Assembly (NCBI GenBank): GCA_024137785.1
Contig: JAHRHZ010000092.1
Span: forward strand, 874,029-935,451
Reading direction: 5' to 3'
Source of the DNA: Ginglymostoma cirratum
Lineage: Eukaryota
Length of the DNA stretch: 61,423 nt
Position numbers and translations under genes: made by a program. The notes under the pieces are model-generated. The model searched no databases, was not told the origin of the DNA, and saw nothing but the letters and a program-made list of their open reading frames with translations. Below are positions 1 through 61,423 of the stretch, piece after piece (the stretch's first letter is position 1; each line of letters opens with the position of its first letter).

Positions 1-470
1 TCTGAGCTGGGGGAGTCTTGATTGTAGTGCCTGGAGGTGCCTGCGCATTGCTGCAAGTGTGTGTTTCAGGAGTCGCAGGGAGAAGCGCTTCTGGAGGGTC
101 TCAATGTTCTGAATGTAGATATTGTCACGGTTGGGGCCAAATTGGGAAGGCTTGAATGTGGATTGTAGTCCATTGGGGATGATCTGGTTCCGTAGGCAGG
201 TACTAAGAAAGGTGATGTGGCTGTGGTACCTGGTTTGCTTCAGGACGTGGTCGAGCAGTTTCAAGGCCGAAGAGGTGATGAGAGAGTTGCAGTGTTTTAG
301 AAGTAAGCGTGGAGGCGGAGGCAGCAGAAAAACTGCTCAATATCCAAGCGTGAGCGGTATTCGTTGATATGTGGGTGGAGGGGGACAAAGGTGAGCCCTT
401 TACTGAGGACTGACCGTTCGTCCTCAGTGAGGGGGAGGTCTGGGGGGATGGTGAACACTGCAACTTATCT
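1..470 (-). mobile_element. Penelope-like element, 5' part of ORF (runs off window start)
   Basis: Minus strand reads ...KLLDHVLKQTRYHSHITFLSTCLRNQIIPNGLQSTFKPSQFG..., resembling the N-terminus of shark PLE ORFs; recognised from memory only. Confidence 0.5.
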
Positions 471-712
471 CTGATGATGAAGGCGTCTTGCCAACCCCTC
501 ACATTAACCGTCTGACTAGGAGCATCATGATATAATTGAGAGACCCGCCCCGCCAGATCACGATTGTCATGCATTCATCGTTTCACCAACAACTCCGCTT
601 CGCCCATAACAGTATGTTGATCCGTGGGTAAAGCAGTTTGATTCAAGACTGAGACACCCTGATAGGTCTCAGTTTGAGACTGAGCGAATGGGTACGGGCT
701 TTGATCGCGGGA

Positions 713-751
713 GGTTTTTGTCGCGGTGATGTGCTGTTCTAAGACGCTGTG
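713..751 (-). other. 23-RSS (CACAGCG-23bp-ACAAAAACC)
   Basis: + strand GGTTTTTGT at 713-721, 23-nt spacer 722-744, CGCTGTG at 745-751. Confidence 0.95.
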
Positions 752-1311
752 CACAGCATGGTAGCACGCGTGGTTTCATTCTGGTAACAATTCAGTTCGA
801 CGGTTCCCTCTTCCTCGACAACGAGAGTAAATGGCCACTGATGCACCACATCGCCAGTGGAAGCACCTGCAAACATTTTTGGAAGCATTAATAAATAAAG
901 GTGAGACGTGGTAAGCGCTGAAGCTGCGTTTGAAAATAGGTGTTCTATAAAATAATGAATGATTGAATTAACCCCATTCTGCTCTATGGCCCAACAGATC
1001 TACAAATGTTCTGCCGATTTTAAGTGCCAGCTTATGTTTTGACATTCGTTTTTTGATTTGCTCCCACGACCCTTTCAGACGGCGCATTTCGGATCACAAC
1101 AAAAAGGTGCATTAAATAAAATTCGCCCCCAGTTCATTGGCAAAATATCTGTGACATACCGTTACGTTGATCCCCTATATTTCATTTTAATAATGAAAAT
1201 TTAATGATATTCATGGACCAAGCGCACAATTAAACCTGAGGCTTTCAGTAAATCTTTTTGCTTACATGGCAGCAGAAAGACAAGAGAGAGGGCGAGAGAA
1301 TCTAAAAGCAT
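752..1311 (-). pseudogene. TRBV: TCR beta V pseudogene with internal deletion (V0): leader 1311-1266, intron 1265-867, truncated V exon 866-752
   Basis: Kozak CCACCATG; leader MLLDSLALSLVFLLP with GTAAGC donor (phase 1); tttgcag acceptor; exon CASTGDVVHQWPFTLVVEEEGTVELNCYQNETTRATML-TG, then directly the RSS; FR2-FR3 absent. Confidence 0.9.
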
Positions 1312-1469
1312 GGTGGACTGACTGATCGTTTAGTCAACTACGCGCAGCTATTCCTGAGACTGGAGGTGACGTTGGAGTGATGTTTAAACGACAAGGAGGA
1401 GGAAACTCCAACCAAGAGTTCAATCCCCAAAGTTGCCGAGTTCTGACTTCGTATTTATGTCTCTGTGAA

Positions 1470-1720
1470 GAAACAGTCCAGATGGTGTCCTTGCCAGTTC
1501 CCTTCTTCCTAATGTGGCAGCGCTATCTTCCCTCATAAGATAGCCCGCTCCTTCCAGGTATTAGGCTGGTAAACCTTCAGTGATCTGCTTGCAACGCAGT
1601 AACATCCTTTCGTAAGCGAGGTATTGTACGCAGTATTCCAGTCTTACCAGTATCCTATATAAATGAAGTATAACCTCCCCAACTCTTGCACTGAATTCTC
1701 CTCACAATAAACCATAACAT
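1470..1720 (-). mobile_element. CR1-like LINE fragment
   Basis: Resembles CR1 RT 3' segments elsewhere in window (cagtattcca...tcctatata). Confidence 0.45.
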
Positions 1721-3079
1721 TTTGTAGGAAAATAGAAGAGTTAACGTTTCCAGGCTGGTGACTCTGGTGAGCTCTGATGAAGAGTCACGGGATTCGGAAT
1801 ATGGCCTGCTGTGTTCATCCAGCTCTACACCTTGTTATTTCGGAATATTAACTCTGCTTTCGCCCCACAGATGCTGCCAGACTTTTGCCAGCAATTTCTG
1901 TTTTTGTTTCGGATCTTGAGCATCCGCAGTTCTTCGCTTAATGACAAGTTACGATATGCCTTTGCAGCAAATGGGATTTGAACTGGCACTTTATTGCCCA
2001 GGGTAAACAATCATCTGTATACAGTTAGGACTAAGACTTTCGGAAGTGGAATCTGCAAACATTTCTTGACACAAACGATTTAAGAAATCTGAACGTCCCA
2101 ACAACAACAAACCAAAGATGCTGATAACTTGGACATTTCAAGCCGGAGATCGAAAAAAATGCATTCGTTTGTCTGCTGAGGAATGTGGTTTGGCGGGTAG
2201 ATACAGATCAACTACAATTGAATTAAATTGTGGGGCAAGTCAAGAAGCTGTATGATTTCGTCCTTTCCTGTGTTTGTATTGAAACATTTTCGAATCATTC
2301 ATGGTTTCTTGGTCCTAGAGCGCCTTCCGCACCTTACATGGAGAAGAGTCTAAGAGTCAATTTCCTGTACCCTTTGAAAACGGCTTCAGCTGCTCACTGA
2401 ATTAATTCCACGTTCAGCACCCAAGTGTTGATGTTCCATCCTATTCGCAAGGATTCATCCGTCTTCTACCTTTCTACAACCTATATGTCGGTTACTCGCC
2501 TCAGTCTAGTGCCTGTCACACTGAGTTCCACATTCATATCGATCCTCGAATTAAAAACGTTCGCCAGAATTTCCAGTTACACTCTTACCCATTCAAACCT
2601 AACGAGAGTTGTTATTTCACTTGCGTCCTCCCGTATAATTACTCATTAACTTTCTAACGCCGCTCTTCTAAAACCATATCAACTCTGCAAGAAGGGAAAT
2701 ATCTGGAGGCGCCCTTTAATTTTATCTGGAACAGCTGCCTTCTGCCGCATTTTTTGTTGAAATGTTCCATCTCTCTGAGTTATTGTGCACGTTAATTGCC
2801 AATAAACTGGATACTTACTTCGCACGAAGAACGGTTCCAAGTTCTGAGATGCAATTTATATTTCCGACTAATATTATTTCAGAAGATTAGAAAGAATATT
2901 AATTTCTACCAATTATCATAAAGTCTTTAAAATCAACTGTAATATAAAGTTACTACAATTCTGTGACACAGCTGACAAATTGGGAACAACCTCTCTCTCA
3001 CTTCAGCGTGAGAAATCAACCACAGTCCTTCAGACTTGCTGTTATTATTTATCACCTTTAATAATTAAACTAAAATCCA

Positions 3080-4210
3080 AGGCCTGATCTGTTATAATAA
3101 GGTGTGGAGCTGGATGAACACAGCAGGCCAAGCAGCATCACAGGAGCAGGAAAGCTTGACCTTTGGGGCCTAGACCCTTCATCAGAAATGACTGATCTGT
3201 TATGACAGGAGTAGGCGTTCCCCTCTAATAATTACCCCCAAGACACCCTGAGAAGCTTGTTTTACCCCTCGTAATCCATTAAAAGGGTGGTTAAAAGAAA
3301 GAAAATCCCTGATCTCCACTTTACAAGTCACATGAAACAATTTATTTACTTAACCCAACAATGAACAGATTAACAAAATTCCTAATGAACCAACAATCCC
3401 ACTTAGACTACTAACTACTTCCAAACTGGTATAAATTCTACCGGAATGCTGTTTAAGTAAAACCAAGTCCCACTAATATAAACCCAACTAACATGAAGCA
3501 ATAAGTTATAACTTAATCTCTCCAAGTTCGCACAGACTGTTTTCTGGAATGTTCTGTCATCTCCACTCTTTTCACAAACGCCTTGCTTCCATTAATTCTG
3601 CTGTCAGGAGTGTTTTATCTCTAAAATTTCTTTAATGAGGACTTTGAGCTAAAATACGTGGTACCTTTGCTAAAATTATTGGGCTTTCTCAGAGCTGAAT
3701 GGTGCTAACTCTGGCAGGTGGCGGATGGCTCTTCCTTTATTATCTAACATGGCTTTTCTTTCCTTTCATTCTCTAACTCCAGCTGTCTCATTTGCAACCT
3801 AAGTTTTTCTATCCCCACTGCACTTGCCTGCTTCTCTGATATACCTAAGTGCTTGATCTACTCCATTACGATTTCAGCTTTTCTTTTATCCTGAGTTAAA
3901 CCCAATTCTAATCTGTTTGCTAATTCAAATAGTATAGCCTTCCTCTGCCTTTGCAAACTTTCTTGGCAAATTTGGGAGGCACCTTCAAATTCCAAAACCT
4001 CTTTAGCAATGTTAAGAGCCATTTCCCTCCCTTTTAATTTAACCAATGACAAGTAACCGAAATTAAACGGAATTTTTTTCTCACCTATGTTTTATTTTAA
4101 GATCCAGGACACTAATCCGCAAGTCTGTTTAAATCTGTCCAAGTTCTGTTCAGATCCCCAACTCAAACCATCCAGATCCCGGACTTGAGCCCCCAATTTT
4201 TTGTTACGAA
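3080..4210 (-). mobile_element. Gypsy-type LTR retrotransposon remnant (LTR pieces, PBS, gag N-terminus)
   Basis: LTR end followed by tRNA-Pro-like PBS TGGGGGCTCaaGTCCGGGAT (4176-4195); ORF 3858-4052 MALNIAKEVLEF...LFELANRLEL resembles a gag start. Confidence 0.6.
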
Positions 4211-5834
4211 GGAGAATGGCCGAACCTCTCTGACAATTAAACTAAAACACAAGCCCTGATCTGTTATGACAGGCATAGAGTTCCTTTCTAATAATTAATA
4301 GTTTCGTTTCCTTAATAAAAAATATCTATTTGAATTGATGAGTGAAATTCAATCACTTTACAACTTTACCATGTAATTAAAACAAAACCTGTTTGGATTC
4401 CCTGAGTAACTATTGGAAGCTCTGTATCTTGTAATCTCTTGTGACAGTGCTGTGACTAAGAGGTTAGAATCCCTGCAGTGTAGGAACAGGCCCTTTGGCC
4501 CAATAGGTCCACACTGACCCTCAAAGCATCCCACCTAGATCCAACTCCCTAATCTACACATCCCTGGACACTGCAGGCAATTTAGCCTGGCCAATCCACC
4601 TAGTCTGCATATCTTTGGACCGTGGGAAGAAACCCACACCGACACAGGGAGGTTATTTCATCTTTTTTTTAAGAGAGGCAGAAGCATGGAATATCTATCA
4701 ACAGCACTTGACTAAACAGTTAGGCGGCCTTGGGTTATTTTTTAAACAGCCTGAATGGGTGCAGCCAGCTCTCACAGATCAGGATTTCTAGGTTTTGGTT
4801 TTTCAGTAGCATCTGAAGCTTTTGGTATCTCAACAGATTTGGAGGCTTTAGTAATTATCTCCAGGTTGCTATTCTCTCTGAAATTTCTCTTGACTTTTTT
4901 TTCCCTCCTGGATTGGAAAACAGCATGTGAGAATCTGTCTGAATTTGCCTTTTTGCCAAGGCATACATTTATGGGATGTTCCTATATTGGAACAGTTAAT
5001 TAATAAGTTAGTATATCTATTATTTGGTTACGGTTTTCAAGAGTTAGGTTATTCTAAAATTTTTTTATTGTTTCTATTTTAACTAGTGTTTAAATAAATT
5101 ACCACAGTGTTTTTGCTTAATGCCAAATAGTTTCACCAGTCGAGTTACAGCTGGAACACAGCACTTCACGTTAGCTTTTAAAATAAGAAAAGGTGCAGGT
5201 CTAAGCTCCTTCGTTAAAATATTTTGAGGGGGTCTGTTCTGGTCCATAACACGGTCACTATTCCCTTGATATCTGGATGTAAGAATTTGTCCAATTATCT
5301 ACATCTGCACGTAGGCCTCAGTTGATTATCAGTCCCCAGTTCTGACCTGTCTTTTTACAACATTCCTCTGTCCTCCTTCTGTGCCAATGGTCTTTACACC
5401 ATTTATTTCCTTATCTTCCCCAATAATGCAATGGGCCTCTTTACTGCCCACAAACATTTGCTAAGGAATGCAATTAACCTTTTATCACTAATTTGTTCTT
5501 TGCATTTTTAATTTTACAATTACCTGAGAAGTTCTGAATACATTAGGATAAGACGTTTCCTTCTACTTTTTAATAAATAACAAACTTGGGACTGTGGTTA
5601 ATCTAGGCCTTTCAAAAATGTCCCTTATTAAAGTGTTTTTTTTATGTTTAGTACTGCCTGTTTATAGAAACCTAATAAACTTCTCATTCTTCGTACAGAG
5701 AATCTTATCTTAACCATTATCACCACAAAGACCACAAGTCTGTCTATGAAAATCTACCCTATGTAGCTGTCAACCCCTTTCAGCTATCTTGTGTCAGCTA
5801 AAAACCCAAAACGGCCATCTTGTCAACTGCAGTC

Positions 5835-6195
5835 ATGGACCGCTGCAACGATATTGGTAGCCGTTGAGTAAGACATGAACTATAGCTCCTTCACTGGGTA
5901 CAGTCCATACCACTACATGTTAGGTGTAATCGTTCCCATCACGATGCACTTCAAGTTCACTCTCTTTCCCAGGCAATTTGGAGACAGCGGTGGGAGTCTG
6001 GTAGATAATCTGTGCGTTCACATCAGGGGAAAAATATGGAGATGACAGAAGTCAGGAAATTGAAACATTGCGTACAGTGGAGGGAGAGAGAAGGGTTGTG
6101 AAGAAGAAACCCAGAGAATGGTGACTATTAGCAATTATTATTGAAAGAAATTTCTTACGGAGAAACAAGATCATTAGCCCCACCAAGAGATACAT
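5835..6195 (-). pseudogene. TRBV: TRBV30-like V pseudogene A (leader 6195-6159, V exon from 6023, 3' half and RSS missing)
   Basis: Leader MYLLVGLMILFL|gtaaga; acceptor mutated to CTG; exon DVNAQIIYQTPTAVSKLPG/fs/VNLKCIVMGTITPNM*WYGLYPVKEL*FMSYST. Confidence 0.88.
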
Positions 6196-9054
6196 CTTTT
6201 ACTTGGAGGATCCATTTTAATCGAGAAAGGAGCGAGAAGTGGTTAGTGGGATCTTATGAAGAAGCAAACTACTCTTTTGAAAACAGTGATGAAGCCAGGA
6301 ACAGCATCATCAAATATTGCAGTGTTTCAAACATCACCTAGTTCAATCTAATCAATCAGGATCTCCATAATTGCTAGATCCCAAAGATCAGCAGGATTAA
6401 ATGTTGGAACAAACTCCCAGAAAACTGTTTTCATCTCTCTTTAATTAATTGAGCAATCATTACTATAATTATCCAGTTTTGTTTCTGTAAAGCTTCACCT
6501 GAATCCAGATGTGATTTCCAAATTACCAGATGTGGATGGATGCTAAATAATTGGATAATACTAATCTGAGGGAGAGTCTTTTGAGAAAGAGGCAGATGGT
6601 GCAACAAGACCCCTCTCAAAGACTTTTAATTTTGCTTTTATTGTCATGTCTACTCAAGTACAGGAGTACAGTGAGAAGTGTACAATGTTACCATTCCCTG
6701 CACCATCTTAGGTACAAAGATAGCAACTACAAAATCGTACATACCGAAATAGAAGAATAAAGAAATGAAGTTAGAAGTTAAACATTACAGCCCTTTCTTA
6801 AGCCAGGTACATCTTTCACAGCATATAGTTGAGCTCATTATTGGACATACAACAATAAAGAAAATTCAATGATCTGGCTTTGAGCCAGGAATCTGAAATG
6901 TCTACACCATATTCAGACTTAAGCACCACAAGAGACAGCACCTAGTAAGCTATGATTTGAAGAATGACTGCTTGGAACTCCATTTTAGTTTCTGTGTTGT
7001 GACTACGCACCCTCATCTCCTGCAACTCTCTCTCCCTCTTTTTGCATCCACCTCTGCATCTGTCTCTCTTCTCTCTCTCCATTCTCTTTTCTCCCTTCAG
7101 ATCTCAACTTCTGTGTCTCTTCTTGTGTCTCTACACAATTATTTATCTGCCTTAACCGATGCTCTTTATCTCTTGTTCTCCATCTCTGTCAGTGTCAATC
7201 TTTCTCTGGCTTTCTTTTTATCGCAGCCTATACATTTCTCTCTTCTCTTTGTCTTTCTCCCTCTCATTTTCTCTGTCTCTGTCTCTGCCTTGTTCTGAGT
7301 GTCTGCGGAGGTGGTAGAAACAGATATGATTGCAAAGCCTAAAAGGCATTAGACAGACACATGAACAGTAGGAAATTGAGGAATATGGAACATTTGCTGG
7401 TAGGTGGGATTAGTTTAGAGTTGCATCATGGTCAGTAGAAAAGGACACAATCCTGTGCTGTAGTGTTCTATGATATATTTTTGCCCTTTTCTCTCAGTGC
7501 CTCACTCCTTCAGTTACTCTGTTCTACAACACATCACAATCTCTAACTCCCTCTCACCCTATTTTACTCTACAATTCTCTCACTATCTGTCTTAATTAAG
7601 ACAATCTGCAATGCAAATAGAATCGGAGTCATAGGGCTTTTACAGCACAAAGGGGAGGCCCTTTGGTCCATTGCTTTCATGCTGGTCATCTAATATTCAA
7701 ATATTCTAATCCAATTTTCCAGCATTTGGCCATTAGCTATGTATGCCATGGTATTTGAAGAGTTCATCTTAATAGTTCTTAAAAGTCTTCAAGGTTGCTG
7801 CATCTGACACCCATTCAGACAATAAATTTCAGATAACCACTTCTGTCTGAATGATTTTTTCTTTCCTCAAATCTCTCGAAACCTTCTGTTCCTTAGCTTA
7901 AAATTGTGCCCCTGGTTATTGCCACCTCTACTAAGGGCAAATCTACCCTTCCTATGTCCCTGAGAACTTCCTCCATGTACATGAGACTCCCCTTACCCAC
8001 CCACCCCCAGCTGTCTCTGCAAGAAGGAAACCAAACCCCAGCGTATTTAATCTTCCTTCTAGCTGAATCATTCCAGTCTCTGCAATATCGAGACGAATAT
8101 CCTCTGCACCCTATCTACTGCAATCACATTTTTCCTACAGTGTAGCAATTAGAACTAAACACAGTAGGTCAACTGTGGCCTAACTAATTTCATATAAAGC
8201 ACCATTGTAAACTCCTTCCTCTTCTATTCAGTGCCTTGACTAATAAAGGGAAGTCACATATACCCTATAAACAAACTTATCTACATGTCCTGCCATCTTC
8301 AAGGATCTATGGACATGCAACAATGTCCCCTCTGATCCTTTGTACTTCCTACGATCCTATCATTCAAAGAGCGCACACTTGCCTCGACTGTCCTCACAAC
8401 ATACACCACTTCACACTTCAGAGGATTAAATTCCATTTGCCACTGTTCATCTCATTTGATCAGCCATGTTTCCGTGACAGCAATGACATCAATCTTCATG
8501 CTTTAGTTAAAATACTCAACTCAACCTTCTCACAAAGCTCCTTGCATAAAATAATTGACATTCAGGCTTGCCATTACTCACTTGTGCTTTAACTTGACTA
8601 TATTCACATTGCCTTTCAGAATGACTAACCTCTTCGTCTCTACTTGTCTGTGCATCATACCCGACTGTACCTCTACTCTAAATCTCATCTCCCTGCCAAG
8701 TTAGTTTGAACTTCCACCAACCACATGAGCAAATCTCCTTGCAAGGATGTTTGTCCCAATTCAGTTCAGGTACAACCCATCAGATATGTACAGTTTCTAC
8801 CTTCCCCAGAAATGGACCCAAGGATCCAGGAAATGAAATCCCTCCCTTCTACTCAAACTCCTCAGCCACTCTTCATCTGTTCAACCATCCTATTCCTCTG
8901 CTCACAAGCATGTGGCATTGAGAGTAGTGCAGAGCTTACAAACTTTTGAGATGCTGCCTTTAAATCTTCTATCCAGCTCACTAACGTCTTGTTTCAGGAA
9001 CTCATCCATCTTTCAACATCTCATTGATCCCAGTGTGAACTATTATTTCTGACT

Positions 9055-9556
9055 CAAAACAAAAAGTTGCTGGAAAAGCAAGATGGAAAAAAACAACACC
9101 TCATTTTCTACTTGGGGACTCTGCAGCCCCCTGGGCTCAATATCAAGTTTAATAATTTTAGGGCCTAAACTCTCCCATATCCCAGGCCCCTATCCCACAC
9201 ACCAGGCCATGTTATCATGTAGCCTGCCATTACACACTACCTGTTGTTAGTCACTAATAGTTCCCATTAACAACTATTCACCCTCCCAGTCTGATCATTA
9301 TCAACTCCCTTGTCTGTCCAACCGTTCTGCTCTCTCTTTAGGCTATATCCTATCGTTTATTCCCTACCCCACCACCTCCCTATTTTCGGCATATAAACTG
9401 AAGTTTTCCAGCCACCATCACTTCTGAGGATGGGTCACCGGACCCAAAACGTTAACTGTGCCTTTTTTTATTCAAAGATGCTACCAGACCTGCTGAGCTT
9501 TTCCAGCAACTTTGTTTTTGTTCCTGATTTACAGCGTCCACAATTCTTTTGGTTTT
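9055..9556. mobile_element. Penelope-like terminal fragment with inverted ends, present only in duplication copy A
   Basis: Flanked by tattatttctg(a/g)ct duplication; absent at the paralogous site ~38180; degenerate hammerhead core at ~9424-9455. Confidence 0.6.
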
Positions 9557-10017
9557 TATTATTTCTGGCTGTTCATCGCACTGAAAATCGTGTTATTCAG
9601 TTCTGTCACTGTAGTAAAAGGAACAGCCATCGAACAGGCCTGTTAACTCAAGATTGGGCATCCATGAGGCACAGTGAGCCAATCAACAGCAGCAAATTTA
9701 TAATCCAGCACAGTCCGCAAACTCATGGCCTGGCATTTGCCCCATTCTGCCATTATGACCAAGCCAGGGAATCAACCTTGGTTCAATCAACAGTGCAAGA
9801 AAGCATGCCAGGAGCAGCAACAGAGGAGCTAAAAGTGAAGTGCCAACCTGGTGAAGTTGCAGAGAGGACTACTTGCAAGCCAAACAGTATCAACAGCAAA
9901 CGATAGATGTGATCCCCCTACCAACGAATCAGATCTAAGTTATGCAGTCCTTCTGCATTCAGTCATAAATGGTGGTGGACAACTAAATAATTCACTGGAG
10001 GAGGCGGCTCCTCAAGT

Positions 10018-11498
10018 ATCCTTCCATTAGACCTAAAGACAAATGAAGCAATATCCTGGAATCTTATTGCACAGAATAAGCATAGTTCGAAAACCTCACT
10101 GGTTAATGCAGACGTGTGCGGACATTTAACCAACCTTGCTTTCATCATCTATTAATAAGCAATTGAATAATAATTTTAGTGAATCAATTAAATGGACAGT
10201 TAGAAAAGAGACTGTAGTGACCGTCAAGTCTGTTGACTGAATATTATGCGGGGAACAAAGATTGCTTGTTTAGTCCAAGTGGTTCCAGCATATCCACGCT
10301 GATATTATTTGTAAAAATTATTAAAAAGATGCTCAGCCCTTCATCCTCAGTGATTCGACCTTATTCTAGATCTCCCAGACAGGGGAAGATAATCTCTTCG
10401 TCTTTCCAATCAAGTTTCTTCAGAAACACTGAATGGAATATCCTCTGACAAACACCAGAGGTACCTCTCGGTTGCACACAGTAATCATATGGTGCATTCT
10501 CACCAAAGCCCTGCAGAAAGTGTTTATTATTTTTCTCCTTTCTAGTAAAGGCCAATGTTCTATTTGCCTTCTGAATTGTTTGTTATAACCTGCACACTAA
10601 TTTTCTATATTCCTTCAACTCTCAAATTCATCTGAGCATAAACATTTAGCAGTTTCAGGCCTTTAAAAAGAACTTACATTTTTTGTACTTACAACTCAAG
10701 TAAATAATCTCACATTTTCCAATATTTTGCCTCATTATCCAATTTATTGGCAACTAACTTAAAGCGTTTATATCTGCAGCTTCCCTTAGTCATCCACATA
10801 TGTTAATTCTCTGATATATACAAGGTGTTGAGCTGGATGAACACAGCAGGCCAAGCAGCATCAGGGGAGCAGGAAGGCTGACGTTTCGGGCCTAGACATT
10901 TCCGAAGAAGGGTCTAGGCCCGNNNNNNNNNNNNNNNNNNNNNNNNNNNNNNNNNNNNNNNNNNNNNNNNNNNNNNNNNNNNNNNNNNNNNNNNNNNNNN
11001 NNNNNNNNNNNNNNNNNNNNNNNNNNNNNNNNNNNNNNNNNNNNNNNNNNNNNNNNNNNNNNNNNNNNNNNNNNNNNNNNNNNNNNNNNNNNNNNNNNNN
11101 NNNNNNNNNNNNNNNNNNNNNNNNNNNNNNNNNNNNNNNNNNNNNNNNNNNNNNNNNNNNNNNNNNNNNNNNNNNNNNNNNNNNNNNNNNNNNNNNNNNN
11201 NNNNNNNNNNNNNNNNNNNNNNNNNNNNNNNNNNNNNNNNNNNNNNNNNNNNNNNNNNNNNNNNNNNNNNNNNNNNNNNNNNNNNNNNNNNNNNNNNNNN
11301 NNNNNNNNNNNNNNNNNNNNNNGTACATCTCAGATTCTCCAGCATCTGCAGTTCCTACTATCTCAGAAACTATGTTAATTCTCTTCTGACTTTGCATCGT
11401 CAGTTAAATTTCATACATTCTCTCAGTCCTAGTCATGAATATAATCGTCTACGGTGTACTTACAGGGCAGAAAAAGTCGAAAAATAAAAGTGATGCAT
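10018..11498 (-). pseudogene. TRBV: Truncated paralog of the 14.5-15.7 kb V gene (leader 11498-11464; only first codons of V exon remain at ~10018-10032)
   Basis: 10018-10110 aligns with 14817-14927; 35-nt frameshifted leader ending gtaagt; same intronic CR1 piece; same CCGGAAATGAC promoter motif at 11602. Confidence 0.75.
10923..11322. other. Assembly gap (400 N) inside an inverted Penelope-terminal insertion
   Basis: N run; flanks are PLE terminal sequence; tatgttaattctct duplicated at ~10800 and ~11371. Confidence 0.95.
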
Positions 11499-12699
11499 AT
11501 TTGGAAAGAAGTGAATTGCTGCAATGAACACGTCCTCACTCTCGGTGACTCTTATTCTGCAAGCATTAGTGCTTGCATAGGTCCAAAGGCCGAACCTTGC
11601 CCCGGAAATGACATTGTTCTGGATAACGCAGCCGTATTTACGCGCTGGTGCAGGAGTGCGTATTGATTCCCCTATGCTTCCCTGGAATATTAAAACGTGT
11701 CACCATGTGTTTTGGACCCACACTGCTTTGCATAACCAAGCAATCTTTAGTCTGTGATGTCTAGAGCAAGTTTACCATAATAAAGAGATATCAGGCTAGT
11801 TGCACAGGAGCGTTTGCCAAAATGTTTTGAACACAGAACAATTTGAGTCAGCTACTATTCATTGGGGCATAAAGTCATAATTTAACCTCTCAGGCATGAG
11901 TTCCAAGGCTAAATTTCCATCTCGGATACGACAAAATAAATGCAGGCACAGAGGTGTAATGGTGAGGGCGTATTGCATAGTCCCTGGTGCAGCACTAGCT
12001 GAATGCATGTTTCTCGACGATACAATACTGAGATACTATGCCTAAATCCGAAGATGTTTCTGGCCCTTAACAGGAATAAAGTGATTCGATCTTCCCCTCG
12101 TGTTTGGAAGGTAATGGTATCTCTAGAAACTAGAGGTCATTGTTTAATAGTGAGGCTCCCATTTGAAACAGAGATGAGATGAAACGAAACTTTTCCTCTG
12201 GGAGGGTTGTGAAACTTTGGAACTCTTTTCCTGATAAGGTTGTGGTGAAGAAGGGTCTAGGCCCGAAATGTCAAGCTTCCTCGCTCCTATGATGCTGCTT
12301 GGCCTGCTGTGTTCATCCAGCTCTACACCTTGTTATCTCAGATTCTCCAGCATCTGCAGTTCCTACTATCCCTGAAAGAGTCTTTGACTATTTTTCTGGC
12401 AATGTAGGTAGGCTCCTGTTACTCAAGGAGGTGAAAGGTTATCAGAGATGAGCAGGAATCTACATTTGATGATAATTATACACTATCATAAGGAATGACA
12501 GAGTATTCCAGCCATCGCGAATGAACGTTTGGCTTTTTTTGTACTTTCACATTATGAAAGTAACTCTATTTCAAACAACGTGATCAACTGGGTGTCATGT
12601 TCTTTAAGCCGTCCCATCACAGACACACATTAGTTCAGAACTCTGATGCAGAGTGCGAGAAAGTTTTATTTTTCTGTTCCGGTGGTAAACTCGTACAGC

Positions 12700-13071
12700 T
12701 GCACCTGACTTGCCGTGCAGAAATCGGTCACAGTTTGTCCGCTCTGGGTTCTTCGGGTGCAAGGTGAGTTCACTGCTTGCAGCATGGAGCTGGACGGCAA
12801 ATCTCTTTCAGAAATCCGGCCCACAGCCACAATAACCATCTATCGCACTTACCCCCCGACCCCGTTACCGTTTGAGATTGCCATCGCCTTTCTCAAGAGC
12901 TGAGAGACAACATTTCTTAGCGGCAAGGGGGCACCAGTGAAATCCCTCCCCGTCAGTATAAATGGTACTAGCTGTGAATATTTGAACTTTAAAATATTCA
13001 ATCAAGTGGTTAAATCACGCAAGTCGGCAAATTGAACATTTCAGCTGATGGCATTTCTTATTTGTATACAT
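12700..13071 (-). pseudogene. Highly degraded V relic
   Basis: Minus strand ...GPDF*KRFAVQLHAASSELTLHPKNPERTN/fs/VTDFCTAS resembles V FR3; CCGGAAATGA motif at 13167, ~96 bp upstream of an ATG; no intact RSS. Confidence 0.4.
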
Positions 13072-14488
13072 GTCTGCGTTTTGCACACTGATTTCTCTCG
13101 TCCCTTCCGTCATTTAATCTCTTCCTTTCTCCTCCACGCCATCCACTATAGTCCCACTTTCGTAAACCGGAAATGAATGCTGCATGTAAAAATATTCTGG
13201 TAGGGATTGAGTATGGGTGGTACAACATTGCCCCCTGCCGCTGCAGTGTGAGGCTGAAGAAACAGGGCAGCAATCTGTCAGACGATAGGCTCAGAGTAAG
13301 CCTACTGGCATGGCATGCCAACATGTTAGGTGGATGTATTTGCATCAATCTTCAGCAATTTTGGTACAACGAATAGCTAATGTAATTTAACATTTTCCAT
13401 CTGCACAGCCGCTCTGTGACACCCACCAGTTCCTAGACTTTACCGAGATCTCCAATTGTTACCTTTTGACCATTGCCCTCATAGCCATATTCCACCACTG
13501 GTGGCCATACCTTTACAACTGGGACTCTAAATTCCAGGATTTCCCTTAACCATAATTAATCTCTCCTTTGTTTTAACGTGTTTCTTAAATCCTACCTCTT
13601 AGTCCATCTTTGCCTTTACTTCTCCTAATATCTTCTCAACTGACCAAATAAGAATGACGCATTTCATATCTAAGAGATGCTTTTACTCGTTGACACCATT
13701 TGATAAGAGTCTCCATTAACAGTGGAATCTCGATGGCGTACAGCTGCGAAGAATGAGGATAAGATCGAATGGAGCACAGCACTGTCCAAAGGTTGATACT
13801 GACGGAGCGCTGCGCACTGAGGGGTCGGCTCTGACGATGTGCGGCAAGACTGAGGTCAGTCCTGAGGCTTGTTGCAATGTGGGAGAGTCAGAACTGAAAG
13901 ACTGCAGCTCCGTCAGACGGTTAATACTAAGGGAAAGCTGCACTGTCGTAAAGACTGACCAGAGGGAGTGTTGCTCTGCTAGGAGTGACAACCACCAATG
14001 CAAAATTAGAGATACAAAAAGTCGTTATTTGTCTGAATCTTGCTCTATGGGTCTTTCTGTGTCCTCTTACTTTTTATACATTGGACAAATCACTGGAGCG
14101 TTAAGACGGCAAAGGGTTGAATTTATAGAGAGAACTGAGTCTTTCGTCAGAAGCTGAATCTGAAAGGTTAAGTATCTCCACAGGCACTTCTAGATTTGGT
14201 GAGCATTCACATTATTTGAGATAACAAGATGTAGAGCTGGATGAACACAGCAGGCCAAGCAGCATCAGAGGAGCAGGAAGGCTGACGTTTCGGGCCTAGA
14301 CTCTTCTTAAGAAAAAATGCAGTTCCTACTATCTCTCATTCACATTATTTGCTATTTTTATTTCAGGCGACCAGTATCGGAAGCATTGGCTTTTCTTTTA
14401 TATTATTGGTTGGGTCGTGTTGAGGCTTCGAGAAGCCACCATTGAAGTTTAACATCTTTGTCCCTTCCTTCAGGTTCGGATGCCGCAG

Positions 14489-14527
14489 GGTTTTTGACGG
14501 GACGTTGCCACAGACTGCACTGGTGTG
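14489..14527 (-). other. 23-RSS with non-consensus heptamer (CACACCA-23bp-TCAAAAACC)
   Basis: + strand GGTTTTTGA 14489-14497, spacer 14498-14520, TGGTGTG 14521-14527. Confidence 0.85.
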
Positions 14528-15696
14528 TATCACTAGTCGCACAGAAATAAATCGCCGAATCTGCAGGTGCGGCTTTGAGGAGTTTCAAAGCAGAGTTTCT
14601 ATCGCCATCTCCAGTGATGGCAAAACGGGTCTGATCCTTCTCCTCGTATCGGATCGTTCCTCCGTACTGAATGTAGCCGATCAACGTGAGGCCTCGGCCA
14701 GCTGACTGGCGATACCAGAGCATGGATTGAGGAGAGCTTTCACGCTCATTGCAGTTAATTGTCGTCACGTTGTCCCTTGCTATCACCAGTCTTGGGGGAC
14801 TCTGCACAGGCTGCAATCCTTCCGTTACATCTGAAGAAAAATCAAGAGGTTTCAGAAAATCTTATCGCATAGAATAAGAATTATTCAACGATCGGCTATT
14901 TGTAGGAAAATCTCACTGGTTAATGCTAACAGATGTGAACAATTTATCGCTCCTTCAGAAGCAATAATGCAATTAGCTTCCACTTTTATAATCACCAATT
15001 CGTACAGAGGTAGTGTCCGCACTCTGGGCTCAAAGTCCCACATGCTTCAGGTATGTGTCATATGCCCAAACAGATTCGTTTTTATATGGTTTTTTAAAAA
15101 AAATCAGAGTATTGACCAATTTTTTCAGCTTCTTACAAGACACCTATATCATTCCGGGAACCAATCTAGCTGGTTTTGTCTGTACATTTTACACTGATTG
15201 AATTGGCATGAAGACCAGCACTGCACACAGCACTTGTTGTGTCGACTCACCAAAACGTTATTTAGTTGCAGCAAGTCTTAGATACTTTTGTGTTCCGTTC
15301 CCTTACAGTAAAGACCAACACTGTTTGTTTGGCCTCCTAATTTCTTGCTGTGACCTGCACACTAAATTCCTTCTCAGAATACAGTCAAGTCCCCCTGAAC
15401 ATTAACGCTTAGACGTTTCACGCCTTTAAAGGTTGGTTGTGCGTTTCTAGTCTTAGTGCTCGAGGGAATAACCTCACACTTTCTTACATTATACTCCATC
15501 GTCCATATTGTTGCCGACTTAATGAACCTGTCTATCCTCTTTCCATCCTCAGCAAATTAATTACCTCCGGACAGTGCATCCTCAGCAAAATTGGGTACAT
15601 TGCTTGCAGTCGCTTCAACTTAGCCATATAATAGCACGGACGATACTTACATGTCAGGCAAAGTAAAAAAGTACAAAACTTGCAAACTGCGTCCAT
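14528..15696 (-). CDS. TRBV: TCR beta variable segment, apparently intact (V1): leader 15696-15651, intron 15650-14831, V exon 14830-14528
   Basis: MDAVCKFCTFLLCLT|gtaagt (phase 1) + YVTEGLQPVQSPPRLVIARDNVTTINCNERESSPQSMLWYRQSAGRGLTLIGYIQYGGTIRYEEKDQTRFAITGDGDRNSALKLLKAAPADSAIYFCATSD; Cys/Trp/YFC intact; 23-RSS follows. Confidence 0.9.
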
Positions 15697-15795
15697 ATTT
15701 GGATGGAAAATGCCAAAACTGATTTTCCAATAAATGTACCTTCCCGTTCAGTGATTCGAACGTTACTGAACTGAAGTGTTGGTGCGCAGGTGGCT

Positions 15796-15808
15796 CCGGA
15801 AATGACGT
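15796..15808. promoter_or_regulatory. ETS-CRE composite motif upstream of V1
   Basis: CCGGAAATGACGT 100 bp upstream of ATG; related motifs at similar distance in other V genes. Confidence 0.6.
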
Positions 15809-16099
15809 GTACGTATTACACATGCGTATTTGCACGAAAGGGGCTGGTGTAAGTTCGTGCATTGGTTTGTGTGTACTTTGCTGGATTTTTAAAGCGTGTG
15901 GAAAACGATCTGGGGTTTGGTTTCACGTTGCATTGCATGACATCAACAACCAATCTTCTATAATAGTCTATAGCGAACTTAACTGAGTTCAGTTTCGTTC
16001 TGAGGAAGGGTCACCGGACCCGAAAAGTTAACTGTTTTCTCCTCCACAGATGCTGTCAGATCTGCTGAGCTTTTCCAGCAACTTTGTTTTTGTAACTGA

Positions 16100-16670
16100 A
16101 TTCAACGTGCTGGTGAGGTAACTGTGCCAGCGAACTACAGCGTTCGCCATCACGTACATCACATGGTTTTGTCGAGGTTTGTCCTGAGCTGCTCCCTGAC
16201 ACCAGACTCTGTGGTCTACAGTCTGTTCCCCGGGATGCACACGGAATCGAACATCAGCTATGACTGGAGGACCATCAACTCTGTGAAAGATGCACTTTGG
16301 TCAGCCGAAACTTGTTTGTCTTCCAAAACAAAGAGTTCACCTCCTCAGAGTGTTGCAGATTGACACGTTCCAAGGTCCAGAACTATGTGCTGAGCGACCC
16401 ACTAAAGCTTGTGGCAGCTACCGCGAAGGCGTAGAGAGGAAAAACCGTTGTCTGAGGTCTTCCTGCTGAAGTTAAATGAACGTGTGTGTTCACACCTCCC
16501 GGTGTGTCAAATGCATGGAAGTATAGTCTGGTTCAAGTAAAAGATGGTTTTAGTTTATTAGATAGAATCAAAGCCCAATGTTTGATATGCTATTGTGCAG
16601 AACTGAACTGTGTTTGTGACTATATACAAGGATTGTTTTATGAATAAAGTATAGATTTAGATTAAAAAGA
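16100..16670 (+). mobile_element. L1-Tx1-like LINE 3' end
   Basis: WRTINSVKDALWSA motif; tttatgaataaagtata polyA-type end. Confidence 0.6.
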
Positions 16671-17380
16671 TGTCCCTCCCCAGCCTCAAAGTCAGAGGGT
16701 TGTGGTTAAAGTGTCACCGCAGATGTTGAAGCCCAAAGGCTGACAGAGGTGCAATTCGGAGCCTCTGGCTAATGTCTCCCCAGGCAACAATGTCAGCAGC
16801 TTGTACTTTTCTCCCTCTCGCCGACTCTTTGCAACCTTTGACTAATGTCTTCTTCATTCTCTGTCCCTTTTCTGTGGACCAGTCCTAGGATTGTCAGTGT
16901 TCCCCAATGGGTGTGTCATGTCTACAGTGTAATATCATTATGATACATATAAAAACATAAATATAAAAATGTATATATAACGGGCATATATTCGATTTGA
17001 TTTTGATTTTATTGTCACGTGTACCAAAATACAGTGAAAAGCTTGGTTTACAAACTGTACAGGCAGATCACAGCAAGCAAAGCATGTACAGATCAAAAAG
17101 ACTTAGAGGCACACAGGTTATGTTGCAGGTTACACTATTTAAGGCTAGGGTCCCTTCAACAATCTGATACAGCTGGAAAGAAGCTGTTCCTGAACCTGCC
17201 TGTGCGTGTGTTCAGGCTTCAGTATCTTCCGCCTGACAGAAGAGGTCATTACCAGGGTGATGGGTCTTTGATGATGTTGGCCGCCTTTCCCTGGCAGTGA
17301 GCCTTGTAAATCAAGTCCATGGATGGAAGGATGGCTTCTGTGATGGTCTGGGCTGTACACATCACCTTCTGTAGTTCAAG

Positions 17381-19468
17381 AGAGATAATAGGTATTGCAG
17401 ATGCTGGAGAATCCGAGATAACAAGGTGTGGAGCTGGATGAACACAGCAGGCCAAGCAGCATCTTAGGAGCAGGAATGCTTGACGTTTCGGGCCTAGACC
17501 CTTCATCAGAAATGGGGGAGGGGAAGAGGGTTCTGAAATAAATAGGGAGAGAGGGGAAGGTGGATAGAAGATGGATAGAGGAGAGGATAGGTGGAGAGGA
17601 GGCAGACAAGTCAAAGAGGCAGGGATGGAGCCAGTAAAGGTGAGTGTAGGTGGGGAGGTAGGGAGGCGACAGGTCAGTCCAGGGAGGACGGACAGGTCAA
17701 GGGGGCGGGATGAGGTTAGTAGATAGGAGATGGGGGTGTGGCTTGAGGTGGGAGGAGGGGTAGGTGAGAGGAAGAACAGGTTAGGGAGGCGGGGATGAGC
17801 TGGGCTGGTTTTGGGATGTGGTTGGGGGAGGGGAGATTTTGAAGCTTGTGAAATCCACATTGATACCATTAGGCTGCAGGGTTCCCAGGCTGAATATGAT
17901 TTGCTACATCTGATATGTAACCTACAAAGTACGGAAGAGGGATTGTTCCACGTAACCTACAAAGTACGGAAGAGGGAGGTTACGTGGAACCACCTCTTCC
18001 TCCTCATTGATGACTGTATCGGCGCCACCTCATGCTCCCACGAGGAGCTCGAACAGTTCATCCACTTCACCAACACCTTCCACCCCAACCTGAAGTTCAC
18101 CTGGACTATCTCTAATACCTCTCTTCCTTCCTGGACCTCTCTGTCTCCATCTTGGGTAACCACCTAGAAACCGATATCCATTTCAAGCCCACTGACTCCC
18201 ACAGCTACCTAGAATACACCTCCTCCCACCCACCTTCCTGCAAAAATGCCATCCCCTATTCCCAATTCCTTCGCCTCTGCCACATCTGCTCCCAGGATGA
18301 GGCATTTCACTCCCGTAGATCTCAGATGTCCTCATTCTTCAAGGACCGCAATTTTCCCCCCACAATGGTCGAGAACACCCTCAACCGTGTCTCCCGCATT
18401 TCCTGCAACTCATCCCTCACACCCCGTCACCCCAATAACAACCAAAAAAGAATCCCCCTCGTCCTCATGTACCACCCCACCAACCTCCAGATCCAACGCA
18501 TCATCCTCCGACACTTCCGCCATCTTCAATCTGACCCCACCACCAAAGACATTTTTCCCTCCCCACCCTTGTCTGTTTTCCGGAGGGACCACTCTCTCCA
18601 TGACTCCCTTGTCCGATCCACACTCCCCTCCAGCCCCACCACACGCGGCACTTTTCCCTGCAAATGCAGGAAGTGCTACACCTGTCCCCACACTTCCTCC
18701 CTCACCCCAATCCCAGGCCTCAAGAAGACTTTCCACATCAAGCAGATGTTCACCTGCACATCTGCCAATGTGGTATACTGCATCCGCTGTACCCGTTGTG
18801 GCCTCCTCTACAGCGGGGAAACCAAGCAGAGGCTTAGGGACCACTTTGCAGAACACCTGTGCTCAGTCCGCAACAAACAACTGCACCTCCCAGTCGCAAA
18901 CCATTTCAACTCCCCCTCCCATTCCTCAGACAACATGTCAATCCTAGGCGTCCTGCAATGCCACAATGATGCCACCCGAAGGCTGCAAGAACAGCAAATC
19001 ATATTCAGCCTGGGAACCCTGCAGCCCAATGGTATCAATGTGGATTTCAGAAGCTTCAAAATCTCCCCTCCCCCAACCGCATCCCAAAACCAGCCCAGCT
19101 CATCCCCGCCTCCCTAACTTGTTCTTCCTCTCACCTATCCCCTCCTCCCACCTCAAGCCACACCTCCATCTCCTATCTACTAACCTCATCCCGCCCCCTT
19201 GACCTGTCCATCCTCCCTGGACTGACCTATCTCCTCCCTAACTCCCCACCTACACTCACCTTTACTGGCTCCATCCCCGCCTCTTTGACTGCCTCCTCAC
19301 CACCTATCCTCTCCTCTGTCCATCTTCTATCCGCCTCCCCCTCTCTCCCTATTTATTTCAGAACCCTCTTCCCCTCCCCCATTTCTGATGAAGGGTCCAG
19401 GCCCGAAACGTCAAGCTTTCCTGCTCCTAAGATGCTGCTTGGCCTGCTGTGTTCATCCAGCCCCACAC
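17381..19468 (+). mobile_element. Penelope-like element (RT C-terminus + GIY-YIG endonuclease) with inverted ~520-bp terminal copy
   Basis: ORF 18152-19117 with NVVYCIRCTRCGLLYSGETKQRLRDHFAEH; 17381-17903 is reverse complement of ~19000-19468. Confidence 0.9.
19385..19412 (+). ncRNA. Minimal hammerhead ribozyme core in PLE terminus (copies at 17482-17509 -, 53378-53405 -, 55700-55727 +, others)
   Basis: CTGATGA-AGGGTCCAGGCCC-GAAACGTC: CUGANGA and GAAA boxes, stem II, GUC cleavage triplet. Confidence 0.7.
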
Positions 19469-20449
19469 CTTCTGTAGTTTTTTATGGTTCTGGGCAGAGC
19501 AATTGCCATACCAGGTTCTTATGCACCCGGACAGTATGCCTACAATAGTGCAATTGTAGAAGTTAGTGAGGGACCTTATGGACATGCCAAATTTCCTGAG
19601 CCACCTCAGGAAGAAGAGGCATTGTTGTGACTTCTTGACTGTTGTGTTTATGTGGGAAGTCCAGGACAGGTCGTCAGTTATCGTCACTCCAAAGAATGTG
19701 ATGCTGTTCACTCTTTCAACTTCAGTTCCGCTGATGAGATGGGGACGTGTTCTCCTCTTTTCTTCTGAAGTTGATGATCAGTTCTTTAGTTTTGCCTATG
19801 TTGAAAGACAAATTGTTTTCATTGCACCATTCACCAAGCTCTCTATCTCCTTTCTGTATTTTGACTGGATGTTGTTACATATCCGTCTCACTATGGTGGT
19901 GTTGTCAGCAAATTGTGCATTCAGAATTGCAACACAGTCCTCGTTGTACGAGGAGTACAGTTGGGAGCTGATGACACATTGTTGGTTGGCTCCGGTGTTG
20001 ACTGTCATTGTGGAAGAGGGGTAGTTATCTATCCTCACTGATTGCGGCCAATGGGTCAGAGAGCTGAGGATCCAGTTGCAGAGGGCAGAGCTGAGGCCAA
20101 GGTCTTACAGTTTTAAGATCAATCTGGAGGGTATAATGGTGTTGAAGGTGGAGCTGCAGTCAACGAGCATGAGTCTGATGTAAGTGTCTCTGTTGTCCAG
20201 ATGTTCCAGGAATGAGTGCAGGGCTAGGGTAAGGCATCCTCTGTGGACCTGTTATGTCAGTAGGCAAACTGTAGGGGATCAAGGCAGGTTGAGAGATTGG
20301 AGTTGATGTGGGCCATGACCAGCCTGTTGAAGCATTTCATGATTATTGAAGTCAGAGCTATTGGGCGGTAGTCACTAAGGCATACTGCATGCATTTTCTT
20401 CCATACGGAGATGATTTGGGAAAAAAGTGTATATAAAAATCATATTAAT

Positions 20450-22080
20450 TCACGCAGTGTTTTCATAATGTTCCTTCTCTTTCATTATGGCCTCAACCTC
20501 AAATCTTGGTACAATTCCATTTATCCAAACTCTAAGCTGGCATGTATTAAATATGACAATTATTAATGTACATGGAATCACTACTATAGCAACATGTGAC
20601 AGAATTCTGACCCATAGATGTATTTGAACATTGGTTCCCCAATTCCAGAACCAATCCCAGAACCCAGTGTTCTGCAACAACTCCTTTGCTTTTTCAGCAT
20701 GAGTTCTAGTTATTATAGGGTGTTTGATCCATTGACGAATTATTTCTTTTGCCTCTCTCACTATACTCATCCAATCTGCTGTCAGGTGCGGGATGGGTGA
20801 TAGTTCAGTAGGAACAAACTTCCAAACGTCTTGATCTGTATTGGTACATTAGATTGTGAGGTTTTCTCTTATCACCACCCTGGTTATTGACTGGGGTGAC
20901 ACTTGGTCACCAATCGTTAAATCAGAGGTCACATTATTAACAGTTACATTGTGTCCTTCCAGAGGGCATTGTGACTGTATTTCGGTATAGTTCATATCAG
21001 CTGTGGCTATGTTATACGTTTCCCCCACGAGGCCATATTGTCGAAAAGACTGGTTGTTAATCGGCAGAATGGGTAATGAACACTTTTCACAGGTACTGAA
21101 ACCACAATCTGCAAGTCTCTGTCGCTTTATCTCATCAAGACCGGCCCAGTGATCCCTTCCTTGGTGACATTTTGACAAATCTACCCCTTCGTCAGCACCA
21201 TTCATCACAATAGCATGAGATGATTGGTTATTTAAAGATATTCAAGTACCTTCATGGTACTTTCCCAGTTATGAACACATTTCAAAGGGGAGGTCAGATT
21301 ATTTCTATATTGGGGAATATGAAACACTGCCCCAAAATAATATTTCCCCTTTATCATTGTCACAAGTACCCAACACCCTATTAGTTAAGGTCAAATTTCT
21401 GACGTGACATAGGGGTTCCTTTTCTCCAACCCACTTTATTAATTGTTCATCTAACACCCAGTTTTGGACTTGGTGAGCTTGCAGTTGTAACAAATTAGTA
21501 CTGATTATAGTCAACACCCAGTGAGTGTATATGCCACACAACTCGGCCTTATGGGCCTCCTCAGAGGTGTTGGGCATACAATTAATTTAATCATTGATTG
21601 TATCCTGTAAAGGGTTTAGAAATGTAATTGTGTCCAGGGTCACTTTTGACGCATCCTGGCCCAACTGGTTGATTCTTATCTGGTCTAAGTAACTGTCCCC
21701 CATAACGACTTGCGTTTTCTGCTGGAGGGATTGTATCTGACTTTCTAATTCAGGTATGTCCAAGGTGTTGATGGTTACCACTCCTGATGCAATTCCTGTC
21801 CCTGCCAACACCAATATTCCTCTTTACTTTCCATTCTTGTTGGACTTAAGCTCACTTCTGCTCAATTGTTCATGAAGGAGGTGGACAAGTAATTGTTTCG
21901 TGATGGACAGGCACCATTCTGAAGTGATCATGTCAATTGAATTAAAGACTACCTGGAGATGCTAATAACCTGGTACCAAACTGACAGATTCTCCTGTTTC
22001 CTCTAGCACCAGACCAACACCTTCTGTCCTGTACTGAGATTCACAACATCTGGTATGGTTTTATTCACTAGGGAACGTAA
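20450..22080 (-). pseudogene. env: ERV env (fragmented fusion glycoprotein)
   Basis: K*R|GILVLAGTGIASGVVTINTLDIPELESQIQSLQQK (cleavage site, fusion peptide, heptad); Cys-rich middle; WDWFWNW membrane-proximal region then TM ILSHVAIVVIPCTLIIVIF. Confidence 0.75.
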
Positions 22081-23199
22081 GCTTCTTATAGATCCTGAAA
22101 ATTATGAAAGGCCCCAGACCCAAACAAAAACCCCTGTCTGCATCTCTCAATGCCTTTTTCTCTCTTGTAACATACAAGTGTAATATCTGTTCTTATTTAC
22201 AGTTTCTTTCTTATCACTACTATACACCCAGGTTCTCTAATCTGAGCCAGATCGCCTGTTCCCTGTTCCCTGTTCCCAATCTGTTTCGAATGCTAACCGT
22301 CCATTTCGCCTGACCCAATTACTTCCTCTACCCTTTCTCTTGTTTTCGTCATTTTCCTTGGCTATCCTTTAAACATGATGGCCCATATCGGGTCATGTTC
22401 CAGTTATCTCTTCAGATATCTGTAACTGGTCCTGTTCTTGCTTTTTCTGATCTTGGGAACTCGAACATCTTTAGCATCGAGCATCATACGCCAGTTGTGG
22501 CGAGCTTGTTTCTCTCCTACTAACTTTAACTAATTAACGTGATACCAGCTACTCTTGCCTGGCATCATTAATACTGATATATCAGAATCCACGTCCATTA
22601 ATAACTATTCGTGATTATAATACTAACTACAGATTTCCGTGTACCTAGCCACCTTCTATTCAAACTAATTCAGAAACTCGCTACCATATCAGATTACAAC
22701 CACTTGAAGTTGCAGTTACATTCCACTTGAAAGTGCAGTCATGCATAACGTATTATGTATGCAGCTCTATTTAACAAGACCGACATTCCACTCAAAGGTG
22801 CAGTCATGCTTAACGGCTAATAAAACCGCACAGATGCCACAGGATGAAACCTCTTTGCAATCCCACCCCAAAAGTAGTGTTTTTTTTTCATATTTAAAAT
22901 CTAGCTGTGAATAGGTGCTATCCCCAACCCTTTACTCAAAGCCCCTCTCCAGCCAGTCTGGCTCCAAGTGTTATTCAAAGACAATAATTGGATTAGCCCT
23001 CTTCCTTCAAAGTAAGTACTTGCCCAAGTTTTTATTCAATATATATACAAGCAACCTTTACCCCACTAATAAAACTAACGAGCGCATGCAGTGTATGTAA
23101 GCAACCTTTAACCTACTAATAAATCTAACAGCGCTACTTGCAGAGACATGCGACCTTGAATGAATGAGGGTACGAATGAAACTGACAGCACTATTTCAA

Positions 23200-24115
23200 C
23201 AGAGATAGTAGAAACTGCCGATGCTGGAGTCTGAGATAACAAGGTGTGGAGCTGGATGAACACAGCAGGCCAGGCAGGATCAGAGGAGCAGGAAAGCTGA
23301 CGTTTCGGGTCTGGACCCTTCTTCAGAAATGGGGCAGGGGAAGGAGGCTCTGAAATAAACAGAGAGGGGGTGGCGGTGATAGAAGGTGGACAGTGGAGCA
23401 GATAGGTGGCGAGAAGACGGACAAGTCAAGGACGCAGGGATGAAGCTAGTAAAGGTAAATGTAGGTAGGGAGTTGGGATGGGTGTTGGTCAGTGAGGTGG
23501 GAGGAGCAGATAGGCGGGAGAGAAGACGGAAAGGTCAAGGAGGCGGGGGACAAGAGGGGGTCTGGTCTTGGGATGACCTTGGGGGTGGGGAGATTTTTAA
23601 GCTCATAAAGTCCACATTGAGACCATTGGGTTGTAAGGTTCCAAGGCGGAATATGAGGTACTATTCCTCCAGTTTTCGGGCGGCATCGTTGTGACACTGG
23701 AGGCGGCCCAGGATGGACATGTCGTCCAGGGAATGGGAGGGGGAGTTGAAGTGGTTCGCGACTGGGAGGTGTGGTTGTTTGTCGTGAACCAAGCGTAGGT
23801 GCTCCACAAAGCAGCGTCCGACCCTCCGCTTGGTCTCCCCTATGTGGGGAAAGCCACATCGGGAACAGCGGACACAATAGACCATATTAGCGGATGTGCA
23901 GGTGAACATCTGTTTAATGTGGAAGGTTTTCTTGAGGCCTGGGATAGAGGTGAGGAGGGAGGTGTACGGGCAGGTGTAGCACCTCCTGCAGTTGCAGGGG
24001 GTGGTGGGGCTAGTGGGGAGTGTGGAGTGGACAAGGGAGTCGCGGAGAGAGCGGTCCCTATGGAAGGCAGATAAGGGTGGGGAGGGAAATATATCCTTCG
24101 TAGTGGGGTTAGCTT
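23200..24115 (-). mobile_element. 5'-truncated Penelope-like element (GIY-YIG) inside the ERV
   Basis: NMVYCVRCSRCGFPHIGETKRRVGRCFVEH; hammerhead-containing terminus at ~23298-23328. Confidence 0.85.
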
Positions 24116-24949
24116 GCAACAGATGTGACTGCGAAACTGAATGAATGAATAGTATATAGAACACAGAGATAGATGCATCCGTGAAACTAACTAATTAGGG
24201 GAAAGTAATTAAAAGCCAAAGACAGCCAAAATTGATAGGAACCCAAATTTTCTTTAAAACACAAGATACATTTTTCCAATATTCTAACTTTTAAATTCTA
24301 ACTTGAAAATAACAAGACTAACACTTCTTGAATTATGCAAGGACAAACCAGATAGACATCTAATCTCATCAAAATAATCATTAACACTCAGCAATAATCG
24401 CGAACATTTAGCAAGTGTTTAAACCATCTCCAATTTCCTGCAAAACAGTTTTTGTACAATAGCTACTACTTAACACTCAAGTGTTAGAATGTTAATGTAC
24501 GCTTAAATTCTGTATGAAAGAGGCTACTTTTGAGCTATGGTTTTGGGGTTCTATTTTGCCTTACATCATGCTGCTATGAATGTACAATAAAGAGGCTATT
24601 TACGCCACTCACTGATCCTGGTCATCTGGATCTATGAACGCGATTTCTCAATGCCTAGTATGCAGATGGGCTAACCCTATCTACTATCTCATAGGGACCA
24701 GAGAACTTTGAACAAAAAAATGAGGTGGGATAGTGTATTCTTATCATTACAATTTGTCCAGGACTCCATTCTATCAGGCTGGTTTTTGTGTTGATACAGG
24801 CCTTACTTTGCTGCTTCTTCATCCCTTGTTGGTGGGCTAATTTGCTTATGTAATTGCTAAATGTAATTTGCTTCCTTTACTGATTCTACCAACCATTGTA
24901 TCCATTTTTCCAATATGATATTGTCTACCTTGGGTTCAGACAAGTCCAA

Positions 24950-27900
24950 ATCTACCAACCCCTCCATTCCTCTCATGTCCCTTCCCATCGTGAGTTTATA
25001 ATGAGTGTAGCCTGTTTAAGAACCTCAGTACATTAACGCATAGGGCAGAACAACCTGCCAAGTTGTCTTGTGCTGCTGCACCATTTTGGCTATCATGTTT
25101 TTCAATGTCCGATTCATCCTTTCCACAACTCCACTCGACTGTGGTCTCTACAGTACGTGGAATCTGTCTGATCCCAAAATGGGTCATTACATTTTGCATT
25201 ACTTGGGTCGTAAAATGTGTTCTGATTCTATGCTTCAGGGTGTACCCTAATGGGTGAACACCTTTACTGACAGAATTTTTGTGGTAACTCTGGCTGTGTT
25301 TGTCTTCATTGGAAAAGCTTCCACCCATTTAGTAAAAGTATCCACCATTACCAAAATGCATTTGTATCCTCCTAGAATTGGAGGTAGAGGTCCTATATAG
25401 TCAATATATAAATTAATCTATGGCCCTTCTACTGGTATAGTATGTCAGAGGGCCCCCCTCTTAACGCTCCTAATGGGATTATGCTGTGCACAAATCAAAC
25501 AGCTCATCACAGAGTGTTCCCCCTCACCTTTCATTCCAGGCCACCGGCAAACTTCTATTAACTTATCCAGGGTATCCTCTGCCCCTTTATGCCCCCATAA
25601 GTCATGGAATTATTTGATTTCATCCCCTCTCAAGCACCACAAATTTTCCTTCATATTAAACTACTTTGTTCTCGAAATAGATCCCCTTGTGTGCTATACA
25701 TGTGTCTGATTCTGCTCTTTCTGTTAGTATTTTTTTTCAATTCCCTGTCTTTCTTTTACTCCTCTGCTAAATCTGTTACCTCGACCTGTTTCTCCTTCTG
25801 GCCCCCAATTTCTTCAAGTGGTGGCCACCATTCCTGGCCTTTCACGGCACCTTGTTTGGCTAACTCATCAGACTCCCTGTTCCCCCTGAGAGATAATTTT
25901 GAGTCAGGGTTTACTTTCATGACCCATATCCTTTCCTTTGTGCTTCTTCGAAGCTGTATTTTGACAGTGGAACCGAAGGAAGGGGGTTTCCATCCGCTGA
26001 GCCAAATCCTCTCACCTTCCACAGGGGCAAATATTCCGTGAGGCTATTACATGCTGTCAGAGTATATAACAGATCCAGGCAGAAAGCGTTCTGGGTGGTC
26101 ACCCACATCTGCGATGGCTGCAAACTCTACTGGTTCTAGGTAACTTTATCTTTCCTGTCTGTTCCCATCCTCCACATATATCCTGCACCCAGTTTTCCTT
26201 TCTCCTTCCTGTGCTGACGAAAAGCCATCCAGAAAAATTTTGAAATAAGGTTCTTCCTTTCCTTTTTCCTTTGCCTCCCTGATTTCGGGGCCCACCTTAT
26301 TTCCCACCCCTCCATTTGTTTGAATACAAATTGGTCTGGGGACCATTTGCTGTCATCAATTGACATTCACGTTTTTCTCGTTGAGCTGGCTTGTTCTCGT
26401 TCAGACATTTCGTCACCATGTTAGGTGACATCATCAATGGAGCCTTCGATGATGCGAAGTTATTCTATTCCACTTGGAATTTAAAATAATATTTTAAATT
26501 TAAAATAAAATTCCAAGTGGAGTAGAATAATGTCACTTCATTGGAGGCGCCACTGATGATGTCACGTAGCATGGTGATGAAACATCTGAATAAGAAAAAG
26601 CCAGCTTGGTGAGCAAGTCAACAACCTCACCCACAACCGAGCTACAGATCTTTGCCAAAACTTTATTCATGTTTTTCCCCGATACACTAAGTTGTCTGCT
26701 AACATGATGGTGGCTTTTACTCCTTTTATAGTGATATCCCTTCCCTGTAAAAACAGTGTCCATCTAGTGATTCTATTTTGGCTCACTGAACCATCTTTAA
26801 TCCTTCTGCCTAGTCGTAGCTGTATGGGGATATGTTCTGTTAGTATTGTAAGTGGGTTCAGCCCCACTATGTAGGTAAAATGCTGCACTGTGTAGAAAAC
26901 GGCTAGCAGATGTTTATCACATACCATGTACCCCTGCTCTACTGGTGAAAGCATGCGTGAGGCGTATGCTATTGGTCTTAATTTCCCGTGCGTCTCCTGT
27001 AACAGAACTGCCGAGCAAGTTGAGTCTGTGGTGGCTACTTCCAATGAAAATGGTTCATTTGGATTTGGGGTTTTCAGAGTGGGCGCAGGAGCCAGTGCTT
27101 GCTTCAGAGCTGCAATGGCCTGTGTGTGTTCCAGTTTCCACTCCCAGGCCACATGCTTTTTTAATAACTCCGCCAACTGAGATGGGTTTTATAGTGAATC
27201 CATCAATGTGGTCCCTGCAATACCCCAGTAAGCCCAGGAAGGATCTTAACCCTTTAACGTCCTGCAAAACAGGAAGTCTGTAGACTGCCTCTACCCTTCA
27301 TTTGTCAAGTTTTCTTTTCCGTGGTGATAAAATCATTCCCACGTAAGTAACTTTCTGCCTCATTACCAGCGCTTTCTTAGGATTTATCTTCAGACACAAC
27401 TCATGCAACAGCTGCAGCAACTCAACTAGCAGCTGATAATGTTCCTCTTTAGTTTCAGTTAGTAGAAACAAGTCATCTACATATTGTGCCAGACACTCAG
27501 GTTTCAAGAACCCTTGAACCCTTCTCTTAGATGTTGGCGAAATATGGACGGGGAATTATGAAATCCCTATGGCAGGGCGGTTCACCTACATTGCTGGCCC
27601 CAGAAAGTAAACATGAATGTATATTGGTACACTTTCTCCAGTGGGATTGACCAAAACCCATTACTTATTTCCAAAACCCATGAACCATTATGCATTCTGA
27701 TTTTGTTTGACTACTGTTTCTGGGCTAGTTGCTAAAGTGGGGGCTGTTAACGGGATGGCCTTGTTCAGTGTTCTCTAATCTATCCTCAGTCGCTAGCTAC
27801 AGTCCGGCTTCCTCACCGGCAAAATGGGAGAATTGTTAGTGAAAGCTACTGGTCTCATTATTCCTTGTTGCAACAAACTCCGTACTATCTTCCCTACCTC

Positions 27901-28560
27901 TTCTGCCTGCTTCGGAAGGCAACACTGCTTCTATGGTTTGGGGTCTGGACCCTGTATACACGAACTCCCAGCTATCTTCCCACAGTCATATTTATATTGG
28001 GTAAATACCGCTGAGTGCCGTACAATGAGTTGCTGCTCTTCATGGTCGTTACTCATGTCCCCTGGCTTTATTCACATTTCTCCAACCGTGCGTATCCTGT
28101 CCTAGTATTCCACCACCGGGATAAGTGTGTAGTTTTCACTCGTCATACCTTCAGGCATTTGCCAAATCATGCAATTAACGGGATCAAAACAGAGTCCCCT
28201 TTGGGCCATATAGCCACTTCCTAGGATATGTCCTTGTTCGCTGGATAGTTTGATAAGGACTGTTGAATGCTCTAAAACTATGTCTCCCAGACGAACTCCA
28301 ACGGTATGCTCACACTTCCCAATTGTGAATGCCCTGTGAATCTGCTTAGAATGATTTTATTTTGAATTTTCCAATTTCTGCCATTAACATGGGTAGTATT
28401 GATGGTGATTCGGGATTACCCAATGTCCCAAAGGAACGTGACAGTGTGGCCTCACTCAGGATCTCCCAGTTTTGTCCCAATGCACATCACGTACTCGTAA
28501 TGGAGAGGCCAGTGACCATCGATGCGGTACATCCTGAAGATGGTAGTATTTCCATCACAT
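24950..28560 (-). pseudogene. pol: ERV pro-pol (RT, tether RNase H, RNase H, integrase), many stops and frameshifts
   Basis: QYVDDLFL; GLRSFLGLLGYCR; LRPIAYASRMLSPVEQGY; FKIFLDGFSS...GNRESDELAKQGA. Confidence 0.85.
26370..26664. mobile_element. Fold-back non-autonomous PLE-derived insertion in pol
   Basis: Inverted arms related to 51130-51330/52340-52480; ATTCA duplicated at 26365 and 26665. Confidence 0.75.
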
Positions 28561-28581
28561 CACACTGAAGTTTGAGTCCGT

Positions 28582-30100
28582 TCAATCCTTCCGCAGACCC
28601 ATATTTTCACATCTCAGATTTTGGCATTCTCTTGTAAAGTGTCCTTCTTGGCCATAATTGTAGCACCTGGACACCCTGCTTTGAGTTCTCCCTGTCCCTG
28701 AGACATTCCCTCCACCTCTACTTCTTCCCACTGTCGGATAGGCTGGAGGGGGTGCCCTCTGAGTAGGTCTTCTCCCTTTATTTCTCCAGATTGTTGCCTG
28801 ATTCTTAACAGGTATCCTCTGTACACCGGAGGTCTTGAGAAATTTTGTTGTTTCTTTGTCCCATGCTCTAACCATCTTCCTGATCACCCAGCCCTCTGTG
28901 TGCGTGTCATCAGTGGGATCAAACTGCTCTAATGCCCTCCTTGACTCCTCAATGTCATGCAACACTAGCATTCTCAGCCATTGGTTCCTAGCCTGTGCCT
29001 GCAGATTGTTCCTGTCTAAGGCTGTACCATATACGCCCTGAAAAACTACCCAAAGGCATGCTGCAAATGCGGTGGGGTGTTCACCTTTTCTTTAGTAGCA
29101 CTTTGTCAACTCCTCCACTGAATCCCCTCTGTTAGCATCCCATGATATCTAACACCTGGACTTTTAAAGCCTCAGTTGCGCCTCTATCAACTTTCTGTTC
29201 TTCTGGTAAGGCAGAGTGTATGTGCGGGTGCAGGCACATTATTATTAATTTGCTTTCCAAAGCATCATCTAAACCATGTATTTCCCTCTGGTGACTGACC
29301 GCTCGGTACAGCTGCCTAGGATTGTACCCGGGTGTACACGTCCCAATATCTCTCGCAATGTCCCTCCACTGCTGTACCTCCAATGAGGTGAAATATATTT
29401 CCCTCTCACCCTCTACCATCAGCCCAACTGCCTGTAATCCTCCCCCAGTGGTTACAAGAGGTGGAGGGCATTAAGATTGGAGCCAATGGGGTTTCCGACC
29501 CTGGATCATAAGCTGGCAGTGGATCCTCTGGTGGAGGTTCTCTATCATCATGGGCATACCTAGCCGCTCTGTCTGCAAAATCATCCCAATCCATGTCCCC
29601 TTCACTGCCTTCCTCCCTTCTTTTAGATGCAAAGGTGTACATTATGCCTCTCTGCACGGCTAACTGACCTTGCAGTTTCTCTATCTGTCTCTGACATTTG
29701 TGTGATCCTTGGCACTACTCCTCTTCTCCTGAGCTGCTCTCTGAATCATGTTCATTGCAACTTTTAAATCATTACATGTTTGCTTCCATCCTTTCACCTC
29801 AGCTCTAGCTGTTTGGATCTCTCCCTCTCACTTACTCCTTTCACTAACCAGCTTCTCACACTGAATCTAGCACCGGGTCATACATACCTCGTCTGCACTC
29901 CTCTGTCCCTGCAGATCAGTTGCCTTTTCACTAAGATGGGCTACCACCCCACGAAGTCTCTTATCCTCTTCCACTAGTCTTTCCCTCTCTACCTTCTCTA
30001 ACTTGGCTAGCTATAGTGTTCCATCTGTTCATCGATTAAACAGCTGATTGAGACCATCTCTGTACTGTTTTAAATTTCTTGTCTGACAACTTCATTTGAG
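28582..30100 (-). pseudogene. gag: ERV gag (fragmented)
   Basis: ORF pieces 29406-29657 (PPPEDPLPAYDP), 29132-29419, 28582-28971 with zinc-knuckle remnant. Confidence 0.7.
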
Positions 30101-30483
30101 CAACCTACCAAAGGGCTTCTCCAGTGGACTTTGCCTTGTCCCTAGTGTGACTTGCATATTCCCCGTATTGCGGCCACTTCTCTATTATGTATTTCGGGGG
30201 GAGCTCCATGCAACCAGGGCCACCCATTCCCTCCTGATTTGTCATTTTATACTAGTGCCTACAGATTCAACCCAAGCTCCTGTTTGGACCGACTAGAGTC
30301 TCCTGCTGACTCAACGGAGAGATCTTCGCTCTGGCCCCAAGCTCCTGTTTTCTCTGTACTCTACCAATTCAGTTCCACTCGCACCTCCCACTGACACTGC
30401 GGAGAGGTCTTATCTCAAAACTAGAGCTCCTGTTCAGTCCAACCCAAGTCTCCCGCTAACTCAATGGAAGGATCCACCCTTGG

Positions 30484-30501
30484 ATCCAACTCACGGCACC
30501 A
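30484..30501 (-). promoter_or_regulatory. Primer-binding site, tRNA-His
   Basis: TGGTGCCGTGAGTTGGAT vs tRNA-His complement TGGTGCCGTGACTCGGAT (2 mismatches), 5 nt from LTR end. Confidence 0.85.
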
Positions 30502-30506
30502 AAATA

Positions 30507-31331
30507 TGTTCCCGAGAGCTTGGAGAATACCAGCTCTAGTTATCAGCTTATGCAGAGAGAAATGTCAACTGTGTAACCTCACAAATCACTTCATTACCGC
30601 ATTAAACAAGACATGCATTGCTTAAATGTTTTTATCACAAAACTAGACGTTATATATTATCCTACAAACTGAAATAGGATCTACTTGTATACCCATTAGA
30701 GTCCTCTGACACTCCCCAAGTAGCCACAGAATATAAACACTAATACCCAATTAGGATAGCTGCTGCTCTTGATGAGAGCTGACCCTGGCCGGGCACTACA
30801 TTCGATGTCGTCACCATGTCCTTGACATCAGGTCTGCTTCTGCAGTGGTTGGTCTCCAGGGTTTTCACTGCCTGCATTCCCCAAGGGTCGTCATTTTATT
30901 CTTTCTCTTATCTCTCTCTCAAGTCGTGTTGTCTCTTTCCCATTAGCTTGGTCTAATTCACTTATCACTTGCCTTTACTTTATTGGCCCTGGCCCAGAGT
31001 CTTAAGGTCACATTACCTCATTATTTCTCATCCAAATAAGGCTTTTCCATTACCTCATCTTTCTTTCTTTTTGTCGAACTTAGTTAATTCAAACTGGTTT
31101 AAATCGGCTCAAACTAGCAATTGGGCTTAGGTCATTTTTAGTTCGCAAGCTGTTTCATTCTTTGTGTCAGCACCTTTGCATTCATTACCTCCTGTCAGCG
31201 ATATCGGCGGCTGTTACCCTTCTCTCTCTCTTTATCTTTCTGCAACCCCTGGCTAATGTCTCCCCAGGCAGCAATGTGAGCAGCTTGTACCTTTCTCTCT
31301 CTCCCTACCTCTCTGCAGTCTCTGGCTAACA
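30507..31331 (-). repeat. ERV 5' LTR (~825 bp)
   Basis: Minus strand TGTTAGCC...GGGAACA, adjacent to PBS; partial second copy at 16764-16845. Confidence 0.8.
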
Positions 31332-32059
31332 AGGGAAAGATACCGGAAGGAATTCAGTAAACAGGGACGAGGGGAGCGTGAAAGCAATGCTTGGTGAGAG
31401 AAACACAAGAGAGAAAAGAGAAAGAGGGAGAGAGAGAAGAAACGTTAAGATGGAGCACAAGTTTTAGCAAATATTCTCACAAACAAAATCACCAGAGTCA
31501 GTGCCAGATAAATCTTTTACTTGACCCTTCCTTTCTAATAAGGGAGGAAACAGAAGCTGTGCGTCCTGTGAGGAGCCAACCTGCTCTTTTCAAATGATTG
31601 AGGAAAATCCGAAAACCATGTTCCAGAAAGAATGTTTGGACACGCGTCCTTCAACCAATCAGATTGTGTAAATTTGTTCATGTGTAATCCCTCTTCCTGT
31701 AGTTGTTATTCAATAGTAATTGTGAATCTCTCTGACTTGAAGGGTAAAGTGTTTTAGTTTAGTGCCTGGTGTTCGGTGGTTAGTCTGGTTTTCACTCCTC
31801 ACTGTCACTCATTGCCAGCTAGCAGTAGAAGTTTTGAGGAAGGGTCTAGGCCCGAAACGTCAGCCTTCCTGCTCCTCTGATGCTGCTTGGCCTGCTGTGT
31901 TCATCCAGCTCCACACCTTCTGATTTGCAGTCGCCATTTATGACCTCTGCTATTTGAACACTGTTAGTGAACTTTAAACTAGACTTTAATTTTTTAATAA
32001 ACCTTTACCATTTCTACATGAAATACTTTCGATTACTAGTTTTGTTTTCTTAGTAAAAG

Positions 32060-35000
32060 TAATCTATTCGAAATTCACTGAGGGTGGAATTCAATCACTT
32101 GACAACTTAACCAAGTAATTAAACGGAACTTGTTCGGATTCCCCAAGTAACTGGGGGACACTGTATCCTGTAATCTATTGTGACGATGCTGTGACTTTAA
32201 GAGGTTATCTTGGTACTTTTTTGAAGAGAGGCCGTAAGGCAGAGGCATGCAGCAGTCTACCAAGACCACTTGAGTAAACAACGTGGGAGGCTGTGGGATC
32301 AGCGTTTCAAATAACGACCGAAATTGGTGAGTGGCAAATATAGATTCTTTATTAAGCTTCCACAGTAGCACAGTTCGAGGCGGCGACGGAATCCTGAAGT
32401 ACAGTTCTTACATAGAATTTTAATAAATCCCTGTGGTGTTACACAGAAGTGTGTGTGACACATGGGATAACAAGGTGGATGAACACAGCAGGCCCAGCAG
32501 CATCATAGGAGCAGGAAAGCTTGACGTTTCGGGCCTAGACCCTTCATCCAGCTCCACACCTTGTTACCTCGGATTCTCCAGCATCTGCAGTTCCTATTAT
32601 CTCTGTGTGTGACACGTGACCTGGGGAAGCACGAGATTGTTTAAACATTTGCTAAATGCTGGCTGCTGCACGGATTAGGATATCTGCCCCGTCTGTTTGC
32701 ATAATTAGGAGGTTGCTAGTCCTTTTATCTTTTAAGTAAGTAAATGTCAGTAAAAATACTAGACCTTTATGATCTAAATAAATTAGAAATTACACGTGCA
32801 CTAAATAAAAGTATAAAGGATATTAAACTGATTACCGCAGCTGGGTCGTGAGATTTTCTTTACCATTTGCCAGTGTGAGTTTTGTTCATTCATGCAATTT
32901 CACAGAAGCGCTGTTTTGATAATAACTTTCTTAAAGGGGACAGAGACCCTATTCAATATGTATTAAACAGGTACATGCTAGTGGAGGAGATAGCAAGGTG
33001 TAGAGCTGGATGAACATAGCAGGCCAAGCGCATCAGAGAAGCAGGTCTGGACCCTTCAGAAAATATGGAGGAAACTTGTTTGATATTCTTTAACCTATTC
33101 AAGTCCTGAGAGAAGGTTGCTAAGGGACTGATTAATATTATAATCTTTTCATAGTTTCGGGTGGGTCGTGGAGACACTACGGCGGTGATCGTATTGTTTC
33201 TGAATAGGTTAGTAATCTTTGATATTTATTCAGGGGTAGCTTTTGATGTAAATAGGTCTGATAAGGGTTGAAGGTGTGAAGAAGTAGCAATGGATTTGGA
33301 AGGAATGTTTTAATTTAGGCTATCTCGCAATAGTAAAATGCACTACAAAAATCGCGATTTTATGAATGAAAACGCGTTATAGCAAACAGCGAGTTAGAAA
33401 AGGGTTATGAATGAATGGGAATGCGGCATCAGTAAATATAGCGAGCTGGTGAGTGGCTTAGTAAGGAGACTTGTAATACAACATCTCACAGAGGCATTGG
33501 GTTATTTTTAACAGCCTGATTGGGTCTGGCCCTCTCAGATCAGGAGTTCTGGATTTTGGTTTTTTAGTAGCATCAAAAGATTTTGGGAACTCAACAGTTT
33601 TGAAAGATTTAGTAAATGTCTCCCAAACTCTCTAAAATTTCTCTTGATGCTTTTTTCCCTCCTGCATTGGAAAACAGCACGTGAGAATCTATGTGAATTT
33701 GCCTTTTTGCCAAGGGGTGTGTTTATGGGATGTTACTATATTGGAACAGTTATTTAGTGATAGTTATTGTATCTATTATTCTGTTACATGTTCCAAAAGT
33801 TAAGTTTATTCTAAAATCTTCTTTCTTTTTTGTTTGAATTTAAAATACAGTACATGAATAAATTTTGTTTTTGCTTAATGCAGAGTAGCTTCACTAGTTG
33901 AGTTGCAACCGCTAATGTGAAATGTCCTGTTCCATTTAAAATAAGAACAAGTGCAGGTCTAGGTGACATTCTTAAAAGTATTTTGAGGGGGTCTGCTGTG
34001 GTCCATAACACTGCCGGTCTTTTCCCTTGACCTTTGGATGGAAGAATTTGTTCAAATTATCTCCATTTGTACTTAAGCCTCAACTGATTGTCACTCCCCA
34101 GTTGTGACCTCTATTTTTTACAATCATCTTCTGTCCTCCCCCTGTGCCAGTGGTCTTTTCGAGGTTGGCTTTACACCACTTACTTCTTTACCTTCTCAAA
34201 TAATGCAATGGGCCTCTTTACCGCCCACAAACATTTTCTGAAGGAAACAATTCACCTTTTCAGACTAATTTGTTGTTTGCATTTCTAATTTTATAATTAC
34301 CTAAAAAGATCAGAACAATTTAGGGTAAGTTGTTTCCTTCTACTTTTTACTAAATAACAAACTTGGGACTGTAGCTGAACTGGGCCTTTCAAAAATGCCC
34401 CTTCTAATAGTGATTTTATGTTTACAGCTGCCTGTTTATAGAAATGTAATTAACTTCCCTTTCTTGCTATAGAGACCACAAGTCTGTGAACATCTACCCT
34501 ATGTAGCTATCAACCCCTTTAGGCTATCTTGTGTCAGTTAGTCATGTGCTGCTGCAACAACAATATTGGCGGCTGTTGAGTAAAACATGAACTGTAGCTC
34601 CTTCACTGGGTACGGTCCTTATCAGTACATGTTAGGTGTACTAGTTCCCATCACAATGCACTTCAAGTTCACTCTCTCTCCCCAGGCGATTTGAAGACAG
34701 TGGTAGGAGTCTGGTGGATAATCTATGTATTCACATCTGGAAAAAAATGTGGAAATGACAAAATCAGGAAATTGGAACATTGTGTACAGTGGGGGGAGAG
34801 AGAATGGCTGTAAGAAGAAACAGAGAACAGTTATAGTTATTAGCAATTATTATTGAAAGAAATTTCACACGGAGAAACAAGATCATTAGCCCCAGCAACA
34901 GACACATCTTTTACTTGGAGGATCAATTTTAATCAAGAAAGGAGTGAGAAGAGTTTTGTCAGATGTTATGAAGAATCAACCTACTCTTTTCAAAACAGTG

Positions 35001-38000
35001 AGGAAGACAGGAACTTCGTTAAAAATTGCAGTGTTTCAAATACCTCCTTACTCAATCCAATCAGTCAGAATAATTACTATATCCCAATTATTGGCAGGAT
35101 TGAATTTTGGAACAACCCCCCCCCCAAAAAAAACTCTTTCCATCTCTCTTTATTTAATTATTCAATCATTACTGTAATTATCCACATTTGTTTCTGAAAA
35201 GCTTCATCTAAATCCAGAAATGAAGTCCCAGTTACCAGACATGGCCAGATGCTAAATAATTGGATAACAGTGATCTCAGGGAGACTCTTTTGAGAAGAGA
35301 GGCAAATGGTGCAACAAGACTTTAAATTTTGGTTTACAGGATTATAGTGAAAAGTGTACAATGTTGTCATTCCCTGCACCATATTAGTAAAAGCATACCT
35401 AGGTACAAAATTTTAGGTACTACAATAGAAAAATAAAGAAATAAGTTTTAAAAGTATTCACTGCAGTTCTTTTTGTTATAAAGTTAAAAAAAAACAGAAA
35501 AGCATAAGGTTAGAAGTTAAACATTACTGTCCTTTCTTAAGCCAGGGCCTGTAGTTGGTCCATGCTGGCTTTCCCCACAAGGGCATGCTCTCTACTGGCC
35601 TGGGCACACTTTCACCCGTGCAGGGCATAGTCCCACCCAGGCCACAAGCCGCAACATTGCCGACCGCCACTTTGCTCACCAGCCACTTTCATTGGCAGAT
35701 GCTTCACCACTGACCACCAGCTTGGCTCATACTGGGCTCCAACCGCTGCCATGATTCATTGCTGCCGCTGCCTCCACAAACGGGCTTTCTCCAGAAGGTG
35801 AGTTTTAAAAAAAACACTAAAAATAGGTTTTAAAAAAGAGAAAGATAGAAAAAGAGGCGGGGGGGAGAAAATGTGAAAAGGAGAAACAAAAGAAAAGTGG
35901 ATTGAGTGGATGAAACTAGGGCTCAGAGCTTGGACGCTACCTACTCTGTGGCTATGTATGTCTTTCATGGTGCATAGTTGAGCTCATTATTGGACATACA
36001 ACAATAAGGAGGATTCAATCATCTGGCTGTCAGATGGGAATCTGAAATGTCTGCACCATATTCAGACATAAGCACCGCAAGAGACAGCACCCAGTAAGCT
36101 ATGATATGATGAGTCACTGCTTGGAGCTCTACTTTGGTTTCTGTATTGTGGGTGCGCACGCTGATCTCCTGCAACTCTGTTTCCCTCTGTTTGCATCCTC
36201 CTCTATGTCTGTGGCTCTTCTCTGTCTCCTTTCTCTTTTCTCCCTCCATATTTCAGCTTCTACGTCTCTTTTTGTGTCTCTGCAGAATTATTTATCTGCC
36301 TTACCCAATGTTCTTTTCTATCCCTTTTTCTCCATCTTTCCAACGTCAATTGTTCTCTGCCTTTGCCCTCTATCATTTTCTCTTTCTCTCTCTTTTTTCT
36401 CTGTCTTTCTTTCTCTGTCTCTCTGTTTCTTTTTGCCTGTCTTTCTCTGTCTCTCTCTCTCTCTGGAGGTGGTAGAAACAGATAACATAGCAAAGTTTAA
36501 GAAGCATTTAGATAGACATATGAACAGGTAGGAAATAGATGTATGTGGATTATTTACAGGCAAATGGGATTCGTTTAGAATGGCATCATGGTCAGCAAAA
36601 AAGGACTTGATCCTGTGCTGTATTGTTCTATGATATGTCTTTGCCCCTTTCACTCAATGGTTCACTCCTTCAGATTCTCCCTTCTACAACACATCACAAT
36701 CTCTAACTCCCTCTCACCCTACTTCACTCTACATTCTCTCACTATCCTTCTTCATTAAGACAATCTGCAATGGAAATAGAATCAGTCATAGGGCTTTTAC
36801 AGCATAGTGGGAAGCCCTTTGGCCCATTGTTTCTATGCTGGTTATAAAATATTCATGTATTCTAAACCAATTTTCCAGCATTTGGGCAGTAGCCATGTAT
36901 GCCATGGCATTTGAAGAGTTCATCTTAACAGTTCTCAAGTCTTCAAAGTTGTTGCATCTGACACCCATTCAGACAATGAATTTCAAATAACCACTACTCT
37001 GGGTGATTTTTTTCTTCTCTCAACTCCCCTCAAAACATTCTGTTCCTTACCTTACAATTGTGCCCCGGTTATTGACACCTCTACAAAGGGCAAATCTGCC
37101 CTGCCTATGTACCTCAGAACTTTCTCCCCTCCTTGCTCCTTGCCAGCCTTTTCTGCTCGGAGGAAACCAATCCCATCCTATTTAATCTTCCTCCCAGCTG
37201 AGTCATTCCAGTTTCGGCAATATCGAGATGAATATCCTCTGCACCCTATCTAGTCCAATCACATCCTTCCCATAGTGTGGCAATGAGAACCAAACACAAT
37301 ATGTCAACTGTGGCTCTAACTAATGTCATATACAGCACCATTGTAAACTCCTCCCTCTTGTACTCAGTGCCTTGACTAATAAGGAAAGTTACCCATATAC
37401 CTTATATATCTACATGTCCTGCCGCCTTCAAGGATTTATGGACATGCACCAATGTCTCTCTGATCCTTTGTACTTCCTACAATCCTATCATTCAAAGAGC
37501 GCACACTTGCCTTGATAGTCATCCCAACATGCATCACTTCACACTTTTCAGGATTAAATTCCATTTGCCATTGTTCATCTCATTTGACCAGCCACATTTC
37601 TGTGACAGCAATGATATCACACCTTCATGCTTTAATTAAAACACTCAACTCATCCGCCTTACTCACAAAGCTCCTTGCATAAAATAATTGACATTCAGGC
37701 TTGCCATTACTCATTTGTGCTTTAACTTGACTATATTCACATTGCCTTTCAGAATGACTTACCTCTTCTTCTCTACTTGTTTGTGCATCATACCTGACTG
37801 TACCGCCACTCTAAATCTCATCTCCCTGCTAAGTTAGTTTGAACTTCCACCAACCACATGAGCAAATCTCCTTGCAAGGATGTATGTCCCAATTCAGTTC
37901 AGGTAAAACCCATCAGATATGTACAGTTCCTACCTTCCCCAGAAATGGACCCAATGATCCAGGAAACGAATCCCTCCCTTCTATCAAACTCCTCAGCCAC

Positions 38001-38650
38001 TCTTCATCTGTTCAACCATTCTATTCCTCTACTCACAAACACATGGCATTGACAGTAGTACAGAGCTTACAAACTTTGAGATGCTGCTTTTAAATCCGCT
38101 ATCCAGCTCATTATAACTTCTTGTTTCGGTACCTCATCCATCTTTCAACATGTTGTTGGTCCCAGTGTGAACTTTGATTTCTGACTGTTCATCACACAGT
38201 AAATCCTGTTGCGCAGTACTATCATTGTGCTAAATGGAACAGCCATCAAACAGATCTGTTAACTCAAGACTGGGCAGCCATGAGGCACTGTGTGCCAGTC
38301 AACAGCAGCAAAATTATAATCCAGCACAATCTGCAAGCTCATGGCCTAGCACATGTCCCACTTGCCATTACCATCAAGCCAGGGAATCAACTTTTTTTTT
38401 GTTCAATGGACAATGCAGAAAGGCCTGCAAGAAGCACCACCAGGCATAGCTGAAAATGTCAACCTGGTGAAGGTACAGGATAAGACTACGTGTATGCCAA
38501 ACAGTATCACAATAGCAAGTGATCGATGAGACTATGATCCCACTACCAATTTGATCAGATCCACATTCTGCAGTCCTGCGTCCAATCATAACTGGTGGGT
38601 GAACAATTAAAAAAAATTCACTGAAGGCGGAGTCTCCTGAAGTATTCCCA
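32060..38650. repeat. Segmental duplication copy B (paralogous to ~4320-10020)
   Basis: Colinear similarity with copy A, with copy-specific insertions (~32290-33490, ~35546-35970). Confidence 0.9.
34540..34907 (-). pseudogene. TRBV: TRBV30-like V pseudogene B (leader 34907-34871, V exon from 34736, 3' half and RSS missing)
   Basis: Leader MCLLLGLMILFL; exon DVNT*IIHQTPTTVFKSPGE/fs/VNLKCIVMGTSTPNMY**GPYPVKELQFMFYSTAANIV. Confidence 0.88.
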
Positions 38651-40225
38651 TCGTTAATGATGGAAAAGTACAATACACCAGTGCAAAGTTAAGGCTGAAG
38701 AATTCACAGCAATCTCAAAAATGCTAGGTGTATTAACTTAGCTTCCTCCAGTGGTCCCCAGCATTACAGAAGAGTCTTTAGCCAATTTGATTCACTCCAA
38801 GTGATATCAAAAAATGGTTGGAGGCACTGGATACTGCAAAGATTACATGCCCTGACAACGTTCCGGCAGTAGTCCTGAAGACTTGTGCCCCAGAACTTGG
38901 TGCTCCCCTAGCCAAACTGTTCCAGTACAGTTACAACGCTGGCATCTACCTGGCAATGTGGAAATTTTGCCCAGCATGCAGCGTACACATAATGCAAGAC
39001 CGTTCCAACCCAGTCAGCTATCGCCCCATCAGTCTATTGACCATCCATAAGCAATGGAAGGGATCATCAACAGAGCTATCAAGCAGCATCTGTTCAACAA
39101 TAATCTACGGAATGACACCAAATTTGAGTTCCGCCACGACCACTTAATTCCTGACCTCATTAGAGGTTTGCTTCAAACATAAACAAAAAGCTGAATTCCT
39201 GTGGTGAGGCGTGAGTGAAAGCCCTTGACACCGAGACTGCATCTGATGAATCATGGCATCAAAGGGCCCTAGCAAAAGTGGAATCAGCAGACATCAGGGA
39301 GCAAAGTCTCCACTGATTGGAGTCATAACTGGCACATACAAAGATGGTTGTGACTGTTGGGGGTCAGTCATCTCAGCTGCAGGACATCTCTATAAGAATT
39401 CCTCAGAGTAATGTCCTAAGCCCAACCATTTTAAATTGCTTCATCAATGACCTTCGCGCCATCATAATGTCAGAAGTTGCAATATTTGTCAAGACTGTGC
39501 TCTGGTCAACATCATTTGTGACTCCTTAGATACTGAAGCAGTTCATGTTCAAATGCAACAAGATCTGGACAATATCCAAGCCTGGGCCAGCAAGTGGCAA
39601 GTAGCATTCATGCCACACAAATGTCAGCCAATGACCATCTTCAACAAGAGACAATCTAACCATCGACCCTTGGCAATCAATGTTATTACCTTTTGCTGAA
39701 TCCCCTACTATCAGCATCCTGGTGGTTACCGTTGAACAGAAACTTAACTGGACTTGCCATTTAACAGTAGCTAAAAGAGCAGGACAGAGGCTAGGAATAC
39801 TCTGGCAAGTAACTCACCCCCTGACTCCCCAAAATCTGTCCACTATTTAAAAGGCATAAGTCAGGAGATTATTGGAATACTCACCATTTTTCTATAATGG
39901 GTGCAGCTGTAACAACACCCAAGAAGCTTGACATCATCCAGGACAACACAAACCTATTGATTGGCACCTGATCCACAAGCCTCAACTCCATTTATCATCA
40001 ACACTAAGTAGCAGCAGTGTGTACTATCTACAAGATGCACTGCAGAAATTTACCAAAGCTCCTTGGACAGCACCTTCCAAACCCTCAACCATTTCCATTT
40101 AGAAGGACAAGAGCAGCATATACCTGGGAACACCATCACTTTCCAGTTGCACTTCAAGTCACTCACCATCCTGACTTGGAAATACATTACAGTTCCTTCA
40201 CTGCTGCTGGGTCAAAATACTGGAT
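38250..40225 (+). mobile_element. Degenerate non-LTR retrotransposon (CR1/L2-group RT)
   Basis: PDNVPAVVLKTCAPELGAPLAKLFQYSYN...YRPISLL; PQSNVLSPTILNCFINDL. Confidence 0.75.
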
Positions 40226-41537
40226 TTTTGACAGTTTACCATTACAGGATATCCTTGACCCTGACCACAAGTCATGTCTGCAGCTGCAGAAATGCCTGTT
40301 TATTGCCCTAAATGCCGTCCCTATTGAATATTTTACAATATTGTTCTTCCTTTCCTTTGTACTCCTTCTTTGTGCAACTGTGCTCTGGCTGTATTTTCCA
40401 CAGCAATGATACTCTCACATTTTCCAACACACACAATCTATTACTGAGTGAAACACAATCTGGGTCTTTCCAGATTACCTGCCTCCCACTCTTCTAAATT
40501 AGACAGGTGCTGCCAAAATTTGATCTCCATGCTCAGACAATGAAGCAGATGAGAGACACATCACTTTATATCTGAACATTTGCATGGTCCATTTTTTCCA
40601 TGGCTGATGCACTCCAGGCAAAATCACACCTAAAGGCATCAGGTGGGTGTTTGGAGGGAGAGTTGACATCTGATGTCACCACCTCTCAAATTCCTTTCAA
40701 ATCATTGGAGCAAATATAAGGATCAGATGCGTGAGTCGGATACACCTCATTCTAGAGTTGAACCAATTAATAATCAATGTAACTGCTTAGAGAATGAGAC
40801 CTGGGGAAAACATGTTGTTTGTAAAGTGCATAGAAATGATCAATAGAATAGACAGAACATTCAATGCTCTGCGACTTTCATCCTCACTGACAGATCAATA
40901 CCTACACTCATACCTCCAGCATCAAGACCCACTAACCTAAACCATGACCTTCCCTCCATTGTGTGGTCAAAATGGACATGTTCACAATGTTCGGAAGCAT
41001 TTTTCCTCACTTGAAAAGCTGAATAACCTTCTCTCAATTCATTTTATGCTTATTCTGGACAACTGTGTTTTCTAATCTTAGTCCTCCTACTGTTGCTCGT
41101 GTTGAGGAACAACACAGTCAGTGATAGATCCCAATTGTTTCTTCTACCAAAGAGAAAAGCAGAAAGTGCTTGTGCTCGGAAGAAAGATCATACTGGACTC
41201 AAAGTTAACTCTGTTCCTCTCACCATGGATGCTGCCAATCCTGATTCTGCATCACTTACTGTATTTTGTTTTGTTTGTTTCTTTCAGATCTCCAGTATTT
41301 GCAATTATTTGCTTTAATTGTTTTTACTGGATTACAATCCAGATAGTCACAAGCTCTCAGTTCTGATATTATCCTTGTAAATGTAAATGTAGGTTCCTCA
41401 ACTGTCTCAATAACTAAACTTTCACTATTGTACTAGCCAGTCTCTTCTTACAAACAGGTATTTGCTGAAAAATAAAATGAAAAATGCTGCAGGATTGCCT
41501 GGCTCTGTGTTTACACTTATTTCCTGCAGCCTTTGAG

Positions 41538-41574
41538 GGTTTATGTTGAGCTGCTCTCTTTCTGAATCACTGTG
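41538..41574 (-). other. Degenerate RSS (CACAGTG-21bp-ACATAAACC)
   Basis: + GGTTTATGT 41538-41546, 21-nt spacer, CACTGTG 41568-41574; flank resembles the 53838 RSS. Confidence 0.85.
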
Positions 41575-42051
41575 GAAATTCAAGGTAGTACATGGCAAAT
41601 GATTAGCTCAGAGGGTGGAAGTCTTTAGGCTTGAATCAGAGCCACTCAGTCTCTTGGCAGTGAAACTGTCTGTCTCTCCCTTTGCAGTCATGCTTTGTGC
41701 AGTTGTAGAATAAAGCATCAGCTGCAGCTCCTTCCCCTGGCTTTGTCTGTACCAGAGCATCATAACTGTACTCTTTCCTTGAACCTTGTAGTTCAGATCC
41801 ACTCCATCCCCAATTAGTTTGGAGACAATTTGGGGAGTCTGGTGGACGGTCGCATCTGAGAAAGAAATCAGGAGAGGAAGAGATCAATAAACAGGGACAG
41901 CCTCCTGGTGGAGCAGAAAAGGAAATAACATTTGAAAGAAAGAACAGAGAAAGAAATGGTAAAAGATCAGTGATACAAAAATCATTGCTTCAAAAGTCAC
42001 TCACATTGGTACACAGTTGTGAGAGTCAGCAGCAGGGTATATCTTCAACAT
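41575..42051 (-). pseudogene. TRBV: TRBV pseudogene (V2): leader 42051-42005, V exon 41855-41575
   Basis: 47-nt frameshifted leader; exon ATVHQTPQIVSKLIGDGVDLNYKVQGKSTVMMLWYRQSQGKELQLMLYSTT...FTAKRLSGSDSSLKTSTL*; first Cys now Tyr, premature TGA, second Cys lost. Confidence 0.92.
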
Positions 42052-42200
42052 CGATATTTTCTTGTAACAGGGAAATAAACAAAAGAAAATTAGTCTAGAG
42101 TTCTTGTGCATCAAACCATCTCCTTTCAAGCCCCTATACAGAGAGATGAAGGGCCCAAGAAATTGTTGTAAGTATGAACATGCTCCTCCTTCACTGATGG

Positions 42201-42773
42201 TGATCATGTTGCAGCTGTACAAAAGTCTGGTGTGGCCGCACTTGGAGTATTGAGTACAGTTCTGGTCACCGCATTATAGGAAGAATGTGGAAGCATCGGA
42301 AAGGGTGCAGAGGAGATTTACCAGGATGTTGCCTGGCATGGAGGGAAGGTCTTATGAGGAAAGGCTGAGGGACTTGAGGCTGTTTTCGTTAGAGAGAAGA
42401 AGGTTAAGAGGTGACTTAATAGAGACATACAAGATGATCAGAGGATCGGATAGGGTGGACTGTGAGAACCTTTTTCCTCGGATGGTGACAGCTAGCACGA
42501 GGGGACATAGCTTTAAATTGAGGGGTGCTAGATATAGGACAGATGTCAGAGGTAGATTCTTTACTCAGAGAGTAGTATGGGCATGGAATGCCTTGCCTGC
42601 AGCAGTTGTAGACTCGCCAACTTTAAGGGCATTTAAATGGTCATTGGACAAACATATGGATGATAATGGAATAGTGTAGGTTAGATGGGCTTCAGATTGG
42701 TTTCACAGGTCGGCGCAACATCGAGGGCCGAAGGGCCTGTACTGCGCTGTAATGTTCTATGTTCTATGTTCTA
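42201..42773 (+). mobile_element. 5'-truncated CR1 LINE
   Basis: ERVQRRFTRMLPGMEGRSYEERL...; (GTTCTAT)n tail; TGATGG duplication at 42195-42200 and 42774-42779. Confidence 0.9.
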
Positions 42774-43334
42774 TGATGGCAAGCCACACCCACCTCTGAA
42801 GGACTTTCTTTCACACTGGAGCCAAGGAGATCTTGAGGCAAAATGGTAGTACCCCTACTTCTGAACTAGGAGGCTTGGTTTAAATCCCACCTGCTTCAGA
42901 GGTGTGCAATAACATTGATTAGAAAATACTTACTGGAATATAGTGGGATCTTGTAGTGCATTGGTAGTCTCCCTGCATCTGAACTCAGAAGCGCTAGGGT
43001 GTCTGGAACATAGCTGCTTACAGCTGCTGCAGGAGGAGGACCTTGGTCAGTGGAGCCTAGAAGACTGAGTATAATAGAATCATAGAATCTCTACAGAGCA
43101 GAAAGAGGCCATTTTGTCCCTGCAATGCCCTTCCGAACATCATCCCACTCAAAACCAGAACCGGTCCTGATCTTATCCCCAAATCCCCTCACTATCCACA
43201 GCTAATCCATCTAGCTTGCACATCCCTGGACACTACGGGGCAATATAGCATGGCCAATGCACCTAACCTGCATCTTTGGACTGTAGGGGCAGCCAGTGGA
43301 AACACATGCTGGTGTGGGGAGAACATGACTCTGT

Positions 43335-43600
43335 GATGCTGTTGTTGCTGCTACCTGTATGTAAGGGTAATCCTGCTGCCTGGGCCCACTGAGAACGTTG
43401 TTAGTGATGCCTTGGCCTCCTTCATCTGTTGCTGCCTGGGCCGCTGAGACTTCTACAGCTGTGGCTGCCTGGGTCCATGAGAGACAATGTTGCTGTTGCT
43501 GCCTGGGCCCACTGTAATTGTGTTGCTATGGTTGCCTGGGCCCACTAAGACAATCTGCTGTGGTTGCCTGGGCCCACTGTGATGGTGCTGCCTATTGCCT
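43335..43600. repeat. Degenerate minisatellite (unit core GTTGCTGCCTGGGCCCACTG)
   Basis: About 7 imperfect copies spaced ~30-40 bp. Confidence 0.7.
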
Positions 43601-45294
43601 GCTGCCTTGTCTCGGATCATTTCATTTCTGTTCTTCCCTATCAAGAAGTGGGCGTGGGTTTCTGTACAATGGCAACCCAACAGTAAGGTCAGATGTGGCA
43701 GAGCCCAGCTGTTCCGATGTTGTTGTAGCTGCCATTGCTGCTTGAGCCCCAAATGTGGCACCATTTACCCTTTAAATAAAAAGCCTCAGAATGAAGAGCT
43801 ATGTCCATCCAGACGTATTCATTGAAGCCTGGCAGACATTGTCCGATCTCAGCAATTGTTGTGGCCTCAAAAATGCACAGCAAGACTGTTTTCTACCTGC
43901 AGTCTGTGTGGGAGGTGCATGTAGCCCTCAAGAAAGGGCTCACTGTGAGCGGGACACTTTGGACATTGTCACACAATGGTTAGTAATCTCCAATCTCTCA
44001 GCCTTTGTCAGTGAGCTCCTCCTGCCCGATTTGTGCCACCTCAGGGAGTTGAGGTCAGGGATGGTACTGATCCTGTTGAGGTTGACAGAGAACAGCCTCT
44101 AGCATGTTTATTCCTTCCGTGCTGGTTCTTCATTAGCATGGCCTGGGAGGGCATGTTTCAAGGGGTCTTCACTGTGCCCCGTGAGGGCGTTGCCTACCAC
44201 ACCTTCTGGACGGCACAACCATCTCTGTTTAGATATGGGGCACTTCAGGAAAAATTGGCCGATATCCAAGGTCATCAAAGGCACATTGACAGGCACTGGT
44301 GGCACTGCCTTGACCAATACACTCCATCTAAAACTTCTGGGGCACCATTAGTGGGGCCTGCAATAGAAGTCACCACAATTACACTTTCTGGCAGTGAGGA
44401 GGCAGAACTTCCACCTGGAAGGAAGGCATAGTGCAAGATGTATCACCTGGAGGTGGCCTCCCAAAACCCATTCCATCATACCCCAGAGTCTGTCAAATTG
44501 GCCATGAAATCCAAGTCCTGGTCCATGTTCCCCCAGTGTCCAGTGACACAGCCTGTCAGGTGCCTTGTGGGTGAGATAGGTCCACTGGTTATATTGCCAC
44601 CCACCTCCCGGTGGTATGTCTGACTCCTGCGACATCAGCCGTGTAACTCATACTGCTTAATTGGGTGACGGTGAGGAGAAAGGGGATTTTCTCTCTCCTT
44701 CTCAGAGATTTTTACCTGGTGCCTCCGTCTTGGGAGGGACTTGTTCCACAAGGGGCAGAGTGACCCACCGTAGGAGAGGAGCTGGATGCTGAGTCTCTGC
44801 CACCTGGTAACTCCAAACCTGCCCTAATGGAGTCCACCAAAGAAACCCCTGCTAGTGACCCTAGGGAGGCAGTGACCATGGGGTAGTGAAGGCAGCTGAT
44901 GACACCAAACCATAGCCCCCATTCTCATAGTGGCAGAGGGATCAGGGCTGAAGATGACAAGCCAGAATAGGATAAAGGCTCAATGATGGACACTGTGAGG
45001 GTAATGTGAAATTGATCTTCAGCGAGGTTATGGGCTCCCTAGTGCCAACCACTGAGCTCCCTCTCAGCACATTGAAGAATTCTGGGAGTTTCTGGGAAAA
45101 ATAAGGATCATTGCTGCAGAGGTCAGCTGGCCCCTTCAGATAGCCTTGAATCTGGCCTTTTTGTTCACCCGGGAAGTTCACATTGCCCCCAGAATGATCA
45201 GAGACAGTTCAGATCATTCTTCAATGGGCCCCTTCGGGAGTTAGGTTACTGTTGAGGGTAAAGGTAGAGGTTGCACAGTGCCATCAACATTGAG

Positions 45295-46300
45295 TCATAG
45301 AACTATAAAGCATGGAAACAGACCCTTCAGTCCAACTCGAACATGTCAACCAGATATCCTAAGTTAATCTAGTCCCATTTTCCAGTTTTTCACCCATATC
45401 CCTCTAAACCCTATTATTCGAGTACCCATCCAGATGCCTTTTGAATATTGCAATGGTACCAGCCTCCATCACTACCTCTGGCAGTTCGTTCCATATGTGC
45501 ACCACCTCTGTGTGAAAAGGTTGCCCCTTAGGTCCCTTTTAATCTTTTCCCTCTTACCTTAAACCTATATACTGTAGTTTTGGACTCCGCTAACCCAGGG
45601 AAAAAACCTTGGCTATTCACCCTATATATGCCCCACATGATTTTATTAACTTCGACAAGGTCACCCTCCAACTCTCCAGGGAAATTAGCCACAGCTTATT
45701 CAGCATCTCTCTATAGCCCCAAACCCTCCAACCTTGGCAACATCCTTGTAAATGTTTTCTGAACCCTTTCAAGTTACATTACATCCTCACTACAGCAGGG
45801 AGACCAGAACTGAATGCAGTATTGCAAAAGAGGCTTAACTAATATCCTGTATGGCTGCAACATGACCTCCCAACTCCTATACTCAATACACTGACTAATA
45901 AAGGCAAGCAAACCAAATGTCTTCTTCACTGCCTGTCTACCTATGACTCTACTTTCAAGGAACTATGAAATTGCCCCCCCCCAACGTCTCTTTGATCAGA
46001 CCCCCAGCACGTTACCATTAATTATTTAAGTACTGCCCTGATTTGTCTTTCCAAAATGCAGCACCTCACATTTAACAAAGTTAAATTCCATCTTCCGCTC
46101 CTCGGCTCATCTGATCAAGGTCCCGTTTTACTCTACAGTAAGCTTCTTGGCTGTCCACAACACCACCAATTTTGGTGTCATCTGCAAACTTACTAATCAA
46201 ATCTCCCACATTCACATCCAAATCACTTATGTTAATGTCAAAAATCAGTGGACCCAGCACCAATCCTTGCGGCACACTGCTGGTCACAGGCCTCCAACAT
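45295..46300 (-). mobile_element. CR1 LINE fragment
   Basis: SSVPQGLVLGPLIF...ISKFADDTKIGGVVDS. Confidence 0.85.
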
Positions 46301-46319
46301 GAAGAAAATCCTAGCCAGA

Positions 46320-49300
46320 CTCAACATTAATGGCAGAGGAAGCTATATTATAGGTTCCAGAACTTCTTGGTGCTCTGGGACAGAGGTTATGTGATGTACT
46401 GCCTGCAAGAAACTCACACCACCCTGGGAGAAAAAGCCACCTAGTTCCAGAAGTGACAGGGAGAGTTCTACATGAGTCACCTCACCACCAATTCCAGCAG
46501 GCTGGCCACGTTATTGGCTCCACCTTTCAGCCAGAAATTTTGGGAGTCAAGGAAATGGTGCCAGGCCTGTTAAGTTGACGATGTGGGGCTTCAATTTGTG
46601 AATGTGTTCACTTCTTTTGGTCAGAATGAGACAAATTCTCTTCTTTGAAGGAGCGAATTTGCCTCCATCAACAAAAGGCAGTGCATTACTCTCATGGAAG
46701 GTTTTAATTGTACCCTCGAGGAGTGGTACCACAGTGGTGCACAGGATGGTCTAGTGTTGAGGAAGAGGTTGAGGGACATTGTCAAGTCCTTTGACCTCGT
46801 GGACATCTGGTGATATTTGCAACCTGACTCCATCACCTTCATTTTTGTGAGGTTGGCGTTGGAGCATCAATCATTGACTGCCTGAATATTACATGGACAT
46901 ACATCCTGCACTCTGGTTGCCTCTGTGTGACAGGTGTGCTGTGCATGGATCATCACCACGTGGACGGAGCTCACCCTGCTCCATACCTGGCCAGGATCCA
47001 TGTACTCAGAATTTAACAACCTGTTGCTGGAAGATGAGCAATTCTTCAGGGATTCATTCCATTGTTTCTGGCTAGCTGGAACAGGAAGCAGGATGACTTG
47101 TTCTATTTGAGTCTGTGGTGGGACTTGGGAAAAACTCATGTTTTCTGTCAGGGGTCTGTAATGGGGCTTGACAAAGAAGTGGAAATCAGAATCAAGGAGG
47201 TGGAGAAGGAGATGCTTGACCTGGAGTCACATCTCATTCAATAAGGACACAGCTCTGCAGAGAGTGTACAGGTAGAAGGAGGGAATGTTAAGGGAGCTGC
47301 AATTCATTAGATCCCAAGATGCATACATGAAATCATGGGTCCAGTTTCTTGAAGACCTGGACTGTGGTTCTCCCTTCTTCTATTCATTGGAAAAAGTGTT
47401 GGGGTGGGTGAGCCGTCAGCAGCTCCATGTGCTGCTGTTCAACATAAATCTACAATCTGGAAGGCATCAGGACACAGGCCAAAGTCTATTTGACCATTCT
47501 GTTGTCTCCAGATCCATCCAGCAAGGACGTTCACAGACTTCTGTAGGAGAACCTGCAGCAGGTTGGCCCAGGGAAGGTCAGGGAGCTCAACACTGCCATC
47601 ACTTTAGAAGAGCTAACTCCGTGCCCTTGAGGGGTAAGAATCTGGGGCTGGATGGACTGACTGTGGAGATCTGTGCTCTGTAATGTTGTGCTCTGTAATG
47701 TTCTAGAGAACAACTTTGTGCAGGTCATGGGGGGATGTTTTGTGGCAGGGAGATTCTCTTTTCTTGCCTCGGGGTGGTCATCATCCTCCTGCCAAATAAG
47801 GGGGACCTTCATTTACTAAAAGAACTAGCATTCCCGTCTCCCTCCTCAGTATGTATTACAGGATTTTTGCCAGGGTGTTGTAATCTCACCTTGGATTAGT
47901 ACTGGACCACATGATCCACTACAACCAGTCTTAATTGGCACTGGGCCCAAGCTTCCACAACAATGTCCATCTAGTCTAGGACCTAATCCACTTTTCCGAG
48001 AAGATAGATCTGTCTAGTGCCTGCCTTTCCCTTGATCAGGATAGGGCATTTGACAGGGTGAATAACGAGTATCTATTCAATACTCTGTGAGCATTTGAGT
48101 TCAGATCTGACTACTGAATGCCACTGCAGAGTGTCTGATTAAAGTTAATGGGTCCCTTTGCTTTGGAAGACAAGTGTGTTAGAGATGCCCCTTGTTCAAC
48201 CAGCTGTATTCCCTGCACTTGGAGACTTTCCTGTGCCTCTTGTGGAAAAGATTGTCAGGACTGATGCAATGCAGATTGGCCGTGGGGGTTGGCTCTTTCA
48301 GCTTACGCTGATGACAAGCGTTCACCAACCTAGCTGCCCTGGGAGGATGTGTGAGTGCCGGGCAGTGTACTCAGCTATGTCTTCTGCCAGTATCAACTGG
48401 ACCAAATGTTCCAGATTCCTGGTCAGGCCATGGCAGATGCATACTTTGCTGGAGGAGATACAGGGATTTAACTGAAGCACCACCTATCGCCTCAATCTAG
48501 GGGTCTACCTCAGTCAGCTGAGGAATGCTGGCTGGTGAATGCCAGGAGCTTGAGGCCAAAATCTTCACTCAACTAAGCTGCTGGTCAGGACTGCTCCAAG
48601 TGCTATCTCACAGGAGCCGAGTTCTGGTTACAAACCAGCTGGTCACTTTGACCACTCCCCCTGGTTTTGGCACTAAAGTCAGAAGCTGGTTCACTTCTTC
48701 TCGGAGAAGATGCAATGGGTCACTGGAGAGGTTCTGAGTCTCCCCATTAAGTAGAGTGGTCAGTTGTTGGCGTGTCTGTGTATCTGTCAGGACTGATTGT
48801 GACTTTCCATCTTCGGACCCTGCAGGAATACCTTTACATTGAGCCTCCTCCCACATGGCACGCTCCAGTGATGTATTTCTTCTGCCAGTGTGCAACCTCA
48901 ATTATGACGTGCAGCTCCTGTACATAGACCGTGAGGGTCTGTCTTTTACCAGAATTGATCAATGTCTAACATGGTTGACTCATGCTGGATCTTCCCACGA
49001 TTAGGAGTAGTGGCTATTCTCAGATAACCACTACTCAGGAATCTGCACCTCCAACTTGCAAGTTCAAGTGGCTAGCAGAGGAGAGCGCCATGGCCACAAG
49101 GGGTGTGCTGGATACCAGAGGCTTGGGCAGAATGTTGGTGCGGAAATTGGCAAATAGGGCAGTGGTGGATTTTGAGCTTGTGGTTGTCGGCAAAAAATTA
49201 GTGGTGCTCAGACCCAGTGTTGTGCACCAGTTGGAGAATGTTCAAGTGTGGGATGGAATCCTATCAGAGTGACTCCCGGCTTGAATGGAATTACACACTA

Positions 49301-49970
49301 TCCCCAGGCTCCTGAACCTCCCTCTCACAAACTGAGCCACTTCATGGGAATGCCGTATGTGACCTTCAACCTGGCATGCAGTTGTGTTTTGTATGGGCTG
49401 CTGATGCATACCATCCACTTTAACTCCTTCGACGGCTGTCCAGACATACTTCAGCATGCTTATTTGCTACCCAGCAGCGGGGATCCCCAGTGGAGGGGTC
49501 CTTTCCATCAGGGACCTAGGGTAGAGTGTGTCGCATACAGCAATCCCATGTAATCGTAAATTACGGTGGTTCATAGGCTCCCAACCGAACTGTTTATTTA
49601 GTGGTGCTGTGGAGTCCATGGATCATAAATGCATTGATTATGGACAATTTCACTCTTTTTCTAGTTACTTGAAAAATCTTTTGTTATATTTTTGGTTACA
49701 TTTCAGCCCCACATTCCTGATCTTTGGGCATCCAGTGTAGAGGTGAATGAGTAAGCCAGAAGACATCCTCGTGGGACTGCTCCTGGGCGTAGCCAAGTTG
49801 GCTACTAACATGTCTGGACTGTGGGCTGTGGAGGGAGTCAAAGCTGATGATTGTCTGCCCCTCTTCCATAGCTACATTTGTGCCTGAGTGTCCTCGGAGA
49901 GTGAGCACACGGGTGTCCAGCAATACTCTCGATGCATTTAGAGTGAAGTGACCACCACAGGGGATTGCAG
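46320..49970 (+). mobile_element. Degenerate L1-Tx1-like ORF2 (APE endonuclease + RT + C-terminus)
   Basis: CLQETH endonuclease motif ~46400; GLDGLTVE; SLDQDRAFDRV; AYADD-like at ~48300. Confidence 0.7.
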
Positions 49971-50757
49971 TATAGAGTCCGACAGCACAGAATCAGGCCC
50001 TTCGGCCCAAACGGGTCCATGACGACCAAAATGTCCATCCACACAAACCCCATTTCCCTGCACTTGGCCCATATCCTTCTAAAACTTTCATATCCACATA
50101 TTCATCTAAATGACTTTTAAATGTTGCTCTGTACCTGCCTCAACCACTTCCACTGGTAACTCATTCCATATGATTCCCTTCAGGCCCTGTGCAAGAGACT
50201 TAATGCAGGGGCCAGGAGAGCTTTGAAGGCCGTGCTCCGATTCTCTGAAACAGCTTAAACAGGGGCTGGACGACTTGTTATTAGTGCTGTGTAATAGTTT
50301 CAAATGGTGTACTGTGGGGCATCTCCTGACCCTGTGTAATAGTCTGGACTGGAATTGAATGAATGAATGACTTCCTCCGGTTCCTATCAGTTATGTTTCA
50401 GACATCGATGAGTTATCTGGTCCCAGCTTTCCTTCTGCTTCTTGTTAGCTTCCTATTTTATACCTATATTCCCTCGATTATTTCATTCAGTCTTTCATTG
50501 TTTCTTCCTATGTTTCTTTGATGCTTAACCAGCTCGTTTTGATAATCTAGTGTAGAATAAGCAAATTCATTGTGCCATCATTACATTCCTGCTCTAATTT
50601 ATTTTATGAAAATCCAGGTTCTGGCTTGAATTACCTGTTAACAGTTCCAAGGGCATCTCATTTCCTTCCTGTCAGAACGTTAGAGAAGAAGCATTGAACT
50701 TTCAATGTTGTCTTGCCAATGATAAAAGACTGCTTAACAGGAACCTTGTAATGGAAG

Positions 50758-50794
50758 ATGTATCTGTTGCTCGCTCTGTTAATCATGTTTCACC
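50758..50794 (+). pseudogene. Orphan TRBV-type leader exon in inverted orientation
   Basis: ATGTATCTGTTGCTCGCTCTGTTAATCATGTTTCACC (MYLLLALLIMFH), 37 nt like other TRBV30-like leaders, ~28/37 identical to 34907-34871; donor decayed to ttaagg. Confidence 0.55.
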
Positions 50795-51129
50795 TTAAGG
50801 GTCTTCACAAATGAAAAGAACTGTGCAATTCAATTTCCTTTCCTTTTGCTGTGGAGGGGTCAGAGGTCAGATGCACCAAAACAACATCGGGGCTTAAAGC
50901 GGAAGTCAAAAGTAAAGACTGCATAAACATCGCTTTCATATCTTTCAATGTAGAATATTGAGGCTGATAAAAATTGGAAAATGCATCTCAGGGTATTTTA
51001 TTTGCAGAAAACGTTCGCTGTCCTGTGAGGAGTCAACAACATAGTGGAGTAAATTTGAAGTTGGAGTTTAGAGGAATGGAAAGTGAAATCACTGATACAC
51101 TAAAGGCTCTGAGCAGGATTTAAAGTTTT

Positions 51130-52485
51130 GGCAACGATCTGTAGCTCGGGTCGTGGATGAGGTTGTTGACTTGCACGCCGAGCTGGCTTGATTTTGTTCA
51201 GACGTTTCCTCACCATGCTAGGTGACATCATCAGTGGAGCTTCTGATGAAGCGATGTTATTCGACTCCGCTTGGAATTTATACTGTCTGGTCCGTTATGG
51301 TGAGTTATGTCATTTCTGGTTTTGGTCCGTATAGGTTTATATATGGGGTCCAATTCTATATGTTTGTTAATTAAAGTATGGGTGGAGAACCATGCCTTTA
51401 GGAATTCCCGTGGGTGTCTAGGTTTGGCTCGGGCTTTCATGGTTTTTTTTGTCCCAGTTAAGCTGACGGTCTTCATTGTCTGAATTAAGATATTAAGGAG
51501 AGTTCATCATGCCGTTTTGTTGCTAGCTGATGTTTGTGTATTCTGATGGCTTGTTTCCTTCCTGTCTGTCCGATGTAACGTTTGTGGCAGTCGTTGCATG
51601 GTATTTTGTAAACCACGTTGGTTCTGCATGTTGTGGGAATGGGGTCTTTAATCCTTGTAAGTGTTTGTGGTAGAGTGGCTGTGGGCTTGTGGGCCACCAT
51701 GATTCCTAGTGGTCTTGGGAGTCTTGTTGTCAGTTCCCATTTGTTCCTGATGTAGGGCAGTGTGGTCAGTGTGTTAGGTCATACTGTGTCCTGTTGTCTG
51801 TTTGTTAGGCATCTGTGGATGAAGTTGCGGGGATATCCGTTTATAGGGAGGATCTTGTATAAGTGTTCTTCCTCTTCCCTGCGTAGTTCCGGAGAGTTCC
51901 AGTGTGCCCTGGGCCCATTTAAATAATGCCCTAAAGCAGCTTTGTTTGTGGAAGTGGGGGTCGTTGCTGTGGAAGTTGGGGGTTTGATCTGTATGGGTTG
52001 CTTTTCTGTACACTGAGGTTTGGAACTCCCCTTTTGTCAATCGTTCTACTTTAACATCCAGAAACAGAAGTTGATTGTTGGTTTCTTCTTCCCTTGTGAA
52101 TTTGATCCCTGTGAATACGCTGTTGATGAGGTGGTGGGTTTCTTCTAATTTGTTGGGTTTAATAATAACAAATGTGTCCTCCAGTACTGGATCCACAGTT
52201 TAGGTTGAATGTTGGGGAGGGTGATGTGTTCTGGTCTTTGCCTGACTGCTTCTGTGAAGAGTCCTGAGACGGGTGACTCCATTGGTGGACCGTTGATCTG
52301 TTCGTATAGTTGACCATTAAAGTGCGTAGACATCAAAACCGGAAATGACATTTCTCACCATAATGGACAGGACAGTATAAATTCCAAGCGGAATAGAACA
52401 ACATCACCTCATTGAAGGCTCCACTGATGATGTCACCTAGCATGGTGAGGAAACGTCTGAACAAAATCAAGCCAGCTCGGAGAGC
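51130..52485 (-). mobile_element. Second-family Penelope-like element with inverted termini
   Basis: RT GQLYEQINGPPMESPVSGLF; GIY-YIG NVVYKIPCNDCHKRYIGQTGR; hammerhead cores at 51201-51234 (-) and 52424-52457 (+). Confidence 0.85.
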
Positions 52486-53837
52486 GAGGGCTGAACTGGT
52501 TTGGTGCTGAGAAAAATATCCCGATCATGGGTGTTCTTAAACTAGGCTGAAATAATTCCAAAATAAGCTTGGCAGGTTTAAGAAACGAAAACAGAAATTG
52601 CTGGAAGAACTCAACAGGTCTGGCAGCATCTGTGGAGAGAAATTAGAATTAATACTTCGGGTTGAATCACCCTTCCTCAGAGAGACGTGTTTTAAGACTT
52701 GGTTAGGGAGGAGCTTCTTCTCCAGAATCCTTTTGGAATCCATTTGGAATCCACTTCGACAAACAGCAGTAGAAGTTGGACCATTGAATATGTTCAGGCT
52801 GACAGTGTTTTGTACAATAAGGGAGTCCACGGTGATCGGGAATGGGATTTTGGGGGAAGATAACGGTACACCAACGGCAGGAAAGTCGCGTTCAGATTAG
52901 CCACAGCGTCAGTGAATGGCGGAGTAGTCCGGTGGGGCCGAATGACCCAGTACTGCTGACATTTCTTCTGTCCTGCTGACTTGAACGGATCAGAAAAGCG
53001 TTGATATAACTCCCTGGGTAGATTGCATTCAGACTGGATTAGTATTTCTTCGAATTTGTAAGTTTGGGGTGTCGTCAAAAACAAGTGGTTTGAAATGACT
53101 TTTGTTATACGAGGACATCCAAAAACACAAAATAAAAATGCTTAACTGTAGATACGAAGCAGATCAGCCCTGATTTAACTGAATGTTTGAACATATGACG
53201 ATTTGCCTTGTACACCGACTGACCAGTTTGTGACTAATTCAAGCGAAACTTAATGAAACTCCTCATGCTCTTGTATAAGAGGTAATAGGAACTGCAGATG
53301 CTGGAGAATCCGAGATAACAAGGTGTGGAGCTGGATGAACACAGCAGGCCAAGCAGCATCACAGGAGCAGGAAAGCTGACGTTTCGGGCCTCGACCCTTC
53401 ATCAGAAATCTTGTATAGTTGCTTCGAGAGAGAGCTGAATGAATCTGTTCGTATGCGGCAGTATCAAAGAGACTGAATTACTTCCATTCTGTCCCAATGT
53501 TAGGGGCCGAACGACCTGCTCCAGTATCTACGTTGCTGGTAAAACATGCACCAAATAGTGAGCTCTTTCAAGTCTCAGAAAGCCGTATGCTTTTCCGATG
53601 GAGAAACGCTATCAAACAATATCCAAGCATTTGACGATTACACCTTAACAATCACCACAGACTCCCCATTGCGGTCTTACATTTATTAATTCATGCCCAA
53701 TATTTTTCAGCTATTTCACTCACTTTTATTATAACCCATGTCTTACTGTACTAAGTTATGCTTCAGCAGAAAAATAACCTAACAGGATGTAGCTCTGCCT
53801 TGTTCTCTCGAACACAGGTGTTTCCTGCAGTCTTTGG

Positions 53838-53876
53838 GGTTTTTGTTGAGCTGGTCCCTCTCTCGGTGTCACTGTG
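53838..53876 (-). other. Consensus 23-RSS (CACAGTG-23bp-ACAAAAACC)
   Basis: + GGTTTTTGT 53838-53846, spacer 53847-53869, CACTGTG 53870-53876. Confidence 0.97.
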
Positions 53877-54403
53877 TTACTCCAGGCGCAGTAATACGTG
53901 GCTGAGTGATCCGCTTGGAGGCTGGAAGTGTGCAGGTAGAACTCAGAGTCACTCGGCCGCTTGGCAGTGAAACCGTCCACAGGCTGGTCTGGATTGGTGT
54001 GATCTGTGCCTGTAGAGTAAAACATAAATTGTGGCCCCTTCCTGGGGTCTTCCCTGTACCAGTACATGTTAGGGTTACTAGTGCCCTGTACTGTGCATTT
54101 CAGTTCCAGTTCATCCTCGGGAGAGCGGGAGACAACAGCGGGAGTCTGATGGATAGTCTGCGAGTCTGCATCTGGAAAAGAGCGGAAAAACGGGTTGGGG
54201 GGCGCGGGGGAGTGGTACGATGGTTAGTAAATTGGATTTTCGGGGAAATGACAGAAAGAGAGACTGTAAAGACATGGAAAGAGAAGACATATAGAAATAT
54301 ATTGAAAAGAAGAAAAATGAAAAACAAGATTATAATTAAGATTTATTTTTTTAAGAATTCACTTACAATAAAACGAGATTATCAATCCCAGGAATAGATA
54401 CAT
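53877..54403 (-). CDS. TRBV: TCR beta variable segment, intact, TRBV30-like (V3): leader 54403-54367, intron 54366-54172, V exon 54171-53877
   Basis: MYLFLGLIISFY|gtaagt + YADSQTIHQTPAVVSRSPEDELELKCTVQGTSNPNMYWYREDPRKGPQFMFYSTGTDHTNPDQPVDGFTAKRPSDSEFYLHTSSLQADHSATYYCAWS; perfect RSS. Confidence 0.95.
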
Positions 54404-54482
54404 TTTAAACTTAAAATCATTCGCGGAATATGCAGTGGAGCATAAATAAAAGCGTGGGCTCCTGTAAGTCCCAGTCGGCTCT

Positions 54483-54540
54483 TTTATTATATTAAGGAAA
54501 ACCCCAGGAAGTGATGCGTCTTTGGACACGCCCACCCTCT
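54483..54540 (-). promoter_or_regulatory. V3 promoter: TATA-like, ETS/CRE-like and CACCC box
   Basis: TATAATAAA (-) ~54484-54492; CAGGAAGTGATGC 54505-54517; CACGCCCACCC ~54527-54537. Confidence 0.55.
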
Positions 54541-54860
54541 GAATAAGGTCTCGACAATTACCTCCTATTGATTCTTTCTGCGCTCCTTCTCTGTGAAGTT
54601 ATTATCCGGATAAAGACCATCCATATTTAAAGATAAGTTCGAACTTCCACTGTTTGTCTGAAAGAACAATGCCATAGGATTTCAGATTTTTGCCAAAAAA
54701 GGTCGACTGAAGCAACCTGAGAACTATTAAATCAATAATACCGTCTATAATTACCTGACTTTCAAACCAGTTTTAAATTTTGTTTGGAGCGAAGAATCCT
54801 TATATGTGGCAAGATCTTGTGGCTTCATTCACTTTCCTGGAACTAAACCAAAGTCTGCTA

Positions 54861-55827
54861 GATATCAGACCCCACCACCAAAGACATCTTTCCCTCCCCA
54901 CCCTTATCTGCCTTCCGGAGAGACCACTCCCTCCGCGACTCCCTTGTCCGCTCCACACTCCCCTCCAGCCCCACCACACCCGGCACTTTTCCCTGCAACC
55001 GCAGGAAGTACCACACCTGCCCCCACACCTCCTCCCTCACCCCAATCCCAGGCCCCAAGAAGACTTTCCACATCAGGTAGATGTTCACCTGCACATCTGC
55101 CAATGTGGTATACTGCATCCGCTGTACCCGTTGTGGCTTCCTCTACATCGGGGAAACCAAGCAGAGGCTTGGGGACCGCTTTGCAGAACACCTGCGCTCA
55201 GTTCGCAACAAACAACTGCACCTCCCAGTCGCGAACCATTTCAACACCCCCCTCCCATTCCTCAGATGACATGTCCATCCTGGGCCTCCTGCAATGCCAC
55301 AGTGATGCCACCCGAAGGCTGCAGGAACAGCAAATCATGTTCAGCCTGGGAACCCTGCAGCCCAATGGCATCAATGTGGATTTCACAAGCTTCAAAATCT
55401 CCCCTTCCCCAACCGCATCCCAAAACCAGCCTAGCTCATCTCCACCTCCCTAATCTGTTTTCCTCTCACCTCAAGCCATCTCCTATCTACTAACATCATC
55501 CCGCCCCCTTGACCTGTCCGTCCTCCCTGGACTGACCTATGTCCTCCCTACCCCCCTACCTACACTCACCTTTACTGGCTCCATCCCCGCCTCTTCGACT
55601 TGTCTGCCTCCTCTCCACCTATCCTCTCCTCTATCCATCCTCTATCTGCCTCCCCCTCTCTCCCTATTTATTTCAGAACCCTCTTCCCCTCCCCCATTTC
55701 TGATGAAGGGTCTAGGCCCGAAACGTCAAGTTTTCCTGCTCCTATGAGGCTGCTTGACCTGCTGTGTTCATCCAGCCCCATGCTTGTTATCTCGCATTCT
55801 CCAGCATCTGCAGTACCTTTTATCTCC
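54861..55827 (+). mobile_element. 5'-truncated Penelope-like element
   Basis: NVVYCIRCTRCGFLYIGETKQRLGDRFAEH; near-identical to 18530-19468. Confidence 0.9.
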
Positions 55828-56039
55828 TGAATTCACTTCATTTTCACTTCAGCATCCCAGCTACTCTCTGTTGTATGACTTCTTTCGGAATACATCCACC
55901 AATATTTGGGATTGAGCTAGCCTCCATTAATAATCTCATGATTGTGGATTTCCCCAGCTCAAGTCGGTGGCTTGTATTTTTCATTTGTGACTTTGAAGTT
56001 CAATAACCCTTCTCTAGTTTCTGACAACCATTTGGTATG

Positions 56040-56109
56040 TTTTCCATGCTCTGTTCAGGAAATTTTGAGATTGTAGCAGGAGTCTGGTGGGTAGTCTGTG
56101 ACCTTACAG
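56040..56109 (-). pseudogene. V relic (FR1 only recognisable)
   Basis: cattag acceptor then AVRSQTTHQTPATISKFPEQSME, matching FR1 of V3 family; possible leader MKDIFLLYFLF at 56283. Confidence 0.65.
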
Positions 56110-56689
56110 CTAATGAAGAGACAGGGAAAGATTAAGATCAGAAAATTCAGACACCTGGAGATGTGGAGGAGAAAAAGAAGGCAAGAGAAAGAAACCTGGT
56201 AAATTTTCTGTCTCTTTTCTCCTAGCTGCTCCCAAGCTCAGTACTTTTGTAAAAAGAAAATACAACAAGAAAATGTCCTTCATGTAGTGCTAATAGTTAG
56301 GTGTCATAGCATAAATGATTCTTTACCCTCAAGCTAACACTTTCATTCTGGGACCCACATGAATTCACATCTCTAATGTAGATCACTGTCATCTTGTGAG
56401 GCTCATCAGTTCCATGTTGTGGACCATATTTCTCAAGTTGTTTTTAAGAGCTTATTTTGATCTGGTAAATCCGCATGATTAATTCAAGCTTTCCTCACTT
56501 GCAATCCAACTTTAAACCATTTTTAGAGAAACCTGGCAATACATGGTCTCCTCCAGACACCCCATCATAATCCTAGGTCTAACTACTTTCACAATCATCC
56601 TAGAAACTTAATTAAACTTTCTCTCCAAGCTGTGAATGAGAGATGAAATGTTCAATTGCCTTTTAGAATAATACACAAAATGGTGTTTC

Positions 56690-59600
56690 CCTGTAAAGTG
56701 TAAAACTTTTGTTAGGCCACATTTAGAGTATTGTATGCAGTTCTGGTCACTACACTATAGGAAGGATCTGGAGGCTTTCGAGGGGGCAAAAGATATTTAG
56801 CCAGGATGTTGCCTGAATTGGAGTTTATTAGCTATATAAGGAGACAAACTTGGATTGTTTTCACTAGAGCATCGGAGGCTGAGGGCAACCTGATAGATAT
56901 ACATAAAATTATGAGAGGCATGGATATCATGGACAGTCAGAGTGTTTTTCTGAATGTCACATGCTACGGAGCATAAGTTTAAGGGGACAGGTGGAAAGCT
57001 TAAAGGACGTGTGTGAGGCAACTTTTTTTACTACTAAGAGTGTGGCAGGAGCCTGGAATACACTGCCAGAGGAATTGATGTAGTGTTGGGCTTAAAAAAT
57101 AATATCTCCAAACCAGATCATTAAGGGCTAATTGAACATGATATTGAGCAATGGAAAATTACATGGATGATTATGTGGAAAACTGACCTAAAGTAAAAAT
57201 CAACCACCTATTTTGGCTGGGAGATAATCCCATAATGTTGACTGTGTTTGGAGAGCATTCTTTTATGCAGGTAACATGGAGCCACTTGGAGATATTTTTA
57301 ACTTGTTTTCTGCACAATGAAATATCTGGAAGAGGACTGAAAGTATTACAACATGGTAATACAGCACATAACTAGATAAGTATTAAAATAAAACAGAATA
57401 GTGGGGCCTTTGTACCACTTATGGGACTGCCGTCATTGGACCAAGTTCATGAAACTAGGGCCATGAACCTTCACCATTGGGCTAAGGTTTGGAAGACTCG
57501 TGCTATGCACTCTGAGATAGAGCTCTAGGTGCCAGGTATCTCACAGGGCAGTGAGAGGATGGCGGTAGAGGGTTGTTTTTCAGACTGGAGGCCTGTGACT
57601 AGTCGTGTGCCACAAGGATCAGTGCTGGATCCACTGTTTTACATTTATATCAATGATTTGGATGTGAACATTGCAGGTATTGTTAGTAAGATTGCAGATG
57701 ACACCAAAATAAGTGGTGTAGTTGATAGTGAAGAAGGTTATCTCAGAATATAACAGGACTTTGATCAGATAGGCCAATGGGCCAAGGAGTGGTAGATGGA
57801 GTTTAATTTAGATAAATGTCAGGTGTTGTATTTTAGTAAGGCAAACCAGGACAGGACTTATACAACTAATGTAGAGCCCTGAGGAGTGCTGCCAAATAAA
57901 GAGAGGGGGTACATGTGCCTAGTGGAGTCGCAGGTAGACAGAATGGTAAGGAAGGCATTTTGCAAGCTTGGCTTCATTGGTAAATGTATTGAGTATGAGA
58001 GGTGGGACATCATATTGCAACTGTGCAGGAGGTTGCGGGGGGTGCAATTTCAGAATTTTGCGAACAATTCTGATCTCCCTGGTATAGGAAGGATGGTGTT
58101 AAACTTGAAAAGGTTCAGAAAGGATTCGGAAGGATGTTGCCGGATTTGGAGGGTTTGAAGTGTAGGGAGAGGATGAATAGACTGGGGCATTTTTCCCAGG
58201 AGCATCTGAGGCTGAGGGATGATCTTACAAAGTCATAGACTCACAGAGATATACAGCAGGGTAACAGACTTTTCAGTCCAACTCGATCATGCCAACAACA
58301 TATCCTAAATAAAACCAGTCCCATTTGCCAGCATTTGGCCCATATCCCTCTAAACCCTCCTATTCATATACCCATCCAGATGTCTTTTAAATGTTGTAAT
58401 GGTACTAGCCTCCACCACTACCTCTGGCAGCTCATTCCATACACACACCACCCTCTGCATCAAAAAGTTGACACTTAGGTCCGTTTTAAACCTTTCCCCT
58501 TTCACTTTAAACCTATGCCCTCTAGTTTTGGACTCCCCCACCCCAGGAAAAAGACCTTGTCTATTTACCCTATCCATGCCCCTCACGATTTTTATAAAAC
58601 TCTTTAAAGTCATCCCTCATTCTCTGAGGCTCCAGAGAAATTAGCCACAGTCTATTCAGTCTCTACCTACAGCTCAAACCTTCCAACTCTAGCAACATCT
58701 TTGCAAATGTTTTCTGAAACTTTTCAAGTTTCACAATGTCCTTCCTATATCAGGGAGGCCAGAATTGCATAGAGTATTCCAAAAGTGACCTAACCAATGT
58801 CCTGTACAGCTGCAGCATGACGTCGCCATTCTGTACTCAATGCACTGACCAATAAAAGCAAGCATACCAAATGCCTTCTTTACTATCTTGTCTATCTGTG
58901 ACTCTACTTCCAAGCAACTGTGAACCTGCATTCCAAAGTCTCTTTGTTCAGCAACACTAATAGAACATAGAACATCGAACAGTACAGCACAGTACAGGCC
59001 CTTCCGCCCACGATGTTGTGCCGAACATTTACCCTAAACCTAAGGTCTATCTAACCTCCGCCTCTACCTTATACTATCATCCATATGCCTATCTAATAGC
59101 CACTTAAATGCCCCTAATGAGGCCAACTCCACTACCCTCTCTGGCAATGCATTCCATACCCCTACCACTCTCTGAGTAAAGAACCTACCTCTGACGTCTC
59201 CCCGATATCTATCTCCTTTCACTTTAAAACTAAAAGCAACCTCATAAAAGCAACCTCCACCCTAGGAAAAAGTATCTGGCTGTCTACTCTATCTATACCT
59301 CTGATCATTTTGTATACCTCTATCAAGTCACCTCTCATCCTTCATCGTTCTAAAGAGAAAAGCCCTAGCTCTCTCAACCTTTCCTCGTAAGACCTTCCCT
59401 CCATTCCAGGCAACATCCTGGTAAATCTCCTCTGCACCTTTTCTAATGCTTCCACATCTTTCCTGTGATGAGGGGACCAGAACTGGACACAATACTCCAG
59501 ATGTGGCCAAACCAGGCTTTTGTATAGCTGGAGCATAACTTCACGGCTCTTGAACTCAATCCCTCTATTAATGAAAGCTAACACACCATACGCCTTCATA

Positions 59601-61090
59601 ACAACTTCATCCACCTGGGTGGCAGCTTTCAGGGAACTGTGAACATGAACCCCAGTATCCCTCTGCTCCTCCACACTGCCAAGAATCTTTCCATTAACCC
59701 TGTATTCTGCTTTCAAGTTTGTCCTTCCAAAATGAATCACCTCACATTTTTCAGGGTTAAACTCCATCTGCCACTTCTCAGCCCAGCTCTGCATTCAATC
59801 AATGTCCCTTTGTAACCTAGAACAGCCCTTCGCACTGTCCACAACATGACCCACCTTCGTATCGTCTGCAAACTTGCTAATCCACTCTTCCACTCCAGCA
59901 TCCAAATCATTTACAAAAATCACAAATAGAAGAGGACCCAGAACAGATTCTTGTGGTACACCACTCGTAACTGAGCACCATGTTGAATACTTTCTGTCCA
60001 CTACCACCCTTTGTCTGCTAAGGGTCAGCCAATTCTGAATCCAGACTCTCCAGGAACTTACGATTAAGTGTATAAGTCCTGACCTGATTTGCCTTTCTAA
60101 AATGCAGCATCTCATATTTATCTAAATTAAACTCTATCTGCCACTCCTCGGCCCCACTGATCAAGGTCTTCTGTACTCCGTTGGTAACCTTCTTGGCTAT
60201 CCACTACACCACCAAGTTTGGTCTCATCTGCAGACTCACTAACCATACTTCCTGTGTCCACATCCAAATCATTTATAAACATGACAAAAAGCAGTGGACC
60301 CAGCACCAATCCTTGTGGCACACCGCTGGTCACAGGCATACAATCCGAAAAGCACCACCCTCTGTCTTATACTTTCAAGCTAGTACTGTATCCAAATGAC
60401 TAGTGTGTTCCAAACTTGCTAGCCAGTCTACCATGAGAAACCTTGTTGAATAGCTTACTAAAGCCCATATAGATCATGTCCACTACTCTGCCTCAATCTT
60501 CTTTGTTACTTCTTCAAACTTAAATTAGTGACACATGATTTCCCATGTACAAAGGCATGTTGACTATCCCTAATCAGTCCTTGCTTTTCCAAGTACATGT
60601 AAATCCTGGATTCTCTCCGACAACCTGCCCACTGCGGATGTCAGCCTATAGTTCCCCGACATTCCCTGACCACCTTTCCTAAATAGTGGCATCATGTTAG
60701 CCGACCTCCAGTCTTCCGGCATCTCACCTGTGTGGAGTTTTATAACATCACGAGGTGCATAGAAGGGATGAGTAGCCAAGGTCTTTTTCCCAGGGTTGGG
60801 GATATCAAAACCAGAGGGCATAGGTTTAAGGCGACGAGGGAAAGATTTAAAGGAGACCTGAGGGGCAACTTTATTATGTAGATGGTGGTGCATATATGGA
60901 ACAAGCTGCCAGAGGTAGTGAAAGGGTTGGATATAATTACAATGTTTAAAATGCATCTGGATGGATACATGAATAGGAAAGATTTAAAGGGTTATAGGCC
61001 AAACGCAGGCAAATGGGACGAGATCAGTTGAGGAAACCTGGTCAGCAAGGATCAGCCCGTTTCCATGTTGCATGACTCCCTGACTCTATT
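56690..61090. mobile_element. Cluster of nested CR1 LINE fragments in both orientations
   Basis: Repeated VPQGSVL/FADDTK/WQMEFNPEKC/RRFTRMLPG motifs (57529-58220 +, 58230-60600 -, 60735-61090 +). Confidence 0.85.
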
Positions 61091-61423
61091 AGTTTGTATA
61101 TGTATAAAGCAGTTTCACCCAATAGGTTCACTCATTAATTTATATTATTATGTGGATTAAGTTAATAGATTAGCTATATACCAAAGTGCCTGGGTCGTCT
61201 TATAATAATTTTGAACAAACCTTAAAGAACCCATTTCAGCGATTGTAGAAATCTTCGCTGCAAATGTTTTGTCACCCTGCTAGATAACATCGTCAGTGCA
61301 CCTCCAGTGAAGTGGCGGTGTTCTGTCTCGCTTGTTATTTGTTGCAGTGGTTGGTAATTACTTCCAGTTCTGTTTCTCAGTGGTTTCTACACAGGGTCTA
61401 ATTCAATGTGTTTGTTGATTGAG

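Follow-up and report, generated by a model that had tools for sequence, protein, structure and literature searches.

The window, by which we mean the whole stretch of 61,423 nt of Ginglymostoma cirratum DNA that was analysed, carries an intact V-beta gene on its minus strand at 53838-54403 and, near its beginning, the remnant of another V segment, which is referred to here as V0. The intact gene (54403..53877) has a leader (MYLFLGLIISFY..) followed by an intron, and its V exon reads ..NMYWYREDPRKGPQFMFYS..ATYYCAWS. The end of this exon is normal, with ..TGC GCC TGG AGT AA running directly into CACAGTG and then, after 23 nt, into ACAAAAACC. The gene belongs to a different family from V0 and carries the only other perfect RSS in the window; further RSS-like matches and GTGCAC sites were set aside as being weak or within transposon debris. 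Debris of this kind lies between the two V genes, at 18152-19117 and 26667-27176. One of its ORFs gives a weak GIY-YIG match (E 0.002, under the Pfam cut-off) and is possibly Penelope-like; in another, the RT RNase H domains of an LTR-type element are clear (E 8.5e-25). Positions 10923-11322 are filled by 400 N, either an assembly gap or a mask.

V0 is read on the minus strand. Its exon, at 866..752, opens at a splice acceptor (...tttgcag/GT at 867/866) that follows a polypyrimidine-poor tract (the two together being 867..880, aaaaatgtttgcag), and it keeps a clean reading frame through FR1 and CDR1, translating as (G)ASTGDVVHQWPFTLVVEEEGTVELNCYQNETTRATML and then TG. Cys23 is present (LNC), and the last bases of the exon are ATG CTG TG, the final two of which are the first two bases of the Trp41 codon. 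Directly after them, with 0 extra bases, stands CACAGCG-23-ACAAAAACC at 751..713, which is composed of the heptamer CACAGCG (745..751), a spacer counted at 23 nt (TCTTAGAACAGCACATCACCGCG, 722..744) and a nonamer of perfect consensus (ACAAAAACC, 713..721). An intact leader exon could not be defined upstream of the V exon. A lone leader-like start, ATG GGG TTA..., was found at 945..977 and encodes MGLIQSFIIL; its ATG (977..975) meets a TAG after 10 codons, and no usable splice donor comes after it. An alternative leader frame ending at the GT of 972-971 was rejected because its peptide is non-hydrophobic.

To place V0 in a family, the 37-residue remnant was used as the query in a profile-free search of 1.84 billion representative proteins. 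Two true relatives were recovered, P0001 (GCC33706.1, Chiloscyllium punctatum) and P0003 (XP_067835378.1, Heptranchias perlo), while P0002 and P0004 from the same search were set aside as spurious, being repeat proteins of bacteria. The remnant is identical to residues 107-143 of P0001 at 29/37 positions, and aligns to residues 20-52 of P0003. P0001, which is annotated as a hypothetical protein, is a gene-model artefact in which a partial V exon, intron sequence, a second V exon and a translated RSS (..AQRLIIAHRHDKNFQ) are contained in one ORF, and this makes the V end readable at the protein level. Translated from base 752 in the frame of P0001, the RSS of V0 (AQRLRTAHHRDKN) aligns to P0001 residues 209-221 (AQRLIIAHRHDKN), and the read-through of its nonamer (..DKN..) agrees with the P0001 tail. 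Since the spacer translation resembles the P0001 read-through, the RSS at 713-751 is the V0 family's own signal and not a foreign one. P0003 joins the V family of V0 to a C-terminal half that matches TCR beta chains (E about 1e-34), and the TCR beta identity proposed for V0 in the first-pass annotation therefore stands.

V0 thus has the two marks of a TCR beta V segment, namely a V family used with a TCR-beta constant region and a 23-RSS. Of the elements of an intact segment (leader, Cys23, Trp41 and Cys104), Cys23 is kept, the exon stops inside the Trp41 codon, Cys104 is lost and the leader-like ORF contains the TAG. V0 is a relic, a dead TCR-beta V gene segment, and is not functional. A homologous-protein search with the stop-free reference 742-999, its region set on the V part, gave no candidate, and one with P0001 residues 100-223 recovered P0001 itself alone. 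A metagenome scan with P0001 returned one locus at 33% identity, a bacterial-looking ORF and not a V gene, which was discarded.

The joint between exon and RSS, at 751/752, is a 12-nt palindrome, GCTGTG/CACAGC, with reverse-complement arms of 6 nt each. On the plus strand, positions 745-758 read CGCTGTG/CACAGCA and include an ApaLI-type site, GTGCAC, at 749-754; on scanning the window, this was the sole GTGCAC site with arms longer than 4 nt. The right arm is the heptamer of the 23-RSS. The left arm is TGCTGTG on the coding strand (from ..A TG CTG TG), which is a putative cryptic heptamer, CACAGCA, at 752..758 of the plus strand. The first-pass annotation had described an exon open to ATG CTG TG that abuts the RSS with no extra bases, an inverted heptamer at its end and a head-to-head fusion containing GTGCAC, and all of this was recovered when the sequence was read again. 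It had also cautioned that the cryptic heptamer has no good nonamer at 12 bp, and we agree, since no nonamer was found for it: matches are 0-1/9 at spacers of 11-13 and 2-3/9 at spacers of 22-24, against a random median of 4. As in a signal joint, the CAC ends of two heptamers meet head to head and no coding DNA separates them, save that the G at 752 may be left over from the coding sequence, and the DNA between the two signals is absent, 65 codons of P0001 and P0003 being gone here. A signal joint also has a full RSS on both sides, one 12 and one 23. The V0 junction has a perfect 23-RSS on the right and a heptamer-only site on the left, and it is therefore at best a cryptic-site joint.

The presence of the junction in independent samples was examined in public sequencing runs. 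For the same species, the search gave seven good holders, drawn from three studies, and three weaker ones from a fourth study (organism A), together with weaker holders from a second species (organism B). Three contigs span 751/752: X1 (430-1023) and X7 (453-1132) show no difference from the window, and X3 (470-1788) differs from it by four SNPs and hence represents a second haplotype. These bridging contigs have at least 270 bases on either side of the junction, and none breaks there (among the loose ends listed). At position 817 (G>C) the base of X3 is common to organism B, so that the window carries the derived allele at this position. The junction was thus found in the assembly and in the contigs that three studies gave, representing at least two haplotypes and coming from runs whose tissue and library type are unrecorded and some of which may be RNA. 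This argues that it is neither an assembly slip nor private to one animal, and a germline origin is very likely. Very high-copy interspersed repeats occupy 300-470 and 1774-1974, where the summed contig depth is thousands to millions in all four runs and both species; the unique contigs all break at the edges of these repeats.

Organism B is a related species, 5-7% diverged. Its flanks are at single-copy depth and are 93-96% identical to the window over 1.8 kb (472-752, 755-970, 1236-1628 and 1905-2300), for which reason its contigs are taken to be the orthologous locus. One of them aligns from 472 to 752, which takes it through the heptamer and 1 base further, and then has 153 unmatched bases; in another, the alignment runs from 970 down to 755 and 73 unmatched bases follow. 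On the assumption that neighbouring k=31 contigs overlap by k-1 = 30, organism B has 194 bases more than the window at the junction. P0001 has 65 residues between its two aligned pieces, WYRQLPGKG...DSAVYYCAASDG, which amount to 195 nt, and V0 retains one or two of these bases. The 65 codons (WYRQ...YYCAASDG) are present in both the Chiloscyllium and the Heptranchias relatives where V0 has none. If the two retained bases of the Trp codon are subtracted from the 65 codons, the loss in V0 is about 194 nt; the loss of FR2-FR3 reported in the first-pass annotation is therefore upheld, and its size of ~180 bp is revised. On these comparisons the joined V0 form is the derived state. Neither the V0 exon nor the lost part has another copy in the window, so that reinsertion of the excised piece nearby was not seen. 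Organism B also leaves the window at 970/971, with 30 unmatched bases, which indicates that the leader region too differs between the species. Its contigs depart there and give almost no cover over 1104-1235, so that the species differ structurally at a second place, 970-1236, in the V0 leader/promoter region.

The breakpoints can be placed closely, with the V ends of the relatives read from protein models and the overhangs of organism B known by length and not by letters. The P0001 read-through (..S D G A Q R L..) corresponds to a V end of ..GAT GGN G followed by CACAGCG, and the V0 family therefore cannot end in ...TGTG before the heptamer. The first-pass annotation had pointed out that relatives ending in ...TGCTGTG or ...TGTG just before the heptamer would let microhomology explain the deletion; the family end, in this protein-level reading, is GGN G. 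The bases that it has in common with ..CTGTG are 1 nt (G), or 3 at most (GTG, if N = T). The alignment of organism B halts at 752, one base past the heptamer, which means that the preceding base is not T and that a single G is ambiguous. The V0 joint is precise to within 1 nt, and the G at 752 could be the last V coding base and not part of the Trp codon. The fusion that had been called precise is so in having no extra base, and otherwise within this shareable 1 nt. The other contig of organism B halts at 755, not 752, and organism B most probably differs at 754. This is the third base of the Leu codon and, on the other strand, the C that completes the CAC of the cryptic heptamer; the alignments would fit either a G gained in this lineage before the deletion or one lost in organism B.

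The junction itself, its occurrence in independent samples, its derived state and its use of the gene's own RSS are observations. To account for them, we lean, by somewhat more than an even balance, towards a germline deletion by RAG, in which the 23-RSS of V0 itself and a heptamer-only cryptic signal bounded the FR2-FR3 part that was lost (about 194 nt) and a signal joint was left on the chromosome. RAG would have paired the 23-RSS of V0 with the heptamer-only cryptic signal CACAGCA, provided on the opposite strand by the codons ..ATG CTG TGG. The cryptic and the real heptamer would have faced one another across the coding DNA, and with facing heptamers cleavage would leave both blunt signal ends on the chromosome and release the coding piece. 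Ligation of the signal ends with neither loss nor addition would then give the signal joint, and the coding part would depart as a small circle and be lost. It is the shape of the scar that suggests RAG as the author of the cuts, and these would have been made in germ cells or in the early embryo. The germline RAG reading concerns one event, to which the scar is the only witness.

Two features of the locus speak against a RAG deletion, in that no legal spacing gives the cryptic signal a nonamer and just about 194 bp separate the two sites. Heptamer-only sites are cut far less efficiently by RAG. In VH replacement, heptamer-only sites inside V genes pair with a V 23-RSS. With regard to distance, paired signals about 250 bp apart in cis have been found to support coupled cleavage in vitro, and the efficiency of recombination is sensitive to a short intersignal distance (PMC2673416). 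Pre-joined light-chain genes have been taken as evidence of RAG-like joining in the germ cells of the nurse shark, and this joining was dated as recent (PMC2193156); the subject is also covered in a review (PMC8355894). The germline joining of V0 to its own 23-RSS, as put forward in the first-pass annotation, is consequently retained in part: the derived deletion and the signal-joint geometry favour it, whereas the cryptic site without a nonamer, the apparent difference of organism B at 754 and the reading of RAG from the form of the scar weigh on the other side. The stronger statement made there, that RAG had killed a TCR gene, is not established. The TAG in the leader-like ORF is a second defect of V0, which may have arisen before or after the deletion. 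In its present form the remnant presumably cannot encode a V domain, and its perfect 23-RSS could still enter unproductive rearrangements.

The strongest competitor, which we nevertheless consider unlikely, supposes that a V pseudogene lost ~194 nt through an ordinary deletion in the germ line, produced by end joining or replication error at 1-3 nt of microhomology, with ends that resemble signals by coincidence. At least 1 nt (the G at 752) is common to both sides, and up to 3 (GTG) would be if the Gly codon is GGT. The TAG of the leader-like ORF is another defect of this gene, which makes neutral decay plausible, and the lack of a nonamer at the cryptic site, the short distance between the sites and the possibility that the related species is without the CAC are all in keeping with a deletion of this type. 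The frequency of the motifs bears on it in both directions. GTG occurs at 1.6e-2 per position in the window and is commoner within the V0 exon, at 6/113 positions or about 5%; GCTGTG is found at 4.3e-4 per position. A random deletion would end exactly at the coding/heptamer border at about 2 in 300 positions, and for plain deletion this breakpoint must coincide with the 6-nt match on the left. The joint probability for a random deletion is about 3e-4 if CAC alone is demanded and about 1e-6 to 1e-5 for the 6-nt palindrome, and a chance origin is unlikely even given tens of damaged V genes per genome. The V end of organism B matches at one base before the heptamer, which makes a long microhomology unlikely, and replication slippage requires direct repeats, whereas those at the junction are inverted.

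A different use of RAG would be a joint of the open-and-shut type, in which the true 23-RSS was cut alone or with a distant partner and the coding end was chewed back by ~194 nt and rejoined, the left flank being a coincidence. The signal end of V0 is intact to the base and the coding side has lost DNA, an asymmetry that is typical of RAG breaks. Such an event needs no cryptic signal, and it would fit both the absent nonamer and a possible non-C at 754 in organism B. Open-and-shut joints usually lose a few bases from the coding end, against ~194 nt here, and the 6-nt palindromic match, for which the local chance is roughly 1% or less, would be left unexplained. We regard this explanation as improbable.

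It is more improbable still that the joined form is a somatic rearrangement of lymphocytes, or an artefact of assembly or library, and not the germline state. The confirming runs are of unrecorded library type, some being guessed to be RNA, which leaves some room for this reading. Set against it, the three studies and the assembly show the joined form alone, in unbroken contigs with at least 270 bases on each side, and one of the bridging contigs is on a different haplotype. An event in a subset of T cells would not displace the intact allele in a consensus. The first-pass annotation had raised the possibility that the junction is absent from raw germline reads, as an assembly or somatic artefact would be; in independent public data the bridging contigs show it on at least two haplotypes. 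Loss mediated by a hairpin or cruciform was rejected, as a 6-bp stem with a 194-nt loop is unstable and slippage needs direct repeats.

If a RAG deletion at a cryptic site is the correct explanation, its meaning goes beyond one gene. Germline RAG activity in cartilaginous fish has so far been inferred from coding joints, that is, from pre-joined genes. A signal joint that is inherited and lies at a cryptic site would provide the reciprocal footprint, and would imply that the recombinase does harm to germline receptor genes as well, a cost of keeping a domesticated transposase. It is tempting to generalise, at a little less than even confidence, that the V(D)J recombinase may be an ongoing germline mutagen in sharks, which pre-joins genes and also cuts heptamer-only cryptic sites in V exons, so that inherited signal joints prune the V genes. 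Such scars should then recur, and they could be used to measure germline RAG activity across species. As the signature is a simple one, an RSS abutting an inverted CAC that is absent in a sister species, it can be counted genome-wide, and the rate and the targets of germline RAG thereby become testable.

Among known systems, V0 resembles the V(D)J signal joints that are retained on the chromosome after inversional joining or in signal-joint-retaining deletion substrates of the pJH200 type. As in these, the heptamers are head to head with no bases added or lost, a perfect 23-RSS stands on one side, the DNA between the facing heptamers has been lost and an ApaLI-type GTGCAC is formed. V0 differs from them in that the partner is a heptamer-only cryptic site in the same V exon, about 194 bp away, and in that the product would lie in the inherited genome of a species, as against a lymphocyte or a plasmid. 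In the literature covered, which takes in few of the subscription journals, no account of an inherited (germline-fixed) signal joint was found. Off-target RAG deletions at cryptic RSS in lymphoid cells (oncogenic, HPRT-type) are likewise interstitial deletions bounded by a CAC-containing cryptic site. They are somatic and usually keep a processed coding joint, whereas the V0 event would be inherited, with the signal joint kept. The embedded cryptic heptamer of VH replacement is similar to the left arm of the V0 junction in being heptamer-only, inverted and inside the V coding region, and in recombining with a V-gene 23-RSS. Its site is at the end of FR3 near Cys104 and pairs with the RSS of another V gene in B cells, while that of V0 is at the Trp41 codon and would have paired with the RSS of the same gene. 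Finally, the germline-joined Ig genes of cartilaginous fish (Lee, Fitch, Flajnik and Hsu 2000, PMC2193156) share with V0 the animal group and the inferred agent, a RAG-like activity in germ cells by which a rearrangement becomes fixed in the population. Those are coding joints of proper V, D and J signals and constitute usable genes, whereas V0 would represent their reciprocal, a signal joint made at a cryptic site in the TCR-beta locus, with the gene destroyed.
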